DNA from: an uncultured Spirochaetota bacterium
GTDB taxonomy: Bacteria; Spirochaetota; Spirochaetia; SZUA-6; CAVTHK01
DNA length: 64,000 bases
NCBI GenBank assembly: GCA_963734495.1
Contig: CAVTHK010000001.1
Location: 128,001-192,000 of the forward strand
Reading direction: 5' to 3'
The notes beneath the pieces are model-generated. The model was not told the DNA's origin and did no database searches. It worked only from the letters and a program-made list of their open reading frames with translations. The first letter of the stretch is position 1. Each line of letters opens with the position of its first letter. Made by a program: the position numbers and the translations under genes. Of this stretch, positions 1 to 64,000 are shown piece after piece.

Positions 1-753
1 GATCTGACCGACACCGTCCGCAACCTCCTGAGCAATCGGCGCGCGGGCCTCGTCTCCAACTCGCGCCTCCGCGACACGGTGAACCGCCTCGTCGACGGGC
101 GCACGTTCGACGACCTCGCGATGGACCTTGCGGTGACCGCCACGGACGTGGAGGGGCGGAGGCGGGTCATCTTCACCTCGCGCCGCGCGGCGGCGCGGCT
201 GCGCGTTGCCGAGCTCCGCAAGCTCATCGCGCCTGCGGAGGACTCGAAGCCCGGCATAGAGACCATCGTGATCTCGGACCTCGACGACATCGGCGAGGCC
301 GTGCGCGCGAGCTGCGCGATTCCCGGGCTCTTCCAGCCCGTGCCGATCCGAGGGATGAGCCTGCTGGACGGCGGGCTCACCTCGCAGGTGCCGACGGACG
401 TGGTGCGAGCGCTCGGGGCCCGCGTCACGGTGGGCGTCAGCCTGGGCATGGCTTATCTGCCTGAACATGTCAAAACGGCCTCGTCGGCGGTGGCCGGGAT
501 GCTCGGCATGCTGGGCGTGCACCAGCTGCGCAGGAGCCTGGACCTCGCGGACCTCGGCTTCCAGATCGAAGGCATCGAGCACCGCAGCCTGCTCAAGGCC
601 CATCAGACCGACCTGGTCGAGCTCGGCGAGCGGGACATGTCGTCCCGGATGGGCGAGCTTCGCGCGCTCGTGCGTCGCGCCGCATCGCCGGCGCGTCGGG
701 AGCCGGCGCGTCGCATCGCCAGGGGACGCGGCAGGCCCGCGCCCCGCCGCTGA
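1..753 (+). CDS. Patatin-like phospholipase (5' end outside window)
   Basis: Frame open from base 1; AVRASCAIPGLFQPV and LLDGG patatin motifs. Confidence 0.85.
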   Translation, partial: DLTDTVRNLLSNRRAGLVSNSRLRDTVNRLVDGRTFDDLAMDLAVTATDVEGRRRVIFTSRRAAARLRVAELRKLIAPAEDSKPGIETIVISDLDDIGEAVRASCAIPGLFQPVPIRGMSLLDGGLTSQVPTDVVRALGARVTVGVSLGMAYLPEHVKTASSAVAGMLGMLGVHQLRRSLDLADLGFQIEGIEHRSLLKAHQTDLVELGERDMSSRMGELRALVRRAASPARREPARRIARGRGRPAPRR

Positions 754-831
754 TCCGCAGGTAACCCCCGGCACAACTCCTCACGGCGGCGGCGCCGCGG
801 CTCCTCGCCGCCCGCCGCGGGTTGAGCTTCT

Positions 832-860
832 TTGACGAGAGGTGCACCCGGGGGTACACT
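832..860 (+). promoter_or_regulatory. Sigma70-type promoter for the SBP gene at 1052
   Basis: TTGACG-17 nt-TACACT. Confidence 0.65.
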
Positions 861-1051
861 GTCGGGGCAACAAAGGGGGCGCCGCCTGCGACCGCGACGG
901 CGCACGGCGGCTCGGAAGCCGCGTTGAGGGGCAGACACCGGGCTGCGGCGCGATGCGCTGCGACTGCGGCCTTGATGGGACCGAGCGGGAGATACGTCCC
1001 GAGAGATCGCCGACGTTGTCGGCCAACCGTACAAACAGGAGGTCACAATCG

Positions 1052-2701
1052 ATGAAGAAACTATGTGTCGCGACTCTCGTCCTGTTGCTGATGGCATCAG
1101 GAGGGCTGCTGTGGGCCACGGCCCAGCAGGAAAAGCCGGCGGCAACAGCCGGCGAGAAGCCCGCGGGCAAGGGGGCGAGCTGGATCGCCGATGGGCTCGA
1201 GCTCACGTACTGGACGCAGATGGATGCGAGGACTGCCGCCACTCGCGCCAGCCACAACGAGGTGCCTGCCTACCAGGAGGCCGAGAAGCTCACAGGCATC
1301 AAGGTCAAGTTCATTCACCCCGCTTCGGCAACGGCGAATGAGCAGTTCAACCTGATGCTGGCCTCCGGCGACCTGCCCGACATGATCCAGTGGAGCTGGC
1401 TCACGATCCCCGGAGGCCCGGAAAAGGCGATCGTCGACAAGGTCATCCTCAGGCTCAACGACCTGGTCAAGGCCAACGGGCCCGCGATCGGCGCGTTCCT
1501 GAACAACCGCCCCGACATCGGCAAGAAGATCGTCACTGACCAGGGCAGCATGTACGTCGTGCCCTTCCTCCGGCCCTGGATCAAGGACGTTTCGGAGAAG
1601 TGGCAGGGCTACTCGACGAGCGCCCACTTCCGCAAGGACTGGCTCGACGAAATGAGCCTCCCGATGCCCAAGACCATCGAGGACTGGGAGAAGACTCTCA
1701 CGGCATTCAAGGGCCGCGGTCCGAACATCATCCCGATGGCTTCGCTCCCGTCCGGCAGCCTCGGCGGGATCGACGGCCTGCGCTGGATGCTCGGCGCCTG
1801 GGGGCTGGACTACAGCGTCTACGTGGTCGACGGCAAAGTGCGCGACGGCTCGGTGCAGCCGGAGTTCAAGGAATGGCTCACGCTCATGAACCGGTGGTAC
1901 AAGAACGGGCTCCTCGACCAGGACTGGATCAGCCGCAAGTACGAGCAGGTGCGGGGTCTCGTGGTCGAAGGCCGGGTCGGCGTGTACTGGGGCCTCCTCA
2001 ACCGCGACATGGGCGGCTTTACCCCGCTCGGCAAGAAGGGCAACCCCAAGTTCAGCCTGATGGCCGCGCCGTGGCCCTATGGCAAGGACGGAAAGAGCTA
2101 CAGCTTCGACACCAGCGGCGCCAACGACTACCCTGGTACGGGGGCCGCGGTCACGACCAGCAGCAAGCACCCGGTCGAGAGCGTCAAGTGGCTGAACTTC
2201 TGGTGGACGGAGACCGGGCACAACCTGGCCAACTTCGGCATCGAGGGACTCACCTACAACTGGGTCAACGGCTACCCCAAGTACACGGACCTCATCATGA
2301 AGAACCCGGACGGGCTGTCGGTGGTGAACGCGCTCTCGAAGTACGCGCCTGACGGAGGCGGCGGACGCGCCTGGAGGCAGGACTCGCGCTATTGGGAGCA
2401 GATGATGGCGATCCCGGCGCAGTACGAATCCGGCAAGATGCTCGTCGCCACCGGGGACATGTCGCGCGTCATGCCGGCGGTCTCACCGACGGGCGATGAG
2501 TCGCGCGAGCTCGCCCAGATCCTGAACCACGTCAGCACGTACCGCGACGAGATGGTGGCCAAGTTCATCGTGGGCACCGAGCCGCTCACGAAGTTCGACG
2601 AGTTCGTGACGCGCATCAACGGCATGGGCATGCCGCGCGCCATCGCGATCCAGCAGGCTGCGCTGGACAGGTTCCAGAATCGGCCGGTCCCCAGGTTCTA
2701 G
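1052..2701 (+). CDS. Carbohydrate ABC transporter solute-binding protein (LplA-like)
   Basis: AGGAGG RBS, ATG 1052, signal peptide; FNLMLASGDLPD, RKDWLDE, NFGIEG, KFIVGTEP motifs. Confidence 0.9.
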   Translation: MKKLCVATLVLLLMASGGLLWATAQQEKPAATAGEKPAGKGASWIADGLELTYWTQMDARTAATRASHNEVPAYQEAEKLTGIKVKFIHPASATANEQFNLMLASGDLPDMIQWSWLTIPGGPEKAIVDKVILRLNDLVKANGPAIGAFLNNRPDIGKKIVTDQGSMYVVPFLRPWIKDVSEKWQGYSTSAHFRKDWLDEMSLPMPKTIEDWEKTLTAFKGRGPNIIPMASLPSGSLGGIDGLRWMLGAWGLDYSVYVVDGKVRDGSVQPEFKEWLTLMNRWYKNGLLDQDWISRKYEQVRGLVVEGRVGVYWGLLNRDMGGFTPLGKKGNPKFSLMAAPWPYGKDGKSYSFDTSGANDYPGTGAAVTTSSKHPVESVKWLNFWWTETGHNLANFGIEGLTYNWVNGYPKYTDLIMKNPDGLSVVNALSKYAPDGGGGRAWRQDSRYWEQMMAIPAQYESGKMLVATGDMSRVMPAVSPTGDESRELAQILNHVSTYRDEMVAKFIVGTEPLTKFDEFVTRINGMGMPRAIAIQQAALDRFQNRPVPRF

Positions 2702-2721
2702 GGGCAGAAACGCCGGTTTGC

Positions 2722-2757
2722 AGAGGGGGCGCCGAGCGATCGGCGCCCCTTCTATTT
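2722..2757 (+). terminator. Intrinsic terminator hairpin
   Basis: 14-bp stem AGAGGGGGCGCCGA / TCGGCGCCCCTTCT, GCGA loop, then ATTT. Confidence 0.75.
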
Positions 2758-2794
2758 CACGACAGGATTGCGCGGCAAGACGGCGGGCTCCGCG

Positions 2795-2846
2795 AAAATA
2801 AGCGGAGGGGCGACGAATTCGCGCCGCCCCTCCTGTTTTTGTGTTT
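2795..2846. terminator. Bidirectional terminator between convergent genes
   Basis: GGAGGGGCG (2804-2812) / CGCCCCTCC (2825-2833) stem flanked by AAAATAA and TGTTTTT. Confidence 0.65.
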
Positions 2847-2857
2847 GGGGTCGAACT

Positions 2858-3740
2858 TTATTCCTTGAGCGCTCCGACCATGACGCCCTTCACGAAATAC
2901 TTCTGAAGGAAGGGGTACAGCGCCAGGATCGGCAGCGTCGCCACGACAATGACCGCGTACTTGACGGTGTCGCGCACCATCGCCTCGTCTCCGGTCGCGA
3001 CATTCTGCACCATGAACGTCGCGTCGTTCATGATGAGGATCTCGCGGAGCACGAGCTGCAGCGGGTACAGCTCGCGCCGCCTGAGGAAGATCATGGCGTT
3101 GAACCAGGCGTTCCAGTGCCCGACGCCGTAGTATAGCACGAGAACCGCGATCGTGGGCAAGGCCAGCGGGAAGTAGATGCGGAACAGCACGACCCAGTGG
3201 CTCGCGCCGTCGATCGTCGCCGACTCCTCCATGGCGTCGGGAACGGACATGAAGGCGGTGCGCATGATGATCATGTTGAAGGTGTTGACCGCCACGGGGA
3301 GGATCAGCGCGAGGAGCGAGTTGTCGATGCCGTAGCCGCGCACCGTCAGGTAGAACGGCACGAGACCCGCCGGAAAAGAACATCGTGAAGACGATGAAGA
3401 ACATGAAGAAGTTGCGCAGCGGGACGCCCTTGCGGGACAGGAAGTAGCCGCCGAGCGCGGTCAGCAGCACGTTCAGCAGCACGCCGCCGACGACCACGAT
3501 CAGCGTGTTGCCGTAGCCGCTGAGGATGTTGGGGTTCTGGAACACCATGCCGTAGGCGCCGACCTGGAAGCCGAGGGGCCGCAGCAGCGCCCCGGTGTGG
3601 GTGATGAGCTCCTGCGGCCTGCTGAGCGAGGCGAACAGCACGTAGAGCAGGGGGTAGGCGGTCAGCAGCGACAGGCCGATCATGAGCGCAATGTTGAGGA
3701 CGTTGAACACCGACTCGCCGGTCGTGCGACGTATGGTCAT
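2858..3740 (-). CDS. Carbohydrate ABC permease (LplC-like), one frameshift near 3370
   Basis: MTIRRTTGESVF...TMFFSGG joins LVPFYLTV...EESATIDGA...YPFLQKYFVKG; extra G in a G run. Confidence 0.88.
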
Positions 3741-3745
3741 GGGCC

Positions 3746-4682
3746 TCACCACAGGCTCTCGTCCCGCAGCCTCCGGGAGATCCAGTTGGCCGCGATCAGG
3801 AACGAGAAATTGATCACGGAGTTGAAAAGGCCCACCGCGGCGCTGAAGCTCCAGTCGAACTCCTGCAGCCCCTTGCGGTAGACGAACGAAGAGATCACGT
3901 CCGCGGTCTCGAAGATCGCCGGGTTGTAGAGGAGGATGATCTTCTCGAAGCCGACGTTCATGATGTGCCCGATCCTGAGGATCAGGATGATCACGGCCGT
4001 GGCGGCGATCCCGGGCAGGGTCACGTGCCAGGTCTGCGCGAGCGCGCGAGGCCCCGTCGATGCGGGCCGCCTCGTAGAGCTGCGGTGTCGATGCCCGACA
4101 GCGCGGCGAGGTAGATGATCGATCCCCAGCCGACCTCCTTCCAGATGTCCGAAACCACGTAGATCGGCACGAACAGCTTCGGCTTGGCGAGCATCGTCAC
4201 CGGCTGGACGCCCGTGATGCGCGGCGAGCAGCTGGCTGACGACCCCGCTGTCGGCCGTGAACTCGCGGATCAGCCCGCAGAAGACCACGAGCGACACGAA
4301 GTGCGGCATGTAGGTGATGCTCTGCACGCCGCGCGAGAACCAGCGCGAGCGCAGCTCGTTGATCAGCAGCGCCAGGATGATCGGCGCGGGAAAAGCGAAC
4401 AGCAGCGAGTTGAAGCTGATGACCAGCGTGTTGCGGAGCACGCGCCAGAAGTAGAAGCTCGTAAAGAAGTCGTTGAAGTGCGCGAGCCCCACCCACGGGC
4501 TGCCGAGCACGCCTTTGGCGGGCGAGAACTCCTTGAACGCGATGAGCGCGCCGTACATGGGCTTGTAGTGGAAGAGGACGTAGTAAACGAGCACGGGGAG
4601 GACCATGAGGTAGAGGTCCCGGTGCTTGAGAAACGCCCGCCCCCGCGGTCGGGAGCGGGCGGATTGCGCGTTCGGTGGCCAT
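3746..4682 (-). CDS. Carbohydrate ABC permease (LplB-like), several frameshifts
   Basis: LYLMVLPVLVYYVLFHYKPMYG, SPWVGL, TYMPHFVS, DVISSFVYRKGL, AAVGLFNSVIN; indels near 4640, 4220, 4085 and 4050. Confidence 0.85.
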
Positions 4683-4715
4683 GTCAGGCTCCGCTGGGGA
4701 GGCCGGCAGTCGCAC

Positions 4716-6298
4716 TTACTTGCGGGCGTTGTAGCGCTCGAGCGCGGCCTGCCAGATGGCCAGGGTCTTGTCGAGGCCGAGCTTGTTGATCTGGGCCACG
4801 TACTCGTCGAACTTCGAGATCGGCTCCGTGCCCATGATGAACTTGATCTGCATCTCGTCGGCGTAGGTGCGGATGTCGGTGATGCGTCTTGGCGAGCTGC
4901 GAGCTCTCCTGCGACGGTCGGCGTCACCGGGGGCAGGTTGAACTCCGGCTGCCTGTGCTTGCTCCAGTTCTTGTTGGCTTCCTTCTGCTCGGGCAGCTCG
5001 TAGTACTGCTCGAGGTAGCCGAGCATCTGGACGAACGGGCCGTTGGTGTGGCCGCGCAGGTAGTGCGACATGGCCAGCGTCGGGGCGAGCTTGTCCGGGT
5101 TCTTCATGACGAAGTCCGTGTAGGTCGGCACGCCGTTCACCATCGTGTAGCTCTTGCCTTCGATGCCGAAGTTGTAGAGCAGCATGCCTTCCTTGCTGTA
5201 GGCGTAGTCCAGGTAGCGGGCCGCGGCGGCCACGTTCTTGCTCTTGGCGCTGATCGCGCCGGTGGCGCCGTCGCCGTAGATGCTCTTGCGCGTGTAGTAC
5301 TTGGCCAGCTCGCCGCGCTTGATGGCCGGAACAGGGGCGCCGCTGACGCTCACCGAGGGATTCTTCTCCTTCATGACCTGCATGTAGCGGCCGATGTTCT
5401 GGCCCGCGGAACCCTGGGTGACGCCGCTCTTGCCGCCGGTGAAATTGGCCTCGACGGCCTTGCGGTCGGCCGTGGCGAAGTTCGAGTCCAGCAATCCCTG
5501 CTTGTACCAGCTGTTCATCGTGGCCAGGTAGTCCTTGAAGCCGGGCTGCACGATGCCGAGCTTGACCTTGCCGCCGTCGACGTAGTACTGGCCGTTGGCG
5601 TCGAAGGCCGGGGCGAAGCAGTTGACCAGCTGGTTGGTGAGCTCCCAGCTCGTCGACGAGATGAAGATCAGGGACAGCGGCGCGGTCGCGCCCTTCTTGT
5701 CCTTGAAGGCTTTGAGCGTGGTGTCCCAGTCCTCGATGACCTCGGGCATGGGCAGCTTGAGGTCGTTCAGCCAGTCCTTGCGGACGATGATCCCCGAGGT
5801 GTACAGCAGCGGGCTCGAGTTGTCCTCGCCGCGGAAGAACGGGAAGGAGTAGTACCAGCCTTCGTCGGTCTTGATCATCCGCGCCAGCTGCGGCTTGGCC
5901 GCGAGGTAGGCCTTGAGATACGGGGCCTGCTTCTCGATGACGTCGTTGAGCTTCATGATGTAGCCGTCGGCGATGGCCTTGGCCGGGCCGCCCGGCATGT
6001 CGTACCAGTTCCACTCGACGACGTCGGGGAGATCTCCCGAGGCGAGCAGGAGGTTGAAGGCTTCGCGGGCCTGTCCCACCGACGGGTGCGTGTAGGTGAC
6101 CGTGGTGTTGGTCCGCTTCTGCAGCTCCTTGGCGAACTCGGTCTCGCCCATGTTCTTGAAGATCTGGGCGAAGTTCTGGTGCAGATCCATCCACACCGTG
6201 ATGGCGGTCGGTCCGGTTGCCGCCGCCTCGGGCTGGCTTCCGGCCCAGACGGCGGCGCCGAGCGCTGCCGCGAGCAGACAGACGATGAGTCTCTTCAT
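4716..6298 (-). CDS. Carbohydrate ABC solute-binding protein, frameshifted near 4890-4910
   Basis: Signal peptide MKRLIVCLLAAALGAAVWAG; LLASGDLPD, RKDWLNDL, NFGIEG; C-terminus KFIMGTEPISKFDEY...RYNARK in another frame. Confidence 0.88.
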
Positions 6299-6325
6299 GG
6301 GATCCTCCGTTCAGCAGTTTGTGCC

Positions 6326-6382
6326 AGTGTCCCACGGGACTCGACCGCCGTAAACGGACAGTTTCTGCGCCCGGACGGACAG
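6326..6382 (-). promoter_or_regulatory. Promoter with AraC-type tandem sites
   Basis: TTTACG-17-GACACT; CTGTCCGT repeated with 21-bp period (6354-6361 and 6375-6382), abutting the -35. Confidence 0.6.
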
Positions 6383-6386
6383 AATC

Positions 6387-8783
6387 TTACTCGCGGTCCG
6401 GGCGGCGGCCCGGCCCGGAGGCAGCCAGGGAGGCCTTGTAGAGCCCGGGAGTCACCCCTTCGCGCTTCTTGAAGGTTCGGGTGAAGGTCTTCGAGCTCCC
6501 GTATCCGACCTCGCGGCAGATCTCCTCGATGGGGTCGTCCGGCATCTCGCGCATGAGCTCCTTGGCCCGCTCGATGCGGACCCGGTTGATGTGGTCCAGC
6601 AGCCCCTCGCCGGTCTCCTCGTGGAAGACGCGCGACAGCGTGATAGGGTTCATCTCCATCGAGCGGGCGAGCGCGCTGATGTCCAGCAGCGGGTCCGCGA
6701 ACCGGCGGGCCACCTCCTCGACGACGCGCTCCGACACCCGGCGGGCGCCCTCGCGGTGGCGGGCGCGGCTCCGGCGGGCCAGGGCCTCGCGCACCTCGGT
6801 GCAGCGGGCTTCCACCAGGGCGATCAGCTCGCGCTCGAGCTCCTGCGCGCTCTCGCAGGCCATCAGCCGCTCCACCGCGCCCGGGCCACCGCCGGCGGGA
6901 GCTTCGACGCTGCCGCTTCCGAGCTCCTGCATCGCCTTGATCATGGTGCTCACGAGATCGAACATGAGGCACCGCGCGGCCGCCGGCGACAGGACGCCGG
7001 GGGCGAAGCTGCGCGCGAACACGTCACGGATGATCGCCGCGGCGGACGAAGCGTCGCCGGTCCGCACGGCGTTGATGAGGCGCCGCTCGGTCTCGGGAGG
7101 GTAGCTGCTGCCGCCGCCGCGGACCTCGGTCACGTCCTCGAAATGGGAGATCCCCTCGATCCCGAGCAGCCGCTTGTACTCCATCGTCTGCAGCGCCTCC
7201 GACCAGGCCGTCGGGATCTCGGCCGTTCCCGCGTGGACGGCGCTCACCGCCGCCGTAAAGTGCACGCGCAACCGCTCTCCGAGCCGCGCGGCCGCGGTCG
7301 CGGCGACCGCGTCGATCTCCTCCCGCGCGCGGCCGGCCCGCGCCGGGTCCAGGCTCACGAGCACGGCGAGCAGCTCGTCCACGTCGACGGCGAAGCCCCG
7401 ATGGCTCCTCTCGGCGAGCAGCTCTTCGAAGGCCGCGGCCAGGATGAGCTGGACCTTCCTGTACTCCTCGTACGCGTCGCGGCTCCCCGCTTCGCCGGCA
7501 AAGACTTCTTCGTAGTCGACGACGTAGAGCGCGAGGACGACGAGCGAGTCGCCGGCGAAGCGGATGCCGTGGAGGTACAGCCGGTCGGAGAGCGTGTCGC
7601 CCGGCGGCAGGCCGCCCTTGAGCAGCCGGCGCAACAGGTTCTCGCGCAGCGTCCGGTCCTGCTGCGCGACGACGATGCCGTACTTCTCGCGCTCCTCCTC
7701 GGCCTGCGCCATGGCGCGCCGGATGAACCCGAACTCGTTGTCGCCGTGGGCAAAGTCGCGCCCCTGGAAGCGCTCCATCAGGGCGACGAGCTCGCCGACG
7801 GGATCGTAGTTGCGCTTGAGCGCGACGACGACGAGGAAGCCGCCGAGAAGCAGGCAGACGAGGGACCCCGCAACGGCGAGCCTGCGCGCGGCCTCGGCCT
7901 TGCGCCAGAACACTTCGCGCGGCACCGTCACGACGTACTTCCAGTCGGTGACCGTCGACACGATGCACGAGCCGATCACCGGGCCGCTGGCGCCGCGCTC
8001 GCGGATGAGCCCCTCCTGCTCCGGAAGATCCCGGTAACGGGGCGTGCGCCCCCGCGGCCTCCGCGCCGACGGACGCCGCGATCACGCGGTCGCCGCTGTC
8101 CAGCACGACGACGGTCGCGCCGTTGAGCGTCGCGATGTCGCGCGCGTCCTCGACGAACGAGCTCTTGCTGAGCGAGATGACCACGTTCGCGTCGGGATCC
8201 GCGGCGAACAGCGGCGTGGACTGCATGTAGACGATCGAGCCGCGGTCCGCGGCCGGTTCGGGCTCGAGCAGGACAAAGTCGCCCTTGCGCGCCTGCGCGA
8301 TCTCGCGGTGCCACGACGTCAAAGGAGATGCCCCGCTCGCGCAGGTAGGTTGCATGGTAGGTCCGGGCGTCCACGAGCCCCGCCGGCGAAAGGATCGAGT
8401 CGATCCGCGGCAGGTAGATGTAGAGGTCCTCGATCGAGGCGTAGAGAGCGCGGTACGTCCGGAGGTCGCGGCTCATCTCGTATATGGCGTAGCCGCCCGG
8501 CGGCGGGGGCGTGAACCCGCGCGTCAGCGCCGCGAGCCGCGGGTTGAACGCGACCTCCTGGGTCAGCCGCCACGCCGTCTCGACCTGGGCGTCCATCCGC
8601 TCGCGGATGCGCTTGAGCACGATCAGGTGGGCGTCGGTGATCTCCCGCTCGAGGATCGCGGCGGTCCGCGCCTGCGTGAGAAAGGTGACGACGAGAGGGA
8701 CGGCGAGGATCAGCAGGTAGGAGAGGAGCCAGCCGAAGAGGATGCTCTTCCGACGCGCCGAGGAAGAAAGAGCCGATGCGCAC
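6387..8783 (-). CDS. Membrane-anchored AraC-family regulator (YesS/YtdP-like), frameshifted
   Basis: Three ORF pieces: TM1 (GWLLSYLLILAVP), extracytoplasmic domain, TM2, and a C-terminal AraC HTH (LSRVFHEETG...VGYGSSKTFTRTFKKREGVTPG). Confidence 0.85.
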
Positions 8784-8836
8784 ACGGGCACTATAGCACG
8801 GGCGGGACCGGCGGGACTTGAGCCCCGGCGCGCCCG

Positions 8837-9469
8837 CTATGCGCCCTCCGCGGCCTCGCGCATCGCCTCGAGGATCAGCTGCATGGACAGCGCGCCCGGG
8901 TCGGCGTGGCCGAGGGCGCGCGCGCCGAGGCTGCGCATCTTGCCCGCGCGCGGCATCATCTCGCGGGTCCGCTCGACGCCCCCGCGCGCGCCCTCGGCTG
9001 CAGCAGCCAGCGCGGCGCCGAGCGACCCGCCGCGCGCCTCGCCGGCCGCGAGGGCCGCGGGCGCGAGGGCGTCGATCATCGTCTTGTCGCCGGGCGCGGC
9101 CCCGCCGCGCTTCTCGACCGCGGCGAGCCCGGCCTGGAGCCACGCGGCGAGGGCCTCCGCGTCGAGGCGCTCGCGGCCCTCGAGCGCCGCGGCGCCGGCG
9201 CGGAAGAGCGTGCCGAACACCGCGCCCGCGGCGCCGCCCACCCCCGCCATCAGCGCCGAGCCGGTCACCTTGAAGGCGTCCGCCACCGAAGCCGGCGGCG
9301 CCGCCGCGAGCTTCGCCTGCGCCGCCTCGAAGCCGCGCGCCATGCCCACCCCGTGGTCGCCGTCGCCCATGCGGTCGGCCTCGGTGAGACGGTCGCGCGC
9401 CTCGACGATGCGGTCGGCGACGTGGAGCAGCAGGGCTACGGTCTCGGGCGTGCTCAGGCCCGGCATCAC
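8837..9469 (-). CDS. dhaL: Dihydroxyacetone kinase-family L subunit
   Basis: DRMGDGDHGVGMARGF, GDKTMIDAL, DPGA motifs. Confidence 0.92.
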   Translation of the reverse strand: MMPGLSTPETVALLLHVADRIVEARDRLTEADRMGDGDHGVGMARGFEAAQAKLAAAPPASVADAFKVTGSALMAGVGGAAGAVFGTLFRAGAAALEGRERLDAEALAAWLQAGLAAVEKRGGAAPGDKTMIDALAPAALAAGEARGGSLGAALAAAAEGARGGVERTREMMPRAGKMRSLGARALGHADPGALSMQLILEAMREAAEGA

Positions 9470-10488
9470 GGCCTCCTCGACGCGAGCTTCAAGCCAGGCC
9501 TCGAGGCAAGCCTGAAGGCCAGCGAATCCGCCTCCATGTCATAGAAGCGCGCGAGCTCCTCGTCGAGGCGGAGGAGCGTGATCGACGCGCCGGCCATCTC
9601 CTGGCAGGTGCAGTACTTTCCGATGACGGTGTCGTGCACGGCGATGCCTTCGCGGTCGAGGATCTGCCGCACGCGCCGGTTCATGATCAGCAGCTCCATG
9701 GCGGTGGTCGCGCCGAGGTCGTTGAGGAGGACCGCGACGCGGTCGCCGCGGCGGAACGGAAGATCCGCAAGGATGCGCGCCATCATGTCGTCGACGACGG
9801 GGTCGGCCGCGCGCAGCGGCCCGCGCGCCACGCCCGGCTCCCCGTGCAGCCCCATGCCGATCTCCATCTCTCCGTCGCCGAGCGTGAACGTGGGCTCGCC
9901 CGTCTCTGGGATCGACCCCGCGGCCAGCGCCACTCCCATCGTGCGCACGGCAGCCTCGGCCTTGCGGGTGACGCGCTCGACCTCGGCGAGGCTGCCGAGC
10001 GTGGAAGCGGCGGCACCCGCGATCTTGACGACAAAAAGAAGGCCGGCGATCCCGCGGCGCTGCTCGCGTTCCGCGATGGCCACGTCGTCGGCGATGCGGA
10101 CCGTGCGGACTTCGATCCCTTCGTCCGCGGCCATCTCCGCGCCCATGTCGAAGTTCATGACGTCGCCGGCGTAGTTGCCGTAGACGTAGAGCACCCCCGC
10201 GCCGCGGTGCACGGCCTTCGTCGCCTCCAGCACGGTCTCGGGCCCGGGGGCCGCGAACACGTTGCCGATGGCCGCGCCGTCGGCCATGTTCTCGCCCACC
10301 AGGCCGTGGTAGATCGGCTCGTGGCCGCTGCCGCCCCCGACCAGCAGCGCCACCTTGCCCTGCGGGATCGAGCGCCTGGCGATCGCGTTCACGCCCTCGA
10401 GGCGCATCACGCTGCCGCCATAGGCGGCCACCAGGCCGTCGATCATCTCGGTCACGACGTTGCGCGGGTCGTTGATCAGCTTCTTCAA
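9466..10488 (-). CDS. dhaK: Dihydroxyacetone kinase-family K subunit
   Basis: GGGSGHEP, NYAGDVMNF, GMGLHGEPG; GGAGG RBS and TTG start. Confidence 0.92.
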   Translation of the reverse strand: MKKLINDPRNVVTEMIDGLVAAYGGSVMRLEGVNAIARRSIPQGKVALLVGGGSGHEPIYHGLVGENMADGAAIGNVFAAPGPETVLEATKAVHRGAGVLYVYGNYAGDVMNFDMGAEMAADEGIEVRTVRIADDVAIAEREQRRGIAGLLFVVKIAGAAASTLGSLAEVERVTRKAEAAVRTMGVALAAGSIPETGEPTFTLGDGEMEIGMGLHGEPGVARGPLRAADPVVDDMMARILADLPFRRGDRVAVLLNDLGATTAMELLIMNRRVRQILDREGIAVHDTVIGKYCTCQEMAGASITLLRLDEELARFYDMEADSLAFRLASRPGLKLASRRP

Positions 10489-10492
10489 GCGT

Positions 10493-12016
10493 CTACCTCC
10501 TCAGGGCGCGGTCGAGCTCCGCCTGCTTCGCAGCAAGGAGCCGCGGCATCCCCAGCCCGTTGATGCGTTCGGCGTAGTCGGCGAAGCTCTCGAGCGGCTG
10601 CGCGCCCGTCGCGATCTTCACCGTCATCTCCTCCACGAGAGCGGCCGCTTTCGGAAGCACGTCGGCCTCCAGCGCCGCCTCGCCGCCCGCCGGCCACAGC
10701 GGCGGCAGCGCGTGATCGGCGGTCGCCGCCCGGCTCCAGAGCCGCTGCGCCTCGGCGAGACCCGGCGAGCCGGCGATCGCCGGCAGGCGGGCGCGCCAGC
10801 CCTCCGTGTCGAACCGGCCGAACAGCGTGAGCCTGGCGTCGAACCTCCGCTGCAGGAGGCTGCCCTGGTCGCTGTACCAGAAGTCGACCCACAGGGCGGA
10901 GACCTTCAGCTTTGCGTTCTTTGCGCCGAGGGCGAGCCAGCGGCCGCCGATGACTCCCGCCGCCGCTTCGTTCGCCCCGAGCAGGGCGAGCTCTCCCGCG
11001 GTCTTGACCGGCGGAGCCAAGGCCACGATCGCTGCCTTCGGCTCACGGGCCCTGAGGGCGGCAGCGAGACGCGGCATCGCGTCGGCGCTCGCGACCCAGG
11101 CGGCAGCCTTCCCCTGGACGATCCTGGACTCCGAGGTGCGGAGGTCGACGGTCCCGAAGTCGGCGTTGACCAGCCCGTCCTTGACCCAGGCCGCGAGGAG
11201 GGCGAGGAAGTCCCGGAAGCCCGGCTGGAGCGGCCCGTAGCCGACGCGGCCGTCGGTCTGGAAAAAGCCGAACGACGCGCCGTGGCCGCTCGCGAACAGG
11301 TGAGTCAGCTCCAGGTCGGAGAGGCGCAGGAGGAGCGGGGTGTCGATCCCCCGCTCCTTCTTGATGAGACGAAGGGCTGCGTCCCAGTCGTCCATCGTGT
11401 CGAGCCGGCTGATCTTGAGGCGCTCGAGGATGTCGCCTCTCGCCGCGAGCCCCTCGGTCGCTCCGATCGCCAGCGCCGTCTCCGGGTCCGCGCTCCAGGC
11501 GAGGAGCGGGAAGCCGTAGTAGTACCCTTCATCGGTGCGCAGCGCCCGGGCGCGCGAGGGAGCGCGCGCCAGCATCGTCCGGTAGTCCGGCATCCACGTC
11601 TCGATCACGTCGTTGAGCGGCACGATGAGCTCGTCCGCGATCGCGCGCGAAGGCCCGCCCGGGTACCGGGTCCAGTCGGTCAGGATCGTGTCCGGCAGGC
11701 TGCCGGAAGCGGCGAGCGCCGCGAGCGCGGCCGCCTCGCCGGCCGCGGGCGGATGAACGAAGCGGACGGTGACGCCGGTGCGCCTCACCGCCTCGCGGAA
11801 CAGCGGCGACTCGGCGAGGTTGCTCACGCCGGCCGCGGCGGGAAGAGGCGTCCACAGCGAGATCGTGACGGGGGCGGCCGAGATCGGGAGCCGGAGCTCT
11901 TCGACCCGGTCGGTGACCTCGAAGCGGGCATCGCCCGGCTTCTCGCGCGCCCCGCCCGCGTAGACGCCTCGGCTCGCGGCCAGCAGCAGGAGCAGCGCAG
12001 CGGCGACGGCTCTCAT
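10493..12016 (-). CDS. Divergent solute-binding protein paralogue
   Basis: Signal peptide; ASGSLPD, YPGGPSRAIAD, TDEGYYYGFP, VKIATGAQP resemble the other two SBPs. Confidence 0.8.
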   Translation of the reverse strand: MRAVAAALLLLLAASRGVYAGGAREKPGDARFEVTDRVEELRLPISAAPVTISLWTPLPAAAGVSNLAESPLFREAVRRTGVTVRFVHPPAAGEAAALAALAASGSLPDTILTDWTRYPGGPSRAIADELIVPLNDVIETWMPDYRTMLARAPSRARALRTDEGYYYGFPLLAWSADPETALAIGATEGLAARGDILERLKISRLDTMDDWDAALRLIKKERGIDTPLLLRLSDLELTHLFASGHGASFGFFQTDGRVGYGPLQPGFRDFLALLAAWVKDGLVNADFGTVDLRTSESRIVQGKAAAWVASADAMPRLAAALRAREPKAAIVALAPPVKTAGELALLGANEAAAGVIGGRWLALGAKNAKLKVSALWVDFWYSDQGSLLQRRFDARLTLFGRFDTEGWRARLPAIAGSPGLAEAQRLWSRAATADHALPPLWPAGGEAALEADVLPKAAALVEEMTVKIATGAQPLESFADYAERINGLGMPRLLAAKQAELDRALRR

Positions 12017-12059
12017 GATCGCCTCCCGGGTAAGCTATCGCCCCTCGCCCGCGTTCGCG

Positions 12060-12689
12060 TCAAGGCGCGGGGCCGGCCGCCCGGGCGCCCACGGCTGCGA
12101 GGATTTTCGCGCCGAACTCGGAGGCGCTCTGCGGCCCCGAGCCGGTGATGACTTTCCCGGCGGCCACGACGGGCGCGTCGAGGTATTCGGCGCCCCGGCC
12201 CCGGATCTCCGCGACGACGGCCGGGTCGGGATAGCAGGTCGCCTTCCTGCCCGCCAGCACTCCGGCGCGCGCCAGCGCTCCGGGGGCGAGGCAGATCGCG
12301 GCCACCACCTTCTTCCTGCGGTCCGCGTCGATCACCAGGGCGCGCAGGTCGGCGTTGTCCCAGAGGTGACGGGCAGCGCCCATCCCGCCCACGATGACGA
12401 CGGCGTCGAGACGGCCGGCTGAAAGCTCGCGGATCGCCAGGTCGGGCCGGACCGTCATCCCGGCGTGGCTGACCGCCTCGCTCCTGCTCGTGCAGGCAAG
12501 CGTCACCCGGGCGCCCCCGCGCTCCAGGACGCTCCGCGTGACGGAGTACTCCTGATCGTCGAAGTCCGCGGGCGCCACGATCATCGCGACCCGCGGGCGC
12601 GGGGCGCCGCCGAGGGGACGCCGGTCGCACGCCGCCACGGCGAGCAGCAGCCAGGCGCAGCTCAACGAGGTAAGGAACGTCTTGAACAC
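12060..12689 (-). CDS. DJ-1/PfpI family protein with probable lipoprotein signal
   Basis: FDDQEY, VGGMGA, AAICLAP (nucleophile Cys), ITGSGP; N-terminal LLLAVAAC. Confidence 0.85.
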   Translation of the reverse strand: MFKTFLTSLSCAWLLLAVAACDRRPLGGAPRPRVAMIVAPADFDDQEYSVTRSVLERGGARVTLACTSRSEAVSHAGMTVRPDLAIRELSAGRLDAVVIVGGMGAARHLWDNADLRALVIDADRRKKVVAAICLAPGALARAGVLAGRKATCYPDPAVVAEIRGRGAEYLDAPVVAAGKVITGSGPQSASEFGAKILAAVGARAAGPAP

Positions 12690-12859
12690 ATGCCGCCTCC
12701 GGCGATCGAGCCGGCATCCAGCAGATCACGAAAGCGGGCGGCGTTCAATGCCGTTCAGGAGCGACGCGGCGGCGGTCGGGCCGCCCGGCCGCGCCACGCC
12801 ACGCGCCCCGCCGCGCGCCACGCTTGATCAATCGACCATTATTGCTGACTTTATGCACC

Positions 12860-13633
12860 GTGGACGACGGACAGCTGTACGGGCGGGCGCGCGCCCTGCT
12901 TCTCAGGGAAGCGGCCTTTGTCGCGCAATCGTCGCCGAGCAGCCGCGCGCTGGAGCTGCCCGGCATCCATGGCTCAATCGTCCCATCGGCGCCCGACCGG
13001 TCCATCCTCAACTGTGTGATCTACGACCGCCTCGAGTCCCTGGTCCGAAGCCACGACGCCGTCGCTGCCGCTTACCTCGAGGCCGGCGTCCGCGCCTGGG
13101 CCGTCTGGACCGACGCCGGCGACCGGGACGCCGCCGCGGAGCTCGCGGCCCGCGGCTACAAGCTGGACGCGGAGCCGATCGCGATGGCGGCCGAGATCGG
13201 CGCGCTGACGCTTCCCCCCCTCGACGGACTCGCGTGGTCGATGACGCGCGCCCTCGCCCTGGTGGGGAGAATCAACGACGCCGCCTACGGGCTGCCTCCC
13301 CCCGCCTTCGAGGCGTCGATGACGAGGTGGCCCGCGTCCGCCTCGCGGTGGTTCGCCTGCAGCGCGGAGCTGGACGGCCGACCCGCCTGCGTGCTGATGT
13401 TCGACCTGTCCGAGGATGGCGATTGCGGCGTCACGCACGTCGCGACGCTGCCGGAGGCCCGCGGGCGCGGCCTCGCCACGCGCCTGCTCGCCGCGGCGCT
13501 GCGCGAGGCGGCGCGGCGCGGCGCGGTCACGACGTCGCTGCAGGCCAGCCCGCTGGGCAGCGGAGTCTACCGGAGGCTGGGATACCGGGACCTCGGCACC
13601 ATGGGCATGTGGGAGTGGCGCAAGCCCGCGTGA
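12860..13633 (+). CDS. GNAT family N-acetyltransferase (start uncertain)
   Basis: VATLPEARGRGLAT acetyl-CoA motif A; LQASPLGSGVYRRLGY. Confidence 0.85.
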   Translation: MDDGQLYGRARALLLREAAFVAQSSPSSRALELPGIHGSIVPSAPDRSILNCVIYDRLESLVRSHDAVAAAYLEAGVRAWAVWTDAGDRDAAAELAARGYKLDAEPIAMAAEIGALTLPPLDGLAWSMTRALALVGRINDAAYGLPPPAFEASMTRWPASASRWFACSAELDGRPACVLMFDLSEDGDCGVTHVATLPEARGRGLATRLLAAALREAARRGAVTTSLQASPLGSGVYRRLGYRDLGTMGMWEWRKPA

Positions 13634-13801
13634 CGATCGCGGAAGCGGGACTCTCGGCCTCGCCGCCGCCGTGGCGGGGACGGTGACCTTCAATTTCCTC
13701 TGGATCCTGTTCGCTGGAAGGGTGATCGGTTCGGGCGGGATGCCGGGGGCGGGCGCCGCGCGGCCTCGGGCCCGCCGCGGGGGCGGGCCGGGGCGCGCGC
13801 T

Positions 13802-14296
13802 TTAGCGGGCGAGGAGCTTCGAGCCGCGCGAGCGGAGCGTCGCGAGGCGCTTGCGCACGCCGGAGACGGAAAGCCCCGCGCGAGACGCGGTCTCCTCGAG
13901 GGGCGCCCCTTCGATCCAGCGGGCCTCGGCGATCGCCCTCGTGTCCGGCTTTTCCCCGCTGAACAGCTGATCGAGCAGCGACTTCTCGACGACGCGCGAC
14001 TCGGGGTCGTCGGTCCCGGCGACGTTGAGGATGAGCTCGCCGGCGGGGGTGCTCGGCCTGCGCCTGCGCGAGCGCAGCATGTTCAGCGACGTGTTGGTCG
14101 CGATGCGGTACATCAGGCTGGACGGGTAGTCGGCGCTCAGCCGGTCGCGGCGGCGCAGGATCTGCACAAAGGACTCCTGCATGGCGTCCAGCGCGTCTCC
14201 CTCGTCCCTGAGGAGGGACCGACATCGGCGCAGCACCATCGGCCCGTAGCGCCGGTAGATGGCCTCGACATCCAAAACGTTTCGGGAGTCAGTCAT
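13802..14296 (-). CDS. ECF sigma-70 factor
   Basis: IYRRYGPMVLRRCRSLL, DAMQESF, YRIATNTSLN (region 2); region 4 EETASRAGLSVSGVRKRL. Confidence 0.85.
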   Translation of the reverse strand: MTDSRNVLDVEAIYRRYGPMVLRRCRSLLRDEGDALDAMQESFVQILRRRDRLSADYPSSLMYRIATNTSLNMLRSRRRRPSTPAGELILNVAGTDDPESRVVEKSLLDQLFSGEKPDTRAIAEARWIEGAPLEETASRAGLSVSGVRKRLATLRSRGSKLLAR

Positions 14297-14447
14297 GCCC
14301 GGGAACATACGCCGCCCGCCGCCCGGGGGCATCACCAAAATTAGTGATTTTGTCTTGGACAAATGAAGAAGGCGCCTGCCTCGCCCGCCGCGGCGGCAGC
14401 CGGCTCGTCGGGCTCGCCGCGCCGGGCGCCCGCGGCCCGCTCGGGGG

Positions 14448-17209
14448 CTACCGCAGCTCGACGAGGATCCGCGTGCCGGCCCCGGGCGCGCTCTCGATGC
14501 GCAGCGTACCGCCGAGCCGCTCCACGCGCTCCGCCATCCCGCGCAGGCCCAGCCCCCCGCCCCGGCGCGCCTCTTCGACGTCGAAACCCGCCCCGTCGTC
14601 GCCGATCTCGAGCCGGGTGAGGCGCTCCTCGAAGCGGAGGCGGACCGTCACCTGGCGCGCTCGCGCGTGCTTGAGGACGTTGTTCAGCGCCTCCTGCGCG
14701 ACCTGGTACAGCTCCCGCGCGACCGCGGGCGGCAGGCGCTCGGTCCCCTCCGTCTCGAAGGTTACAGCCGTCCCGCCGCGCGTCTCCACCGAGTCCAGCC
14801 TCGTCTGGAGGGCGGCGGCGAGGCCGCCCTGGCTCAGAGCCGGCGGGCTCAGCTGGAAGATGAGCAGGCGCATCTCGCGCAGCGCGTCCTGAGCGGTGGC
14901 CCGCAGCTCCCGCAGGTGCCCGACGGCGTTTGCGCTGTCGCCCGCCTCCAGCATCCGCGCGACCGCCTCGGCGTACAGCGTCACGCTGTACAGGGACTGC
15001 GTCACCGAATCGTGCAGGTCGCGGGCGAGCCGGCTGCGCTCGGCGAAGGCGGCCGACTGCTCGGCCTGGGCGCGAAGGCGCGCGTTCTCGATGGCGAGCG
15101 CCGCCTGGTCCGCGACTCCCATCGCGAGCTGGATCTCCTCGTCGGAAAACTCCCGGGCCCTGCGGTAGTAGAGCGTGATCCCGCCGTAGTCCTCGTCCTT
15201 GACGACCAGCGGCACCGAGAGCATCGCGTGGTAGCCGCGGGCGACCATGAGCTCGAGGCTCTTCTTCTCTTCGTCGAACATCGCTTCCGCGGACGGGCCT
15301 GTGCCGGCGAGGAACGCGGTCGCGTCGGCGATGACCAGCGGGCGCCGCTCCGCGAGCGCCCTCCCCGCCCCTCCCTTTCCGGGCGAAAAGCTGATGCTGG
15401 CCACGTACTCGGGGTCCAGGCCCCAGGCGGACTGGATGCGCATCGGCCCGTCCGGGCTCTCCTGGCGCAGCAGCGACGCCGCGTCGCTGCCCATGAGCCG
15501 GCTCGCCTGCGAGACGATGAAGCCCAGGGTCTGCTCGAGGGAGTGGTCCGAGTTCAGCACCGCCAGGGTCTCGCGCATCCCCTCGGCCACCGTCCGCCGC
15601 CGCTCGTCCTCCTCGTGGCGCGCGCGCTCGAGGCGGTAGAGACGGGCATTCTCGACCGCCAGCCCGACCTGGCGGCCGATCGCCAGAAGCAGCGAAGACT
15701 CCTCCGGGCTGAGCGAGCGCTCGGCGCGCGTGCACGCCAGGATTCCGCCCTGAAGCCTTCCCTTGGCGGTCACCGGCACAAAGATGAACAGCCGCAGCCC
15801 TTCGGCCTCCATGTGCCGCCTGAGCTCCCCGTCGGGGTAGTCGCGGACGGCCAGGCTGAGGAGCGTCTCCGCGGGATCGCCGCCGTCGACCGGGATCGCC
15901 GCGAGCGGCAGCAGCGACACGGACCGCGCGAACCGCACGGGGAGCCCCCTCTGTGCCATCATCACCAGCGTGTGCTCGTCGAGGCGGTAGGCCGCTCCGG
16001 CTTCGACGCTCACGGCGTCCGTCGTCTTCTCCAGCGCGGCGCTCATGATCTCGCCGAGGTCCAGGGAGCGGCTCACCACGTCCGCGAGGGAATTGAGCAC
16101 CGCCAGCTCGCGGGTGCGCTCGCTCACCCGCTGCTCGAGCATCTCGTAAGCCGCGCGCAGCTCCGCCTGCGTCCGCCTGCGCTCGGTCACGTCGGTGTGC
16201 GCGCCCACCATGCGCGTCGCCCTGCCGGCCGCATCCCTCAGGGCGATGCCGCGCGCGAGGATCCAGCGGTAGGTGCCGTCCTTGTGCCGCAGGCGGTGCT
16301 CCAGCTCGAAGACGGGCTTGCGGCCCTGGAGGTAGGCGTCGACCTCGGCGAGGGCGTGCTCGACGTCGTCGGGGTGGAGCAGGGCCTGCCACGACGCGAA
16401 GACGTTCGCGATCTCGTCCTCGCCGTAGCCGAGCATGCTCTTCCAGCGCGGCGAGAAGTAGACTTCGTCGGTGGCGAGGTTCCAGTCCCAGATCCCGTCG
16501 TTGGTCCCCCGCATGACCAGGCCGAGCCTCTCCTCGCGCTCGCGCAGGCGCCCGGCGAGCAGCTCGAGGTCCGAGGCGGCCTTGCGGCTCGCCGTCAGCG
16601 TGCGGATGTGCAGCGCATAGAAGCGCTCCACGAGCACGACCAGGGTGAAGACGAGGATCGCCAGCGCCCCGGCGGCTTCGGCCCACATGTCCGGCGCGAG
16701 CGAGTTGGATCGCTCCGTGAGCCACCGCTCCAGAAAACCGGTGCGGGCGAGCACGGTGAAAGCGCTGAACGCCGCCAGGCTTGCGGCGGCCGCGGCATAG
16801 CCCGCGCGCGGGTCCGATGAGGATCGTGGCGATCGACGGCAGGATGACCAGGAAGAGCCGGCCGCTGCCCAGGAGCCCGAGCCGCGCCATGCTGGCCGAA
16901 GCGTTGATGTAGGCCGCGATGAGGAAAGCCCAGGCGCGGAAGCTCCCGCTCGAGTCGAGGCACGGCGGCCAGGACCACGAACACGGCATAGGTGGCCGCG
17001 TAGACCCACAGGAGCGGCGAGCCGTTGCCGGAGATCAGCGCCCCGGCAACCATAAAGCCGTAGGTCGGGACGCCGGCGACCGCCACGACCAGGAGGAGGA
17101 GCCAGGCGGCGCGCGCCCTCCAGCCCTCGAGCTCGGCCTTTATGTCCAGCGGGGTCGCGGAGACCTGGTCTGCGAGCTCGGCTGGGTCTGCGGGGATCGG
17201 GGCGCTCAC
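14448..17209 (-). CDS. Membrane sensor histidine kinase (TM-PAS-GAF-GAF-HisKA_3-HATPase), N-terminal frameshifts
   Basis: DGIWDWNL...YFSPRWKSMLGY PAS; two GAF domains ending AVENARL and AIENARL; ERSRLARDLHDSVTQ; EALNNVLKHA; GLGLRGMAER; indels near 16950 and 16810. Confidence 0.88.
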
Positions 17210-17291
17210 GGGACACTCAATCTATGACGTCGCGGGAAGCGGCGCAAGCAGTCCGCTCGATGCCGGTCGGCACGCGCGGCGGCGCCCGCGG

Positions 17292-17645
17292 TCAGAGCAG
17301 CGAAGAGAGGACGGACATCACCCGGTCAGGAGGCTCCCACTTGGCCACGAACGCGTCGGCTCCCGCGGCCAGCGCCTGCCGGACAGCAGGCGAGCGTCGA
17401 CGGTCAGGACGAGGATCTTGATCTCGGGCCACCGGGACCTGATCTCGCGCGCGGCCTCGATGCCGTCGAGGCTCCGGCATGCGGACGTCGAGGATCACGA
17501 GCCCGGGCCGGGTCTCGCCCGCGAGCGCGACGGCCTCGATGCCCGTCGCCGCTTCCAGGATCTCCGCGTCGGGATGCGTGGCCGCCACGAGCGCCTTGAG
17601 GCTCTGGCGCGCGTGTTTCTGGTCGTCGGCGATGAGGATGCGCAA
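17292..17645 (-). CDS. Single-domain response regulator (receiver only), local frameshifts
   Basis: ILIADD, ILDVRMP, AGADAFVAK. Confidence 0.75.
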   Translation of the reverse strand: MRILIADDQKHARQSLKALVAATHPDAEILEAATGIEAVALAGETRPGLVILDVRMPEPRRHRGRARDQVPVARDQDPRPDRRRSPAVRQALAAGADAFVAKWEPPDRVMSVLSSLL

Positions 17646-17732
17646 GCTTTCGTGCTCCTGCGGTCCTCATACAATGCCGCGGCGGGGCCGCCGCCGCCAT
17701 CGCCAAAAAGAGGGATTTCGAGACTCTGTCTG

Positions 17733-18436
17733 CTAAGGACGCGTGACACGCGCCCCGCGGCCTCTACTCCTCGGGGTCGGAACGTCGTCGAGCGAGGCGA
17801 GCCCGGAGCGCAGCGCGTAGAGCGCGGCCTGCGTGCGGCTGGCGAGCTGGAGCTTGCCGAGGATGTTGCTCACGTGCGTGCGCACGGTCCACTCGGCGAC
17901 AAAGATCTTCGTCGCGATCTCCTTGTTGCTCATGCCCTGCGCGATCAGGCGGAGCACGTCCACTCTCGCGGGCGGTCAGCGGGTCGGTCGTGGGCTTCGC
18001 GCCCAGGCGGATGGGAGAGCTCCTGCAGCACCTTGCGCGCGATCTCCGGCTGCAGGGACGGCTCGCCCCGGTGCACCCGGCGTATGGCTTCGAGGAGCTC
18101 CTCGGGGCCCGAGTCCTTGAGCAGGTATCCCAGCGCGCCGGCCTTGACCGCCGGGAACACCTTGTCGTCGGCGGCGAAGCTGGTGAGCACCAGCACGCGC
18201 GTGCCGGGGCAGGTCTGCGTGATCTGACGGGTGGCCTCGATGCCGTCCATTCGCGGCATCACGAGGTCCATGAGCACGACGTCCGGCTTGAGCGCCGCGG
18301 CCTTGGACACCGCTTCCGATCCGTCGCGCGCCTCGTCCACGACCTTGATGTCCTTCTCGGTGGCGAGGAGCACGGCGAGGCCTTTGCGGACGATCTCGTG
18401 GTCGTCGGTGATCAGGACGCGGATGGCTCCCTTCAA
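17733..18436 (-). CDS. NarL/LuxR-family response regulator, frameshift near 17965
   Basis: TDDHEIVRKG, LMDLVMP, GYLLKD; LuxR HTH GMSNKEIA...TVRTHVSNILGKL. Confidence 0.88.
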
Positions 18437-18664
18437 CGTTCACTCCTGTGACAGTGTCCGATTATAGCCGTGCGGCCACTGTCCGCGCAAACGAGCACCT
18501 GCGCCGCTCTGCGCCGCGCTCCGCAGCCGGCCGACGGGCAACACGGTCGAGGGGGATGCGTCTCGCACGAATGTGGCAGCGCGGTGCCGGCAAGAACACC
18601 ACCTTTTCGCGATGATGCGCGGCCCGCGCACCTGGCAGAATGCGTCCGTACAGGAGGAGGATCC

Positions 18665-19375
18665 ATGATGAAAGTGGTCGGCGTCATCAGCAGCGCGAGG
18701 TCCCAGGGCAGCAGCGCGGCGCTCCTGCGCGAGGCGCTTCGAGGCGCGGAAGAGGCGGGGGCCGAGGTCAGCGAGCTGTTCCTGCCGCGGTATCGCATCG
18801 ACTTCTGCAACGGCTGCGGCGCCTGTCTCGCGGCGGGCCGCTGCGCGATCGCGGACGACTTCGAGACGGTCAAGGCCGCTCTCAAGGATGCCGACGGCAT
18901 CATCCTGAGCTCGCCGACCTACGGGAGCGCGCCGTGCGCGCGCATCAAGAACCTGTTCGACCGCCTCGGCCAGCTCGCGTTTCTCTCGTCGTTCGTGGGC
19001 GGAAAGTACGTCGCTGCGATCGCCACGGCGGGCAGCTTCGGCGTCGGCAAGACCGCCAGGGAGATCGCGGCGATTTCGCAGGCCTCGGTGCTGCAGCGCG
19101 CGCGCGTGTCGGGCACTCTCGGCGTGAAGCTTCACGGCAGGCACGCGTCCGAGCTCCCGGCGGAGCTCGCCAAAGCCCGGGCCCTGGGCCGAAAGGTGGC
19201 GCTCGATATCAGGCGCCGCAGCCCCTATCCCCTGCAGGGCCTCGCGACGCGACTCCTGTACGCGCTCGCCATCGGCCCCGCCATCCGAAAGTACATCGTC
19301 GAGAATCGCGGCGGAAAGTTGAAAGGGGTCTACGACGAGCTCGTCCGGAAAGGGACCCTGGCGCCCGCGGCCTGA
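18665..19375 (+). CDS. Iron-sulfur flavoprotein / flavodoxin-family protein
   Basis: GGAGG RBS; SSARSQGSS FMN loop, CNGCGAC-x5-C, DGIILSSPTY. Confidence 0.85.
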   Translation: MMKVVGVISSARSQGSSAALLREALRGAEEAGAEVSELFLPRYRIDFCNGCGACLAAGRCAIADDFETVKAALKDADGIILSSPTYGSAPCARIKNLFDRLGQLAFLSSFVGGKYVAAIATAGSFGVGKTAREIAAISQASVLQRARVSGTLGVKLHGRHASELPAELAKARALGRKVALDIRRRSPYPLQGLATRLLYALAIGPAIRKYIVENRGGKLKGVYDELVRKGTLAPAA

Positions 19376-19423
19376 GGCCGCGGCCGGACGGGCGGATCGA
19401 TGCCGGCCCGGCGGCCCGCGGTT

Positions 19424-19852
19424 CTACTTCCGGCGCGCCCGCAGCAGCAGGACCGGCACGTCGACCGAGTGCCGGACCTTCCTCGCGGTGCTCCCGTAGA
19501 TCAGGTCGCTCAGGAACCGGTGCCCGTGCGTGGACATGGCGATCAGGTCCACGCGCTTCTCGCGAACCAGCTTGACGATCTCGTCGGCGGGCTCGCCCAT
19601 CGCGAGGTGATACTCCACCTCGAAGCCTTCAGAGCGCAGCTCCGCGGCCCGCTGCTCGAGGTAGGCGCGGTCCTGCTTGATCTCCTCGCCCTCGACCAGG
19701 TTCAGCCTGTCGTAGTTCCGCGCGACCCAGCCGTCGGCGACGTGGACGAGCACGAGCGTCGCACCCGTCAGTCTGGCCAGGCCGCGGATGTGGGCGAGGA
19801 TCGCGCGATCGGTCGCGGTGTTTTCGAGCGGAACCAGGATCCTGCGATACAT
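19424..19852 (-). CDS. Universal stress protein
   Basis: MYRRILVPL, GEPADEIV, DLIAMSTHGH...GSTARKVRH. Confidence 0.92.
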   Translation of the reverse strand: MYRRILVPLENTATDRAILAHIRGLARLTGATLVLVHVADGWVARNYDRLNLVEGEEIKQDRAYLEQRAAELRSEGFEVEYHLAMGEPADEIVKLVREKRVDLIAMSTHGHRFLSDLIYGSTARKVRHSVDVPVLLLRARRK

Positions 19853-19984
19853 GCTGCCGCCTCCCCGCCTACGTGCGCGCCTCGCGAGCCTCGCGCGCGC
19901 CCGCGTCTCGCGCGCGCCCCGCCCCCGGCTCGGCGCTTACGCCCCCGCGCCCGCGCCCGCGCGCGCCCCGCCCCCGCGCCCGGG

Positions 19985-21373
19985 CTACCCCGCCAGCCTC
20001 GCCACCCAGCCCGTGAGCCCCGAGAAATCCGCGAGGTACTTCACGTTCAGGGCCACGATGGTCGCGGCCGCGGCCCAGGCCAGCGCCCTGAGCCAGGGCC
20101 GGGCGACGTGCTCCCCCATCTTCCTCCGGTCGCCGGTGAACCGGATCAGCGGGATCACCGCGAACGGGAGCTGGAGGCTGAGCACCACCTGGCTCAGCAC
20201 GAGCAACCGGGCGGTGCCGTGCTCCCCGTAGAGGCCGGTCACCACGGCGGCCGGGACGATCGCGAGCCCGCGAGTGATCAGCCGCCTCAGCCACGGCTTG
20301 AGGCGGATGTTGAGAAAGCCCTCCATCACGATCTGCCCGGCGAGCGTCCCCGTCAACGTGGAGTTCTGGCCCGACGCGAGCAGGGCCAGCGCGAACAGCG
20401 CGCTCGCGATCGGGACGCCGAGCATCGGCGAGAGCAGCTTGTAGGCATCGGAGATCTCCGCGACGTCGCTCTTGCCGCGCACGTGGAAGGCAGCGGCGGA
20501 GATGACCAGGATGGCGGCATTGATGAACAGCGCGAACATCAGCGCCGCGGTCGAATCGATCGTGGCGTACCGGACGGCCTCCCGCTTGCCCGCCGGCGTG
20601 CGCTCGAAGCTGCGCGTCTGAACGATCGACGAGTGAAGGTAGAGGTTGTGCGGCATCACGGTCGCCCCGAGGATCCCGATGGCCACATAGAGCATGTCGG
20701 TGTTGCGGAGGATCTCCAGCGTCGGCACGAACCCGCCGAGGACGCCGCGCAGTTCGGGCCGCGAGAACATGATCTCCAGCCCGAAGCAGACTCCGATCAG
20801 AGTGATCAGGCCGATGACCAGAGCCTCGATGTAGCGGAACCCCTTGTGCTGAAGGTACAACACCGCCAGCACGTCCAGCGACGTGAGCGAGACGCCCCAG
20901 ATCAGCGGCAGGCCGAACAGCAGGTTCAGCGCCACGGCCGAGCCGATGACCTCCGCCAGGTCGCACGCGCAGATCGCGATCTCGCACAGCACCCAGAGCG
21001 CGACCGAGACCGGGCGCGAGTAGGCGTCGCGGCATGCCTGCGCCAGGTCGCGTCCGGTCACGATCCCGAGCCTCGCGCACAGCGCCTGCAGGAGGATCGC
21101 CATCAGGTTGGAGACGAGGATGACCGACAGCAGGGTGTAGCCGAACGCCGACCCGCCGGCGAGGTCCGTGGCCCAGTTGCCCGGGTCCATGTAGCCGACG
21201 GCCACGAGGTAGCCGGGCCCGGCAAAGGCCAGCATCTTCTTCCAGAAGCCGGCGCCCCGCGGGATCGGTATCGTGTTGTGAACCTCGGCGAGGCTCGGGC
21301 GGCCGCCGGACGATCGCCACCCGCCCGCGTCGGCCTCTTCCGGGACGCGCTGCGCTTCGCTGCTCATGGTCAT
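19985..21373 (-). CDS. mntH: Nramp-family Mn2+/divalent metal transporter
   Basis: [43 protein letters not shown]. Confidence 0.95.
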
Positions 21374-21407
21374 CTCCCGGGAGCGCCGACCGCCGGCGCC
21401 CGCTGCT

Positions 21408-21474
21408 ATTTAGTCATGACTTAATTAGACTTTTCGCACCCCTAATAATATTAGATGCCTGAAATGATCGTCAA
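21408..21474 (-). promoter_or_regulatory. mntH promoter with DtxR/MntR/TroR-like operator(s)
   Basis: AT-rich island; near-perfect palindrome ATTTAGTCATGACTTAAT (21408-21425), two weaker boxes, and TTGACG at 21474-21469. Confidence 0.65.
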
Positions 21475-21599
21475 TATGAAGGCTGCTGCCCGCCCGAAGC
21501 GTCGCAATCGGGGCATCCAGCTCCATCGACTTGATTCCGAGCCGGCGGCAGGTCGAGGATACGGCTGCCGCGGCTCTCCCGCGGCGAGGCGGACCATTG

Positions 21600-22397
21600 A
21601 TGTCTCTGCAGCAGCTTCCTGAGCAGGTGCGGGCAGTCGCCGAGGATCTCCTCCCCTGGCTGCAGCGGATGGTCGAAGGCAGGCACGCGGTCGCCCTCGG
21701 AGGGTCACTCGGAAAGAAAGCGGCCGACGCACGCTCCGACCTCGACTTCCGGCTCTTCTACGACCGGCTCGAACCCGACGAGCCGCGCCTCGAAGCCTGC
21801 CGCGGGGAGCTGAAGGCCCGGATCGAAGCGTGGGTCGGCCGCGGCGTGAAGGTCGACGGCTACTGGCCCCGCAGGATCGCGGACATCGAAGCCGCCCTCG
21901 AGGGGCAGCTCGCGGGCCAACCTCCCGAGCCGATGGTCTGGAGCGTGTGGGGCTACCATCTCCTCACGGACCTCTCCAACCTGCTCGTCGTGAGCGACCC
22001 CTGGGGGGTCGTCCGCGCCTGGAGCGAGCGACTGGCGGTGTTCCAGCCCGCTCTCAGGGCGGCCCTCATCGACAGGCACGGCAAGACGCTGCGCTACTGG
22101 CGCGGCGACTATCACTACGCGAGCAAGGCGGAGCGCGGCGACCCCGTGTTCTGTCATGGGCTGGCGACGACTCTGATCCACGCGGTCTTCCAGGTCCTCT
22201 TCGCGCTGAACGAGGTCTACTACGTCGGCGACGGGCGGAACCTCGAGTGCGCGAGCGCCTTCAGCATCCTGCCGCGTGATTTCGAGGCCCGTGTCAGGGC
22301 CGCGCTCTCCGCCGCAGACTCGGCGGCCGCGCTGCGGCGCCAGCGGGAGACGCTCATCGGGCTCATCGACGACGTGCTCGCCCTCGTCCGGGAATAG
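21600..22397 (+). CDS. Nucleotidyltransferase-fold protein (DUF4037-like)
   Basis: LGGSLGKKAADARSDLD (GS...DxD); C-terminal VLFALNEVY. Confidence 0.75.
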   Translation: MSLQQLPEQVRAVAEDLLPWLQRMVEGRHAVALGGSLGKKAADARSDLDFRLFYDRLEPDEPRLEACRGELKARIEAWVGRGVKVDGYWPRRIADIEAALEGQLAGQPPEPMVWSVWGYHLLTDLSNLLVVSDPWGVVRAWSERLAVFQPALRAALIDRHGKTLRYWRGDYHYASKAERGDPVFCHGLATTLIHAVFQVLFALNEVYYVGDGRNLECASAFSILPRDFEARVRAALSAADSAAALRRQRETLIGLIDDVLALVRE

Positions 22398-22426
22398 AAA
22401 GGCTCCCCGGGGCGGCCCGGGGAGCC
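22398..22426 (-). terminator. Terminator hairpin between convergent genes
   Basis: GGCTCCCCGGG / CCCGGGGAGCC perfect 11-bp stem, TTT on minus strand. Confidence 0.7.
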
Positions 22427-22449
22427 AGGAAACGAGGAGGCGGCGCTCT

Positions 22450-23085
22450 TTACCGGAAGCGCGCGGGGAACTGCTTCACGATGCCGTCCGCGAGCATGTC
22501 GGAGAACTTCAGCATGTGCTCGTGGCCTGCGTCGTAAGCCTGCATGTCCGCGGCCCAGTCGCCCTTGAGTCGCGATACGACCTCGGTCGTCGTGTACCCG
22601 AGGTGCATGTCGAGCATCATGGCGAGATCGGACTTCGACCAGTTCGGGTTCGCAGCGGCGAGGAACGCGGCGATCTCCCGGGCGTTGAGGGCCCACGCCG
22701 CCTCGCCCTTGTCCACTCCGCGCGCGTCGCCGGCCTTTGCCGCCGCGACGATGTCGGCCGCGATCAGGATGTGCTCGCGCAGCAGCTTTGCGAGCTTCGC
22801 CCCCGCCGCCTGGCCGTAGAACGGCGCGACGGCCGCCCCCAGGTCGTCCTGGTTCCGCAGGAGCCGCTGGGCGACCGCCCCCGCGTCGGGCAGCCCGGCG
22901 AGCGAGCTGATGATGAAGGTCCGGGTGTAGACGATGTGCTCCTCCCAGAGCTTGCGCAGGGCGGAGTGCAGGTCGACCTCCGTGGAGGTGTAGGTCGCCT
23001 GGTCCAGTGCCCCGGCCGAAGCGGCAGCCAGCAGGCAGGCGAGCACGAGGCCCGGCAGAGCGAGACGAGACAGTGATCTTTTCAT
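22450..23085 (-). CDS. Exported His-rich helical-bundle protein of unknown function
   Basis: AAGGAG RBS, signal peptide; LWEEH, LLREH, MLDMH, HEHM helices; ends GIVKQFPARF. Confidence 0.8.
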   Translation of the reverse strand: MKRSLSRLALPGLVLACLLAAASAGALDQATYTSTEVDLHSALRKLWEEHIVYTRTFIISSLAGLPDAGAVAQRLLRNQDDLGAAVAPFYGQAAGAKLAKLLREHILIAADIVAAAKAGDARGVDKGEAAWALNAREIAAFLAAANPNWSKSDLAMMLDMHLGYTTTEVVSRLKGDWAADMQAYDAGHEHMLKFSDMLADGIVKQFPARFR

Positions 23086-23111
23086 GACAACTCCTTCTAT
23101 GGCGGGGAAGG

Positions 23112-23183
23112 TATCGTCGCCAAACATAATAAGTCCAGTAATATTTTTACTTATTTGACTATTCCCCAGCGCCGGCGTATCCT
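23112..23183. promoter_or_regulatory. Divergent promoters with inverted-repeat operator
   Basis: TTGACT-17-TATCCT (+) 6 nt before ATG 23190; TGGACT-18-TACCTT (-); AATAAGT-N14-ACTTATT at 23128-23155. Confidence 0.65.
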
Positions 23184-23189
23184 TGCCCC

Positions 23190-23819
23190 ATGGTAGACAG
23201 GGAAAGCCCCGAGGCATCGAACGCCCAGGAAAGGGTGATCCGGCTGCTGGCGCGCGGCGCGCAGACCGTCGACCAGCTGGCCGCCGGCCTGGACATCACG
23301 CCCAACGCCGTGCGCGCGCAGCTCGCCCTGCTGCGGCGCGAGGGCATTGTCGAGGAAGCCGGGCGGGCGCGCGGCGCCCGCAGGCCGTCGGTCATCTACA
23401 GGCTGCGGAAGGGCGCCGAGGTACGGCTCTCGCGCGCCTACCCGCTGGCCTTTGCGCGGCTGGTGGAGACGGCGGCGGACAAGCTGCGCCCCGCGGCCTT
23501 TGTCGAGCTGCTTCGCGCCGCCGGGCGGCGGATGGCCGCGGCGTTCCTGCCCGGCTCGGGCGACGCGGGCGAGCGGGCCGCCGCAGCCGCCTCGGCCCTC
23601 GAGAAGCTCGGCTCCCGGGTGCGGGTCACGAGGCAGGGCGCGAAGTTCCTCCTGCGCGGCGACGCCTGTCCCCTCGGCGAAGCGGTCGCGGCGGACGAGA
23701 GGACGTGCGCGGCCATGGCCGCGATGCTCGAGGAGGTGACGGGGCTCGAGGTGCGCGAGTGCTGCGAGCACGGGGACCACCCCCGCTGCGGATTCGAGCT
23801 CCGCGCCCGCAGAGGGTAG
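23190..23819 (+). CDS. ArsR/SufR-like winged-HTH regulator with Cys-rich C-terminus
   Basis: TVDQLAAGLDITPNAVRAQL HTH, RRPSVIY wing; DACP...TC...ECC...RC. Confidence 0.85.
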   Translation: MVDRESPEASNAQERVIRLLARGAQTVDQLAAGLDITPNAVRAQLALLRREGIVEEAGRARGARRPSVIYRLRKGAEVRLSRAYPLAFARLVETAADKLRPAAFVELLRAAGRRMAAAFLPGSGDAGERAAAAASALEKLGSRVRVTRQGAKFLLRGDACPLGEAVAADERTCAAMAAMLEEVTGLEVRECCEHGDHPRCGFELRARRG

Positions 23820-23833
23820 AGCAGGGCGCTCCG

Positions 23834-25153
23834 CTATGCGAGCAGCTCCGTCATCGGGACGCCGTCCGCGTCGGGCAGCGGCACGCCGAGGATCTTTGCA
23901 AAGGTGGGCGCCTGGTCCACGATCGGTCGACGCTCGAGCACCGCGCCGTCCCTGAAATCCGGTCCCCTCGCGATGAACACGGGTTGCGGTCCCCTGTCGG
24001 GCAGATAGCCGTGCGTGGCCATACCGTAGCGGAAATCCGAGAGGTCGATGTTCTGGATCACGGGCCTGACGCACGATTCGCTGAATGAGGTGTAGCCGTC
24101 CGTCTCGAGCACGAAAGAGAAGCCGCCGTCGAGACGCTCCTCCTTCCTGACCTCTTCGCGGGTGAACACACGCGTGAACCCGTAGATGCCCTCGGCGCAC
24201 ATCCGCGTGAGCAGGTCGTGCACTTCGCCGCGGGTCTTCGCGTCGCCGGGATCCTTGAGATACACCAGAGCCGACATCGCGTTCGAGAAGCAGTACGCTT
24301 TGTAGTCGAGCACCTTTCCCTCGGGGGAAACGCGTATGAACCCGTGATCGGCGAGGAACACGTTCGGCTTGATGATCCGGGTCAGGTTCATCTGACCGTG
24401 GTCGCTCAGCATGACGATGTTGGTTTCGTCGAGGACACCCGCATCCTCGAGCGCCGACACGAGCTGCCCGAACCAGAGGTCGACCTTCCTGATGCCTTCG
24501 GTCACGGCGTCGTTGAAGAGCCCGTTCTTGTGGCGCGCGCTGTCCATGTACGCGTTGTGGAGGAACGTCACCTCGGGTCTGTACGTCCGGAGGATGTCGC
24601 AGGCGCAGGTGACGAGAAAATTGTCGATGAACGGCTGGATCGTCACGTTCGCCCTGCCCGTCTTGACGTACGACGGGGGCAGCAGGTTCGCGTTCTTCCT
24701 GATGATCGGGATCACGGCTTCGCTCGAGCCGACGTGCCTGAAAGAGCTTTCCAGCGTGTCGCCGGGATACGGCATCCAGTACTCGTCGATGAGGTAGTCG
24801 ACGTCCGGGTGGCGGCCCGTGACCGGCCAGAAGATGGCGGCGGTGGAGTACCCGCCCCTCTTTGCGGCCGTAAAGAGGTCGGGCACTCTGATCTCACTGG
24901 CGAACCAGAGCCAGGTCTCTTCCTTGTTCCCGGTCGTGAACTCGAAATTGCTGCACAGGCCGTGCTTGTCCGGATAGCAGCCGGTCGTGATGCTCACGTG
25001 GGCAGGATACGTGACCGAAGGGTAGATCGTGCGCACCGTCCGGACCTCGCTGCCCCCCGCGAGGTGCTTCCTGAAGTTGGGCAGTGTCCTGAGAACCTCG
25101 ATGTCCTCGCGGACCAGCGCATCCACCGAAAACACCAGAAGCCTTTTCTTCAT
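23834..25153 (-). CDS. Nucleotide pyrophosphatase/phosphodiesterase (alkaline phosphatase superfamily)
   Basis: FSVDAL, PSVTYPAHVSITTG, DSARH, SDHGQ, THGY. Confidence 0.9.
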   Translation of the reverse strand: MKKRLLVFSVDALVREDIEVLRTLPNFRKHLAGGSEVRTVRTIYPSVTYPAHVSITTGCYPDKHGLCSNFEFTTGNKEETWLWFASEIRVPDLFTAAKRGGYSTAAIFWPVTGRHPDVDYLIDEYWMPYPGDTLESSFRHVGSSEAVIPIIRKNANLLPPSYVKTGRANVTIQPFIDNFLVTCACDILRTYRPEVTFLHNAYMDSARHKNGLFNDAVTEGIRKVDLWFGQLVSALEDAGVLDETNIVMLSDHGQMNLTRIIKPNVFLADHGFIRVSPEGKVLDYKAYCFSNAMSALVYLKDPGDAKTRGEVHDLLTRMCAEGIYGFTRVFTREEVRKEERLDGGFSFVLETDGYTSFSESCVRPVIQNIDLSDFRYGMATHGYLPDRGPQPVFIARGPDFRDGAVLERRPIVDQAPTFAKILGVPLPDADGVPMTELLA

Positions 25154-25264
25154 CGTCGAGCTCCACTGTTGATGACTCTGCGCCCGTCAGCATACGGAGC
25201 GCGGGTTGACCGGGAGGCCGGGGCCGGCGTGCGGCGCGCCGCCGGCTGCCTCGGCCGTTCGCAG

Positions 25265-25497
25265 TCACTTTCTGACAGCGGCGCGCACCTCGTCCAGGAG
25301 TCTCATGGTTCCCACGGCGTCCTCGATGGTGCAGGCCGGCTTCGTTCCGGCACGTGGTAGAAGGCGGCAAAGCGGGCGAGGCTCGCGGCGCTGACGTCGC
25401 GTGCGGCGACCAGTTCCACGGGCATGTTCTTCATCGTCGGATACGGGACGTTGTACGTGTGCGCCCCGAGGCCGACCAGTCCGAGCCGCAATTTCAC
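25265..25497 (-). pseudogene. Internally deleted Gfo/Idh/MocA oxidoreductase remnant
   Basis: AGGAG RBS, GTG, KLRLGLVGLG...VELVAARD...FAAFYHVP joined out of frame to AGTKPACTIEDAVGTMRLLDEV-stop. Confidence 0.7.
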
Positions 25498-25534
25498 CCC
25501 GAATGCTCCTGTCGCGGTTTGCAGCCGCCGCAAA

Positions 25535-25580
25535 GGCAGGAAGCGCGATCGAGTGTACCGGGGCGCGCGCGGACGCGCAA
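25535..25580 (-). promoter_or_regulatory. Promoter and LacI-like site upstream of the remnant
   Basis: TTGCGC-17-TACACT; GGCAGGAAGCGC at 25535-25546. Confidence 0.5.
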
Positions 25581-25607
25581 CCTGCATGTAGGCAGGCAGG
25601 CCCGCGG

Positions 25608-27625
25608 CTATGTCCCGGTCCGCCCGAACGCTTCGGCGACCTGCGCGCCCTTGCGCACGTAGACCGGGATGCGGGCGAGCGGGGCCTCGACCAGCAGCCA
25701 CTCGCCCGAGGGCGGCGTCTTGCCGGTCCAGGCGTCCACCCAGACGGCACCTGCCGGCAGGTAGACGCGGCGCGACCGCGCTCCGTGCGCGGTCACGGGG
25801 GCGGCCAGAATGTCCGGCCCGAACAGCAGCTCGTCGTCGATGTCGTACAGCGGGGCCTCGCCGGGGTAATCGAAGAAGACCGGTCGCATGGGGGGGACGC
25901 CCGTCGTCGCGGCGGCCTTCATTTGATCCTTGATGTAGGGACGCAGGCGCTCGCGGAGGAACAGCAGCCCCTTGATGATCTCGTACGCCTCGTCGCCGAA
26001 GGACCAGATCTCGTTCGGGCCGGCGTTCTTGAGGTCCCACGAGTTGCGGAACCCGTGCAGACGGAAGACCGGGCAGAAGAGGCCCCACTGGAACCAGCGC
26101 ACGATGAGCTCGCGGAACGCCGGGTCGGAGACGTCGCCGCCGAAGAAGCCGCCGATGTCGGTCGTCCACCAGGGGATGCCGGCCATGGCCATGTTGAGCC
26201 CGTTCTTGACCTGCTGCGCGAGCACCTCGAAGGTCGACGAGATGTCGCCGGACCACACGCACGCGCCGTACTTCTGGCTGCCGGCCCACGCGCTGCGGCA
26301 GAGGTTGATCGGGAGCTCCTCGCCGGCCGCCTTCATCCCTTCGTAAAAGGCACGCTCTTCGTACAGGGGATAGAGCGACGACACCTTGGCGCCGTTGCCG
26401 ATCGCATAGCGCATGTTGTGCGTGTCGTACGGGTTGACCTCGGGCTCGCACTCGTCGAGCCAGAACAGGCGCACGCCGCGGTCCCGGTAGTTGCGCTTGA
26501 CGATGTCCCAGACATAGCGCCGCGCCTCGGGGTTCGTGAAGTCGACGAAGTGCAGGTACTTCACGCCGGCGTAGGTGTCGGTGAAGCGCATGAAGACCGG
26601 GAGGCTCGCCTCCGCCCGCACGAGGTAGCCGCGGTCGAGCATCTCCTGGAAGTGCGGAGCTGTCGCCGTTGACCGTGGGCCAGATCGAGACCATGGTCTC
26701 GATGCCCATGCTCCTTGAGCTCCCGGAGCATGCCCTCGGGGTCGGGCCAGCACTTCGGGTCGAAGTCCCACTCGCCCATCATGGCCCAGTGGAAGAAGTC
26801 GATGACGATCACCGACATCGGCAGGCCGCGCTTCTTGTGCTCCCGGGCTGTTTCCATGAGCTCGTCGCGGTTCCTGTAGCGCAGCTTGCACTGCCAGAAA
26901 CCCATGGCCCAGTCGGGCATCATGGTCGGGAAGCCCGTGAGGCGCGCGTAGTTCTCCGCGACCTCCGCCGGCGTCCCGCCGCCTAACACGAAGTAGTCGA
27001 GCTGGTCGGTCTTCTCCGCGACCCAGTACGTGCCGTTGGCGGCGAGCTCGACGCGGCCGTACGCCGGGTTGTTCCAGAAGAAGCCGTAGCCCTTCGACGA
27101 GTACGTCACGGGGACGACCGTGTGCGAGTTCATCTGGCGCAGCTCGAGGACGCACCCCTTGAGGTTCAGAAACCCGTTCTGGTTGTGGCCGAGGCCGTAG
27201 AGCTTCTCCGCCGGGTCCGCCCGGAAGCGCGCCTCGACGCGGAAGCTGCCGGGCTCGATGCCGCGCAGGCTGTGGCCGGGGTCGGGCAGGACGCCGAGGG
27301 AGCGCTTTTCCTCGAGCAGCGTGCGGCCGCTACGGGCCTGAAAGAACCGCAGCGGCGCCTCGTCGCCGTTGAATGCGAACGCGTACGCCTTGTCGATCGC
27401 GACGCCGATCCTGCCGTTGACGAGCGTGATCTCCTTGTCCGTCTCGGCGACCTGGGGGGCGAGTGACTCGTCCTTCGCGTTGATCGCCCAGTCGAAAGGC
27501 TCGAAGCTGTCGGCCAGGGTGGCGCGCACGCGGATGCAGTCGCGGCTCCACGCCTCCACCCTCAGCGTCTCGCCCCGGTAGCGCCGCTCGAAGTAGTCGC
27601 GGCCCGAGCCGAAGAGAGCAGGCAT
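25608..27625 (-). CDS. Glycoside hydrolase family 31 (alpha-xylosidase-like), frameshifts near 26710 and 26655
   Basis: LYGLG, GFWQCKLRY, VIDFFHW, WLDECEPE nucleophile, WSGD acid/base, TDIGGF, FRLHG. Confidence 0.92.
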
Positions 27626-27635
27626 AGGGCTCCTC

Positions 27636-28862
27636 CTATCGCGGTTGAGAGCGGATCGGCGACTCTCCGAGCGAGAGCGCCACGACGACGCACAGCGCCG
27701 TGAGCAGGACCAGCCCGAGCAGCGGCGGCGCCATCGAGCCCCCCGCGCCCTTGAACGCGTCCATCCCGAAGATGAAGACGATGCCCGCCAGGTTCCCCGC
27801 CATGAGCAGCAGCGTGTTGGACGTCCCTTCCGGGGCCGGCAGCGTGATCTCCGCGCCATACTGGAACCCGATGGGGCCGGAGCTGAGCAGGAAGAACCCG
27901 AAGACGAAGGCCGAGGCGAGGAGGGCCGGGTACCGGCCGGCGTACGCGAGGCCGAGGAGGCCCGGGATCATTCCCGCGAGCGAGATGACCAGGAAGGGCT
28001 TGCGCCGCCGCGTCGCGTCGGACACGAGGGGCATGACGATCGCCCCCGCGATGCCGCCCGCGAGCATGACGCCCCCGGCGATCCCCGCCTGCGCGGCATC
28101 GAAGCCCCGCGGCGCCACGATCTGCTCGATCCACGTGGTCACGCCGTTGAAGATCCCCAGACCGACGAAGAAGACGAGGAGGAGCAGCACGAAGTCGCGC
28201 TTGCGGAGCATGCTCCGCAGCCCGTCCAGCACGAGGCTGCGCGCCTCGGCCCCCTCGGGCGACGGCGGCGTCGGCGGCCGCTCGCGGGCGAGCGCGGCAA
28301 AGGCGGCGGCCGCCGCCGCCGAGGCGACGCCCCACACGAGGAGCATGCCCCGCATGCCCGCCGCGGCGAGGAGGACGGGCGTGACGGCCACGCCGGCGAG
28401 GATGCCGAGGTAGATCGCCAGCGTCCCCAGGCCGGCTGCCGTCGCCCGCTCCCGCGGCGGGAACCAGTGCGCCGCCATCTTCGTGATCGCGCCGAGCACG
28501 AAAGGCTGCCCGACCGCGATCACGATCTGGAACGCGAACACCGCCGCAAAGCTCGCGGCGAAGATTCCGCGACCGAGCGCCCCGACCGCGGTCAGGAGCG
28601 CGCCGATCGTGACCGCGGCGCGGAAGCCCAGCGAGTCGATCGCCCAGGCCGAGGGCAGGAAGATGAGGACGTAGACGGCCATGAAGCTCAGCGAGAGCAG
28701 CCCGACCGCCAGCTCGCCGGCCCCGTAGAACGCGGCGGTGTCCGTGGTGATCGCGGCGAAGGTGATCCAGCAGAGCTGGTTCAGCGCGGTCACGGCCATG
28801 AACACGGCCAGCACGACCCAGCGGTAGCCGTAGACCTTCGGGACCGGAGGCCTGTCGCTCAT
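27636..28862 (-). CDS. MFS transporter
   Basis: YRWVVL, about 12 hydrophobic segments, IDSLGFR, WFPPRERATA, SDATRRRKP. Confidence 0.9.
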   Translation of the reverse strand: MSDRPPVPKVYGYRWVVLAVFMAVTALNQLCWITFAAITTDTAAFYGAGELAVGLLSLSFMAVYVLIFLPSAWAIDSLGFRAAVTIGALLTAVGALGRGIFAASFAAVFAFQIVIAVGQPFVLGAITKMAAHWFPPRERATAAGLGTLAIYLGILAGVAVTPVLLAAAGMRGMLLVWGVASAAAAAAFAALARERPPTPPSPEGAEARSLVLDGLRSMLRKRDFVLLLLVFFVGLGIFNGVTTWIEQIVAPRGFDAAQAGIAGGVMLAGGIAGAIVMPLVSDATRRRKPFLVISLAGMIPGLLGLAYAGRYPALLASAFVFGFFLLSSGPIGFQYGAEITLPAPEGTSNTLLLMAGNLAGIVFIFGMDAFKGAGGSMAPPLLGLVLLTALCVVVALSLGESPIRSQPR

Positions 28863-28899
28863 TCTGCGTCTCCTGTCGCGGCGGCCGCCCCGGCCCGTG

Positions 28900-29703
28900 C
28901 TACCGGGCGATCCAGGCCTCGTGCAGCTTCGGGACGTCCGCGAGCAGCCGCCGCGTGTATTCGTGCGCCGGCTCCCGGATGATGCGTTCAGCGGGGCCGG
29001 TTTCCTTGATCTCGCCTTCCTGCATGATGAGCATGGTGTCGCTCACGTAGTAGGCCAGCGCTATGTCGTGAGTGACGAACGCGATCATCATGTCGTTGCC
29101 CTCGCGCAGCTTGAGCAGCATCTCGAGGATCGTGGCGCGGGAGCACGCGTCGACCATCGAGGTCGGCTCGTCCGCGATGAGGATCGTGGGCTTGACGAGG
29201 AAGATGCGGGCGATCATGAGGCGCTGCATCTGGCCGCCCGAGAGCTCGAAGGGGTACTTGTTGTGCACCTCGTCGTACTCCAGGTTCACGAACCCGCACG
29301 CCTCGCGAAGCAGGGCGCGGCGCTCCCCGGACGAGGGCCTCAGGCCCTTGAGCCTGAGGCAGTCGACGAGCACCTTCTCCACGCTGTGGAACTGGTTGAA
29401 GGACGCGAAGGGGTCCTGGAACACCCCTTGAGCCTCGCGCCAGTACTCTCGCCTGCGCGCGAGCGTCGAGAGGTCGATCGGCCGGCCCCGGTAGTGGATC
29501 TCGCCCGTGGTCGGGGCGAGCAGGCCCAGGATCATCTTGGCGAGCGTGGTCTTGCCGCTTCCGCTCTCGCCGACGATGGTGATGATCTCGCCGCGATGGA
29601 ACGCGAAGCCGACGTTCCTGACGGCCACGACGCGGCGCCTGCCCCACCCGAAGACCCGCGTGAGGCCCCGTCCCTCGAGCACGACTTCACTGCTGATCGG
29701 CAC
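28900..29703 (-). CDS. Opp/Dpp-type ABC ATP-binding subunit (OppF-like)
   Basis: GESGSGKT, FQDP, LSGGQMQR, ADEPT. Confidence 0.92.
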   Translation of the reverse strand: MPISSEVVLEGRGLTRVFGWGRRRVVAVRNVGFAFHRGEIITIVGESGSGKTTLAKMILGLLAPTTGEIHYRGRPIDLSTLARRREYWREAQGVFQDPFASFNQFHSVEKVLVDCLRLKGLRPSSGERRALLREACGFVNLEYDEVHNKYPFELSGGQMQRLMIARIFLVKPTILIADEPTSMVDACSRATILEMLLKLREGNDMMIAFVTHDIALAYYVSDTMLIMQEGEIKETGPAERIIREPAHEYTRRLLADVPKLHEAWIAR

Positions 29704-30700
29704 GTCCGTAGTACTCCCTCAGCGTCGCCGCGGAATGGATGCACCGGTACATGCGCCCGTCGAGCCGCACCGGATCGATCGCGTGCTCGCGGCACTCGGG
29801 CCGGACATGGGGGCAGCGGTCGGCGAACGCGCAGCCGCGGATGCGCTGCTTGAGGTTGGGCGGCGCTCCCGGCATCGCCACGAGGGCCCGGCCCTTGATG
29901 TCCGCCTCCGCGACGATGATCGAGCCCATCAGGGCGTTGGTGTACGGGTGCAGGGGGCGGAAGATCACCTCTTCGACCCTGCCCTTTTCCACGATCCGGC
30001 CCGCGTACATCACCATGACGTCGTCCGCCACGTGGCGCAGGAGCGGAAGCTCATGCGTGATAAAGATCATCGACTTGACGAACCCGCGCTCGAGGAGGTC
30101 GAGGAGCATGCGGATGACCACCTTCTGCGAGCTCACGTCGAGCGCGGACGTCGGCTCGTCCGCGATGAGGACGGCGGGGTTGAGGATCGTCGAGATCGCG
30201 ATGACGGTCCGCTGCTTCATGCCGCCCGAGAGCTCGTTCGGGTAACTGGACAGCACCCGCTCGGGAAGGTTGAGCGTCTTGAAGCGCGCAAACGCGAGGT
30301 CCCGTATGGAGTCCCGCGGCTCGCCGGGGAGGTGCTCGCGGATGACGTCCTCGATGAAGCGGATGATCCGGCGCGTCGGGTTCAGCGCGTTCATCGCGGC
30401 CTGCGGGATGTAGGCGATCTCGCGGCCCAGGAACTGCACCCTGAGCTCCTCGTAAGGCAGCTTCATGATGTCGGTGCCGCGGAGCTCGATCGCGCCGCTC
30501 GCGAAGTGCAGCGGCGGGAAGTAGAAGCCCATCAGGCTCAGCGCCAGCGTGGACTTGCCGCACCCGCTTTCGCCCGCGATGCCCGTGATCCTCCCCTCCT
30601 CGAGCGAGAGCGAGACGCCGCTCACCGCGTAGACCTCCTCGTTGGTGCGCGTCCGGTAGAACGTGTGAAGGTCCTTGACCTCGAGGAGGGGCGACGCCAC
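29687..30700 (-). CDS. Opp/Dpp-type ABC ATP-binding subunit (OppD-like)
   Basis: GESGCGKS, LSGGMKQR, ADEPTSALD, HPYT, C-terminal GCAFADRCP. Confidence 0.92.
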   Translation of the reverse strand: MASPLLEVKDLHTFYRTRTNEEVYAVSGVSLSLEEGRITGIAGESGCGKSTLALSLMGFYFPPLHFASGAIELRGTDIMKLPYEELRVQFLGREIAYIPQAAMNALNPTRRIIRFIEDVIREHLPGEPRDSIRDLAFARFKTLNLPERVLSSYPNELSGGMKQRTVIAISTILNPAVLIADEPTSALDVSSQKVVIRMLLDLLERGFVKSMIFITHELPLLRHVADDVMVMYAGRIVEKGRVEEVIFRPLHPYTNALMGSIIVAEADIKGRALVAMPGAPPNLKQRIRGCAFADRCPHVRPECREHAIDPVRLDGRMYRCIHSAATLREYYGRADQQ

Positions 30701-30702
30701 CG

Positions 30703-31542
30703 CTAGCTCCTGATCTTCGGGTTGAACACCTCGTCCATCCCGGAGTTCATCATGAACAGCGAGAAGGTGATCGAGGCGATGACCAGCGCGGTAGGAATGA
30801 ACGCCCACCAGGCCCCCGCCACGGGGGCCTCGAACAGCAGCGCCCAGTTCATCATGATGCCAAGCGACACGGTGTTGTAGGGGCCGAGGCCCAGCATGGA
30901 GATGCTGGCCTCCTGCAGTATGCCCGAGGCGGTCTGCAGGATGAACGCCATCACCACGTAGGAGGCCAGGTACGGAAAGATCTCCGAGACGATGATGTGC
31001 AGGCTCCCGAAGCCGCTGATGCGCGCGATGTTCACGTGGTCGCGCTGCCGGAGGCTCGAGCACTGGGCGCGCACGGCGCGCGCGGTCCACGGCCAGCTCG
31101 TGAGCCCGATGATCGAGGCGAGGAGGAGCGGGCTGCGCGTGTTGATGCTGACCGAGATGAGGATCAGGATGATGAAGGACGGGATCACGATGAACATGTT
31201 CGTAACGGCGGTGAGGATGTTGTCCACCCTCCCGCCGAGGTAGCCGGCGGCGAAGCCCACGATCAGCCCGATGCTGGTCGCGATGAGCCCTGCGAGCAGC
31301 CCGACGAAGAGCGAGGTGCGGGTGCCGTAGGCGAGCTCGAGCACGACGTCGCGGCCGAAGTTGTCGCTGCCGAGCGGGAGCTTTTGCGACGGCCGCTGGA
31401 ATGCCATCGCGACCATCTCCTTGGGGTCGCCCCGGTCGAACATGGGGTAGACCGCGATCCCGAGCACGATCGCGATGATGACGCCCAGACCGAAGATGAA
31501 CTTGGGCGACCTGAGCAGGATGCGGATGATGTCGGTTCTCAT
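30703..31542 (-). CDS. Opp/Dpp-type ABC permease (OppC-like)
   Basis: LGSDNFGRD, WPWTARAVRAQ, EASISMLGLG. Confidence 0.92.
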   Translation of the reverse strand: MRTDIIRILLRSPKFIFGLGVIIAIVLGIAVYPMFDRGDPKEMVAMAFQRPSQKLPLGSDNFGRDVVLELAYGTRTSLFVGLLAGLIATSIGLIVGFAAGYLGGRVDNILTAVTNMFIVIPSFIILILISVSINTRSPLLLASIIGLTSWPWTARAVRAQCSSLRQRDHVNIARISGFGSLHIIVSEIFPYLASYVVMAFILQTASGILQEASISMLGLGPYNTVSLGIMMNWALLFEAPVAGAWWAFIPTALVIASITFSLFMMNSGMDEVFNPKIRS

Positions 31543-31545
31543 CGC

Positions 31546-32553
31546 CTATGCCTCCACCTGGGCCGCCTTGATCCGCGGGTCGATGAGCCCGTAGAGCAGG
31601 TCGATGGTGAAGTTCGCCGCGAGGACCGCCACCGTGATCATGAGGGTGCAGCCGGAGATCAGCGGGTAGTCCAGCGTGCGGATGGCCGTGAACAGCCAGG
31701 TCCCGATGCCGGGGTAGTTGAACACGATCTCCGTGATCAGGGCCCCGCTCACCATCGTGCCCATCGAGAGCGCGAGCCCGGTGATCTGGGGCAGCATCGC
31801 GTTTCGGAACACGTACCGGATGACCTTCGCCTCCCGGATGCCCATGAGCTTGCTGTACAGCACATAGTCGGCGTTGAGCTCGTAGATCGCCATGGACCGC
31901 ATGCCGATCGCCTGGCCGCCGATGAGCACGAACACGATCGAGAGATAGGGAAGCGTGTGGTGGCGCAGCACCGAGGCGAAGAATGCGAGCGTCATCGTGG
32001 GCCGCATCTCGAAGCCGTAGCCGCCCCCAATGGGGAACCAGCCGAGGTTCAGCGCGAACAGGTAGAGCAGGATGATGGAGAAGGCGAAAAAGGGCATCGA
32101 GTTCACGAGCAGCGCAGCGGGAAAGAGCACCCGGTCGAAGGGCCCCTTCTTGTACGCCGTGATGGCCCCCAGCGCGTTGCCGATCAGCCAGCCGGTGAGG
32201 ATGGCCGGAAGCTGAAGGCCGATCGTCCAGGGCACGGCCGAGCGCAGGATGCTCACGACCTTGCGGGGATAGAGCCCGAACGATGTGCCCATGTCGCCGC
32301 GGAGCAGGTTCTTCACGTAGACGAGGAACTGGATCGCGATGGGCTTGTCCAGCCCGAACTCGCGGTAAAAGGTGTCGTAGAGCCGCTTGAGCGTGTTGCT
32401 GTCGCTCAGGCCCTGCCCCATCTGGTCGACGATCATGCTCACCGGGTTGCCGCGGATCATGCGAGGCAGGAAGAAGTTCAGCATCACGGCCACGACCAGC
32501 GTCAGCAGGTACCAGCCGCCGCGCCGGAGCAGGTACTTCGCGTAGTTGCTCAT
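31546..32553 (-). CDS. Opp/Dpp-type ABC permease (OppB-like)
   Basis: FGLDKP, GDMGTSF, FRNAMLPQ, EIVFNYPGIG, IDPRI. Confidence 0.92.
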   Translation of the reverse strand: MSNYAKYLLRRGGWYLLTLVVAVMLNFFLPRMIRGNPVSMIVDQMGQGLSDSNTLKRLYDTFYREFGLDKPIAIQFLVYVKNLLRGDMGTSFGLYPRKVVSILRSAVPWTIGLQLPAILTGWLIGNALGAITAYKKGPFDRVLFPAALLVNSMPFFAFSIILLYLFALNLGWFPIGGGYGFEMRPTMTLAFFASVLRHHTLPYLSIVFVLIGGQAIGMRSMAIYELNADYVLYSKLMGIREAKVIRYVFRNAMLPQITGLALSMGTMVSGALITEIVFNYPGIGTWLFTAIRTLDYPLISGCTLMITVAVLAANFTIDLLYGLIDPRIKAAQVEA

Positions 32554-32566
32554 GAGGTGCGCCGCG

Positions 32567-32590
32567 AAAAGGGGCCCCCGGAGGGGCCCC
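32567..32590 (-). terminator. Stem-loop between SBP and permease (partial terminator or mRNA stabiliser)
   Basis: GGGGCCCC-TCCG-GGGGCCCC-TTTT on minus strand. Confidence 0.7.
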
Positions 32591-32596
32591 GAATGT

Positions 32597-34348
32597 CTAC
32601 TTCGCCTTGATCATGTAAAGGCCGCGGACGCCCGACTGATCGGCGAGGATGGTGGGCGGGACGCCCGTGTTGTCCCCTTCGACCGGGAACCCGCTCCACA
32701 CGCTGGTGTTGAAGGTGTAGAACCGGAAGGGGCGGTACATCAGGGGAACGGTCGAGACGTTCTTGAGCCAGATGACCGTGAGCTCGGTATACAGCTTCTT
32801 GAGCTCCGCCTTGTCCGAGGTCCGCGGGATCTGCTCCAGGATCGCGTCGGCGCGGTCGTCATGGAACCTGTTGTAGTTCGAGAACGCGAGCTGCCCGACC
32901 GCGGGGACGCCCTTGGAGTACAGAATGAAGTTGGCCCGCAGCCACGGCTGGCTCGGCATGGGCTGGCCGGCGGGGGCGAACATCACGACATCGAAGCTGC
33001 CGGTGTTGCGGTCGTTGGTGTAGACCGGCGCCTCGGGGAACTTGGTGCGCAGCTCGATGCCGATCTTCTGCGCGCTCTGAGCGACGATCTCGAGCGCGGC
33101 GTTCCAGTCAGTCCAGCCGTAGGGGCACTCCAGGTCCCACGGCCCCAGGCGCACGCCGTTGAGCACGCGGATGCCGTCCGCGCCTTTCTTGGCGCCGATG
33201 GAATCCAGCAGCTTGTTGGCGGCGTCCACGTCGTACTTCCACTGGTACTGCCTGATCGCGTCCTTGTCGATGTACTGCTCGGTCTCGACCGGCATCGTGA
33301 GCGCCGGCGTGATGTTCCTCGAATAGCCGCTCATCGCGAGCTCTTCGATCTTGGAATAGTCGATCGACATCGCGATCGCGCGCCGCACGTCCGGGTTGTT
33401 CATGCCGGGCTTGGAGAGGTTGAACCACATCGAAGGCATGCTCGCGGGCACGAAGTAGGGCAGGTCCTTGAGGTACGTCCGGATCGGCGTGCCGTCCTTC
33501 CACATGTCCCACACGTGAGGGGTGAACTGCTGCGACATGTCGACCTGGCTGTTCTTGAGCGCGAGGTCCCCGGCCGCATTGTCCTTGAAGATCGTGTGGG
33601 TGATGTACTTGGGCCCAGGGAGCTTGCCGAACAGCGCCTTGCCCCAGTAGTTGTCGTCGCGGATGAGCGTGATGCGGGTGTCGTCGTAGAAGAACATCTT
33701 GTACGGCCCGGAGGCCACCGGAGCCGGGTTGAAGAACTTGCGGATCTCGGCGATGTCGCCCTTGGCGTCCGCCTCGACCTTGGTCCAGACATGCTTGGGC
33801 AGCAGCGGCACGTCGCAGATGCTGTCGAGGATGAGCAGCTGGTTGGCCTTGTCCGCCTTTTGCTTGATGGTGAACGTGGCCGCGTCAGAGGCGGAGACCG
33901 AATCGATGTAGGTCCAGTACTGCGTCCAGTACGTGGTGTACTTCTTGCCCAGCTCGTAGCTGTAGGCCACGTCCTCAGCCGTCAGCTTCTGGCCGTCGTT
34001 CCAGTGCGCCGCCGGGTTGATCGAGACCTTGAGCGTGAGCGGGTCGGTCCACTCGTATTTCGCGCCGACCAGCGGGTCGATCTTGCCGTTGAGCATGTTG
34101 AAGGTGAACAGCGCCTCGTACGTGAGGAACCGCTGCTGCTGGATCGGGAACGACATGTTGCCGGTCAGCGGGTTGAAGTTGGTCGGGGCGCCCCATTGGA
34201 CGCCCGACATGTAGAGCGTCTCGTTTCGCGGGGTCGCCCCCTGCGGAGTGACGGCTTCTTCCTTCTTCTCAGACACAGGACCCGCAGATACCAGGCCCGC
34301 AGACAGGATCGCCAGCAGGCCGAGAACGAGGACCTTTCTGAATGCCAT
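32597..34348 (-). CDS. Family-5 solute-binding protein, probably oligosaccharide-binding
   Basis: AAGGAGG RBS; PRNETLY...QWGAPTNFNP, WNDGQKLTAEDV, SGPY, PYGWTDW. Confidence 0.9.
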   Translation of the reverse strand: MAFRKVLVLGLLAILSAGLVSAGPVSEKKEEAVTPQGATPRNETLYMSGVQWGAPTNFNPLTGNMSFPIQQQRFLTYEALFTFNMLNGKIDPLVGAKYEWTDPLTLKVSINPAAHWNDGQKLTAEDVAYSYELGKKYTTYWTQYWTYIDSVSASDAATFTIKQKADKANQLLILDSICDVPLLPKHVWTKVEADAKGDIAEIRKFFNPAPVASGPYKMFFYDDTRITLIRDDNYWGKALFGKLPGPKYITHTIFKDNAAGDLALKNSQVDMSQQFTPHVWDMWKDGTPIRTYLKDLPYFVPASMPSMWFNLSKPGMNNPDVRRAIAMSIDYSKIEELAMSGYSRNITPALTMPVETEQYIDKDAIRQYQWKYDVDAANKLLDSIGAKKGADGIRVLNGVRLGPWDLECPYGWTDWNAALEIVAQSAQKIGIELRTKFPEAPVYTNDRNTGSFDVVMFAPAGQPMPSQPWLRANFILYSKGVPAVGQLAFSNYNRFHDDRADAILEQIPRTSDKAELKKLYTELTVIWLKNVSTVPLMYRPFRFYTFNTSVWSGFPVEGDNTGVPPTILADQSGVRGLYMIKAK

Positions 34349-34406
34349 GACAGTGCCTCCTTGAGACAACTGACTTCGACGGGAGCTGTGCCCGCCGCAA
34401 AAGGAA

Positions 34407-34435
34407 AGTCTAAGGGCGCTTCCTGCCGCTGTCAA
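34407..34435 (-). promoter_or_regulatory. Sigma70 promoter of the Opp-type operon with LacI-like site in the spacer
   Basis: TTGACA-17-TAGACT; GGCAGGAAGCGC at 34427-34416. Confidence 0.7.
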
Positions 34436-34487
34436 ATCGAGCCTCGCTGGACATCGCGGGACTGGCGCGCCGGGCCACGCGCGCTCG

Positions 34488-34517
34488 TTGACGCTGCCTT
34501 GGGCGTGAGTCTAGTAT
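34488..34517 (+). promoter_or_regulatory. Putative glnA promoter
   Basis: TTGACG-18-TAGTAT. Confidence 0.5.
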
Positions 34518-34540
34518 CCGGGTGCGTAAAAGAGGTCGAA

Positions 34541-36433
34541 ATGGACAGCCCGCTGTATCTCATCCTCGAACCCGACAGGAATCCGGCCGGGCTCAGGGGT
34601 CTCCTCGAGTCGCACCCCGAGATACGCTTCGTTTCGCTTTCGGGCGTCGACCTGGGCGGCAACGACACCGACGAAAGGATCCCCGTGACTCACTTTCTCG
34701 GCCATATCGAGGAGTACCTTTCCGGCGGCGTGCAGACCGACGGCTCGAGCGTCGTCCTGCCGGGGATAGCGACGCTCAACGACGGCCAGGTCGACCTCGT
34801 CGCCGACCCGGACGTGCGCTGGTACGTCGACTACAACACCGAGCTCGGGGATCCCGAGGCGAGGGTCCCCGTCGGCACGCTCCGCATCCCGGCATTCCTG
34901 AAGCACGGAACGCGGTTCGTGGACTCGCGCTCCCTGCTCAAACGCGCCGTCGAGAGCTGCGAGCGGCGCCTGCTCGCGCTGCTGCGCTCCCATCCCGCGG
35001 CCGCGCGGGCCGCGGGCATCGACCCGGCGGGCGTCGTGGGCCTGCAGCTCGCCGCTGCGACGGAGCTCGAGTTCTGGGTGCGGACCCCGGGCGGCACGAT
35101 CGAGGCCGAGCAGCTGGAGGTGTCGCAGGTGCTGCAGGAGTCGTACTGGAAGCGGACCAAGGGCTCGGTGCGCTCCGCCCTCGAGCTCTCGCTGATGCTG
35201 CTCGAAAGGTACGGCCTCGCCCCCGAGATGGGCCACAAGGAGGTCGGCGGCGTCAAGGCGACCGTGAGCGGGCAGGGCGGCTTCGACGACATCATGGAGC
35301 AGCTCGAGATCGACTGGAGGTACGCGCCGGCCCTGCAGGCCGCGGACAACGAGCTGCTCGCGCGCATCATGATCAAGGAGACGTTTCGCCGCCACGGGCT
35401 GGAGGCCACCTTCATGGCCAAGCCGATGGACCTCGTGGCGGGCAGCGGGGAGCATACGCACGTGAACATCGTGGCGCTGATGCGCGACGGGTCGCGCGCG
35501 AACCTCTTCGCGCCCCGCGACCCGGGCGCGGACTACCTCGGCCCGCTCGGCTGGGGCGCGCTCATGGGGCTGCTGCGCAACTACGAGGCTGCCGGCGCGT
35601 TCGTCACCGCCTCCAACGACGCCTTCAACCGCCTCAAGCCGGGCTTCGAGGCGCCGGTCTGCATCGTCGCCTCCGTCGGCCGCGACGTCAAGCTGCCGTC
35701 GCGCAACCGCACCGTGCTCGTGGGCGTGGTGCGGGAGCTCGCGAACCCGCTCTCGACGCGCTTCGAGGTGCGGGCCCCGAACCCGCACACCAACACCTAC
35801 CTGGCGCTCGCCGCCTTCTGCCAGTCCATGGCCGACGGGATGCGCTGGGCGGCGGAGAGCGCGAAGCCTGCGGCCGAGCTCGAAGCCGGGTTCTCGAAGG
35901 CGGCCGGCGCTCCCCACCCCTACCTGGAGGCCGGTCGCGCCTACCGCAGCGAAGAAGACGTCTTCGAGGACTACGACGACAAGGAGCGCGAGTCCGCGTT
36001 CGGCCGGCCGCCCGCGACGGTATGGGAGACCCTGGCGAACCTCGACGCCTGTCCGGAAAAGACCGCCGTGCTCTGCGTGGACGGCGTGTTCTCCCCGGAG
36101 CTCATCGACTCGTACAGGCGGGCGATGCTGCTGCGCTGGACGATGGAGCTCTCGAGCCGGATCATCCCCGACAACTCGAGGCTCGTGCATGGCTGCGTGC
36201 GGATGGACGGCGAGAACCGGCTGGACCAGGAGCGCTGGGGCCGCATCGAGGCGCTCAAGCAGGCCCTGGCCCGCGACGACGTCGACCGGACGTGTCTGTT
36301 TACGCGGATCCGCGAAGCGGTCGCCGCGGGAGAGTACGCGACCGTCTCCTCCCTGCAGCTGGAAATGGAGGCGCGGATGGCGGAGCTCGCCGGCCTCCAC
36401 CGCCTCTACCGCAGGAACCTCGGGCCAGCCTGA
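34541..36433 (+). CDS. glnA: Glutamine synthetase (long, about 630-aa form)
   Basis: TDGSS, TELEF, HKEVGG, EQLEI, FMAKP, GSGEHTH, RLKPGFEAP, SRNR, RFEVRAP. Confidence 0.88.
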   Translation: MDSPLYLILEPDRNPAGLRGLLESHPEIRFVSLSGVDLGGNDTDERIPVTHFLGHIEEYLSGGVQTDGSSVVLPGIATLNDGQVDLVADPDVRWYVDYNTELGDPEARVPVGTLRIPAFLKHGTRFVDSRSLLKRAVESCERRLLALLRSHPAAARAAGIDPAGVVGLQLAAATELEFWVRTPGGTIEAEQLEVSQVLQESYWKRTKGSVRSALELSLMLLERYGLAPEMGHKEVGGVKATVSGQGGFDDIMEQLEIDWRYAPALQAADNELLARIMIKETFRRHGLEATFMAKPMDLVAGSGEHTHVNIVALMRDGSRANLFAPRDPGADYLGPLGWGALMGLLRNYEAAGAFVTASNDAFNRLKPGFEAPVCIVASVGRDVKLPSRNRTVLVGVVRELANPLSTRFEVRAPNPHTNTYLALAAFCQSMADGMRWAAESAKPAAELEAGFSKAAGAPHPYLEAGRAYRSEEDVFEDYDDKERESAFGRPPATVWETLANLDACPEKTAVLCVDGVFSPELIDSYRRAMLLRWTMELSSRIIPDNSRLVHGCVRMDGENRLDQERWGRIEALKQALARDDVDRTCLFTRIREAVAAGEYATVSSLQLEMEARMAELAGLHRLYRRNLGPA

Positions 36434-36469
36434 GCCGCCGGGTGTCCCGCCGCGCGCTCTTGCGGGCGC

Positions 36470-37789
36470 TTGCCGGCGGCTCGCCGTGTGGCGTATTGTC
36501 CCTGCGAGGTCTCGGCTGCCCTGCTGTACCTTCTTCTGTTTCTTTTTTCCTTCGCCGCGGTGCCGGTCTTTGCCTACCTCGATCCCGGCACGGGGAGCCT
36601 CCTGCTCTACGCCCTCGTCGGCATAGCGACGACCGCGCTGTTCGCCCTGAGGAATCTCTGGTACTGGGCGAAGGGCAAGACGCTCCTGTCGGCGACGGCG
36701 GTCGTTCGGGCCGAGCTTCCGGACATCGTGTTCCATTCCGAGGGAGGCAAGTACTGGCAGGTCTTTCAGCCGGTGCTCGCCGGCCTGCAGCAGCTCGGTG
36801 TTTCCTGCGCGTACGTCACCCCCGACGCGGCGGACCCCGCACTGAGCTGGACCGCGAAGGGGTTCACGGCGGTCCACCCGGGCGGCGAGATGATGACGAT
36901 CGCCTACATGAACGCGATCAAGGCGGCGATGGTCGTCTCCACGACCCCGAGCCTCGACGTCTACATGCTCAGGCGCTCCCGCAAGGTCAAGCACTACGCG
37001 CACCTGTTCCACGCCCCGACCGATGTCGCGTTCTACGAGAAGTTCGCGTTCGACTACTACGATTCGCTGCTCACGGTCGGCTCCTTCCAGGAACGGAGCG
37101 TCCGCGAGCTGGAACGAAGACGCGGCCTCGAGGAGAAGCAGCTCTTCGAGACGGGGTGCCCCTACTACGACTACATGCTCGAAGAGATGAGGGGTCTCGC
37201 GCCGAGGGAGACCTCCGGGCTGACCGTGCTCTATGCGCCGGCCTGGGGCGGCAGGAGCTCGGTCCTCAAGTACGGGACCGCGCTGCTCGACGCGCTGGCT
37301 CGAGCCGGAATCAGGACCATCTTCCGCCCTCATCCGCAGTTCTACGTTTCCCATCTCGACATCATCCGGGACATCGAGAAGAAGCTCTCGGGCAGCGCGC
37401 ACGTCGAGATCGACACGAACAGGACCGGCATCAGCAGCATGAGCAGGTCGGACGTGATGATCACGGACCTGTCCGGTGTCCTCCTCGACTACGCGTTCCT
37501 GTTCGAGCGGCCGATCATCCTCGCGAACTCGCGGGCGGACGTCGGCGGCCAGGAGGGCGAGGACCTGTCCGGCGAGATCTGGGATGTCGCGGTGAGCAGG
37601 CGGTTGGCGCGCTGCCTCGCCGACGATGAAGTCGGGCGCATCCCCGACATCGTCGTCCAGGCGAACGCCGACGGCGCGCAGTACGCCGGCGCCATCCGCG
37701 CGGTCAGAGACGGGGAGATCTACAACTTCGGGCGCGCGGGCCGCGCCGCGGCCGACAGCATCGCGAGGGTGCTCGGAGGCCTCGTGTGA
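36470..37789 (+). CDS. CDP-glycerol glycerophosphotransferase (TagB/TagF-like) with N-terminal membrane anchor; start uncertain (36470-36521)
   Basis: LFHAP, LYAPAWG, FRPHP, MITDLSGVLLDYAFLFERPII; N-terminal YLDPGTGS plus TM. Confidence 0.8.
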   Translation: MPAARRVAYCPCEVSAALLYLLLFLFSFAAVPVFAYLDPGTGSLLLYALVGIATTALFALRNLWYWAKGKTLLSATAVVRAELPDIVFHSEGGKYWQVFQPVLAGLQQLGVSCAYVTPDAADPALSWTAKGFTAVHPGGEMMTIAYMNAIKAAMVVSTTPSLDVYMLRRSRKVKHYAHLFHAPTDVAFYEKFAFDYYDSLLTVGSFQERSVRELERRRGLEEKQLFETGCPYYDYMLEEMRGLAPRETSGLTVLYAPAWGGRSSVLKYGTALLDALARAGIRTIFRPHPQFYVSHLDIIRDIEKKLSGSAHVEIDTNRTGISSMSRSDVMITDLSGVLLDYAFLFERPIILANSRADVGGQEGEDLSGEIWDVAVSRRLARCLADDEVGRIPDIVVQANADGAQYAGAIRAVRDGEIYNFGRAGRAAADSIARVLGGLV

Positions 37790-40677
37790 ACGCCCTGCAC
37801 GCGATCTTCATCAGGCCCGTCGAGCAGCTCCTCGAGCTCCTCTTCGTGCGGTTCGCGGCCGCGACGGGCAGCTACGGCTGGTCTCTCGTCCTCCTCAGCC
37901 TGGCGGTGACGCTCATCACGGCCCCCCTCTACTACGTGGCGGAGCGCTGGAAGATCCGCGAACAGATCCTCCAGAAGACGATGGCCCGGGACCTGGCCAG
38001 CATCAGGAAGCACTATTCCGGCCAGAAGCGGTTCTACCTCGTCAGGAACGTCCACCGGCTCCACGGCTACAAATCCTTCTACGCGCTGCGCACGTCGCTG
38101 GGCCTCCTGATCCAGATCCCCTTCTTCTTCGCGGCGTACGGGTACCTGTCGCAGTTCCGGGGCTACGCGGGCACGGGCTTTCTCTTTGTCCCGGACCTGG
38201 GCCGCCCCGACGACCTCCTCTGGGGCGCTGCCCTGCTCCCCTTTGTCATGACCGCCGTCAACGTGGTGTCCTCCCTCGTCTACACCCGCTCCCGGTCCCT
38301 CAAAGACAACGCGCAGCTTCTCCTGCTGGCGCTCGTCTTTCTCGTCGTCCTCTACGACCAGCCCGCCGGGCTCCTCGTCTACTGGACGATGAACAACGTG
38401 TTCGCCATGCTCAAGAACCTCCTGCTCGCGCGTTTTCTGCCGCAGCCCGGGCCGGCCGCCGCCGGCGAGCCCGCGGCGGCGGTCAGCCGACGCGTGCTCA
38501 CGGCCGCCGAGCTTTCGCCGTGGTACTTCGTGCCCGTGGCCCTGCTGGTGGCCGCCCAGGCGTTCTGGCAGGTCCACTTCGATCGAAGCTTCAAGTACTG
38601 CATACTCGCGACCGCGATCATCGGCGCGGCGCTTTCGTTCGCGCTCATTCTCCGGCAGGCTCGTGTGCCGAGGCCGCGGTCCGCGCGGCTCCGTTCGATG
38701 GACCTGGCTCTGCTGTGGGCGCTCTTCGGCGTTTCGGCGTACCTGCTTCTTTTCGAGAGGCGGCAGAACATCCTCCTTTCGAACGCCACGGTCAAGTTCA
38801 TCCCGGCGGTGATCCAGGACATCATCGTCTACGTTGCCGGCAGACGCCTTCTTCCCGGGGCGCCGGCCGAGGACGCCGGCCTCGCCCCGGCGCAGGCCCG
38901 CAGGATCTTCGAGGCGGCCTCCGTGTTCCTGTTCGCCTACGTCTTCGTCCTCTCCCCGATGCTGGTCTATTTCTCGTCGCCGCAGGACATCGGTATCGAG
39001 GTGGGACCCCTCCTGGCGCGCCTTGCGCCCTGGGCGATCGGGTTCTCGCTGGCGAGTGCCGGCCTGATCAGGCTCGCGGGCGGGGGCGCTCAGCGCCGCG
39101 CGGCCGAAGCGTCGGTGGCGCTCATACTGGTCGCGATCACCTACAGCTACGTGATCCCCGGCGACTACGGGATCCTCGACGAGTTCAACCTCGAGAAGGC
39201 CTTTCTGCTGGAGCACACGCCGCTCGGCCTGTTCCTGGTCGACGTTCTGGTGATCATCCTGGCGGCAGCGGCCTCCCGGTACGCGCTGCGCAGGTGGGCG
39301 ACGGTCGTGGTGCCGTGCCTGGGAGCCGTGGCGATCGCGTTCGCGGTGCAGGTCACCGTGAGCGCGGTGCGAATGGACCGCGCGGCGATCGTGGCGGCGG
39401 ATCGCGAAACCCCCGCCCTTCCCGCGGACAGCGGCGCCGTCAATCACTTCTCGAAGACCGGCCGGAACATCGTGCTCGTCATCGCGGACATGTTCAACGG
39501 CAACTACATCGGGAGGATGCTCGAGCAGTTCCCCGAGACGCGGGACAAGCTGGACGGATTCACGTGGTACCCGAACACCCTCTCGATCTCTTCGCACACC
39601 GCGACTTCTCTCCCCGGGGTCCTCGGCGGCTGGAACTATTCTCCCGAGCACATGAACGCCGTCCCCGGCACGGGGATGCAGAAGTACGAGGAGGCTGTCG
39701 CCGGCTTCGGCACCGCGCTGCTCGATCGCGGCTACGACGTCTCGATGGTCGACCTGCTCTACATGGATGCCGCGAAGATCGGCGGGGGCAAGTACGCCGG
39801 GAAGCTGCACGTCGGCAGGTCGGACGAGTACGTCGGCTACTGGAGAGGCGCTGCGGGCGGGTCCGTCAAGCGCGAGCTCGCGGGCGGCAAGGCGCGCCTT
39901 CTCGTGATGGTCACGCTGTTCCAGTCCGTCCCGTTCATGCTCAAAGCCAGGGTCTACGACGACGGGAGCTGGCTCGTGTTCCGGCGTTCGTACCAGTTCG
40001 ACTACATCGCGCGGAAGACCACGGGCAACTACGCTTACCTCGACCTGCTCCCGAAGGTGTCGACGGCCGCGGGCCCCGGCGACACCTTCAAATTCATCCA
40101 CACGCAATTCACCCACGAGCCGTTCGGGATCACGCGCGAGGGCAGGATCATCGACCGGGAGTTCCCGGATCCGCAGTCCCGCAGCTTCATCGACGGCACG
40201 AGCGCCTACTACACCGCGCGCAAGTTCATCGACTTTCTGGCGGCGTGGACGCTCTGGATGAAGCGCGAAGGCATCTACGACAACACGTTCATCGTGGTGG
40301 TGTCGGACCACAGCAACAACGCCATGGACAATGACCTGAGACTGCCCGACGCCGCCGCGGGGCTCGTCCGCAGGCACGACATCTCGAGGGCCGGCGCCCT
40401 CCTGCTGGTCAAGCGGTTCGGAGGCTCGGGCCCCCTGCGCAGGGACGACAGGCTCATGAGCAACGCGGATACGCCGGCCATCGTGCTGAACGCGGCCGGC
40501 GACCGGTCGGTCTACGGCGAGGACCCCACGGAAGGGCCTGCCCCGAGAGGCCGCGTCGTCGAGTATGGGAGCCTCCGCGACAACTGGCACGATTTCCTGA
40601 ACAGCGAGCGCGCGAAGTTCAACGAGTACCTGGTCAGGGACAACATCTACGTGCCGGCCAACTGGGAGATCAAGTAG
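37786..40677 (+). CDS. YidC/Oxa1-core fused to multi-TM region and alkaline-phosphatase-superfamily (LtaS/sulfatase-like) domain
   Basis: YGWSLVLLSLAV..APL, LLIQIPFFFAAY, FLFVPDLGRPD, PAGLLVYWTMNNVF; later NIVLVIADMF, YPNTLS..HTATSLP, THEPF, YDNTFIVVVSDH. Confidence 0.85.
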   Translation: MNALHAIFIRPVEQLLELLFVRFAAATGSYGWSLVLLSLAVTLITAPLYYVAERWKIREQILQKTMARDLASIRKHYSGQKRFYLVRNVHRLHGYKSFYALRTSLGLLIQIPFFFAAYGYLSQFRGYAGTGFLFVPDLGRPDDLLWGAALLPFVMTAVNVVSSLVYTRSRSLKDNAQLLLLALVFLVVLYDQPAGLLVYWTMNNVFAMLKNLLLARFLPQPGPAAAGEPAAAVSRRVLTAAELSPWYFVPVALLVAAQAFWQVHFDRSFKYCILATAIIGAALSFALILRQARVPRPRSARLRSMDLALLWALFGVSAYLLLFERRQNILLSNATVKFIPAVIQDIIVYVAGRRLLPGAPAEDAGLAPAQARRIFEAASVFLFAYVFVLSPMLVYFSSPQDIGIEVGPLLARLAPWAIGFSLASAGLIRLAGGGAQRRAAEASVALILVAITYSYVIPGDYGILDEFNLEKAFLLEHTPLGLFLVDVLVIILAAAASRYALRRWATVVVPCLGAVAIAFAVQVTVSAVRMDRAAIVAADRETPALPADSGAVNHFSKTGRNIVLVIADMFNGNYIGRMLEQFPETRDKLDGFTWYPNTLSISSHTATSLPGVLGGWNYSPEHMNAVPGTGMQKYEEAVAGFGTALLDRGYDVSMVDLLYMDAAKIGGGKYAGKLHVGRSDEYVGYWRGAAGGSVKRELAGGKARLLVMVTLFQSVPFMLKARVYDDGSWLVFRRSYQFDYIARKTTGNYAYLDLLPKVSTAAGPGDTFKFIHTQFTHEPFGITREGRIIDREFPDPQSRSFIDGTSAYYTARKFIDFLAAWTLWMKREGIYDNTFIVVVSDHSNNAMDNDLRLPDAAAGLVRRHDISRAGALLLVKRFGGSGPLRRDDRLMSNADTPAIVLNAAGDRSVYGEDPTEGPAPRGRVVEYGSLRDNWHDFLNSERAKFNEYLVRDNIYVPANWEIK

Positions 40678-40746
40678 GCGCGACCCTTGCGCCCGGGACG
40701 TGCGCGCGGGCCTGCGCCGGGGCCGCACGCCTCGGACTCCTGCGCC

Positions 40747-40784
40747 AGGAACCGTTTGCACAACCGGGAGCCGCGTGGCATCAT
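40747..40784 (+). promoter_or_regulatory. Promoter overlapped by a LacI/cre-like operator
   Basis: TTGCAC-17-CATCAT; AGGAACCGTTTGCA (40747-40760) fits TGnAAnCGnWnnCW on minus strand. Confidence 0.5.
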
Positions 40785-40820
40785 GGCGCCCCCCAATCGA
40801 ATCATGCGGGAGGTGAGACC

Positions 40821-42042
40821 GTGTCCGTCCGCTCCACTGTCGAACGCGCGCTCGAGCAGGGCCGCGGGATCCTGCGCCTCGCTCCGAACTGGGTGCCCCG
40901 ATCGTTCTGCGTGCCGGGACGCAGGATCAAGCTTCACCCGGACGACTACTACGCCCTGGGCATAGAGCGGGGCGGCATCGACGAACGATGGTTCGCCTCC
41001 ACGACGCCGGCCGACAACGGCCCGAAGACCGCGCCCGACGAGGGCTTGAGCCGTATCGTCTTCGAAGACGGCGGCCGCGCGTCGCAGGTGCTGCTGAGGG
41101 ACGCGGTCGCCGAGATGAAGGGCGCCCTGATCGGCGACCGCCTCTGGAAGCAGCACGGCCGCTGGCCGATGTACTCCAAGTTCTTCGACAACAAGGGGCC
41201 GCTTCCGCACCACATCCACCACAGGGACGAGCACGCGGCCCTGGTCGGCCAGTCGGGCAAGCCGGAGGCGTACTACTTTCCGCCGCAGCTCAACAACCAC
41301 GGGGGAGACTTCCCTTATACCTTCTTCGGTTTCACCCCGGAGACGACCAGGGCGCAGGTGAGAGAAGCCCTCGTCAACTTCGAGAAGGGCGACAACAGGA
41401 TCACGGCCCTCTCGCGCTGCTACCGGCTCGAGGCGGGCACGGGATGGGACGTGCCGCCGGGAGTGCTGCATGCGCCCGGAAGCCTCTGCACCTACGAGCC
41501 TCAGAAGGCCTCCGACGTGTATTCCATGTACCAGTCCCTCGCCGGCGACCGATTGCTGGAGCCCGACGCGCTGTGGAAGGATTCTCCCAAGGAGAAGCGG
41601 GGGGACTTCGACTACCTGATCGAGCTCATCGACTGGCCCCTCAACGTCGACCCGGACCTTCACGCCAAGCGCTTCATGCCCCCGATTCCGGCGGGCGATC
41701 CGAAGGCGATGGCGGCGCAGGGTTACTCGGACCTCTGGGTGGCCTACAAATCGCACGCGTTCAGCGCCAAGGAGCTGACGGTCTTTCCGGGCCGCACCGT
41801 CACCATCCGCGACGCGGCCGCGTACGGGCTCATCATGACGCAGGGGCACGGCACCATGGGCGCGTGGGACGTGGAGACCCCGGTCCTTTATCCGCTACGG
41901 ACAGGTCTCCAGCGACGAGCTCTTCGTGACGGAAGCGGCCGCGCGGGAGGGAGTCACGATCGCCAACCCTTCGCGGACCGACCCGCTGGTGATGCTCAAG
42001 CATTTCGGGCCGGGCAACCCCGACCTGACCGTGCGGTCCTGA
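40821..42042 (+). CDS. Cupin-fold sugar-phosphate isomerase-like protein (class I PMI-related), frameshift near 41890
   Basis: GGAGGT RBS; ERWFAS, PHHIH, GKPEAYYF, GVLHAPG, EPQKASD; C-terminus LVMLKHFGPGNP in a shifted frame. Confidence 0.72.
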
Positions 42043-42095
42043 GGCGACCGCGCGGCCCGCGGCCCGCGGCGCGCGGCGCGCGCGGCTCCGAGGCC

Positions 42096-42613
42096 ATGAT
42101 CCTCACGATCGGTCATTCGAATCGGGCGATCGAGGAATTTCTGGCGCTCCTGAGACGTCACGGCGTCGAGAAGGTCGTCGACGTGCGCACCATCCCCGGC
42201 TCGGCGCGCAACCCGCAGTTCAACGCGGAAACGCCTCGAAGCGAGCCTCCGCACCGCCGGAATCGCCTACCGGCACATCAGGGGGCTCGGCGGCCTTCGC
42301 CGGGCTCACAAGGATTCGCCGAACGCGGGCTGGCGCAACGCGTCGTTCCGCGGGTTCGCCGACTACATGCTGAGCCCCGAGTTCGAGGAGAGCCTGGCCT
42401 CACTCGTGCAGGAAGCCGCCGTGTGCGGTCACCGCGATCATGTGCGCCGAGGCGTTGCCGTGGCGCTGCCACCGGTCGCTGATAGCGGACGCCCTCACGG
42501 TCCGGGGGGTGGAGGTGGAGCACATCATCGGCGCGGGCGAGAGGCGGCATCACACCATGACGTCGTTCGCCAGGGTCCAAGGCACGCGCATCATCTACGC
42601 CTCGAGCGACTGA
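42096..42613 (+). CDS. DUF488-family protein, frameshifts near 42230 and 42425
   Basis: TIGHSNR, VDVRTIP, LGGLR, SFRGFADYM, MCAEALPWRCHRSLIADAL. Confidence 0.85.
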
Positions 42614-42664
42614 CCCGGGTCCGGGCTTGCGCGTTCTCCGCGCGCGCACAATAGTAGGCGCAGC

Positions 42665-43285
42665 ATGAAGACATACGAGTACGCGCGCATCCGCGTGCTG
42701 GCGCAGAGCATGGCGGAATCGGGGATCGACCCGGGCACCGCGGCCCGCATCCTCGAAGGCGGCGAGCTGGTCAGGAGGGGCACGAAGCCGGAGGGCAAGG
42801 CGGACTGGATGCGCGCCGCGATGCGCAGGATGGACGCGCTGCTCGACACGCAGACGAGGCGGCGCGTGCGCGAGCGATGCGCGTGCTGCCTCGGCGGAAA
42901 ACGCCTGGAGATATCGAAGAGCATCGCCCGGGAGAACGCGAGCCTCGACGAGAGGATCCGGGCGGCCAACGGCGCGAAGCTCGTGTTCGGCCACAGCGTC
43001 ACGCGCGAGGCCGACGGCGGCGTGGTCGTGCGCTTCCGACCTGAAGGGGAGGCAAGCTATGCTTGCGTGTGCCTGCCGCAGGCGAAGGCGCCGCTGCCCA
43101 TCACCTACTGCTATTGCTGCGGCGGCCACGTGAAGCACCACCTCCAGACCGCACTGGGCCGCAAGCTCGAATGCACCGTGCTGTCGTCGGCCCTCGCCAG
43201 CGGGGGGAAGAGGCCGTGCGCGTTCCGCTTCCGGCTCGTCGAGCAGGCCGCCTCCGGCGAGCCGCGAAAGCAGCCCCCCGCATGA
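42665..43285 (+). CDS. Cys-rich hypothetical protein (DUF6144/V4R-like)
   Basis: CACC, CVC, YCYCCGGH, SGGKRPCAF. Confidence 0.7.
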   Translation: MKTYEYARIRVLAQSMAESGIDPGTAARILEGGELVRRGTKPEGKADWMRAAMRRMDALLDTQTRRRVRERCACCLGGKRLEISKSIARENASLDERIRAANGAKLVFGHSVTREADGGVVVRFRPEGEASYACVCLPQAKAPLPITYCYCCGGHVKHHLQTALGRKLECTVLSSALASGGKRPCAFRFRLVEQAASGEPRKQPPA

Positions 43286-44397
43286 GAGAGCTGCTTGATC
43301 GGCACGCCCGCGACCAGCTCATCGAGCTCGCGCGGACCATGGTCGACCAGGAAAGGGCGCGTATCGTCGTCCCGCCGTACGACAACAGCGAAGGCTTCTG
43401 GTTCGGCGCGGGCAACCTCTCGCGCGACGGCAGCGGCGCGTTCACCCTGGTGGGTCGATACCGGAACGCCGGCGACTCGCGCACCGGCCTCTCGGCAGGC
43501 GTCCGCGGGCTGGAGCTCGCGGTGTTCCGCTCGGTCGACGGCGCGAAGACCTTCGACAAGGTGCTCTCGCTGTCCAAGCGCGACCTCACGTTCGACGACC
43601 GGGAGGTCGTCTCGATCGAGGGCGCCAAGCTGCTGTTCTCCGATTCGGGCGTGGAGCTCTTCGTCTCGACGGAGAAGACGGGCATCCCCTACCCCGCGCA
43701 TCTCGCTGCCTTCCTCAAACCCGGCACCGGCGTCTGGACCATCGATCACGCGGCTGCCCCGTCGGTCGAGAGGCTCCGGGGAGCGAAGCTCCAGACCATC
43801 GTGGCGAGCACCGACCCGCGCTGGCTCCACGTCAAGGACCCTGTTCTGTACCCGGCGCGCAACGGCGACACGGTGATGTTCTTCTGCACGCACCCCTTCA
43901 ACTGGACGAGCTCGAACACGGGCATGACCGTCAGGAGGAGAGGCGCGGCCTCATTCGGCCCGCCCGAGTTCGAGCGCTTCCCGCGCGGGTTCACCTGGGA
44001 CGTGGCCATGAGCCGGATCACCGGGCTCTGCCCCGTGCCTCGGACCGGCCTCCTGGCGAGCGAGCCCGAAATCGCGCTGGCTTTCTACGACGGAGGCGAG
44101 TCCATGCGCCGCTGCGAGGAGCACGCCGCTTCGGTCCGGCGTCCGCGGGGCTACTCGTGCGAGGAGATCGGGGGTCTCGCATTCCTGCGCGGAGGCATCG
44201 AGGGGCCCATCGAGCGGCTCTCCGTCGACCTCCCGCTCTTCGTGAGCCCGCGCGGCACCGGCTGCAGCCGCTACGTGGATGTGCTGCCGACCGAACAGGG
44301 GTACCACGTGACGTGGCAGCAATCGCAGGCCGACGGCTCGCAGCCGCTCGTCATGAGCTTCGTGAGCAGGCAGGAGATCGAGCGCATCCTCCGGTGA
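43282..44397 (+). CDS. Putative beta-propeller glycosidase (sialidase-like)
   Basis: ATGA overlap with upstream gene; Asp-box-like RSVDGAKTF, VKDP, YDGGE, SRYV. Confidence 0.65.
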   Translation: MRELLDRHARDQLIELARTMVDQERARIVVPPYDNSEGFWFGAGNLSRDGSGAFTLVGRYRNAGDSRTGLSAGVRGLELAVFRSVDGAKTFDKVLSLSKRDLTFDDREVVSIEGAKLLFSDSGVELFVSTEKTGIPYPAHLAAFLKPGTGVWTIDHAAAPSVERLRGAKLQTIVASTDPRWLHVKDPVLYPARNGDTVMFFCTHPFNWTSSNTGMTVRRRGAASFGPPEFERFPRGFTWDVAMSRITGLCPVPRTGLLASEPEIALAFYDGGESMRRCEEHAASVRRPRGYSCEEIGGLAFLRGGIEGPIERLSVDLPLFVSPRGTGCSRYVDVLPTEQGYHVTWQQSQADGSQPLVMSFVSRQEIERILR

Positions 44398-44399
44398 GC

Positions 44400-44859
44400 C
44401 TCAGCCGCCAGCAGTCGCCCATACCCCTCGACGCGATGGAACGTGAGCGAGTTCGCGTCGTGGGCGCGGTGGCCGCCTCCCACCCCGTCATCGTAGGCCG
44501 TCCGCCGTCGTCGCTCACGTGGACGATCGCGCCGCGGTCGCACACCTCGGGCGCCCGCGCGTTCGTGGTGACGTTGGTGCGCAGGACATCCGCCAAGGAG
44601 CCCTCGGGCGTCACGACGCGCGCCGCGATGCAGGAAGGTTGGACCAGATCTGCCCGGAGAGAGAGGCCACGCGCCGCCACGCGGCCCCGCGGTCGGCCGA
44701 ACGGTAGACGAAGCTGTCGGTGTTGTTTGCGCCCGGCGCGAAGTGAGAGTGCAATGCGACGTCGTCGCCCGAGGGAAGGATCGCGATCGATGGGCAGCCT
44801 GCGTAGCAGCCGCTCGACGCGGGGCTGTGGTGGATGACGACTCCCGGCACGCTCGACAT
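44400..44859 (-). pseudogene. Sialidase/BNR-repeat protein remnant with internal deletions
   Basis: PGVVIHHSP...PSIAILP...YRSADRGAAW...GQIWSNL, then VVTPEGSLADVLR, then AYDDGVGGGHRAHDANSLTFHRV, in three frames within 460 bp. Confidence 0.65.
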
Positions 44860-44893
44860 GCGGGCAGTCTAGACTTGTTCGTACAGCCGCGCG

Positions 44894-45808
44894 TCACCCC
44901 CTGGCGTCACCCCCTGGACGCGCGAGCCCCCGCAGCGGCGACCGCCGCAGCATCGCCAGCCACGCCTCCGCCGCGGGGGAGAGCTGCCTGCCCCGTACCG
45001 TGTACGCCTCGACGGGCAGGGGCGGCAGCATCCCCGCGAGCGGAGTCGCCGCCACTCGCGCTCCGGACGGCACCCCGAACTCCGGCAGGATCGAGTACCC
45101 GAACCCGCTCTGCACGTACCGGAGGATCGTGGCCATGCTCGGCAGCTCCATCGCCGGCTCCGGCCCCGCGTCGACCGCGGAGCGGAGGGCGAGGTGCCGC
45201 TCCAGGTAGCGGCGCAGCTCCACGCCCCTCTCGAAGTGGAGAAGGCCCTTCGTCCCCAGCTCGCGGGCCAAAGGGGGGCGCGGCCGTTCCACGCCCCGCG
45301 GCTCGACCAGCAGGAAGCGCGCCTCCCCCAGCCTCTCGCGGTCGATCTGCCGGTTCCGGGGCGCGAGGTAGCCCACGCCGACCTCTGCAGCGCCGTCGAT
45401 CAGCAGGCGCAGGATCTCCTCGCTCCGGCGGTTGAACAGGGCGATCTGCACCCGGGGGTACCGCCGGTGGAACGCGCCGAGCGGCCCCGGAAGCACGTGA
45501 TCGATCAGGGCGAGGTTGGACGCGATCGCGAGCCGGCCGCTCGGCTCGCGGTCCGCCTTCCCGACCAGGCGCTCCAGGCTGCCGAGCTCCTCGAGCAGGG
45601 CCCGCGCGCGCTCGTACAGCAGGCGGCCCGCTTCGGTGGGGACCGCGCGTTTTCGCGAGCGGTCGATCAGCTGCCGGCCGACCTCGCGCTCGAGCTTGCG
45701 CACCTGGAGGCTGACGGCGGGCTGGGTGCGGAACACGCGGTCGGCCGCCCGCGAAAAGCTCTCGGCGCGGACCACTTCGACGAAACACTGCAGCGCGAAG
45801 AGCTCCAT
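44894..45808 (-). CDS. LysR-family regulator
   Basis: SFSRAADRVFRTQPAVSLQVRKLEREVG, PTEAG. Confidence 0.92.
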   Translation of the reverse strand: MELFALQCFVEVVRAESFSRAADRVFRTQPAVSLQVRKLEREVGRQLIDRSRKRAVPTEAGRLLYERARALLEELGSLERLVGKADREPSGRLAIASNLALIDHVLPGPLGAFHRRYPRVQIALFNRRSEEILRLLIDGAAEVGVGYLAPRNRQIDRERLGEARFLLVEPRGVERPRPPLARELGTKGLLHFERGVELRRYLERHLALRSAVDAGPEPAMELPSMATILRYVQSGFGYSILPEFGVPSGARVAATPLAGMLPPLPVEAYTVRGRQLSPAAEAWLAMLRRSPLRGLARPGGDARG

Positions 45809-45816
45809 GGGTGTCT

Positions 45817-45865
45817 ATTCTACCATAAGTTCTGCAAATCACAGAAGTAAGCATTATTTATGGTA
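45817..45865. promoter_or_regulatory. LysR divergent control region
   Basis: AT-rich; TACCATAA / TTATGGTA inverted repeat, T-N11-A box TAAGCATTATTTA; TAGAAT 8 nt before lysR ATG. Confidence 0.6.
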
Positions 45866-45908
45866 CTCATGATCCGGGCGCGGCAGAGTCTGGGCAAGGA
45901 GGCACAAC

Positions 45909-47054
45909 ATGCCGTTCGTACGAACAAAGCCCAGCGAGTTCCTCGTCACCGCGGACCACGGGAGGCTGGTCAGCCGCGGCGCCGCCGTGCGGCTGTTCCT
46001 GCGGCCGGGCACGCCGCACGTCAAGGTGCCCGGCGATCAGCGGGAGACCTGCTTCGAGATGACCCAGGAAACGCGCGACGGGATCCCCCTGCGGTTCAAG
46101 GGGAACGTCGTCTTCCGCATCGTGGCCCCGGCCCTGACCGCGCAGCTCTTCGACTTCACCTCCTTCGCGGGCCTGGAGGCGATGCAGGCGCTCATCAGCA
46201 AGGCCTGCCTCGGCGAGCTGCGCGACCGCGTCTCCCACATGACCATGAAGGAATGCATCGAGGAGCGGAAGACGACGCTGACCGGCGCGGTCCGCGACGC
46301 GCTCAGCGTCCTGGTCGGCGACGCCGAACGGGGATGGGGCGTCGTGCTCGACGTCGTGCAGGTCGCGCAGGTGTTCATCGTGGACCAGGACCTGCGCCGC
46401 CAGCTGGAGGCGGAGACCCGCAACCAGATCCGTTCCGCGAGCCAGCTGGCCGAGATGCAGGCCGGCGAGTCGGTGCAGGTGGCGAAGATCGCGTCGGCCA
46501 GGCGCGTGCAGCAGCAGACCCTCGAGGCGGAGAAACAGCGGATCGCCCTGGACAGCGAGAAGAACACCCTGGAGGTTCAGGCCGCCGAGTCGGTGGACCT
46601 GGCGAAGATCGCGTCGGCCAGGCGCGTGCAGCAGCAGACCCTCGAGACCGACAAGCAGCGGATTGCCCTCGACAGCGAGAAGGACGCCCTGGAGAAGCAG
46701 GCGGAGCGGGCGCGCATCGAGACCGATACGCCGGTGCAGCTCCTCCGCGTCCGCGACCATCTCGCGCTCCTGCGCGCGAAGAAGGAAGAGCTGGAGCTGC
46801 AGCGGGAGGTGCGGGCCCTCGAAGTCGAGACGGACCTGATCGCGAAGCGGGCCGAGCTCGAGCTCAGCAGGCAGAGGCTCCCGATCGAGCAGAGGCCGCA
46901 GATCGTGGAGTCCGTCTCGCGCATGTTCCAGGGCGCCCGGCTCTCGGTGTACGGCGAGGACTGCAAGCTCATGGAGACGGTGCACCCGCTCCTCGACCTG
47001 GTGGCCGGCGCGCTTCAGCCGCCGAAGGCCGAGCCCGAGGCGTCCGAAAGGTGA
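45909..47054 (+). CDS. SPFH/flotillin-like protein with coiled-coil tail
   Basis: AAGGAGG RBS; ETRDGIPL..GNVVFRI, ELRDRVSHMTMKECI, WGVVLDVVQV; long EA/Q-rich coil. Confidence 0.78.
   Translation: MPFVRTKPSEFLVTADHGRLVSRGAAVRLFLRPGTPHVKVPGDQRETCFEMTQETRDGIPLRFKGNVVFRIVAPALTAQLFDFTSFAGLEAMQALISKACLGELRDRVSHMTMKECIEERKTTLTGAVRDALSVLVGDAERGWGVVLDVVQVAQVFIVDQDLRRQLEAETRNQIRSASQLAEMQAGESVQVAKIASARRVQQQTLEAEKQRIALDSEKNTLEVQAAESVDLAKIASARRVQQQTLETDKQRIALDSEKDALEKQAERARIETDTPVQLLRVRDHLALLRAKKEELELQREVRALEVETDLIAKRAELELSRQRLPIEQRPQIVESVSRMFQGARLSVYGEDCKLMETVHPLLDLVAGALQPPKAEPEASER
46458..46697 (+). repeat. 120-bp (40-aa) in-frame tandem duplication
   Basis: QAGESVQVAKIASARRVQQQTLEAEKQRIALDSEKNTLEV / QAAESVDLAKIASARRVQQQTLETDKQRIALDSEKDALEK. 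Confidence 0.95.
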
Positions 47055-47235
47055 AGTCCGCGGCGCGGCCGGCGCCCGACGGCCGGCTCAGAACGTGTAC
47101 CGCACCTTTTCTTCGCGGCAGACTACCACAAAAGGGCCCGGAGGCAAGCCGGGAACCGCTGGCGCAAGAGCGGATAGACATATATAAGAAGAACGGCGCG
47201 CGCCCCGCGCGCCGTTCCTATCGGAGGCCGGCGAA

Positions 47236-50131
47236 ATGGCGATGACGAACCTGCGCGAGCTCGACCAGCGCCGACGTGGTGCTCGCCGGCGGAACGCTGG
47301 CTGCCTGCCAGCTCGCGGTCGACCTCGCGGGACGCGGCCTCGCCGTGATCGTCACCACGAGCTCGTCTTCCCTCGCGCCCGAAATCTCGTCGACGCTGCG
47401 CGCGTGGGCCGCATCGGGCGCCTCTCGCGGCCCGCTCGCGCCGCTTCTGGAAGCCGGTCCGCTGCCGCACCTCGGTCGCCTGACCGAAGGGCTGGAGAAC
47501 CTGCTGCTCGATGCCGGGGTCCGCTTCTACTACCGCGCGTGGCCTGCGGGCATCGGGCTGGCAGGCGGCGGCGCCGCGGCGGTCGTGCTCGCCGGCAAGT
47601 TCGGCGTCGGGCTGGTCGCTGCGCCGGTGATCGTCGACTGCACGCCGCAAGCGACGCTCGCGAGAGCGGCCGGCGCCCCCGTCGTGCGGCGCGGCGCCGC
47701 CGGCGCTCCCGTCGCGTTCACGCAGGTTGTGCAGCATCTCGGCGACGCCGCGACCGTGCCGTCCTCCTGCAGCCTGCGGGTGTCCGCCGTGCGCGGCCCC
47801 TTCGTGGAGTACCGCTTCGAGACCGCCGCTGCGCCGCACGACCCGCTGTTCGCGGCCCGTGCCGCGGTCGACGCGCGCCGGGCTCTGCTGGCGGCGGGCC
47901 CGGACCTCCCGGCCGATCCGCTGCGGGTCGCCGACGAGGCGACCTTCGACCCGCTGTGGCGGCTCGAGCGGGCCGGCGTGGAAGGGCTGTCCATCCTCGG
48001 GCCGGTCGCGGTGTCGGGCGACGCGGAAGCGGCCGCCATGACGCGCGAGCCGCTGCGCGTCCTGCCTCTGGCCGCCGAGGCGGCCGGCGCTCTCGCCGCC
48101 GAAGCCCGGCGACGCCGCGGGCTCGCCGACCCCGCCGCGCCGCTGCAGATCAAGGCCGGCGAGCCTGCGACGCGCGAGGCCCCGCTGCGCCTCCACGACC
48201 CGGCGTTCGACGAGCCCGGCGTCGCCTGGCGGGCCGCCGAGATGGCGACGCCCGCGACGCTGCTCTCGCGGCCTCTGCTCGTCTGCGGCTGCGGGACCAG
48301 CGGCCTCGCGGCGGCGATGGCCGCGGCGCGCGCCGGCGTCGCGACCGCCTGCGTCGAAGCCAGCGGCGACCCCGGCGGCGTCCACACGGTCGGCGGCGTG
48401 CCCGACTACTGGTTCGGCAGCTGGTCGACGGCCATGGTCCGGCATCATCTCGCACTCAAGCGGATCGCGGCGGAGCGCCGCGTCCCGTGGTCGGTCGCGC
48501 AGATGGCGCTGGCGGACGAGGCCGGCGTGGAGCTGCTGCCGCTCACGCCCCTTGCCGGCGCGGTCGCTGACGGCCGAAGCGTGCGCGGCGCCGTCGTCGC
48601 GACTCCCGCGGGGCTCGGCGTCATCGAGGCGGAACTGCTGGTGGACGCGACCGGAGACGCCGACGTGGCGGCCTGGGCAGGTGCGCCGTACTCCTACGGA
48701 AGCGAGCGGGACGAGATCACCATGTGGTTTTCCTTCGGGAAATTCCGAAGGGACATGCCCGCCGCGAGCCGTCTCTACTTCTCGGTCGTCGATCAGCGGA
48801 GCCTCCGCGACACGACGCGCGCGATCGTGGCGGCCCGCAGGCAGGTGGGCGTGTTCGGCGAAGGCGAGTTCCCGCAGTTCACAGTCGCCACCCGCGAGTC
48901 CCGCCACATCAGGGGGCGCGCGCGGCTCGCCTACGCCGGGATGCTCTCGGGCCGGCGGTTCCCGGACGCGGTTGCCGTCGTGCGCTCCAACGTCGACATC
49001 AAGGGGCTCGCCTCGAGCGACCTGGCGATGAGCGGCTTTGTCGAGCGCGACTTCCTGCGCAACTGGACGGCAACGATCCCCTACGGGGCGCTCGTGCCCG
49101 AGGGGCTGGACAACCTGATCGTCACAGGGAAGGCATACTCGGCGAGCCACGACGCGCTCGCGATGGCGCGCATGCAGGCGGACATGACCGATCTCGGCGC
49201 GGCTGCCGGTCTCGCCGCCGTACTCGCGGCACGGGCTGCCGGCGGATTCCCAGGTGTCGATCCGCTGGAGCTGCAGGCGTCGCTGAGGGCCGCCGGGCTG
49301 CCGCCGCCCGGGGAGGCGGAGCCGCCGGCGAGCGACGAGCTCGAGTCGCTCGTCGACCGGGCGGTGATGGGTCCCCTGGAGCTGGACGGCCAGGCGAAGC
49401 TCCTGAGCGGCGGGGGCGAGGCCGCGAGGCTGATGCGCGAGGGCCTGCCGGCTTCGCGCGCCTCGTCGCGGTCGCTGCTCGCCCGCATGCTGGCCTCGCT
49501 CGGCGACCCCGCGGGATCGGAGGTTCTCCTCGCCGAGGTGGAGGCCGCGCTGAGCGCGCCCGAGCTGCCGCGCCTCTGGGCGCGCGAGCACCACCACCTG
49601 CCGGATCACGGCTGGGCGCCCGAGCCGGTCTACGCGATCAACGCCCTGGCGCTCGCGGGCGAGCGGAGGCTCGTTCCCCTCCTCGTCCGCCTGGTCGACC
49701 GACTGCCGATCGACGAGCATCTCACCGATTACCGCTTCTGCTACGTGCACGCCGTCGCCTACGCGCTCGAGCGCCTGGCGCTTCCCGAAGGAATCCCGCC
49801 GCTCGTCCGCCTGCTGGGCGAGCCGGCGCTCAGCAACCGCCGCCTCGCGCGCGATGCCGACCCGAGGCGGGGCGCCGATCACGTCGCCGAGCGCTGCGCC
49901 TACCTCGAGCTGGCGCTGTCGCGGGCGCTGGCCCGGTGCGGCGACCCCCGCGGCTACGACCGGCTCGCGAGCTGCCTCGAGGACCAGCGGCTGTACCTGT
50001 GCCGCTCCGCTCGCCTCGAGCTGCGGGAGCTCACCGGCGAGGACCTCGGCTTCGACGCCGCCGCGTGGCGCGCCTGGCTGGCGGAGAATCCCCAGCCGCA
50101 GCCGAGACCGTTCCACCGGCGGCTGGACTGA
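47236..50131 (+). CDS. Large FAD-dependent oxidoreductase (PF12831-like, duplicated domain, helical C-terminus); probable frameshift near 47265
   Basis: GGAGG before ATG 47236; GCGTSG, VDATGDADVA, RESRHIRG, IPYGALVP..LDNLIVTG. Confidence 0.82.
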
Positions 50132-50202
50132 GGTTCCGCACCTGTCCCATCCGCAGCCGCTCATCCGTCATTGAGCCAGACGTCTCGAGACAGGAGGGAA
50201 CT

Positions 50203-50514
50203 ATGAAGAAGTTCCTTGTGCTCTATAGTGGTGGAAAGTCCCCGGCCACACCGCAGGAGGGCGAGGCTTCCATGAAAGTCTGGATGGCATGGTTCGGGAA
50301 GCTGGGCAGCGCCGTGGTCGAAGCCGGCGCCCCGTTCGGCGGATCGAAGAGCGTGAGCCGCTCCGGAGTGCAGGAAGGCTCCGCGGGCAACGTCTCCAAC
50401 GGCTACAGCCTGCTCCAGGCGGATGACCTGGCCGCCGCGGCGAGACTGGTCAGGGAGTGCCCCATCATCGCGGACGGCGGCAAGGTCCACGTCTTCGACC
50501 TGCGGGCGATGTAG
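50203..50514 (+). CDS. YCII-related protein
   Basis: AGGAGG RBS; MKKFLVLY, WMAWF, GYSLLQADDL, ECP. Confidence 0.85.
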   Translation: MKKFLVLYSGGKSPATPQEGEASMKVWMAWFGKLGSAVVEAGAPFGGSKSVSRSGVQEGSAGNVSNGYSLLQADDLAAAARLVRECPIIADGGKVHVFDLRAM

Positions 50515-50532
50515 CCTCACCGGCGGGAGGCT

Positions 50533-51864
50533 TCAGCCCTCAGGGGGAGCCTCCCGCGATTGCATGCGCGCAGCGCCGAGTTGCCCGGCTGCTTCCCCGC
50601 AGCGGGCGATGCGGCGGGCGAGAAACTGCTTCTCCCTGGCGGACCGGCACAGCCGTGCGGCCTCCTGAAAGCTCAGTATCGCAGCGCCATGATCGCCGGC
50701 CCTCATCTGGAACTCCCCGAGGCTTGCGGGAAGCAGATAATAGCGGTCGAGCTCGCCCGCGGCTCGGATCGATTCGAGCTCGCGGAGGGCAGCCGCCGGT
50801 CCCCGCGCGTAGCCCAGGGCAATGGCTCTGTTCAGCCGCACGATCGGTGTGTCGTAGACCGAGAGGAGCTTGCCGTAGAGCGAAACGATCATGGCCCAGT
50901 CGGTCTGCTCGAACGAAGGCGCTCCGCAGTGGCAGGCGGCGATCGCCGCTTCCACGTGATAGCGGCTGAGCTCCGCCCCGGACGCCGACCGGTCCAGGAG
51001 GTCGAAGCCGCGGGCGATGAGCCCGGCGTCCCAGCTTTCCCTGTCCTGCTGCTCGAGCTCGCGGATGGAGCCGTCCTCGTAAGTCCGCGCGGAGAGTCGG
51101 GCAGCCTGGAAATGGAGGAGAGCCAGCAGGGCGAAGGTCTTGGGCCGGGCGCAGGAGGTGTTCTCGGCGAGGAGGAAAGTCAGGCGGATCGCCTCGTCGC
51201 AGAGCTCAGCGCGGATGAGAGCATCGCCGGCGGCGCTCTTGTATCCTTCGTTGAAGATCAGGTACACGACCTGGAGCACGGCATCCAGCCTCGCCTGAAG
51301 CTGAGAATCGGGGGGCATCCGGAACGCCTCGCGGTCGTCCCGAAGCCTCCGGCGCGCACGGTACAGGCGCTTGCGCACGGCCTCCTCTTCGCAGAGCAGG
51401 GCGGCGGAAATCTCCCCGATGGAAAAGCTGCCGCAGAACTTGAGCGTGAGGGCGACCTGGTCTTCGAGGCTGAGCCGCGGATCGCAGCAGGTAAAGATCA
51501 TGCGAAGGAGAGCGTCGGGGATCCGCGATTCCTCGAACTCGCGGTCCACGGTCGCGGAGAGCGCTCCCTCGGAGAGCACCTGCCGGCGCAGATGATCGGC
51601 TGCTTTGAACCGGCTCCGCTCCGAGCGGATATGATCGATCGCGCGATTGCGGGCGGCCACCATCAGCCAGCCTCCGGGGTTGGCCGGGACCCCGCGAAAG
51701 GACCAGACCTGGAGGGCGGTGAGAAGCGTCTCCTGGACGATCTCCTCCGCGATGTCGACGTTGTGGAACCCGAGAATCCGCGAGAGCACGGCGACCATCT
51801 TGCCGGCCTGCCTGCGGAAGAGGTGGTCGACGATCGCGGGAACGCCGCGCGCCTGAGCCGGCAC
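50533..51864 (-). CDS. ECF sigma factor with TPR-like C-terminal extension (ECF42-like)
   Basis: AEEIVQE, LRMIFTCCDP, YLIFNEGY, LEQQDRESWD, YHVEAAIAACH, IVRLNRAIA. Confidence 0.9.
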   Translation of the reverse strand: MPAQARGVPAIVDHLFRRQAGKMVAVLSRILGFHNVDIAEEIVQETLLTALQVWSFRGVPANPGGWLMVAARNRAIDHIRSERSRFKAADHLRRQVLSEGALSATVDREFEESRIPDALLRMIFTCCDPRLSLEDQVALTLKFCGSFSIGEISAALLCEEEAVRKRLYRARRRLRDDREAFRMPPDSQLQARLDAVLQVVYLIFNEGYKSAAGDALIRAELCDEAIRLTFLLAENTSCARPKTFALLALLHFQAARLSARTYEDGSIRELEQQDRESWDAGLIARGFDLLDRSASGAELSRYHVEAAIAACHCGAPSFEQTDWAMIVSLYGKLLSVYDTPIVRLNRAIALGYARGPAAALRELESIRAAGELDRYYLLPASLGEFQMRAGDHGAAILSFQEAARLCRSAREKQFLARRIARCGEAAGQLGAARMQSREAPPEG

Positions 51865-51879
51865 GTTCGCCTCTCGGGC

Positions 51880-52221
51880 CTACATCGCGCGGATGGGCCG
51901 AACCTCGACGACACCGTCGATCTCGAACAGCGGGCACCCTCTGGAGATCTCGCAGGCCTGGTCCAGGCTGTCCGTTTTCAGGATGACGTAACCGCTCACG
52001 GCCTCCTTGGCTTCCGTGTACGGGCCGTCGGTCACGGGCTTTCCGGCTCCCTTGAGGAGGCGGCCCTCCGATCCGAGCGGATCGCCCCCGTCCCAGATCC
52101 CCTGCTTCGAGAGGCTCTCCATCCACGCGGTCCAGCGCCTCATGTGCTCCTGCATCTGCTCGGGGGACATCTTCTGCATTCGCGCGCCCCCGCCCCGGAG
52201 CAACAGCATGTATTTGTTCAC
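51880..52221 (-). CDS. YCII/DGPF-type protein
   Basis: GGGAGG RBS, GTG; VTDGPYTEAKEAVSGY, VEVRP. Confidence 0.9.
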   Translation of the reverse strand: MNKYMLLLRGGGARMQKMSPEQMQEHMRRWTAWMESLSKQGIWDGGDPLGSEGRLLKGAGKPVTDGPYTEAKEAVSGYVILKTDSLDQACEISRGCPLFEIDGVVEVRPIRAM

Positions 52222-52293
52222 GTCGCAGCCTCCCGCCGCTAATCTATCTACATGACGGCCAGCGGGGCGAGAATGAGATGGGACAGGGGACGC

Positions 52294-52436
52294 TTGACGA
52301 GCGGCGCGGGGCGTGCGATAGTGGCCCCGCTCGAACAGCCTATGCGCATGCCTCACGGTCGCCCGGCGACAGAAGGATCGGAGGCGTGCGGTCACAGTTG
52401 AACATGGTGGCCGTCCCTCTGGACGGCTTTTTTATT
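52294..52436 (+). promoter_or_regulatory. Promoter plus putative leader-peptide transcription attenuator
   Basis: TTGACG-17-GATAGT; 19-codon ORF 52342-52401; stems 52345-54/52381-90 and 52389-95/52407-13; terminator 52410-52436. Confidence 0.6.
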
Positions 52437-52574
52437 GCCCGGGCCGCGACGAGCAACCGCCGCGGACGGTAATCCAGGGTTCCCGCAGGGGCGGGAGAAG
52501 GAGGCGCGCATGAACCACACTTCAGACAGGCCGGATCCCAAGAGGACCGGCGCTTAGGCGTTCGAGCCTGAGCC

Positions 52575-52609
52575 GGGGCCGCTCCGCGAGGGGCGGCCCC
52601 TCTTTATTT
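52575..52609 (+). terminator. Intrinsic terminator
   Basis: GGGGCCGCTCC-GCGA-GGGGCGGCCCC-TCTTTATTT. Confidence 0.7.
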
Positions 52610-53029
52610 GACGATGTAGCTCCGGTGGGCCCGGTAGTGCTCGGCGCCGTCGTAGCGGGCGATGCGTTCGAGCGCCGCATTCCAGGCGCCGTCCGGAACC
52701 GACTCGATGAGGCGCACGCGCCGGTCAAAGGCCGCCTGCGCTCTCGCCCTCGCCTCCCCGAGACTGAGGCCGCTGTCCTCGCGCTGCCAGCGCGCGTTGA
52801 TCTCGTCGTCGCTGCCTGTGAGGGGAGCGAGCGGCGCGCCGCCGAGCATCGCCTCCAGCTCGTCCATGGAGCGGGTGAGCCATCGCGCAAGGTGGGCGTA
52901 CACGTCGCGGCTCGTCCACTGCCACGACGAAGCGGGGTCGTGGAGCACCTCCCGCGGATGCGCGTCCAGGACCGCGACGAGCTCGTCCCATGCTGCCCGG
53001 TCTTCGCGCAGCATCGCCTTGACGTCCAT
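52604..53029 (-). CDS. DinB-superfamily four-helix protein
   Basis: WTSRDVYAHLARW, DEINARW, EHYRAH; TGATG coupling to upstream gene. Confidence 0.8.
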   Translation of the reverse strand: MDVKAMLREDRAAWDELVAVLDAHPREVLHDPASSWQWTSRDVYAHLARWLTRSMDELEAMLGGAPLAPLTGSDDEINARWQREDSGLSLGEARARAQAAFDRRVRLIESVPDGAWNAALERIARYDGAEHYRAHRSYIVK

Positions 53030-53790
53030 CACAAAGCCCGTCCCTCCGATGCGGCTAGCCGGGCGATCTGCCCGCGGTCCCGCAGGCGGACCCACCGCCT
53101 GCCCGCTTCGATCCATCCATCGCGCTGGAGCCGGCTCAGCGTGCGGCTCACGGTTTCCGGAGTCGTCCCTGTCATGGCCGCCAGGTCTTCGCGCGAAAGC
53201 GGCGCCTGGATCAGGATGCCGGAGCTTCCACGTGTGCCGAGCTTGTCCGCGAGCTTGAGCAGCGCGTGGGAGATCCGCACCTCCGCCGTGCTCGCGCTCA
53301 GGTGCTGGATCGTCTCGTGCGCCGCCCGCAGCCGCTTGCGTGTGATCTCGAGCACGGCGAGGGCGACCTTGGGAAAGGTCTCCAGGACCCGCCGGAACTG
53401 CTGCGCCGAGATGGCGAGCAGGCAGCAGGCGGTGCGCGCGCGCACGATGTCCGGGTACGCGGCATCTCCGGCCGGCGAGAGGCTGCCGAAAAAGTCGCCG
53501 CGCGCGAGCACTTCCATCAGGACGTCCTGACCGGAAGGCATCGGGTGAACCACCACGAGCTTGCCCGCGGCGACGACGTACAGGTGCTCCACGGGCTTTC
53601 CGGCCATCACGACGATCCGGCCCGCCTCGAAGCCCGTATCCCTGAAGCTCGCGTCGATCCGGGCGATATCGCGCGCGCCGAGGCCGCGGAAGAACGGCAG
53701 GCCCTTCAGGATCTCGAGCCGCATCTCGGGCGTGCACGTCTCGGGCTCGATCGAATCGTTGTGCAGCGGGACACGGCGCCTGCTGTTCAT
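53029..53790 (-). CDS. Crp/Fnr-family regulator (Flp/Fnr-like)
   Basis: GDFFG cNMP-fold; LSREDLAAMTGTTPETVSRTL. Confidence 0.92.
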   Translation of the reverse strand: MNSRRRVPLHNDSIEPETCTPEMRLEILKGLPFFRGLGARDIARIDASFRDTGFEAGRIVVMAGKPVEHLYVVAAGKLVVVHPMPSGQDVLMEVLARGDFFGSLSPAGDAAYPDIVRARTACCLLAISAQQFRRVLETFPKVALAVLEITRKRLRAAHETIQHLSASTAEVRISHALLKLADKLGTRGSSGILIQAPLSREDLAAMTGTTPETVSRTLSRLQRDGWIEAGRRWVRLRDRGQIARLAASEGRAL

Positions 53791-53826
53791 TCCGCCTCAT
53801 TATAGCCCGGGCAGCCGGCCCGTGCC

Positions 53827-55713
53827 TCAAGCCCTCAGCAGCCTCATCGCGTTCAGAATCACCAGGAACACCGAGCCTTCGTGGATCAGCATCCCCGAGG
53901 CCATGCGGACCTCCCCTATCATCACGCCTGCGAGCAGAAGCGCCACGGTGGCCAGGGCCAGCGCCGTGTTCTGCCTGATGACCCGCAGCGTGCGCCGCGA
54001 CAGGCGAACCGCTTCGGGGAGCTTGAGCAGGTCGTCGGTCATGAGGGCGATGTCCGCCGCCTCGATGGCCACGTCCGAGCCCGCGGCGCCGAGCGCGATC
54101 CCGACGTCCGCCTGCGCCAGGGCGGGGGCGTCGTTGACCCCGTCGCCCACCATGGCCACGGTCGTGCCCCTGCCCTGAAGATTCCGGATGGCTTCGAGCT
54201 TCTCTTCGGGGAGCAGCTCCGAGTGCACGGCGTCGACGCCGACCTGAGCGGCCACGGCCTCCGCGGTCTGGCGGTCGTCGCCGGTAAGCATGACGACGCG
54301 CGTGACCCCGGCTTTCCTGAGGCCCTCGACGGCGGCGCGCGCCGTGTCGCGGGTCGTGTCCGCGATTCCGAGGACCCCCGCCACATGGTTGTCTCTCGCG
54401 ACGAGCACCGAAGTCTTTCCCTGCCCCCTCATCCTGGCAAGCTCCGCGGACACCTCGCCGTTGAAAGAGATGCCGAGCTCCGCCATCAGCTTGCGGTTCC
54501 CGACCGCGACGCGGACTCCCTCGTGCTCCGCCACCACTCCCTTTCCGGGGAGGCTCTCGAACCGGCTGGGATGCGGGACGGGCCCGTGCTCCGCGGCCGC
54601 GCGCACGATCGGCGCCGCAAGCGGATGCTCCGAGACGACTTCTCCGATGCCCGCAAGACGCAGGAGCGCGCGCTGCGCGTCGCTCCACGGCGATGCTCCG
54701 CCCGCGGCGCCCACGACCGCCACGTCCGTCAGGCGCGGCTTGCCTGTGGTGAGCGTGCCGGTCTTGTCGAACGCCACGACGGAGATCCTGCCGGCCTTCT
54801 CCAGGTGCTCGCCTCCCTTGATGAGGATGCCCTTTCGGGCGGCGCGGCCGATCCCGGCCACGACCGCCACAGGGGTGGAGATCACCAGCGCGCCGGGGCA
54901 GCTGATTACGAGAAAGGTCAGCGCGAGCTCGACGTCGCGGGTGACGGCGAACGTGACGGCGCTCGCGGCCACGATGAGCGGCGTGTACCAGCGGGCGAAC
55001 CGCTCGATGAGCTTCTGCGTCGGCGCCCTGGCTTCCTGCGCCTCCTCCACCCGGCGGATGACGCGCGCGAGGGTGGTGTCCGCCCCCACCCCTTCGGCCC
55101 GGACGTACAGCGCGCCGCCGTGCACGATCGTGCCCGCGTACACGCGCGAGCCCGCGGCCTTGTCCTCGGGCATCGGCTCGCCTGTGATCGTGCTCTCGTC
55201 GACGGCGGCGCTGCCGCGCAGCACCTCGCCGTCCACGGGTATCCGCTGCCCCGGCCTGATCACGACGGTCTCGCCGCGGCCCACCTCGCCCGGCGCCACC
55301 GACACCTCGCGGCCGTCACGCAGCACGGCGGCCGACTGCGGCACGAGGTCGATGAGCGTGCGCAGCTCGCGCCGCGTCCTCTCGAGGGTGCGCGCCTCCA
55401 GGTAAGCCCCCAGGACAAAAAGGAAGGTCACCGCGGCCGCCTCCCAGTACTCGCCGATGGCGATCGCTCCGGCGGTGGCGATCGTCACGAGCAGCTCGAT
55501 GCCGATCTGCCTGCGGGCGAGGGCGCGCACGCCACGGACCGCGATGTCGGAGCCGGCGAGCACGGCAGCGGAGACCATGAGGGCGTCGTGGGCCGCGTGC
55601 AGCCCGGCGAGGTGCTTTGCCGCGAGCCCCGCGAGCACGAGCGCCGCGTCGAATGCCGCGAGCGCGCCTTTGCTGCGCCGCAGGCGTCCGATGGCGGCCT
55701 TCACTTTGTTCAT
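53827..55713 (-). CDS. Heavy-metal P1B-type ATPase
   Basis: ITGEP, SCPGAL, DKTGTLT, SEHPLA, TGD, GDGVNDAP, HEGS. Confidence 0.95.
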   Translation of the reverse strand: MNKVKAAIGRLRRSKGALAAFDAALVLAGLAAKHLAGLHAAHDALMVSAAVLAGSDIAVRGVRALARRQIGIELLVTIATAGAIAIGEYWEAAAVTFLFVLGAYLEARTLERTRRELRTLIDLVPQSAAVLRDGREVSVAPGEVGRGETVVIRPGQRIPVDGEVLRGSAAVDESTITGEPMPEDKAAGSRVYAGTIVHGGALYVRAEGVGADTTLARVIRRVEEAQEARAPTQKLIERFARWYTPLIVAASAVTFAVTRDVELALTFLVISCPGALVISTPVAVVAGIGRAARKGILIKGGEHLEKAGRISVVAFDKTGTLTTGKPRLTDVAVVGAAGGASPWSDAQRALLRLAGIGEVVSEHPLAAPIVRAAAEHGPVPHPSRFESLPGKGVVAEHEGVRVAVGNRKLMAELGISFNGEVSAELARMRGQGKTSVLVARDNHVAGVLGIADTTRDTARAAVEGLRKAGVTRVVMLTGDDRQTAEAVAAQVGVDAVHSELLPEEKLEAIRNLQGRGTTVAMVGDGVNDAPALAQADVGIALGAAGSDVAIEAADIALMTDDLLKLPEAVRLSRRTLRVIRQNTALALATVALLLAGVMIGEVRMASGMLIHEGSVFLVILNAMRLLRA

Positions 55714-55726
55714 CTTGTCCCTCCTC

Positions 55727-55942
55727 TCACACAGGCGAGACGCGGGCTTCGTAGCCGGTCGACCGGACCTTTTTTGCGAGCGCCTCGGGCACGACGGCGT
55801 CGCGGTCGTGCTCGACCTCGATCCGCCCCGTGGCAAAGTGGACCTTCGCCTCGCTCACGCCCGGCACCGCTTTGAGCGCGGACTCGATCTTGAGCACGCA
55901 GGACGGGCAGGTGAGCTCTTCGCTTCTCAGGATGGTCTTCAT
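55727..55942 (-). CDS. HMA-domain metallochaperone
   Basis: ELTCPSC, 71 aa, GAGGAGG RBS. Confidence 0.92.
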   Translation of the reverse strand: MKTILRSEELTCPSCVLKIESALKAVPGVSEAKVHFATGRIEVEHDRDAVVPEALAKKVRSTGYEARVSPV

Positions 55943-55973
55943 CGCGTTCCCTCCTCGAAAGGATTCTGCGTAC

Positions 55974-56015
55974 AGGGTAAACAGCGACGCGCATCGCGAA
56001 CATGATCCAGATCAG
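55974..56015 (-). promoter_or_regulatory. Fnr-like site in class II position
   Basis: CTGAT-N4-ATCAT (56015-56002); -10 TACCCT at 55979-55974. Confidence 0.65.
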
Positions 56016-56089
56016 ATAAGCGCAGGAAGCCAGGGCGCCGATCGTGCGCGCGGCCGCCACGGTCCGCCCGTCGCGGCGGCGCAGTGCCC

Positions 56090-59000
56090 TCAGAGCGGCG
56101 GTCCGCCCGACAGGCGCTCGGCGGCCGCGGCGATGTAGGGGACGAGCAGGTCGTTCCGGTGCGTCCCCGTGCCGTCGTAGGTCAGGGTGACCACGGGCAC
56201 GCCAGTGACCTCTGCGATCCGCTGCGACTGCGCCTCCGTGACCAGCGCCGGACAGCAGAACGAAGGCCCCGCCTGCACGAAGAGCGCGAGGTCGCGGTGC
56301 CGCGCGAGCAGGTGGCGCACCTTGAGGATGTTGTCGAAGGACTCGCCGTCGTGCTCGAGCCGGACGTCCAGCGCGCTCAGCGCCTTCTCGTCGATGGCGC
56401 CTTCGGCGGTCCAGGGCCCGAGCAGCGGCTCGAACAGCCGGCCGTACGGCCGGGAGAACGCGCGCATCGCCGCAAGCAGGGCGCTGTTGGCCGCCACGCG
56501 CAGAAGGTGGCCTTCGTGCAGCCAACGGCGGAAATAGGACCCGGCGACGATCTCGACGTACTCGGTGTAGGGCGTGGTCACCACCTCGCCCCCCGCGGCT
56601 TCGATGCTCCGGACCAGGTCCTGGTTCATCACGTCGTTGTCGCGGACGTACAGGTCCCCGAAGATGGCCACCTTGGGCTTCCGACCGTCCCGATCCCAGT
56701 CGAGGACCCCGAACCTCCGGGCCACGTCTCTCCACCGTGCTGTCCAGGGCCGCGCGCCCCGCGAACGCCTCGACGAGAGCCGCGTGGCTCTCCCGCACAG
56801 CCCGATCGGTGTCGCCCGTCGCTCGCTCGTGCGGACGGATCCGGCACGCCAGACGCCTGAGTATCCCGCCGATCAGGTACGCGAGATAGGTGTCGATGCT
56901 CGCCCTCAGCGAGAACTCCACGTTGGTCAGGTTCCCCGCGTACACCGCGACTTCGCCCAGCCCTTCACGCTCGAGCATCGTCTTGATGAAGTGGGCGAAG
57001 AGCCCGAAGTTGCAGGCCACCGTTCCCGTCATCATCCACACAGCCGTGCGCGCCGGGTCGAGACTCTCCCGCCGGATCGTCTCGTTGCACTCCTGGACGA
57101 TGATGCTGAGCGGCAGACACTGGCCGCTGTTGATGAGCATGCTTCGCCGGATGGCCTCCGCGTCCTCGCTGAGGAGCCGCGCGTCGACTCCGGCGCGGCG
57201 CAGCGCGGCCGAGAGGAGCGGGTGGACCAGAGGGTCCCAAAGCGGCAGCAGGAGCACGCGCCCATCCAGGCTGCGACACAGCCTGGGCGCGACGGGAAGC
57301 GCGGCGCGCCGCCCGTCGGGCACCGGCCGGGCCGCGGCGTGGTTGCGGAAGGCGCGGACCGCGGCCTCGATCCTGGTCTCGTAGCCGACCGACGAGTCGT
57401 GATCATCGAGCTGGAGGATGAGGTAGGGCTTGGCCGCGCGCTGCATGATCCGCTCGAAGTACTCGATGAGCATCGAGTCCGGCGTGCACTTGAACGAGGT
57501 GACGAGCACGGGGTAGAGACCCGGCATCGAGGCCGCCCGGGCCGCCGCGTCCACGATCTCGGCGGCGTAGTTCCAGTGCAGCGCCCGCAGGAGCTCGCCC
57601 GTCTCGGCATCCGGCTCCGCCGCGGGGATCATGTCCTCCGAGAACGTCCTGATGCCGAGGGAATCGAAGATGCCGGGGATCCCCTTGTTCATGCCGGGCG
57701 AGAGGACCGTATACGGTCTGCCCAGCAGAACCACGGCCACGTCGCCCTGGGTCTCCTGGCAAAACAGGTGCGGCAGGTCGTCGCGCCGCCGGCGGAACCA
57801 GCGCAGCGCCTCCTCGAGCGCGGCCGCGACGCGCCGGCGCGAAAGGCCCGGGACGAGCGCGCCGAGCGCGCGGGTGAGCTCCGCGATCGTGGCGCGCGGA
57901 ATCGTGCGGCCGGGCAGGACGCCGGAGAGACGGACCAGCGGCATGAGGAGCCGCTCGCGGAAGCGGCCGCCGGCCATGGCGGCAACCACGGAGGGCCCGA
58001 ACTGGGTGTAGTAGCAGTACTGGCGCACGCGCCCGGCGCGGCCTTCGATGCCTTCCAGATAGATGGGAAGGAAGACGAAGTCTGCCTGCTCGCAGAGCCG
58101 GGCCGCCTGCCCGTGCAGCGCCGCCATTGGCGCGCAGAACTCCGCCCCGGCCAGGCGCTTGCCTTCGGCGAGGTCCTCGGGGCCGAGCTCCGAAGTGACG
58201 ACGGGGATCCCCAGCGCGCGGAAGAACCTCCTCCACAGGGGCAGGTGCTCGGCCATGGGAAGCGCGGCCGGCAGACCGACGGACGGTCGGCGCGGCGCCG
58301 CATCGGGAGGCTCGTCGGCCCCGGCGAACGCCCGCCTGTGCGCCTCGACGAGGTCCAGCCCTGCGCCCCGCGCGACGCGCCTGCGCGTCTGGTAGTCCCG
58401 GCCGCAAAGAAAGCCGTAGGCGACCTCGCGGCCGGCAACCGTTGCCACGCGCAGGGAGCAGCGGTTGCGGCAGAGTCCGCAGGTTTCGGCGCGGATCGGG
58501 ATATCCGATTCGGCCAGGCCGAAGCCGCGAAAGGCGGTGCTCGCCGGCAGGTCCTCCAGCACGGTCAGTGCCGCGCCGTGAGCCCCGGCCAGGTGGCAGG
58601 TGCGCGCGACGCGGATCCTGCGGCCCAGCTTCTGCTCGAACGCCGCGACCAGGGCGCGATTCCTGGCAGTCGCGCCCTGAAAGCAGATGTTGCCGCCCAG
58701 CTCTCTGCCTGCCACCTTGCTCAGGTAGTTCTCCCGCACGGCGTGCAGGACGGCAGCGAGGATCTCCTCGGTCCGGAAGCCCTGCGCGACGAGCTCGTGC
58801 ACGTCGCGCTCCATGAACACCGTGCAGCGGTCGCTGGCGAGGGGCGCCTGCACTCCCTCCGCCAGCCGGTAGTCGGCCAGCGAGCACCCGAGATTGCCCG
58901 CCTGCTCCTCCAGAAAGCTCCCGGTCCCGGCGGCGCAGACCATGTTCATCCGCGCAAACGTCACGTGGCCGTCGCTCAAGGTCGTGAACTTGCTGTCCTG

Positions 59001-60293
59001 GCCGCCGATCTCGATGATCGTGTCCACGCCGGGGTCCAGCGCCACGGCGGCGCGGGCATGGGCCGAGATCTCGTCGAGAACCAGGTCCGCCCCGATGATC
59101 GCCCCGACCAGCTTGCGGCCGGATCCCGTGGTCGCGGCGGCGGCGATGCGAAACGCGCGACCCTCGCGGACCTCGAGGTCGCGTGCCGCCTCGAACAGCG
59201 CCTGAGTTGCCGCCACGGGCGCGCCCGCGGTCATGGTGTACAGGCCGGCGATGACAGCGCCGTCGAGGCCGACGATCGTCGCCTTCGTGCTCGTCGAGCC
59301 GATGTCGATGCCGAGGACGGCACCCGCGCTCGCATCGGGATCGCCGAAGACCTCCACCTCGACCGCGCGGCCGCGCCTGTCCGACCGGTAGTCGTCGATG
59401 CGGCCGCTCGCGAAGTCAGGGTAGTCCGAAGCGGGAAGGCCGAGGGGCGGGTAAAGCGTCGTCTCGCGCCGCCCGCTTTCGCGGAACAGCGCCTCGGGGT
59501 CATCGAGGGACACCGCCGGCTCGGGCGGGAGACTCCTCAGGGCGTGCAGCGCCGCGCCATGGGCCGCATACAGGGGGCCCTCGTCATCGACCACGAGATC
59601 GGTGCCCAGCAGCCGGGACAGATGCCGCGCCACGGCGCGATTCCTGGCCACTCCGCCGCAAAGCGCCACCGGGCCGTCAGGCAGCGATCCCCCGAAGACG
59701 GCGTCCACGATGCTCTGCGCCAGGCCCGCGCACAGCCCGTCGCAGATCTCGGCGAGGCTGTAGCCTTCCTGCTGAGCGTGGATCAGGTCGGTGCGGGCAA
59801 AGACCGCGCAGCGGCTCGCGATCCGGGGAACGCGGCCGCCGCTGCTCTGCGCGGCCTCGGCCAGGTCGCCCACGGAGTCCAGCCCGAGCCGCCTCGCCTG
59901 CTGGTCGAGAAAGCTGCCTGTCCCGGCCGCGCACGACGAGTTGGCCGCGGTCCCGCGATAGCCCCCGCGGCTGTCGAGATCGATCCGGCCAAAGCGCTCC
60001 GCCCCGACCACGAGGATCGAGCGCACGCCGGGATGCCGGCGCCGGACCGCCTCGATGGTCGCGATCTGCCCGTCGACGCGGGGGCCGCGGACGACGTGGG
60101 GCGTGCCCGCCGTGCACGCAACCCGTGCGCGGCCCGCGCCGATCGACTCCAGGGCGGCGCGGACGCTTTCGCGGACGCGGCCGCGATGAGGCATGTAGGC
60201 CGAGTCGAGCAGCGTGCCGTCGCTCGCGACGCGCGCGACTGCCACGGTGGCGGACCCGACGTCGATTCCGACCATGTCCAGCTGATCCGCCAT
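56090..60293 (-). CDS. Large acyl-CoA dehydratase activase-related protein (two ASKHA activator domains plus DUF2229-like), frameshift near 56730
   Basis: GIDVGS and GIDIGSTSTK, two CAAGTGSFL, EIGGQDSK, CGLCRNRC, FKCTPD, KVAIFGDLYVR. Confidence 0.88.
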
Positions 60294-60455
60294 GAGGCCT
60301 CTTGACTCGAGTATACGAGATCGCAGGCGCAAAATGGGCGGCCGCGCGGCGACGGTCAAAGCGGCCGGCGAGAAGCTTGCGCCGGCGGAGCCTCCACGGG
60401 ATACTAGGTCGCTACGCGCCGCCTGGACCCCGGGGCCGCGCACGAGGAGGCAGTC

Positions 60456-62135
60456 ATGGAAGTCGAGACCAACGTGACGCAGGCGCAGATCGAGGAGTAC
60501 ACGCGGCTGGGCTTCTGGGACCGGTGGACGCTCTGCGACTACATCAAGCGCTGGGGCGCGGCCCTCCCGGACAAGGTGGCGCTGGTCGATCGCAGGAAGA
60601 GGCTCACGTGGTCCCAGTACCGCCTGATGATGGACCGCATGGCTCTTCATTTCCTCGACCTGGGCATAGGCCACGGCGACCTGGTGATCGCCCAGATCCC
60701 CAACTCCGTCGAGGCCGTGGTCATCGAGTTCGCGCTGGCGCGCATCGGCGCCTGCGTCGTGCCCCTGCCCATGCCGTGGCGGGAGCACGAGCTGGATTTC
60801 GTGGTGAGCCAGACCGAGGCGTCGGCCCTGATCACGGTGGCCGAGTACCAGGGCTTCGATCACCTGGCCATGGCGAAGAACCTGCAGACCCGCCACGCGA
60901 GCGTCCGCCGGATCATGCTGCTGGGCGCGCCCGCGGACGGCGCGGTGTCGCTCACCGATCGCTGGGACAACCCCATCGAGGAGCAGCATCCCGAGGAGTA
61001 CCTGGACCGCAACTGCAGGGTCGACGCCAACCTGCCGCTGACCATGTGCTACACGTCCGGCACGGAAGCCCAGCCCAAGGGCTGCCCGAGGACCCACAAC
61101 CACTGGAAGTGCTTCGAGCGCTCGGGGTTCTTCCATCACCTCATGCAGAACATCGACGACCGCGTGGTCATGGCGCTGCCCTGGTTCAACCTCTTCGGCC
61201 AGTGCATCGGAATCCTGTCCATGGCCATGCTGGGAGGCACCCTGATCCTGCTGGACGGCTTCAACCCGGCCGTGATGGCCCAGACCATCGCCCAGGAGAA
61301 GGCCACCGTCTACGCCGGCGTGCCGGCAATGCACATCGCGCTGCTGAACTACCCCAAGCTCGGCGACTACGACCTGTCGTCGCTGCGGGCCGTGGCCAGC
61401 GGCGGGGCCCCCTGTCCCGTGGCGGTGATCGAGAGGATGATGAAGACCTACGGCTGCCTGATCTGGAACGGCTTCGGCTCCAACGAGGGCTACCTCAACG
61501 TGACGGAGCTCGGGATGGCGCCGCAGCTCGTATCGACCACCATGGGGATCCGCCAGCTTTACAGCGAGATCAAGATCGTCGACAAAGACGGCAACCGACT
61601 CGGCGTCGGCGAGATCGGCGAGTTCTGCCAGAAGGCTCCCTTCATCATGGCCGGCTATTTCAAGCGCCCTGACCTGAACAAGAAGAAGTGGGACAACGAA
61701 GGCTTCTACCACAGCGGCGACGGCGCCTTTATCGACCAGGACGGCTACTATCACTTCGTCAGCCGCATTGCCGACATCATCATCCGCTCGGGAATGAACA
61801 TCAGCGCCGAAGACGTCGAGAGCGTGCTCTACAGGCACCCCAAGGTGCTCAACGCGGCGGTCGTCGGCATGCCCGCCCAGCTGCTGGGCGAGCGGGTCTG
61901 CGCCTACGTCGAGCTCAAGGAAGGCGTGGAGACCTTGACCAAGAAAGAGGCTTGGGAGCTGATGGAGTCGGAGAAGGTGGCCCGCTACAAGTGGCCGGAT
62001 CGCGTGGAGATCATCAAGGCCCTGCCCCGCACGCCCACGGGCAAGGTGATCAAGAACCTGCTGCGCAAACAGATCGCCGAGAAGCTCGCGGCCGAGCGGG
62101 CGCAGAGAGGCTCGCAGGACGACGACGAAGCATAG
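60456..62135 (+). CDS. AMP-dependent acyl-CoA synthetase/ligase
   Basis: YTSGTEAQPKG, GFGSNEG, YHSGD, RSGMNIS, PRTPTGKV. Confidence 0.93.
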   Translation: MEVETNVTQAQIEEYTRLGFWDRWTLCDYIKRWGAALPDKVALVDRRKRLTWSQYRLMMDRMALHFLDLGIGHGDLVIAQIPNSVEAVVIEFALARIGACVVPLPMPWREHELDFVVSQTEASALITVAEYQGFDHLAMAKNLQTRHASVRRIMLLGAPADGAVSLTDRWDNPIEEQHPEEYLDRNCRVDANLPLTMCYTSGTEAQPKGCPRTHNHWKCFERSGFFHHLMQNIDDRVVMALPWFNLFGQCIGILSMAMLGGTLILLDGFNPAVMAQTIAQEKATVYAGVPAMHIALLNYPKLGDYDLSSLRAVASGGAPCPVAVIERMMKTYGCLIWNGFGSNEGYLNVTELGMAPQLVSTTMGIRQLYSEIKIVDKDGNRLGVGEIGEFCQKAPFIMAGYFKRPDLNKKKWDNEGFYHSGDGAFIDQDGYYHFVSRIADIIIRSGMNISAEDVESVLYRHPKVLNAAVVGMPAQLLGERVCAYVELKEGVETLTKKEAWELMESEKVARYKWPDRVEIIKALPRTPTGKVIKNLLRKQIAEKLAAERAQRGSQDDDEA

Positions 62136-62165
62136 ACCGGGCGCGGATCGCCGCGGCCGCGGCTC

Positions 62166-64000
62166 TCAGTCTCCCCGTCTGCCGGCCATCGCCTGCAGCC
62201 TGGCCGCGATCGTCTGATCATCGAGCAGGGCCGCGGATTCCAGGGCGCGGGACACGGGATTCGGGATGTCGAGGGAAGCGAGGCACCCGGGAGGGCCGTC
62301 CAGCTCGTCGAAGAATCGCCCGGTGATCTGCGCCGCGATCCGTTCTCCGATGGCCTGGCCGGCGGCCGCACCCTCCACGATCGCCACGGCGCCCGTCTTT
62401 CGCAGCGAGGCGCCGATCGTGTCCCAGTCGATGCTCGCCATATCGAGGCTTCTGAGGTCGATGATCTCCATGCTCACTCCCTGCGCCTCGAGCGCGGGGG
62501 CGAGCGCCTCCAGCCGTCCTACCATCGCCGAATAGGCGAGCACGGTGATGTCGCTGCCGGCGCGAACGATGCGCGCCTTCCCGAACGGGATGCAGTAGTC
62601 CAGATCGTTTTCGGGGATGGGAAACGACCGGGGGTACAGGCTGTAGTGCTCGAAAACGACGACGGGATCGAGCGAGTGCATCGCGGTGTTGAAGAGCCCG
62701 ACGTATTCGAAGGCATCGCTGGGAGCAACGATGCGCCAGCCGGAGAAGGCGGCGAACAGCCCGACCGGATCCATCGAGTGCTGGCCGCCGTACCCGAAGC
62801 CGGTGGAGACCCGCGTACGCAGCACCAGGGGAAGGTCGGTGGTCCCGCCGTACATGTGGCGCGCCTTGGCGATCTGGTTGAAGACCTGGTCCGCGGCAAC
62901 GAGCGTGAAGTCGGGGAACATGATCTCGATGATGGGTTTCGCGCCCGACATCGCGGCCCCGAGCCCCACGCCCGTGAAGCCGCATTCGGAAATCGGGGTG
63001 TTGATGAGCCGGCCCGGGAACCGCGCGGGCAGGCCCTTGGTGGCTCCGTAGGAACCGCCCCCGAAGTTGGCGACCTCTTCGCCGATCACGAAGACACGGG
63101 GATCCTTTTCCATCCAGCGTCCGGCCACCGCCGCGACGGCATCGGAGTACCGGATGTCGCGAAAGCGCGAGAAGTCCGACCGCTCGTGGTAGGCGAGGCC
63201 TTCGAGCTCCCTCGCCGAGCTGCGAAGCCCGGAGGCGACGCCGGCCTTGTCGGGCCACAATTCGACCCGCACCTGGAGCTTCTCGCCCCGGATGGCACAC
63301 AGGTCGACGGCCGTCTCGACCGCCGTTTCGGCCATGCCGCGGATTCGCGCTACGGCGGCGTCGGTGAGGAGGCCCGCCCGCACCAGGGATTCCGGATACC
63401 GGGAATACGCATCCCTGCTCAGCCACTCGGTCTCTTCTTCCTTGCTGCGGTAGCCGAACGCGCTCCCCTTGAGGTCCCCGCCATGGTGGTAGTGGCGGTA
63501 GCAGCGAGCCTCGACGAGGAAGGGTCCCTCGCCTGCCCGGATGCGGGAAGCGGCGTCGCGCATGCATGCGTAGACGCCGGGGACGTCGTAGCCGTGGACG
63601 ACGCGCCCGTGCATCGCCTTGGCGGCGGCGTGAATCGACAATTCGGGCACGGCACAGGCGTCTCTCACCGCCGTGGCGACCGCGTACTGGTTGTTCTCGA
63701 CGAAATAGACGATCGGAAGCTTCCACAGTCCCGCGAGGTTGGCGGCCTCGTGGAACGCACCCTGGTTGACGGCGCCGTCGCCAAAGAAGGCGACCACGAT
63801 ATGGCCGCTCCCCGCGCGCTTCGCTGCCAGGGCCGCGCCGGTAGCCAGAGGGATACCCCCTCCGACGATCGCGTTCGTGCCCAGGACACCCGACGCAATG
63901 TTGCGAAGATGCATGGAGCCGCCGCGGCCGCCGCAGTAGCCGGCCGCGAGCCCCATGATCTCCGCGAGTGTCCGGTTGACAACCTCCTGCCCTGCCGCCG
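62166..64000 (-). CDS. 2-oxoacid/acetoin dehydrogenase E1 alpha-beta fusion (5' end outside window)
   Basis: GGSMH, GDGAVNQG ThDP motif, then NTPISECG, GGQHS, IIDLRSL in one ORF. Confidence 0.9.
   Translation of the reverse strand, partial: AAGQEVVNRTLAEIMGLAAGYCGGRGGSMHLRNIASGVLGTNAIVGGGIPLATGAALAAKRAGSGHIVVAFFGDGAVNQGAFHEAANLAGLWKLPIVYFVENNQYAVATAVRDACAVPELSIHAAAKAMHGRVVHGYDVPGVYACMRDAASRIRAGEGPFLVEARCYRHYHHGGDLKGSAFGYRSKEEETEWLSRDAYSRYPESLVRAGLLTDAAVARIRGMAETAVETAVDLCAIRGEKLQVRVELWPDKAGVASGLRSSARELEGLAYHERSDFSRFRDIRYSDAVAAVAGRWMEKDPRVFVIGEEVANFGGGSYGATKGLPARFPGRLINTPISECGFTGVGLGAAMSGAKPIIEIMFPDFTLVAADQVFNQIAKARHMYGGTTDLPLVLRTRVSTGFGYGGQHSMDPVGLFAAFSGWRIVAPSDAFEYVGLFNTAMHSLDPVVVFEHYSLYPRSFPIPENDLDYCIPFGKARIVRAGSDITVLAYSAMVGRLEALAPALEAQGVSMEIIDLRSLDMASIDWDTIGASLRKTGAVAIVEGAAAGQAIGERIAAQITGRFFDELDGPPGCLASLDIPNPVSRALESAALLDDQTIAARLQAMAGRRGD

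Follow-up and report, generated by a model that had tools for sequence, protein, structure and literature searches.

What does a YidC-like core do in the same polypeptide as an enzyme of the alkaline-phosphatase superfamily, and why is this protein encoded directly after a TagF-like phosphotransferase? Two overlapping genes raise this question in a 64,000-nucleotide stretch of an uncultured Spirochaetota genome (the window; Table 1). From the letters and open reading frames, the sequence-only reading had proposed a pathway in which a lipid carrier is charged by the first enzyme and moved across by the YidC fold, which might instead insert its partner, and in which the outer domain decorates a surface glycan. 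Both reading frames and their GTGA overlap (37786-37789) are present as it described, with coding-type GC3 of 0.90–0.92.

Table 1. Features of the locus, in positions of the window
Feature	Position	Strand	Basis or remark
Promoter-like site	34488..34517	+	TTGACG-18-TAGTAT, 9/12 consensus matches; upstream of glutamine-synthetase-like gene
Glutamine-synthetase-like gene	34541..36433	+	630 aa; 36 nt upstream of gene 1
Gene 1, TagF-family (Glyphos_transf) phosphotransferase	36470-37789	+	439 aa, TTG start
N-terminal hydrophobic segment ending VPVFA	36470..36574	+	Hydropathy
YLDPGTGS motif (residues 36-43), then one membrane helix (42-60)	36575..36649	+	Alignment, hydropathy
RPHPQ motif, R286-Q290	37325..37339	+	TagF-type active site; invariant in 39 sequences
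Gene 2, YidC-like core + membrane helices + alkaline-phosphatase-superfamily domain	37786-40677	+	963 aa
YidC/Oxa1-like module, residues 1-217	37786..38436	+	60KD_IMP, domain model, Foldseek
C1 hairpin, residues 69-92, predicted docking site	37990..38061	+	Complex prediction
Nine further membrane helices, residues 240-529	38503..39372	+	AF2 helices, positive-inside pattern
Periplasmic alkaline-phosphatase-superfamily domain	39427..40677	+	Sulfatase match, Foldseek, residue conservation
D568 (ADMF)	39487-39489	+	Conserved residue
T605, nucleophile position	39598-39600	+	Thr codon of the sequence-only reading (39598)
H777 (THEPF)	40114-40116	+	Conserved residue
D841-H842 (SDH)	40306-40311	+	Conserved residues

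The glutamine-synthetase-like gene matches Pfam Gln-synt_C (2e-35) and scores 117 bits against NCBIfam GlnA, far under the cut-off of 429. It is possibly co-transcribed with gene 1. In a genome of the same genus (G001) it is syntenic with the TagF-like gene; none of the remaining fetched loci showed it beside the pair. A promoter consensus scan found two sites against 0.3 expected, and the promoter-like site, recognised by its consensus match only, is a possible start of a three-gene transcript.

The TagF-like enzyme

Gene 1 is the only match in the whole genome to Pfam Glyphos_transf (PF04464), at 38.4 bits with a cut-off of 22.1. A profile of its family matches Cps3D (8qoy, 2.7e-10), TarL (8va1, 1e-6) and TagF (3l7i, 2.8e-6) over the catalytic C-terminal half, where the R-x-H-P motif lies, and RPHPQ aligns to the KMHP and RGHH motifs of TarL and Cps3D. 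The motifs on which the family had been assigned by eye, HAP (H181), YAPAW (P257, W259), RPHP (R286-P289) and TDLSG (S335), are present, and these positions are invariant in an alignment of 39 sequences. Unlike TagF, TarL and Cps3D, the protein is much shorter and has an N-out anchor with a conserved YxDPGTGS motif, in which Y36, D38 and P39 never vary across the same alignment and G40-S43 reach at least 90% conservation. The preceding N-terminal segment looks like a cleavable signal peptide; in relatives it is absent, or ends AxA-like right before YxDPGTGS.

Architecture of the fusion protein

The product of gene 2 comprises, in order, the YidC-like core, four linker helices, a five-helix membrane domain like those of LtaS, EptA and PbgA, and a periplasmic domain of the alkaline-phosphatase superfamily. 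Its 14-helix topology agrees with the positive-inside rule throughout. Further membrane helices had been expected between the core and the outer domain and are present, numbering nine, not about eight; of these, the last five are similar to the membrane part of PbgA, EptA and MCR-1. The fusion is genuine and not an artefact: it belongs to a large family of homologues, mostly labelled "YidC insertase" (YidC/Oxa1) in public annotation. Some members carry a Phosphodiest match. Forms of the outer enzyme that have no YidC module, of ~700-770 aa, also occur, so the module is dispensable to the fold.

The YidC-like module is the best conserved region of the fusion. Pfam 60KD_IMP matches residues 30-214 with 71.6 bits (cut-off 35), over profile positions 1-161 of 163, and the domain model (pLDDT 87.4) finds only YidC/Oxa1 proteins among its top 12 Foldseek matches (3wo7, TM 0.65/0.69), so that the YidC assignment holds in both sequence and structure. 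The full five-helix core and cytoplasmic hairpin are shared with YidC/Oxa1, with TM scores of 0.58–0.66 to E. coli and B. halodurans YidC. In contrast to YidC/Oxa1, an enzyme is fused to the core, the gene does not lie beside rnpA, and the groove Arg/Lys is replaced by T42, a position that is Thr, Ser or Asn in 37/37 aligned members. The groove has lost its usual positive charge and kept invariant polar residues; the abstract of PMC8920935 describes strict conservation of the positive residue across YidC homologues.

It is scarcely credible that the fusion is no more than another housekeeping insertase carrying an accessory domain, as its public annotation as a YidC/Oxa1 insertase would have it. 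The lost groove charge speaks against it, as do a score of 73.5 against NCBIfam yidC, under the 84.3 cut-off, and the sporadic presence of the fusion in the order sample (3/41 genomes). A separate canonical yidC, which the sequence-only reading had proposed to locate, lies elsewhere in the genome directly after rnpA and counts against it too.

In the outer domain, Pfam Sulfatase matches residues 560-848 at 24.6 bits, with 25.8 bits in a second scan, against a cut-off of 25. Foldseek assigns a probability of 1.00 to PbgA, sulfatases, EptA, MCR-1 and LtaS; with the membrane part included, 696 columns align to PbgA (6xlp), 635 to MCR-1 (9nww) and 618 to EptA (5fgn), at only 12-13% sequence identity. 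The motifs ADMF, THEPF and SDH and the Thr at 39598, all named in advance, are present and conserved in the fusion family: D568, H777, D841 and H842 are invariant in 37/37 members, and T605 is kept in 36, with Ser in the remaining one. Predicted topology places the domain in the periplasm, in keeping with the extracytoplasmic location that had been proposed.

This arrangement is that of EptA/MCR-1 and PbgA/YejM, in which a five-helix membrane domain precedes a periplasmic domain with a metal site and a Thr nucleophile. The fusion differs from them in its extra N-terminal YidC module and four helices, and in its obligate pairing with a cytoplasmic CDP-type transferase; EptA draws its head group from bulk phosphatidylethanolamine. 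LtaS and OpgB are also Thr-nucleophile enzymes of this superfamily, moving a membrane lipid head group to an extracytoplasmic acceptor, and LtaS matches the fusion in fold (2w5r) and weakly in sequence (2w5q, E 0.74). Sulfatases and phosphonate monoester hydrolases use a formylglycine nucleophile derived from Cys or Ser. We consider it very improbable that the outer domain is such a hydrolase, a phosphodiesterase or phosphonate-ester hydrolase that trims or recycles a modification. Foldseek does match phosphonate monoester hydrolases (2w8s, 4upk, 2vqr) besides sulfatases, and the Phosphodiest match of some members points the same way, but the nucleophile here is Thr/Ser, the domain continues from a five-helix membrane domain, an arrangement it has in common with the transferases EptA, MCR-1 and LtaS, and the neighbouring genes are biosynthetic, not catabolic.

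Pairing and predicted complex

Among 301 genomes sampled across the phylum, the fusion occurs in 51, the TagF-like gene in 60 and both in 50; the single genome with the fusion only is 86% complete. TagF-like genes are present in 50 of 70 fetched loci, where 48 of 57 lie within 150 nt of the fusion gene and co-directional with it. The conserved linkage on which the earlier proposal depended is borne out, and the observations support a conserved functional pair. In two loci (L020, L022) the pair is duplicated in tandem as a unit. The two genes lie on different contigs in G001, and a locus at 50% identity (L015) has no TagF-like gene within 8 kb. Four genomes (G321, G329, G166, G152) have a TagF-like gene beside Ppm and no fusion.

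Structure prediction of the two proteins together gave an ipSAE of 0.68 (runs 0.66-0.73), with 0.00 for the best of three controls, at least 68% contact agreement between runs and a partner pLDDT of at least 79. This ipSAE mark is reached by 116/157 solved complexes and 2/215 mismatched pairs, counts that apply here only approximately given self-made alignments. The predicted interface on the fusion involves residues 69, 72-73, 75-77, 81, 83-85, 87-88 and 92. The prediction supports physical coupling, its score being a measure of model confidence.

The C1 hairpin is the partner-engaging part of YidC, and a short N-out tail followed by a single span is the classical type of YidC substrate. The module could accordingly be a scaffold or private insertase that moves no lipid, inserting or holding the TagF-like anchor or folding its own nine-helix and periplasmic part. 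It would thereby unite two enzymes working in their usual ways: the TagF-like enzyme would act on a lipid-linked glycan inside, and the outer domain would use bulk phospholipid outside. The partner has the expected short N-out tail and single span, with no signal peptide or an AxA-type one, and EptA and LtaS work without dedicated donor synthesis. Against this stand the positive groove residue, gone in every aligned member, the housekeeping YidC already available for insertion, and the 50/51 co-occurrence and alternating supply modules, which point to a single chemistry common to both enzymes, not to two separate ones. The same data are compatible with a scaffold or insertase role; taken as a whole we rate this account unlikely, though it deserves serious weight.

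Head-group supply

Three alternative supply modules adjoin the pair: synthesis of 2-aminoethylphosphonate (AEP), a fusion of a cytidylyltransferase with a CobD-like PLP domain, and EutH with a kinase-cytidylyltransferase. Linked genes of cytidylyltransferase, phosphonate or choline type, anticipated by the sequence-only reading, were found. AEP genes (Ppm, Ppd or AEP transaminase) occur in 17/70 loci and the NTP_transf_3-Aminotran_1_2 fusion (best match CobD, 181 bits, under cut-off) in 16/70, with no overlap between the two sets. The third module, seen in another class, runs from the TagF-like gene through a methyltransferase, an NTP_transferase-choline/ethanolamine kinase fusion and EutH to the fusion. 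No supply gene was seen in the flanks of 21 of the 47 loci of at least 12 kb. Ppm is matched in only 16 of the 51 fusion-positive genomes, and AEP is therefore not the general donor.

In one locus (L074), the neighbour scores 374.8 against NCBIfam AEP aminotransferase, above the cut-off of 360.8, and shares the architecture of Tde1415, which makes CMP-AEP (PMC6697681). True Tde1415-like PntC-AEP transaminase fusions share loci with the pair, which has the cytidylyl-activation logic of the Pnt/Lic pathways (PntC, LicC, LicD). The abstract of the same paper terms the transferase acting after CMP-AEP enigmatic, and its text names LicD-like enzymes or glycosyltransferases as cell-wall-glycan machinery of those neighbourhoods (PMC6697681). 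Here the candidate is instead the TagF-like enzyme with the fusion; no LicD or other TagF gene was found in the window's own genome, which is 83% complete. That genome encodes a PEP mutase (376.4 bits, cut-off 319.55) fused to NTP_transf_3, 467 kb from the pair, with Ppd, an AEP transaminase-like gene and an ABC-2 exporter as neighbours. Four CDP-OH_P_transf genes of this genome, none adjacent to the phosphonate cluster, could encode alternative consumers of CMP-AEP.

The supply genes indicate CMP-AEP or CDP-amino-alcohols, not the CDP-glycerol or CDP-ribitol of TagF, TarL and Cps3D, and amino-phosph(on)ate donors, not the glycerol phosphate of LtaS and OpgB. They bear on whether the enzymes act sequentially on one polymer with no head-group lipid, the TagF-like enzyme priming a phosph(on)odiester unit and the outer domain transferring or polymerising it after export. 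TagF, TarL and Cps3D are polymerases, an ABC-2 exporter adjoins the genome's own phosphonate cluster, and the loci are rich in GT2, GT4 and GT25 glycosyltransferases, with initiating sugar transferase, Wzx-like and GtrII genes (the last in 7 fetched loci). We nevertheless regard this as improbable: the modules yield small amino head groups, not alditol phosphates, and tandem duplication of the pair is more in keeping with decoration enzymes that differ in acceptor than with one polymerase.

A proposed mechanism

We lean, somewhat beyond even confidence, towards a two-protein machine spanning the inner membrane that attaches a small head group, a CMP- or CDP-activated aminoalkyl phosph(on)ate, to a glycoconjugate of the envelope. 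The TagF-like enzyme, held at the cytoplasmic face by its single N-out anchor, would take a cytidine-activated donor, in this genome most likely CMP-2-aminoethylphosphonate from the distant cluster of PEP mutase, Ppd, AEP transaminase and cytidylyltransferase. It is predicted to dock on the YidC-like module, at the cytoplasmic hairpin. A membrane lipid would receive the head group from it and then pass to the outer leaflet, with the YidC-like groove, uncharged yet invariantly polar, as candidate conduit. Such flipping is plausible, and E. coli YidC scrambles glycerophospholipids in vitro (PMC11047089). The outer domain, through its metal site and T605, would then move the head group from lipid to a glycan or glycolipid at the surface; EptA, LtaS and OpgB carry out such transfers with ordinary phospholipids as donors. 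Several points tell against this mechanism. TagF-family enzymes normally modify lipid-linked glycans directly, so no second transferase would be needed. The loci and genomes lacking AEP or other supply genes, the 467 kb between the pair and the phosphonate cluster, the unlinked genes in G001 and L015, the potential rival consumers of CMP-AEP and the outer enzymes that have no YidC module weigh against it as well.

The GtrB/GtrA/GtrII and ArnC/ArnEF/ArnT systems load a lipid in the cytoplasm, translocate it and complete transfer in the periplasm. The pair would follow the same logic with other protein families, flipping and transfer sharing one polypeptide on which the loader is docked. Other lineages combine the same pair with different supply modules, which probably furnish CDP-ethanolamine-type or CDP-amino-alcohol donors. 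The pair is widespread but unstudied, and its probable role is to decorate the cell surface with small amino-phosphonate or amino-phosphate groups.

Organization of the locus

The window has a G+C content of about 68-70%, and codon-position GC delineated three co-directional genes encoding a glutamine-synthetase-like (GS-like) protein, a TagF-like transferase of 439 residues (gene 1) and a fusion protein of 963 residues (gene 2). The GTGA shared by the ends of the latter two, reported in the sequence-only reading of this DNA, is present at their overlap. A terminator scan gave no excess of terminator-like sites between these genes over shuffled sequences. Upstream of the three genes, the opposite strand carries an oligopeptide ABC transporter operon; downstream, no gene had an informative family match in Pfam and NCBIfam searches.

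The GS-like gene keeps its place beside the TagF-like gene in a second genome of the genus (G001), where the two retain the synteny seen in the window (identities of 80% and 77% at the amino-acid level by tblastx) and the fusion lies on a different contig. As a speculation, the GS-like enzyme could ligate glutamate to an amine such as 2-aminoethylphosphonate (AEP) or ethanolamine. We rejected it as a general partner of the pair, as it had no match in the other fetched loci and is conserved in the genus only. About 11 kb from the pair lies another gene of the alkaline-phosphatase (AP) superfamily, a 439-residue type I phosphodiesterase/nucleotide pyrophosphatase ORF (Phosphodiest, 9.9e-39). Nearby, a GH31 ORF covers only the first 76 of the 328 positions of the catalytic TIM-barrel profile and overlaps an MFS transporter ORF by about 220 nt; a frameshift, a misassigned start or a disrupted gene may account for this arrangement (26561-28862, minus strand).

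Features in the window and in related loci (C1, contig of the window; L, fetched loci; G, genomes)
Feature	Coordinates	Strand	Remarks
Type I phosphodiesterase/nucleotide pyrophosphatase ORF	23834-25153	-	Phosphodiest
GH31 ORF	26561-27859	-	
MFS transporter ORF	27636-28862	-	
Promoter-like site	34488-34517		
GS-like gene (630 aa)	34541-36433	+	codon-position GC; ends 36 nt 5′ of TagF-like gene
Gene 1, TagF-like	36470-37789	+	codon-position GC
Gene 2, fusion	37786-40677	+	codon-position GC
AEP cluster (L091)	C1:~626000-637000		complete-looking
rnpA	C1:669692-670006		directly upstream of other yidC
Ethanolamine-type operon	L094:4762-12797	-	
TagF-like gene with PEP mutase	G321:C11:520653-522538		fusion absent
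TagF-like gene with PEP mutase	G329:C7:89260-91147		fusion absent

Gene 1 encodes a TagF-like transferase

Gene 1 scored 38.4 bits against the Pfam family Glyphos_transf, above the cut-off of 22.1, and a profile built from 39 relatives matched three solved structures across the catalytic half, namely the TagF-like polymerase Cps3D (2.7e-10), TarL (1e-6) and TagF (2.8e-6). The catalytic histidine motifs, H181 and R286-P-H288-P-Q, are invariant in the 39 aligned relatives. The assignment to the TagF family made from motifs is thus borne out.

The N-terminus is distinctive. Directly preceding a lone membrane helix is a motif in which Y-x-D-P is invariant and the following G-T-G-S is at least 90% conserved across the 39 sequences. 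Relatives occur in two forms, one starting a few residues before YxDPGTGS and the other preceded by a further hydrophobic segment with an AxA-like site at its end. The window's protein is of the long form (VPVFA followed by YLDPGTGS), and its extra segment resembles a cleavable signal peptide. In either form, a short N-out tail, a single span and a cytoplasmic catalytic domain would make up the mature protein. No tagD/tarI-type genes occurred in the surveyed flanks of the fetched loci, and the linked genes suggest that the family uses cytidine-activated donors other than CDP-glycerol or CDP-ribitol.

The fusion begins with a YidC fold lacking the groove charge

The second gene had been read as starting with a full YidC/Oxa1 core, and profile, model and fold searches agree. 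Residues 30-214 matched 60KD_IMP with 71.6 bits (cut-off 35), covering positions 1-161 of the 163 in the profile. An AlphaFold model of residues 1-240 (pLDDT 87.4) has the five-helix core with its cytoplasmic hairpin, and its best 12 Foldseek matches in the PDB were all YidC/Oxa1 proteins, including those of E. coli (6al2, E 3.1e-7) and B. halodurans (3wo7, TM 0.65/0.69, rmsd 3.6 Å). This YidC-like part is the best-conserved part of the fusion, at about 40-44% identity across classes, while the remainder diverges; S38, Q110, T156, N159, N203 and N204 are its invariant polar positions.

A positive charge in the groove has been described as strictly conserved in all YidC homologues (PMC8920935). 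The corresponding position is Arg in B. halodurans YidC and, by alignment to 3wo7, T42 in the fusion; in the canonical YidC of the window's own genome it is Lys. Two alignments of the fusion family, with 37 sequences each, have only Thr, Ser or Asn (A1) or only Thr or Ser (A3) there, and never Lys or Arg. The fusion also scored below the cut-off of the NCBIfam model TIGR03592, yidC_oxa1_cterm (73.5 against 84.3 bits), and far under those of all equivalog models. The rnpA-type neighbours of yidC are absent from the window; the housekeeping gene, expected elsewhere beside rnpA, was found directly after it, 540 kb away, as a 588-residue ORF with a large periplasmic domain (211.5 bits). With its sub-cut-off NCBIfam scores, T42, the lack of an rnpA neighbour and a canonical copy elsewhere, we rejected the fusion as the housekeeping YidC.

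A predicted extracytoplasmic AP-superfamily domain follows

A model of the whole fusion (pLDDT 87.4, pTM 0.69) places nine more helices after the YidC core and an alpha/beta domain from about residue 548. Foldseek searches with the C-terminal part retrieved PbgA/YejM (696 aligned columns), AP-superfamily proteins, sulfatases, phosphonate monoester hydrolases, MCR-1, EptA and LtaS, with a probability of 1.00 for PbgA, sulfatases, EptA, MCR-1 and LtaS; the membrane parts of PbgA, EptA and MCR-1 align with that of the fusion. The Pfam Sulfatase profile scored 24.6 bits on the protein and 25.8 bits in the genome search, around its cut-off of 25. Within the catalytic set of metal ligands and nucleophile, D568, H777, D841 and H842 are conserved in all 37 fusion relatives, and residue 605, the nucleophile, is Thr in all but one, which has Ser; this conservation together with the fold matches upholds the proposed AP-superfamily domain with a Thr nucleophile. 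Loop charges obey the positive-inside rule at every loop of a 14-helix topology, in which the N-terminus is predicted to be out, the YidC core to end inside and residues 530-963 to lie outside. The C-terminal domain is thus predicted to be extracytoplasmic rather than cytoplasmic, and the order of membrane domain and catalytic domain is that of EptA/LtaS/OpgB-type transferases.

The genome contains 31 Sulfatase-family matches, most of them strong and reaching 225 bits, and this repertoire suggests that the organism degrades sulfated polysaccharides. The domain in the fusion is by far the most divergent full-length match among the 31.

Distribution of the fusion family

A protein search returned 54 clusters, the window's own included, most of them named YidC/Oxa1 insertase at source. 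Precomputed Pfam assignments gave PF02096 with PF00884 in 32 clusters (among them that of the window), PF02096 alone in 17, PF00884 alone in 2 and neither in 3. Scanning genome contigs, we found 325 related stretches, and the best 80 of the 325 yielded 70 loci, mostly from Treponema (including the isolates T. putidum, T. socranskii and Treponema sp. C6A8) and other Spirochaetota, along with a few Bacteroidaceae and Clostridia MAGs and Neptunomonas qingdaonensis. Cultured carriers also include Leadbettera azotonutricia and, for T. putidum, strain ATCC 700334. The ESM Atlas holds further large clusters with both families, whose commonest phylum label is Pseudomonadota or Campylobacterota; these labels are automatic and serve as leads only. 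Recurrence of the same architecture in 32 of the 54 clusters and in the 70 loci, from many assemblies including isolates, excludes an assembly artefact and establishes the fusion as real.

Within a sample of 301 genomes from the phylum, the fusion occurs in 51, spread over 13 of 126 genera and concentrated in two families (22/28 and 21/38 genomes); in the window's order it is sporadic (3/41). Tandem copies are common, with 120 members in the 70 loci, and shorter relatives without the YidC part exist. At some loci (L032, L055, L056, L058, L059 and L065) the fusion appears as two adjacent ORFs, for example of 232 and 698 residues in L032 and of 182 and 694 in L065, with the break near the YidC/enzyme boundary in some and one stop codon observed; these may be real splits, frameshifts or MAG errors.

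The two genes are linked and their products are predicted to bind

By tblastn, 50 of the 70 loci contain a TagF-like gene, many of the remaining loci being short contigs. Linkage of the two genes, central to the earlier proposal, is conserved: 48 of 57 TagF-like genes lie within 150 nt of the fusion gene, co-directional and on either side, and 50 of the 51 fusion-positive genomes in the phylum sample have one (60 genomes have the TagF-like gene), the lone fusion-only genome being 86% complete. We give these counts without a statistic because related genomes are not independent. At one locus, L015, there is no TagF-like gene within 8 kb of the fusion. Seven of the ten TagF-only genomes (G127, G135, G221, G306, G321, G329 and G333) match only from about residue 60-85 onward, and so their genes lack the N-terminal anchor. 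Sorting TagF-like genes against fusion subtypes for co-diversification was noisy, with uncertain ORF starts.

To model a complex, we combined fusion residues 1-545 with TagF-like residues 36-439, using a family alignment for each. The score was 0.68 (0.66-0.73 over three runs), against 0.00 for the best of three controls, with at least 68% contact agreement between runs and a partner pLDDT of at least 79. Of 157 solved complexes, 116 attain this level, as do 2 of 215 mismatched pairs; both counts are only approximate because our own alignments were used. On the fusion side, the confidently predicted interface comprises residues 69-92, which form the C1 hairpin of the YidC-like module in the cytoplasm, with residues 101 and 229-232; on the partner side, it comprises the catalytic domain and the anchor end (residues 52-62, 164-166, 191-195, 217-219 and 359-364). 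Predicted contacts join fusion residues 84, 85, 88 and 92 to residues 164-166, 191-195 and 217-219 of the partner. The prediction supports binding of the TagF-like enzyme to the hairpin. A YidC-like module that serves as a scaffold or as a private insertase fits the same data, the predicted N-out single-span anchor of the partner being the kind of client that YidC classically handles.

Linked genes probably supply aminoalkyl head groups

ORFs from all 70 loci were sorted into clusters, whose representatives we named by Pfam and NCBIfam searches. The surface-glycan clusters in which the pair occurs hold GT2, GT4 and GT25 enzymes, an initiating sugar transferase, Wzx-like and GtrII proteins, UDP-glucose dehydrogenase and epimerases. 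Linked cytidylyltransferase, phosphonate or choline-type genes, for which a survey had been advised, were found as three modules.

At least one gene of the first module, for AEP synthesis, is present in 17 of the 70 loci, with a cytidylyltransferase-PEP-mutase fusion in 15, phosphonopyruvate decarboxylase in 8 and AEP transaminase in 7. Locus L033, from N. qingdaonensis, combines PEP mutase, phosphonopyruvate decarboxylase, the TagF-like gene and the fusion. Other neighbours with NTP_transferase domains are fusions of NTP_transf_3 with Aminotran_1_2 or of NTP_transferase with HAD. At locus L074, a neighbour above the NCBIfam AEP aminotransferase cut-off has the NTP-transferase and transaminase architecture of Tde1415, which makes CMP-AEP (PMC6697681). 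The second module, NTP_transf_3 fused to a class I/II PLP enzyme, occurs in 16 loci and never with the first; its best match is the threonine-phosphate decarboxylase CobD (181 bits, under the cut-off), and on our reading, from the chemistry of CobD-like decarboxylases, the product would be a CDP-amino-alcohol. The third, in locus L094 from another class, is an operon of a TagF-like gene, a methyltransferase, an NTP_transferase-choline/ethanolamine kinase, the ethanolamine permease EutH and the fusion. This is an ethanolamine-uptake version of the system, and the methyltransferase hints at N-methylated head groups.

A universal supply rule is unlikely, since a supply module is absent from the flanks in 21 of the 47 loci of at least 12 kb and a PEP mutase (Ppm) match is found in only 16 of the 51 fusion-positive genomes of the phylum sample. 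In two of the TagF-only genomes, G321 and G329, the anchor-less TagF-like gene, whose match starts near residue 81-85, directly adjoins a PEP mutase, which suggests that the TagF-like clade uses phosphonate donors even without its fusion partner.

A candidate CMP-AEP consumer in the window's genome

The genome of the window encodes a true PEP mutase fused to NTP_transf_3 (TIGR02320, 376.4 bits, cut-off 319.55), located 467 kb away from the window at about 632-637 kb of the contig. It is accompanied by a TPP enzyme of the phosphonopyruvate-decarboxylase type, a class-V aminotransferase, another nucleotidyltransferase and the two proteins of an ABC-2 exporter. The cluster (L091) includes the ABC-2 permease and ATPase, with an epimerase, an asparagine synthase and a methyltransferase adjoining. 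Gene 1 is the sole Glyphos_transf match in this genome (83% complete), LicD gave no match, and none of the four CDP-OH_P_transf matches adjoins the phosphonate cluster; by elimination in an incomplete genome, this leaves gene 1 as the best candidate at hand for consuming CMP-AEP.

Proposed mechanism and significance

Homology and conservation point to a putative CDP-type transferase at the inner face and a predicted outward-facing AP-superfamily domain with a Thr nucleophile and an EptA/LtaS-like build. They also show a YidC fold that lacks the customary groove charge, a tight genetic pairing of the two genes and, in part of the loci, neighbouring genes for the cytidylyl activation of small amino phosph(on)ates. 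We infer that the TagF-like enzyme would load a head group onto a membrane lipid, that the loaded lipid would arrive in the outer leaflet, and that the outer domain would hand the lipid's head group on to a glycan or glycolipid of the surface. A loose precedent for such lipid loading with a cytidine-activated donor is the CDP-glycerate route proposed for a Caulobacter sphingolipid head group (PMC12275187). For the crossing step, the YidC-like groove would be the natural candidate; purified E. coli YidC has been reported to scramble glycerophospholipids in vitro (PMC11047089). The load-flip-transfer pathway of the sequence-only reading survives, being consistent with every test run here, and the cargo is narrowed to aminoalkyl phosph(on)ates, most likely AEP in this genome.

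Taking this pathway one step further, we raise a tentative possibility, less likely than not, that the YidC/Oxa1 fold has been co-opted from inserting proteins to handling small molecules. Its hairpin would dock the CDP-dependent loader and its uncharged polar groove would pass the fresh head-group lipid, for example an AEP-lipid, straight to the attached periplasmic transferase, all in one complex. If true, synthase, translocase and transferase would form one self-contained system, and this would be the downstream half that is missing from phosphonate tailoring of bacterial surfaces.

The steps after Ppm in phosphonate tailoring have been called "enigmatic" (PMC6697681). Our literature searches found no later paper naming a transferase after CMP-AEP, and PMC8931226 contains none of six transferase terms looked for. 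Searches of openly accessible main texts found no functional study of the fusion or the pairing, and we found no literature on the locus tags TDE1410-1418. For the step that follows CMP-AEP when cell surfaces are tailored with phosphonates, the pair is a concrete candidate. It would also be a case of a YidC-family module doing a job besides general protein insertion, and the loss of the groove charge together with the predicted partner interface makes this case directly testable. The family is widespread, in oral and gut Treponema and, by automatic labels, in Pseudomonadota and Campylobacterota, and it is labelled "YidC insertase"; such labelling misleads, and surface chemistry that matters for interaction with hosts goes unnoticed.
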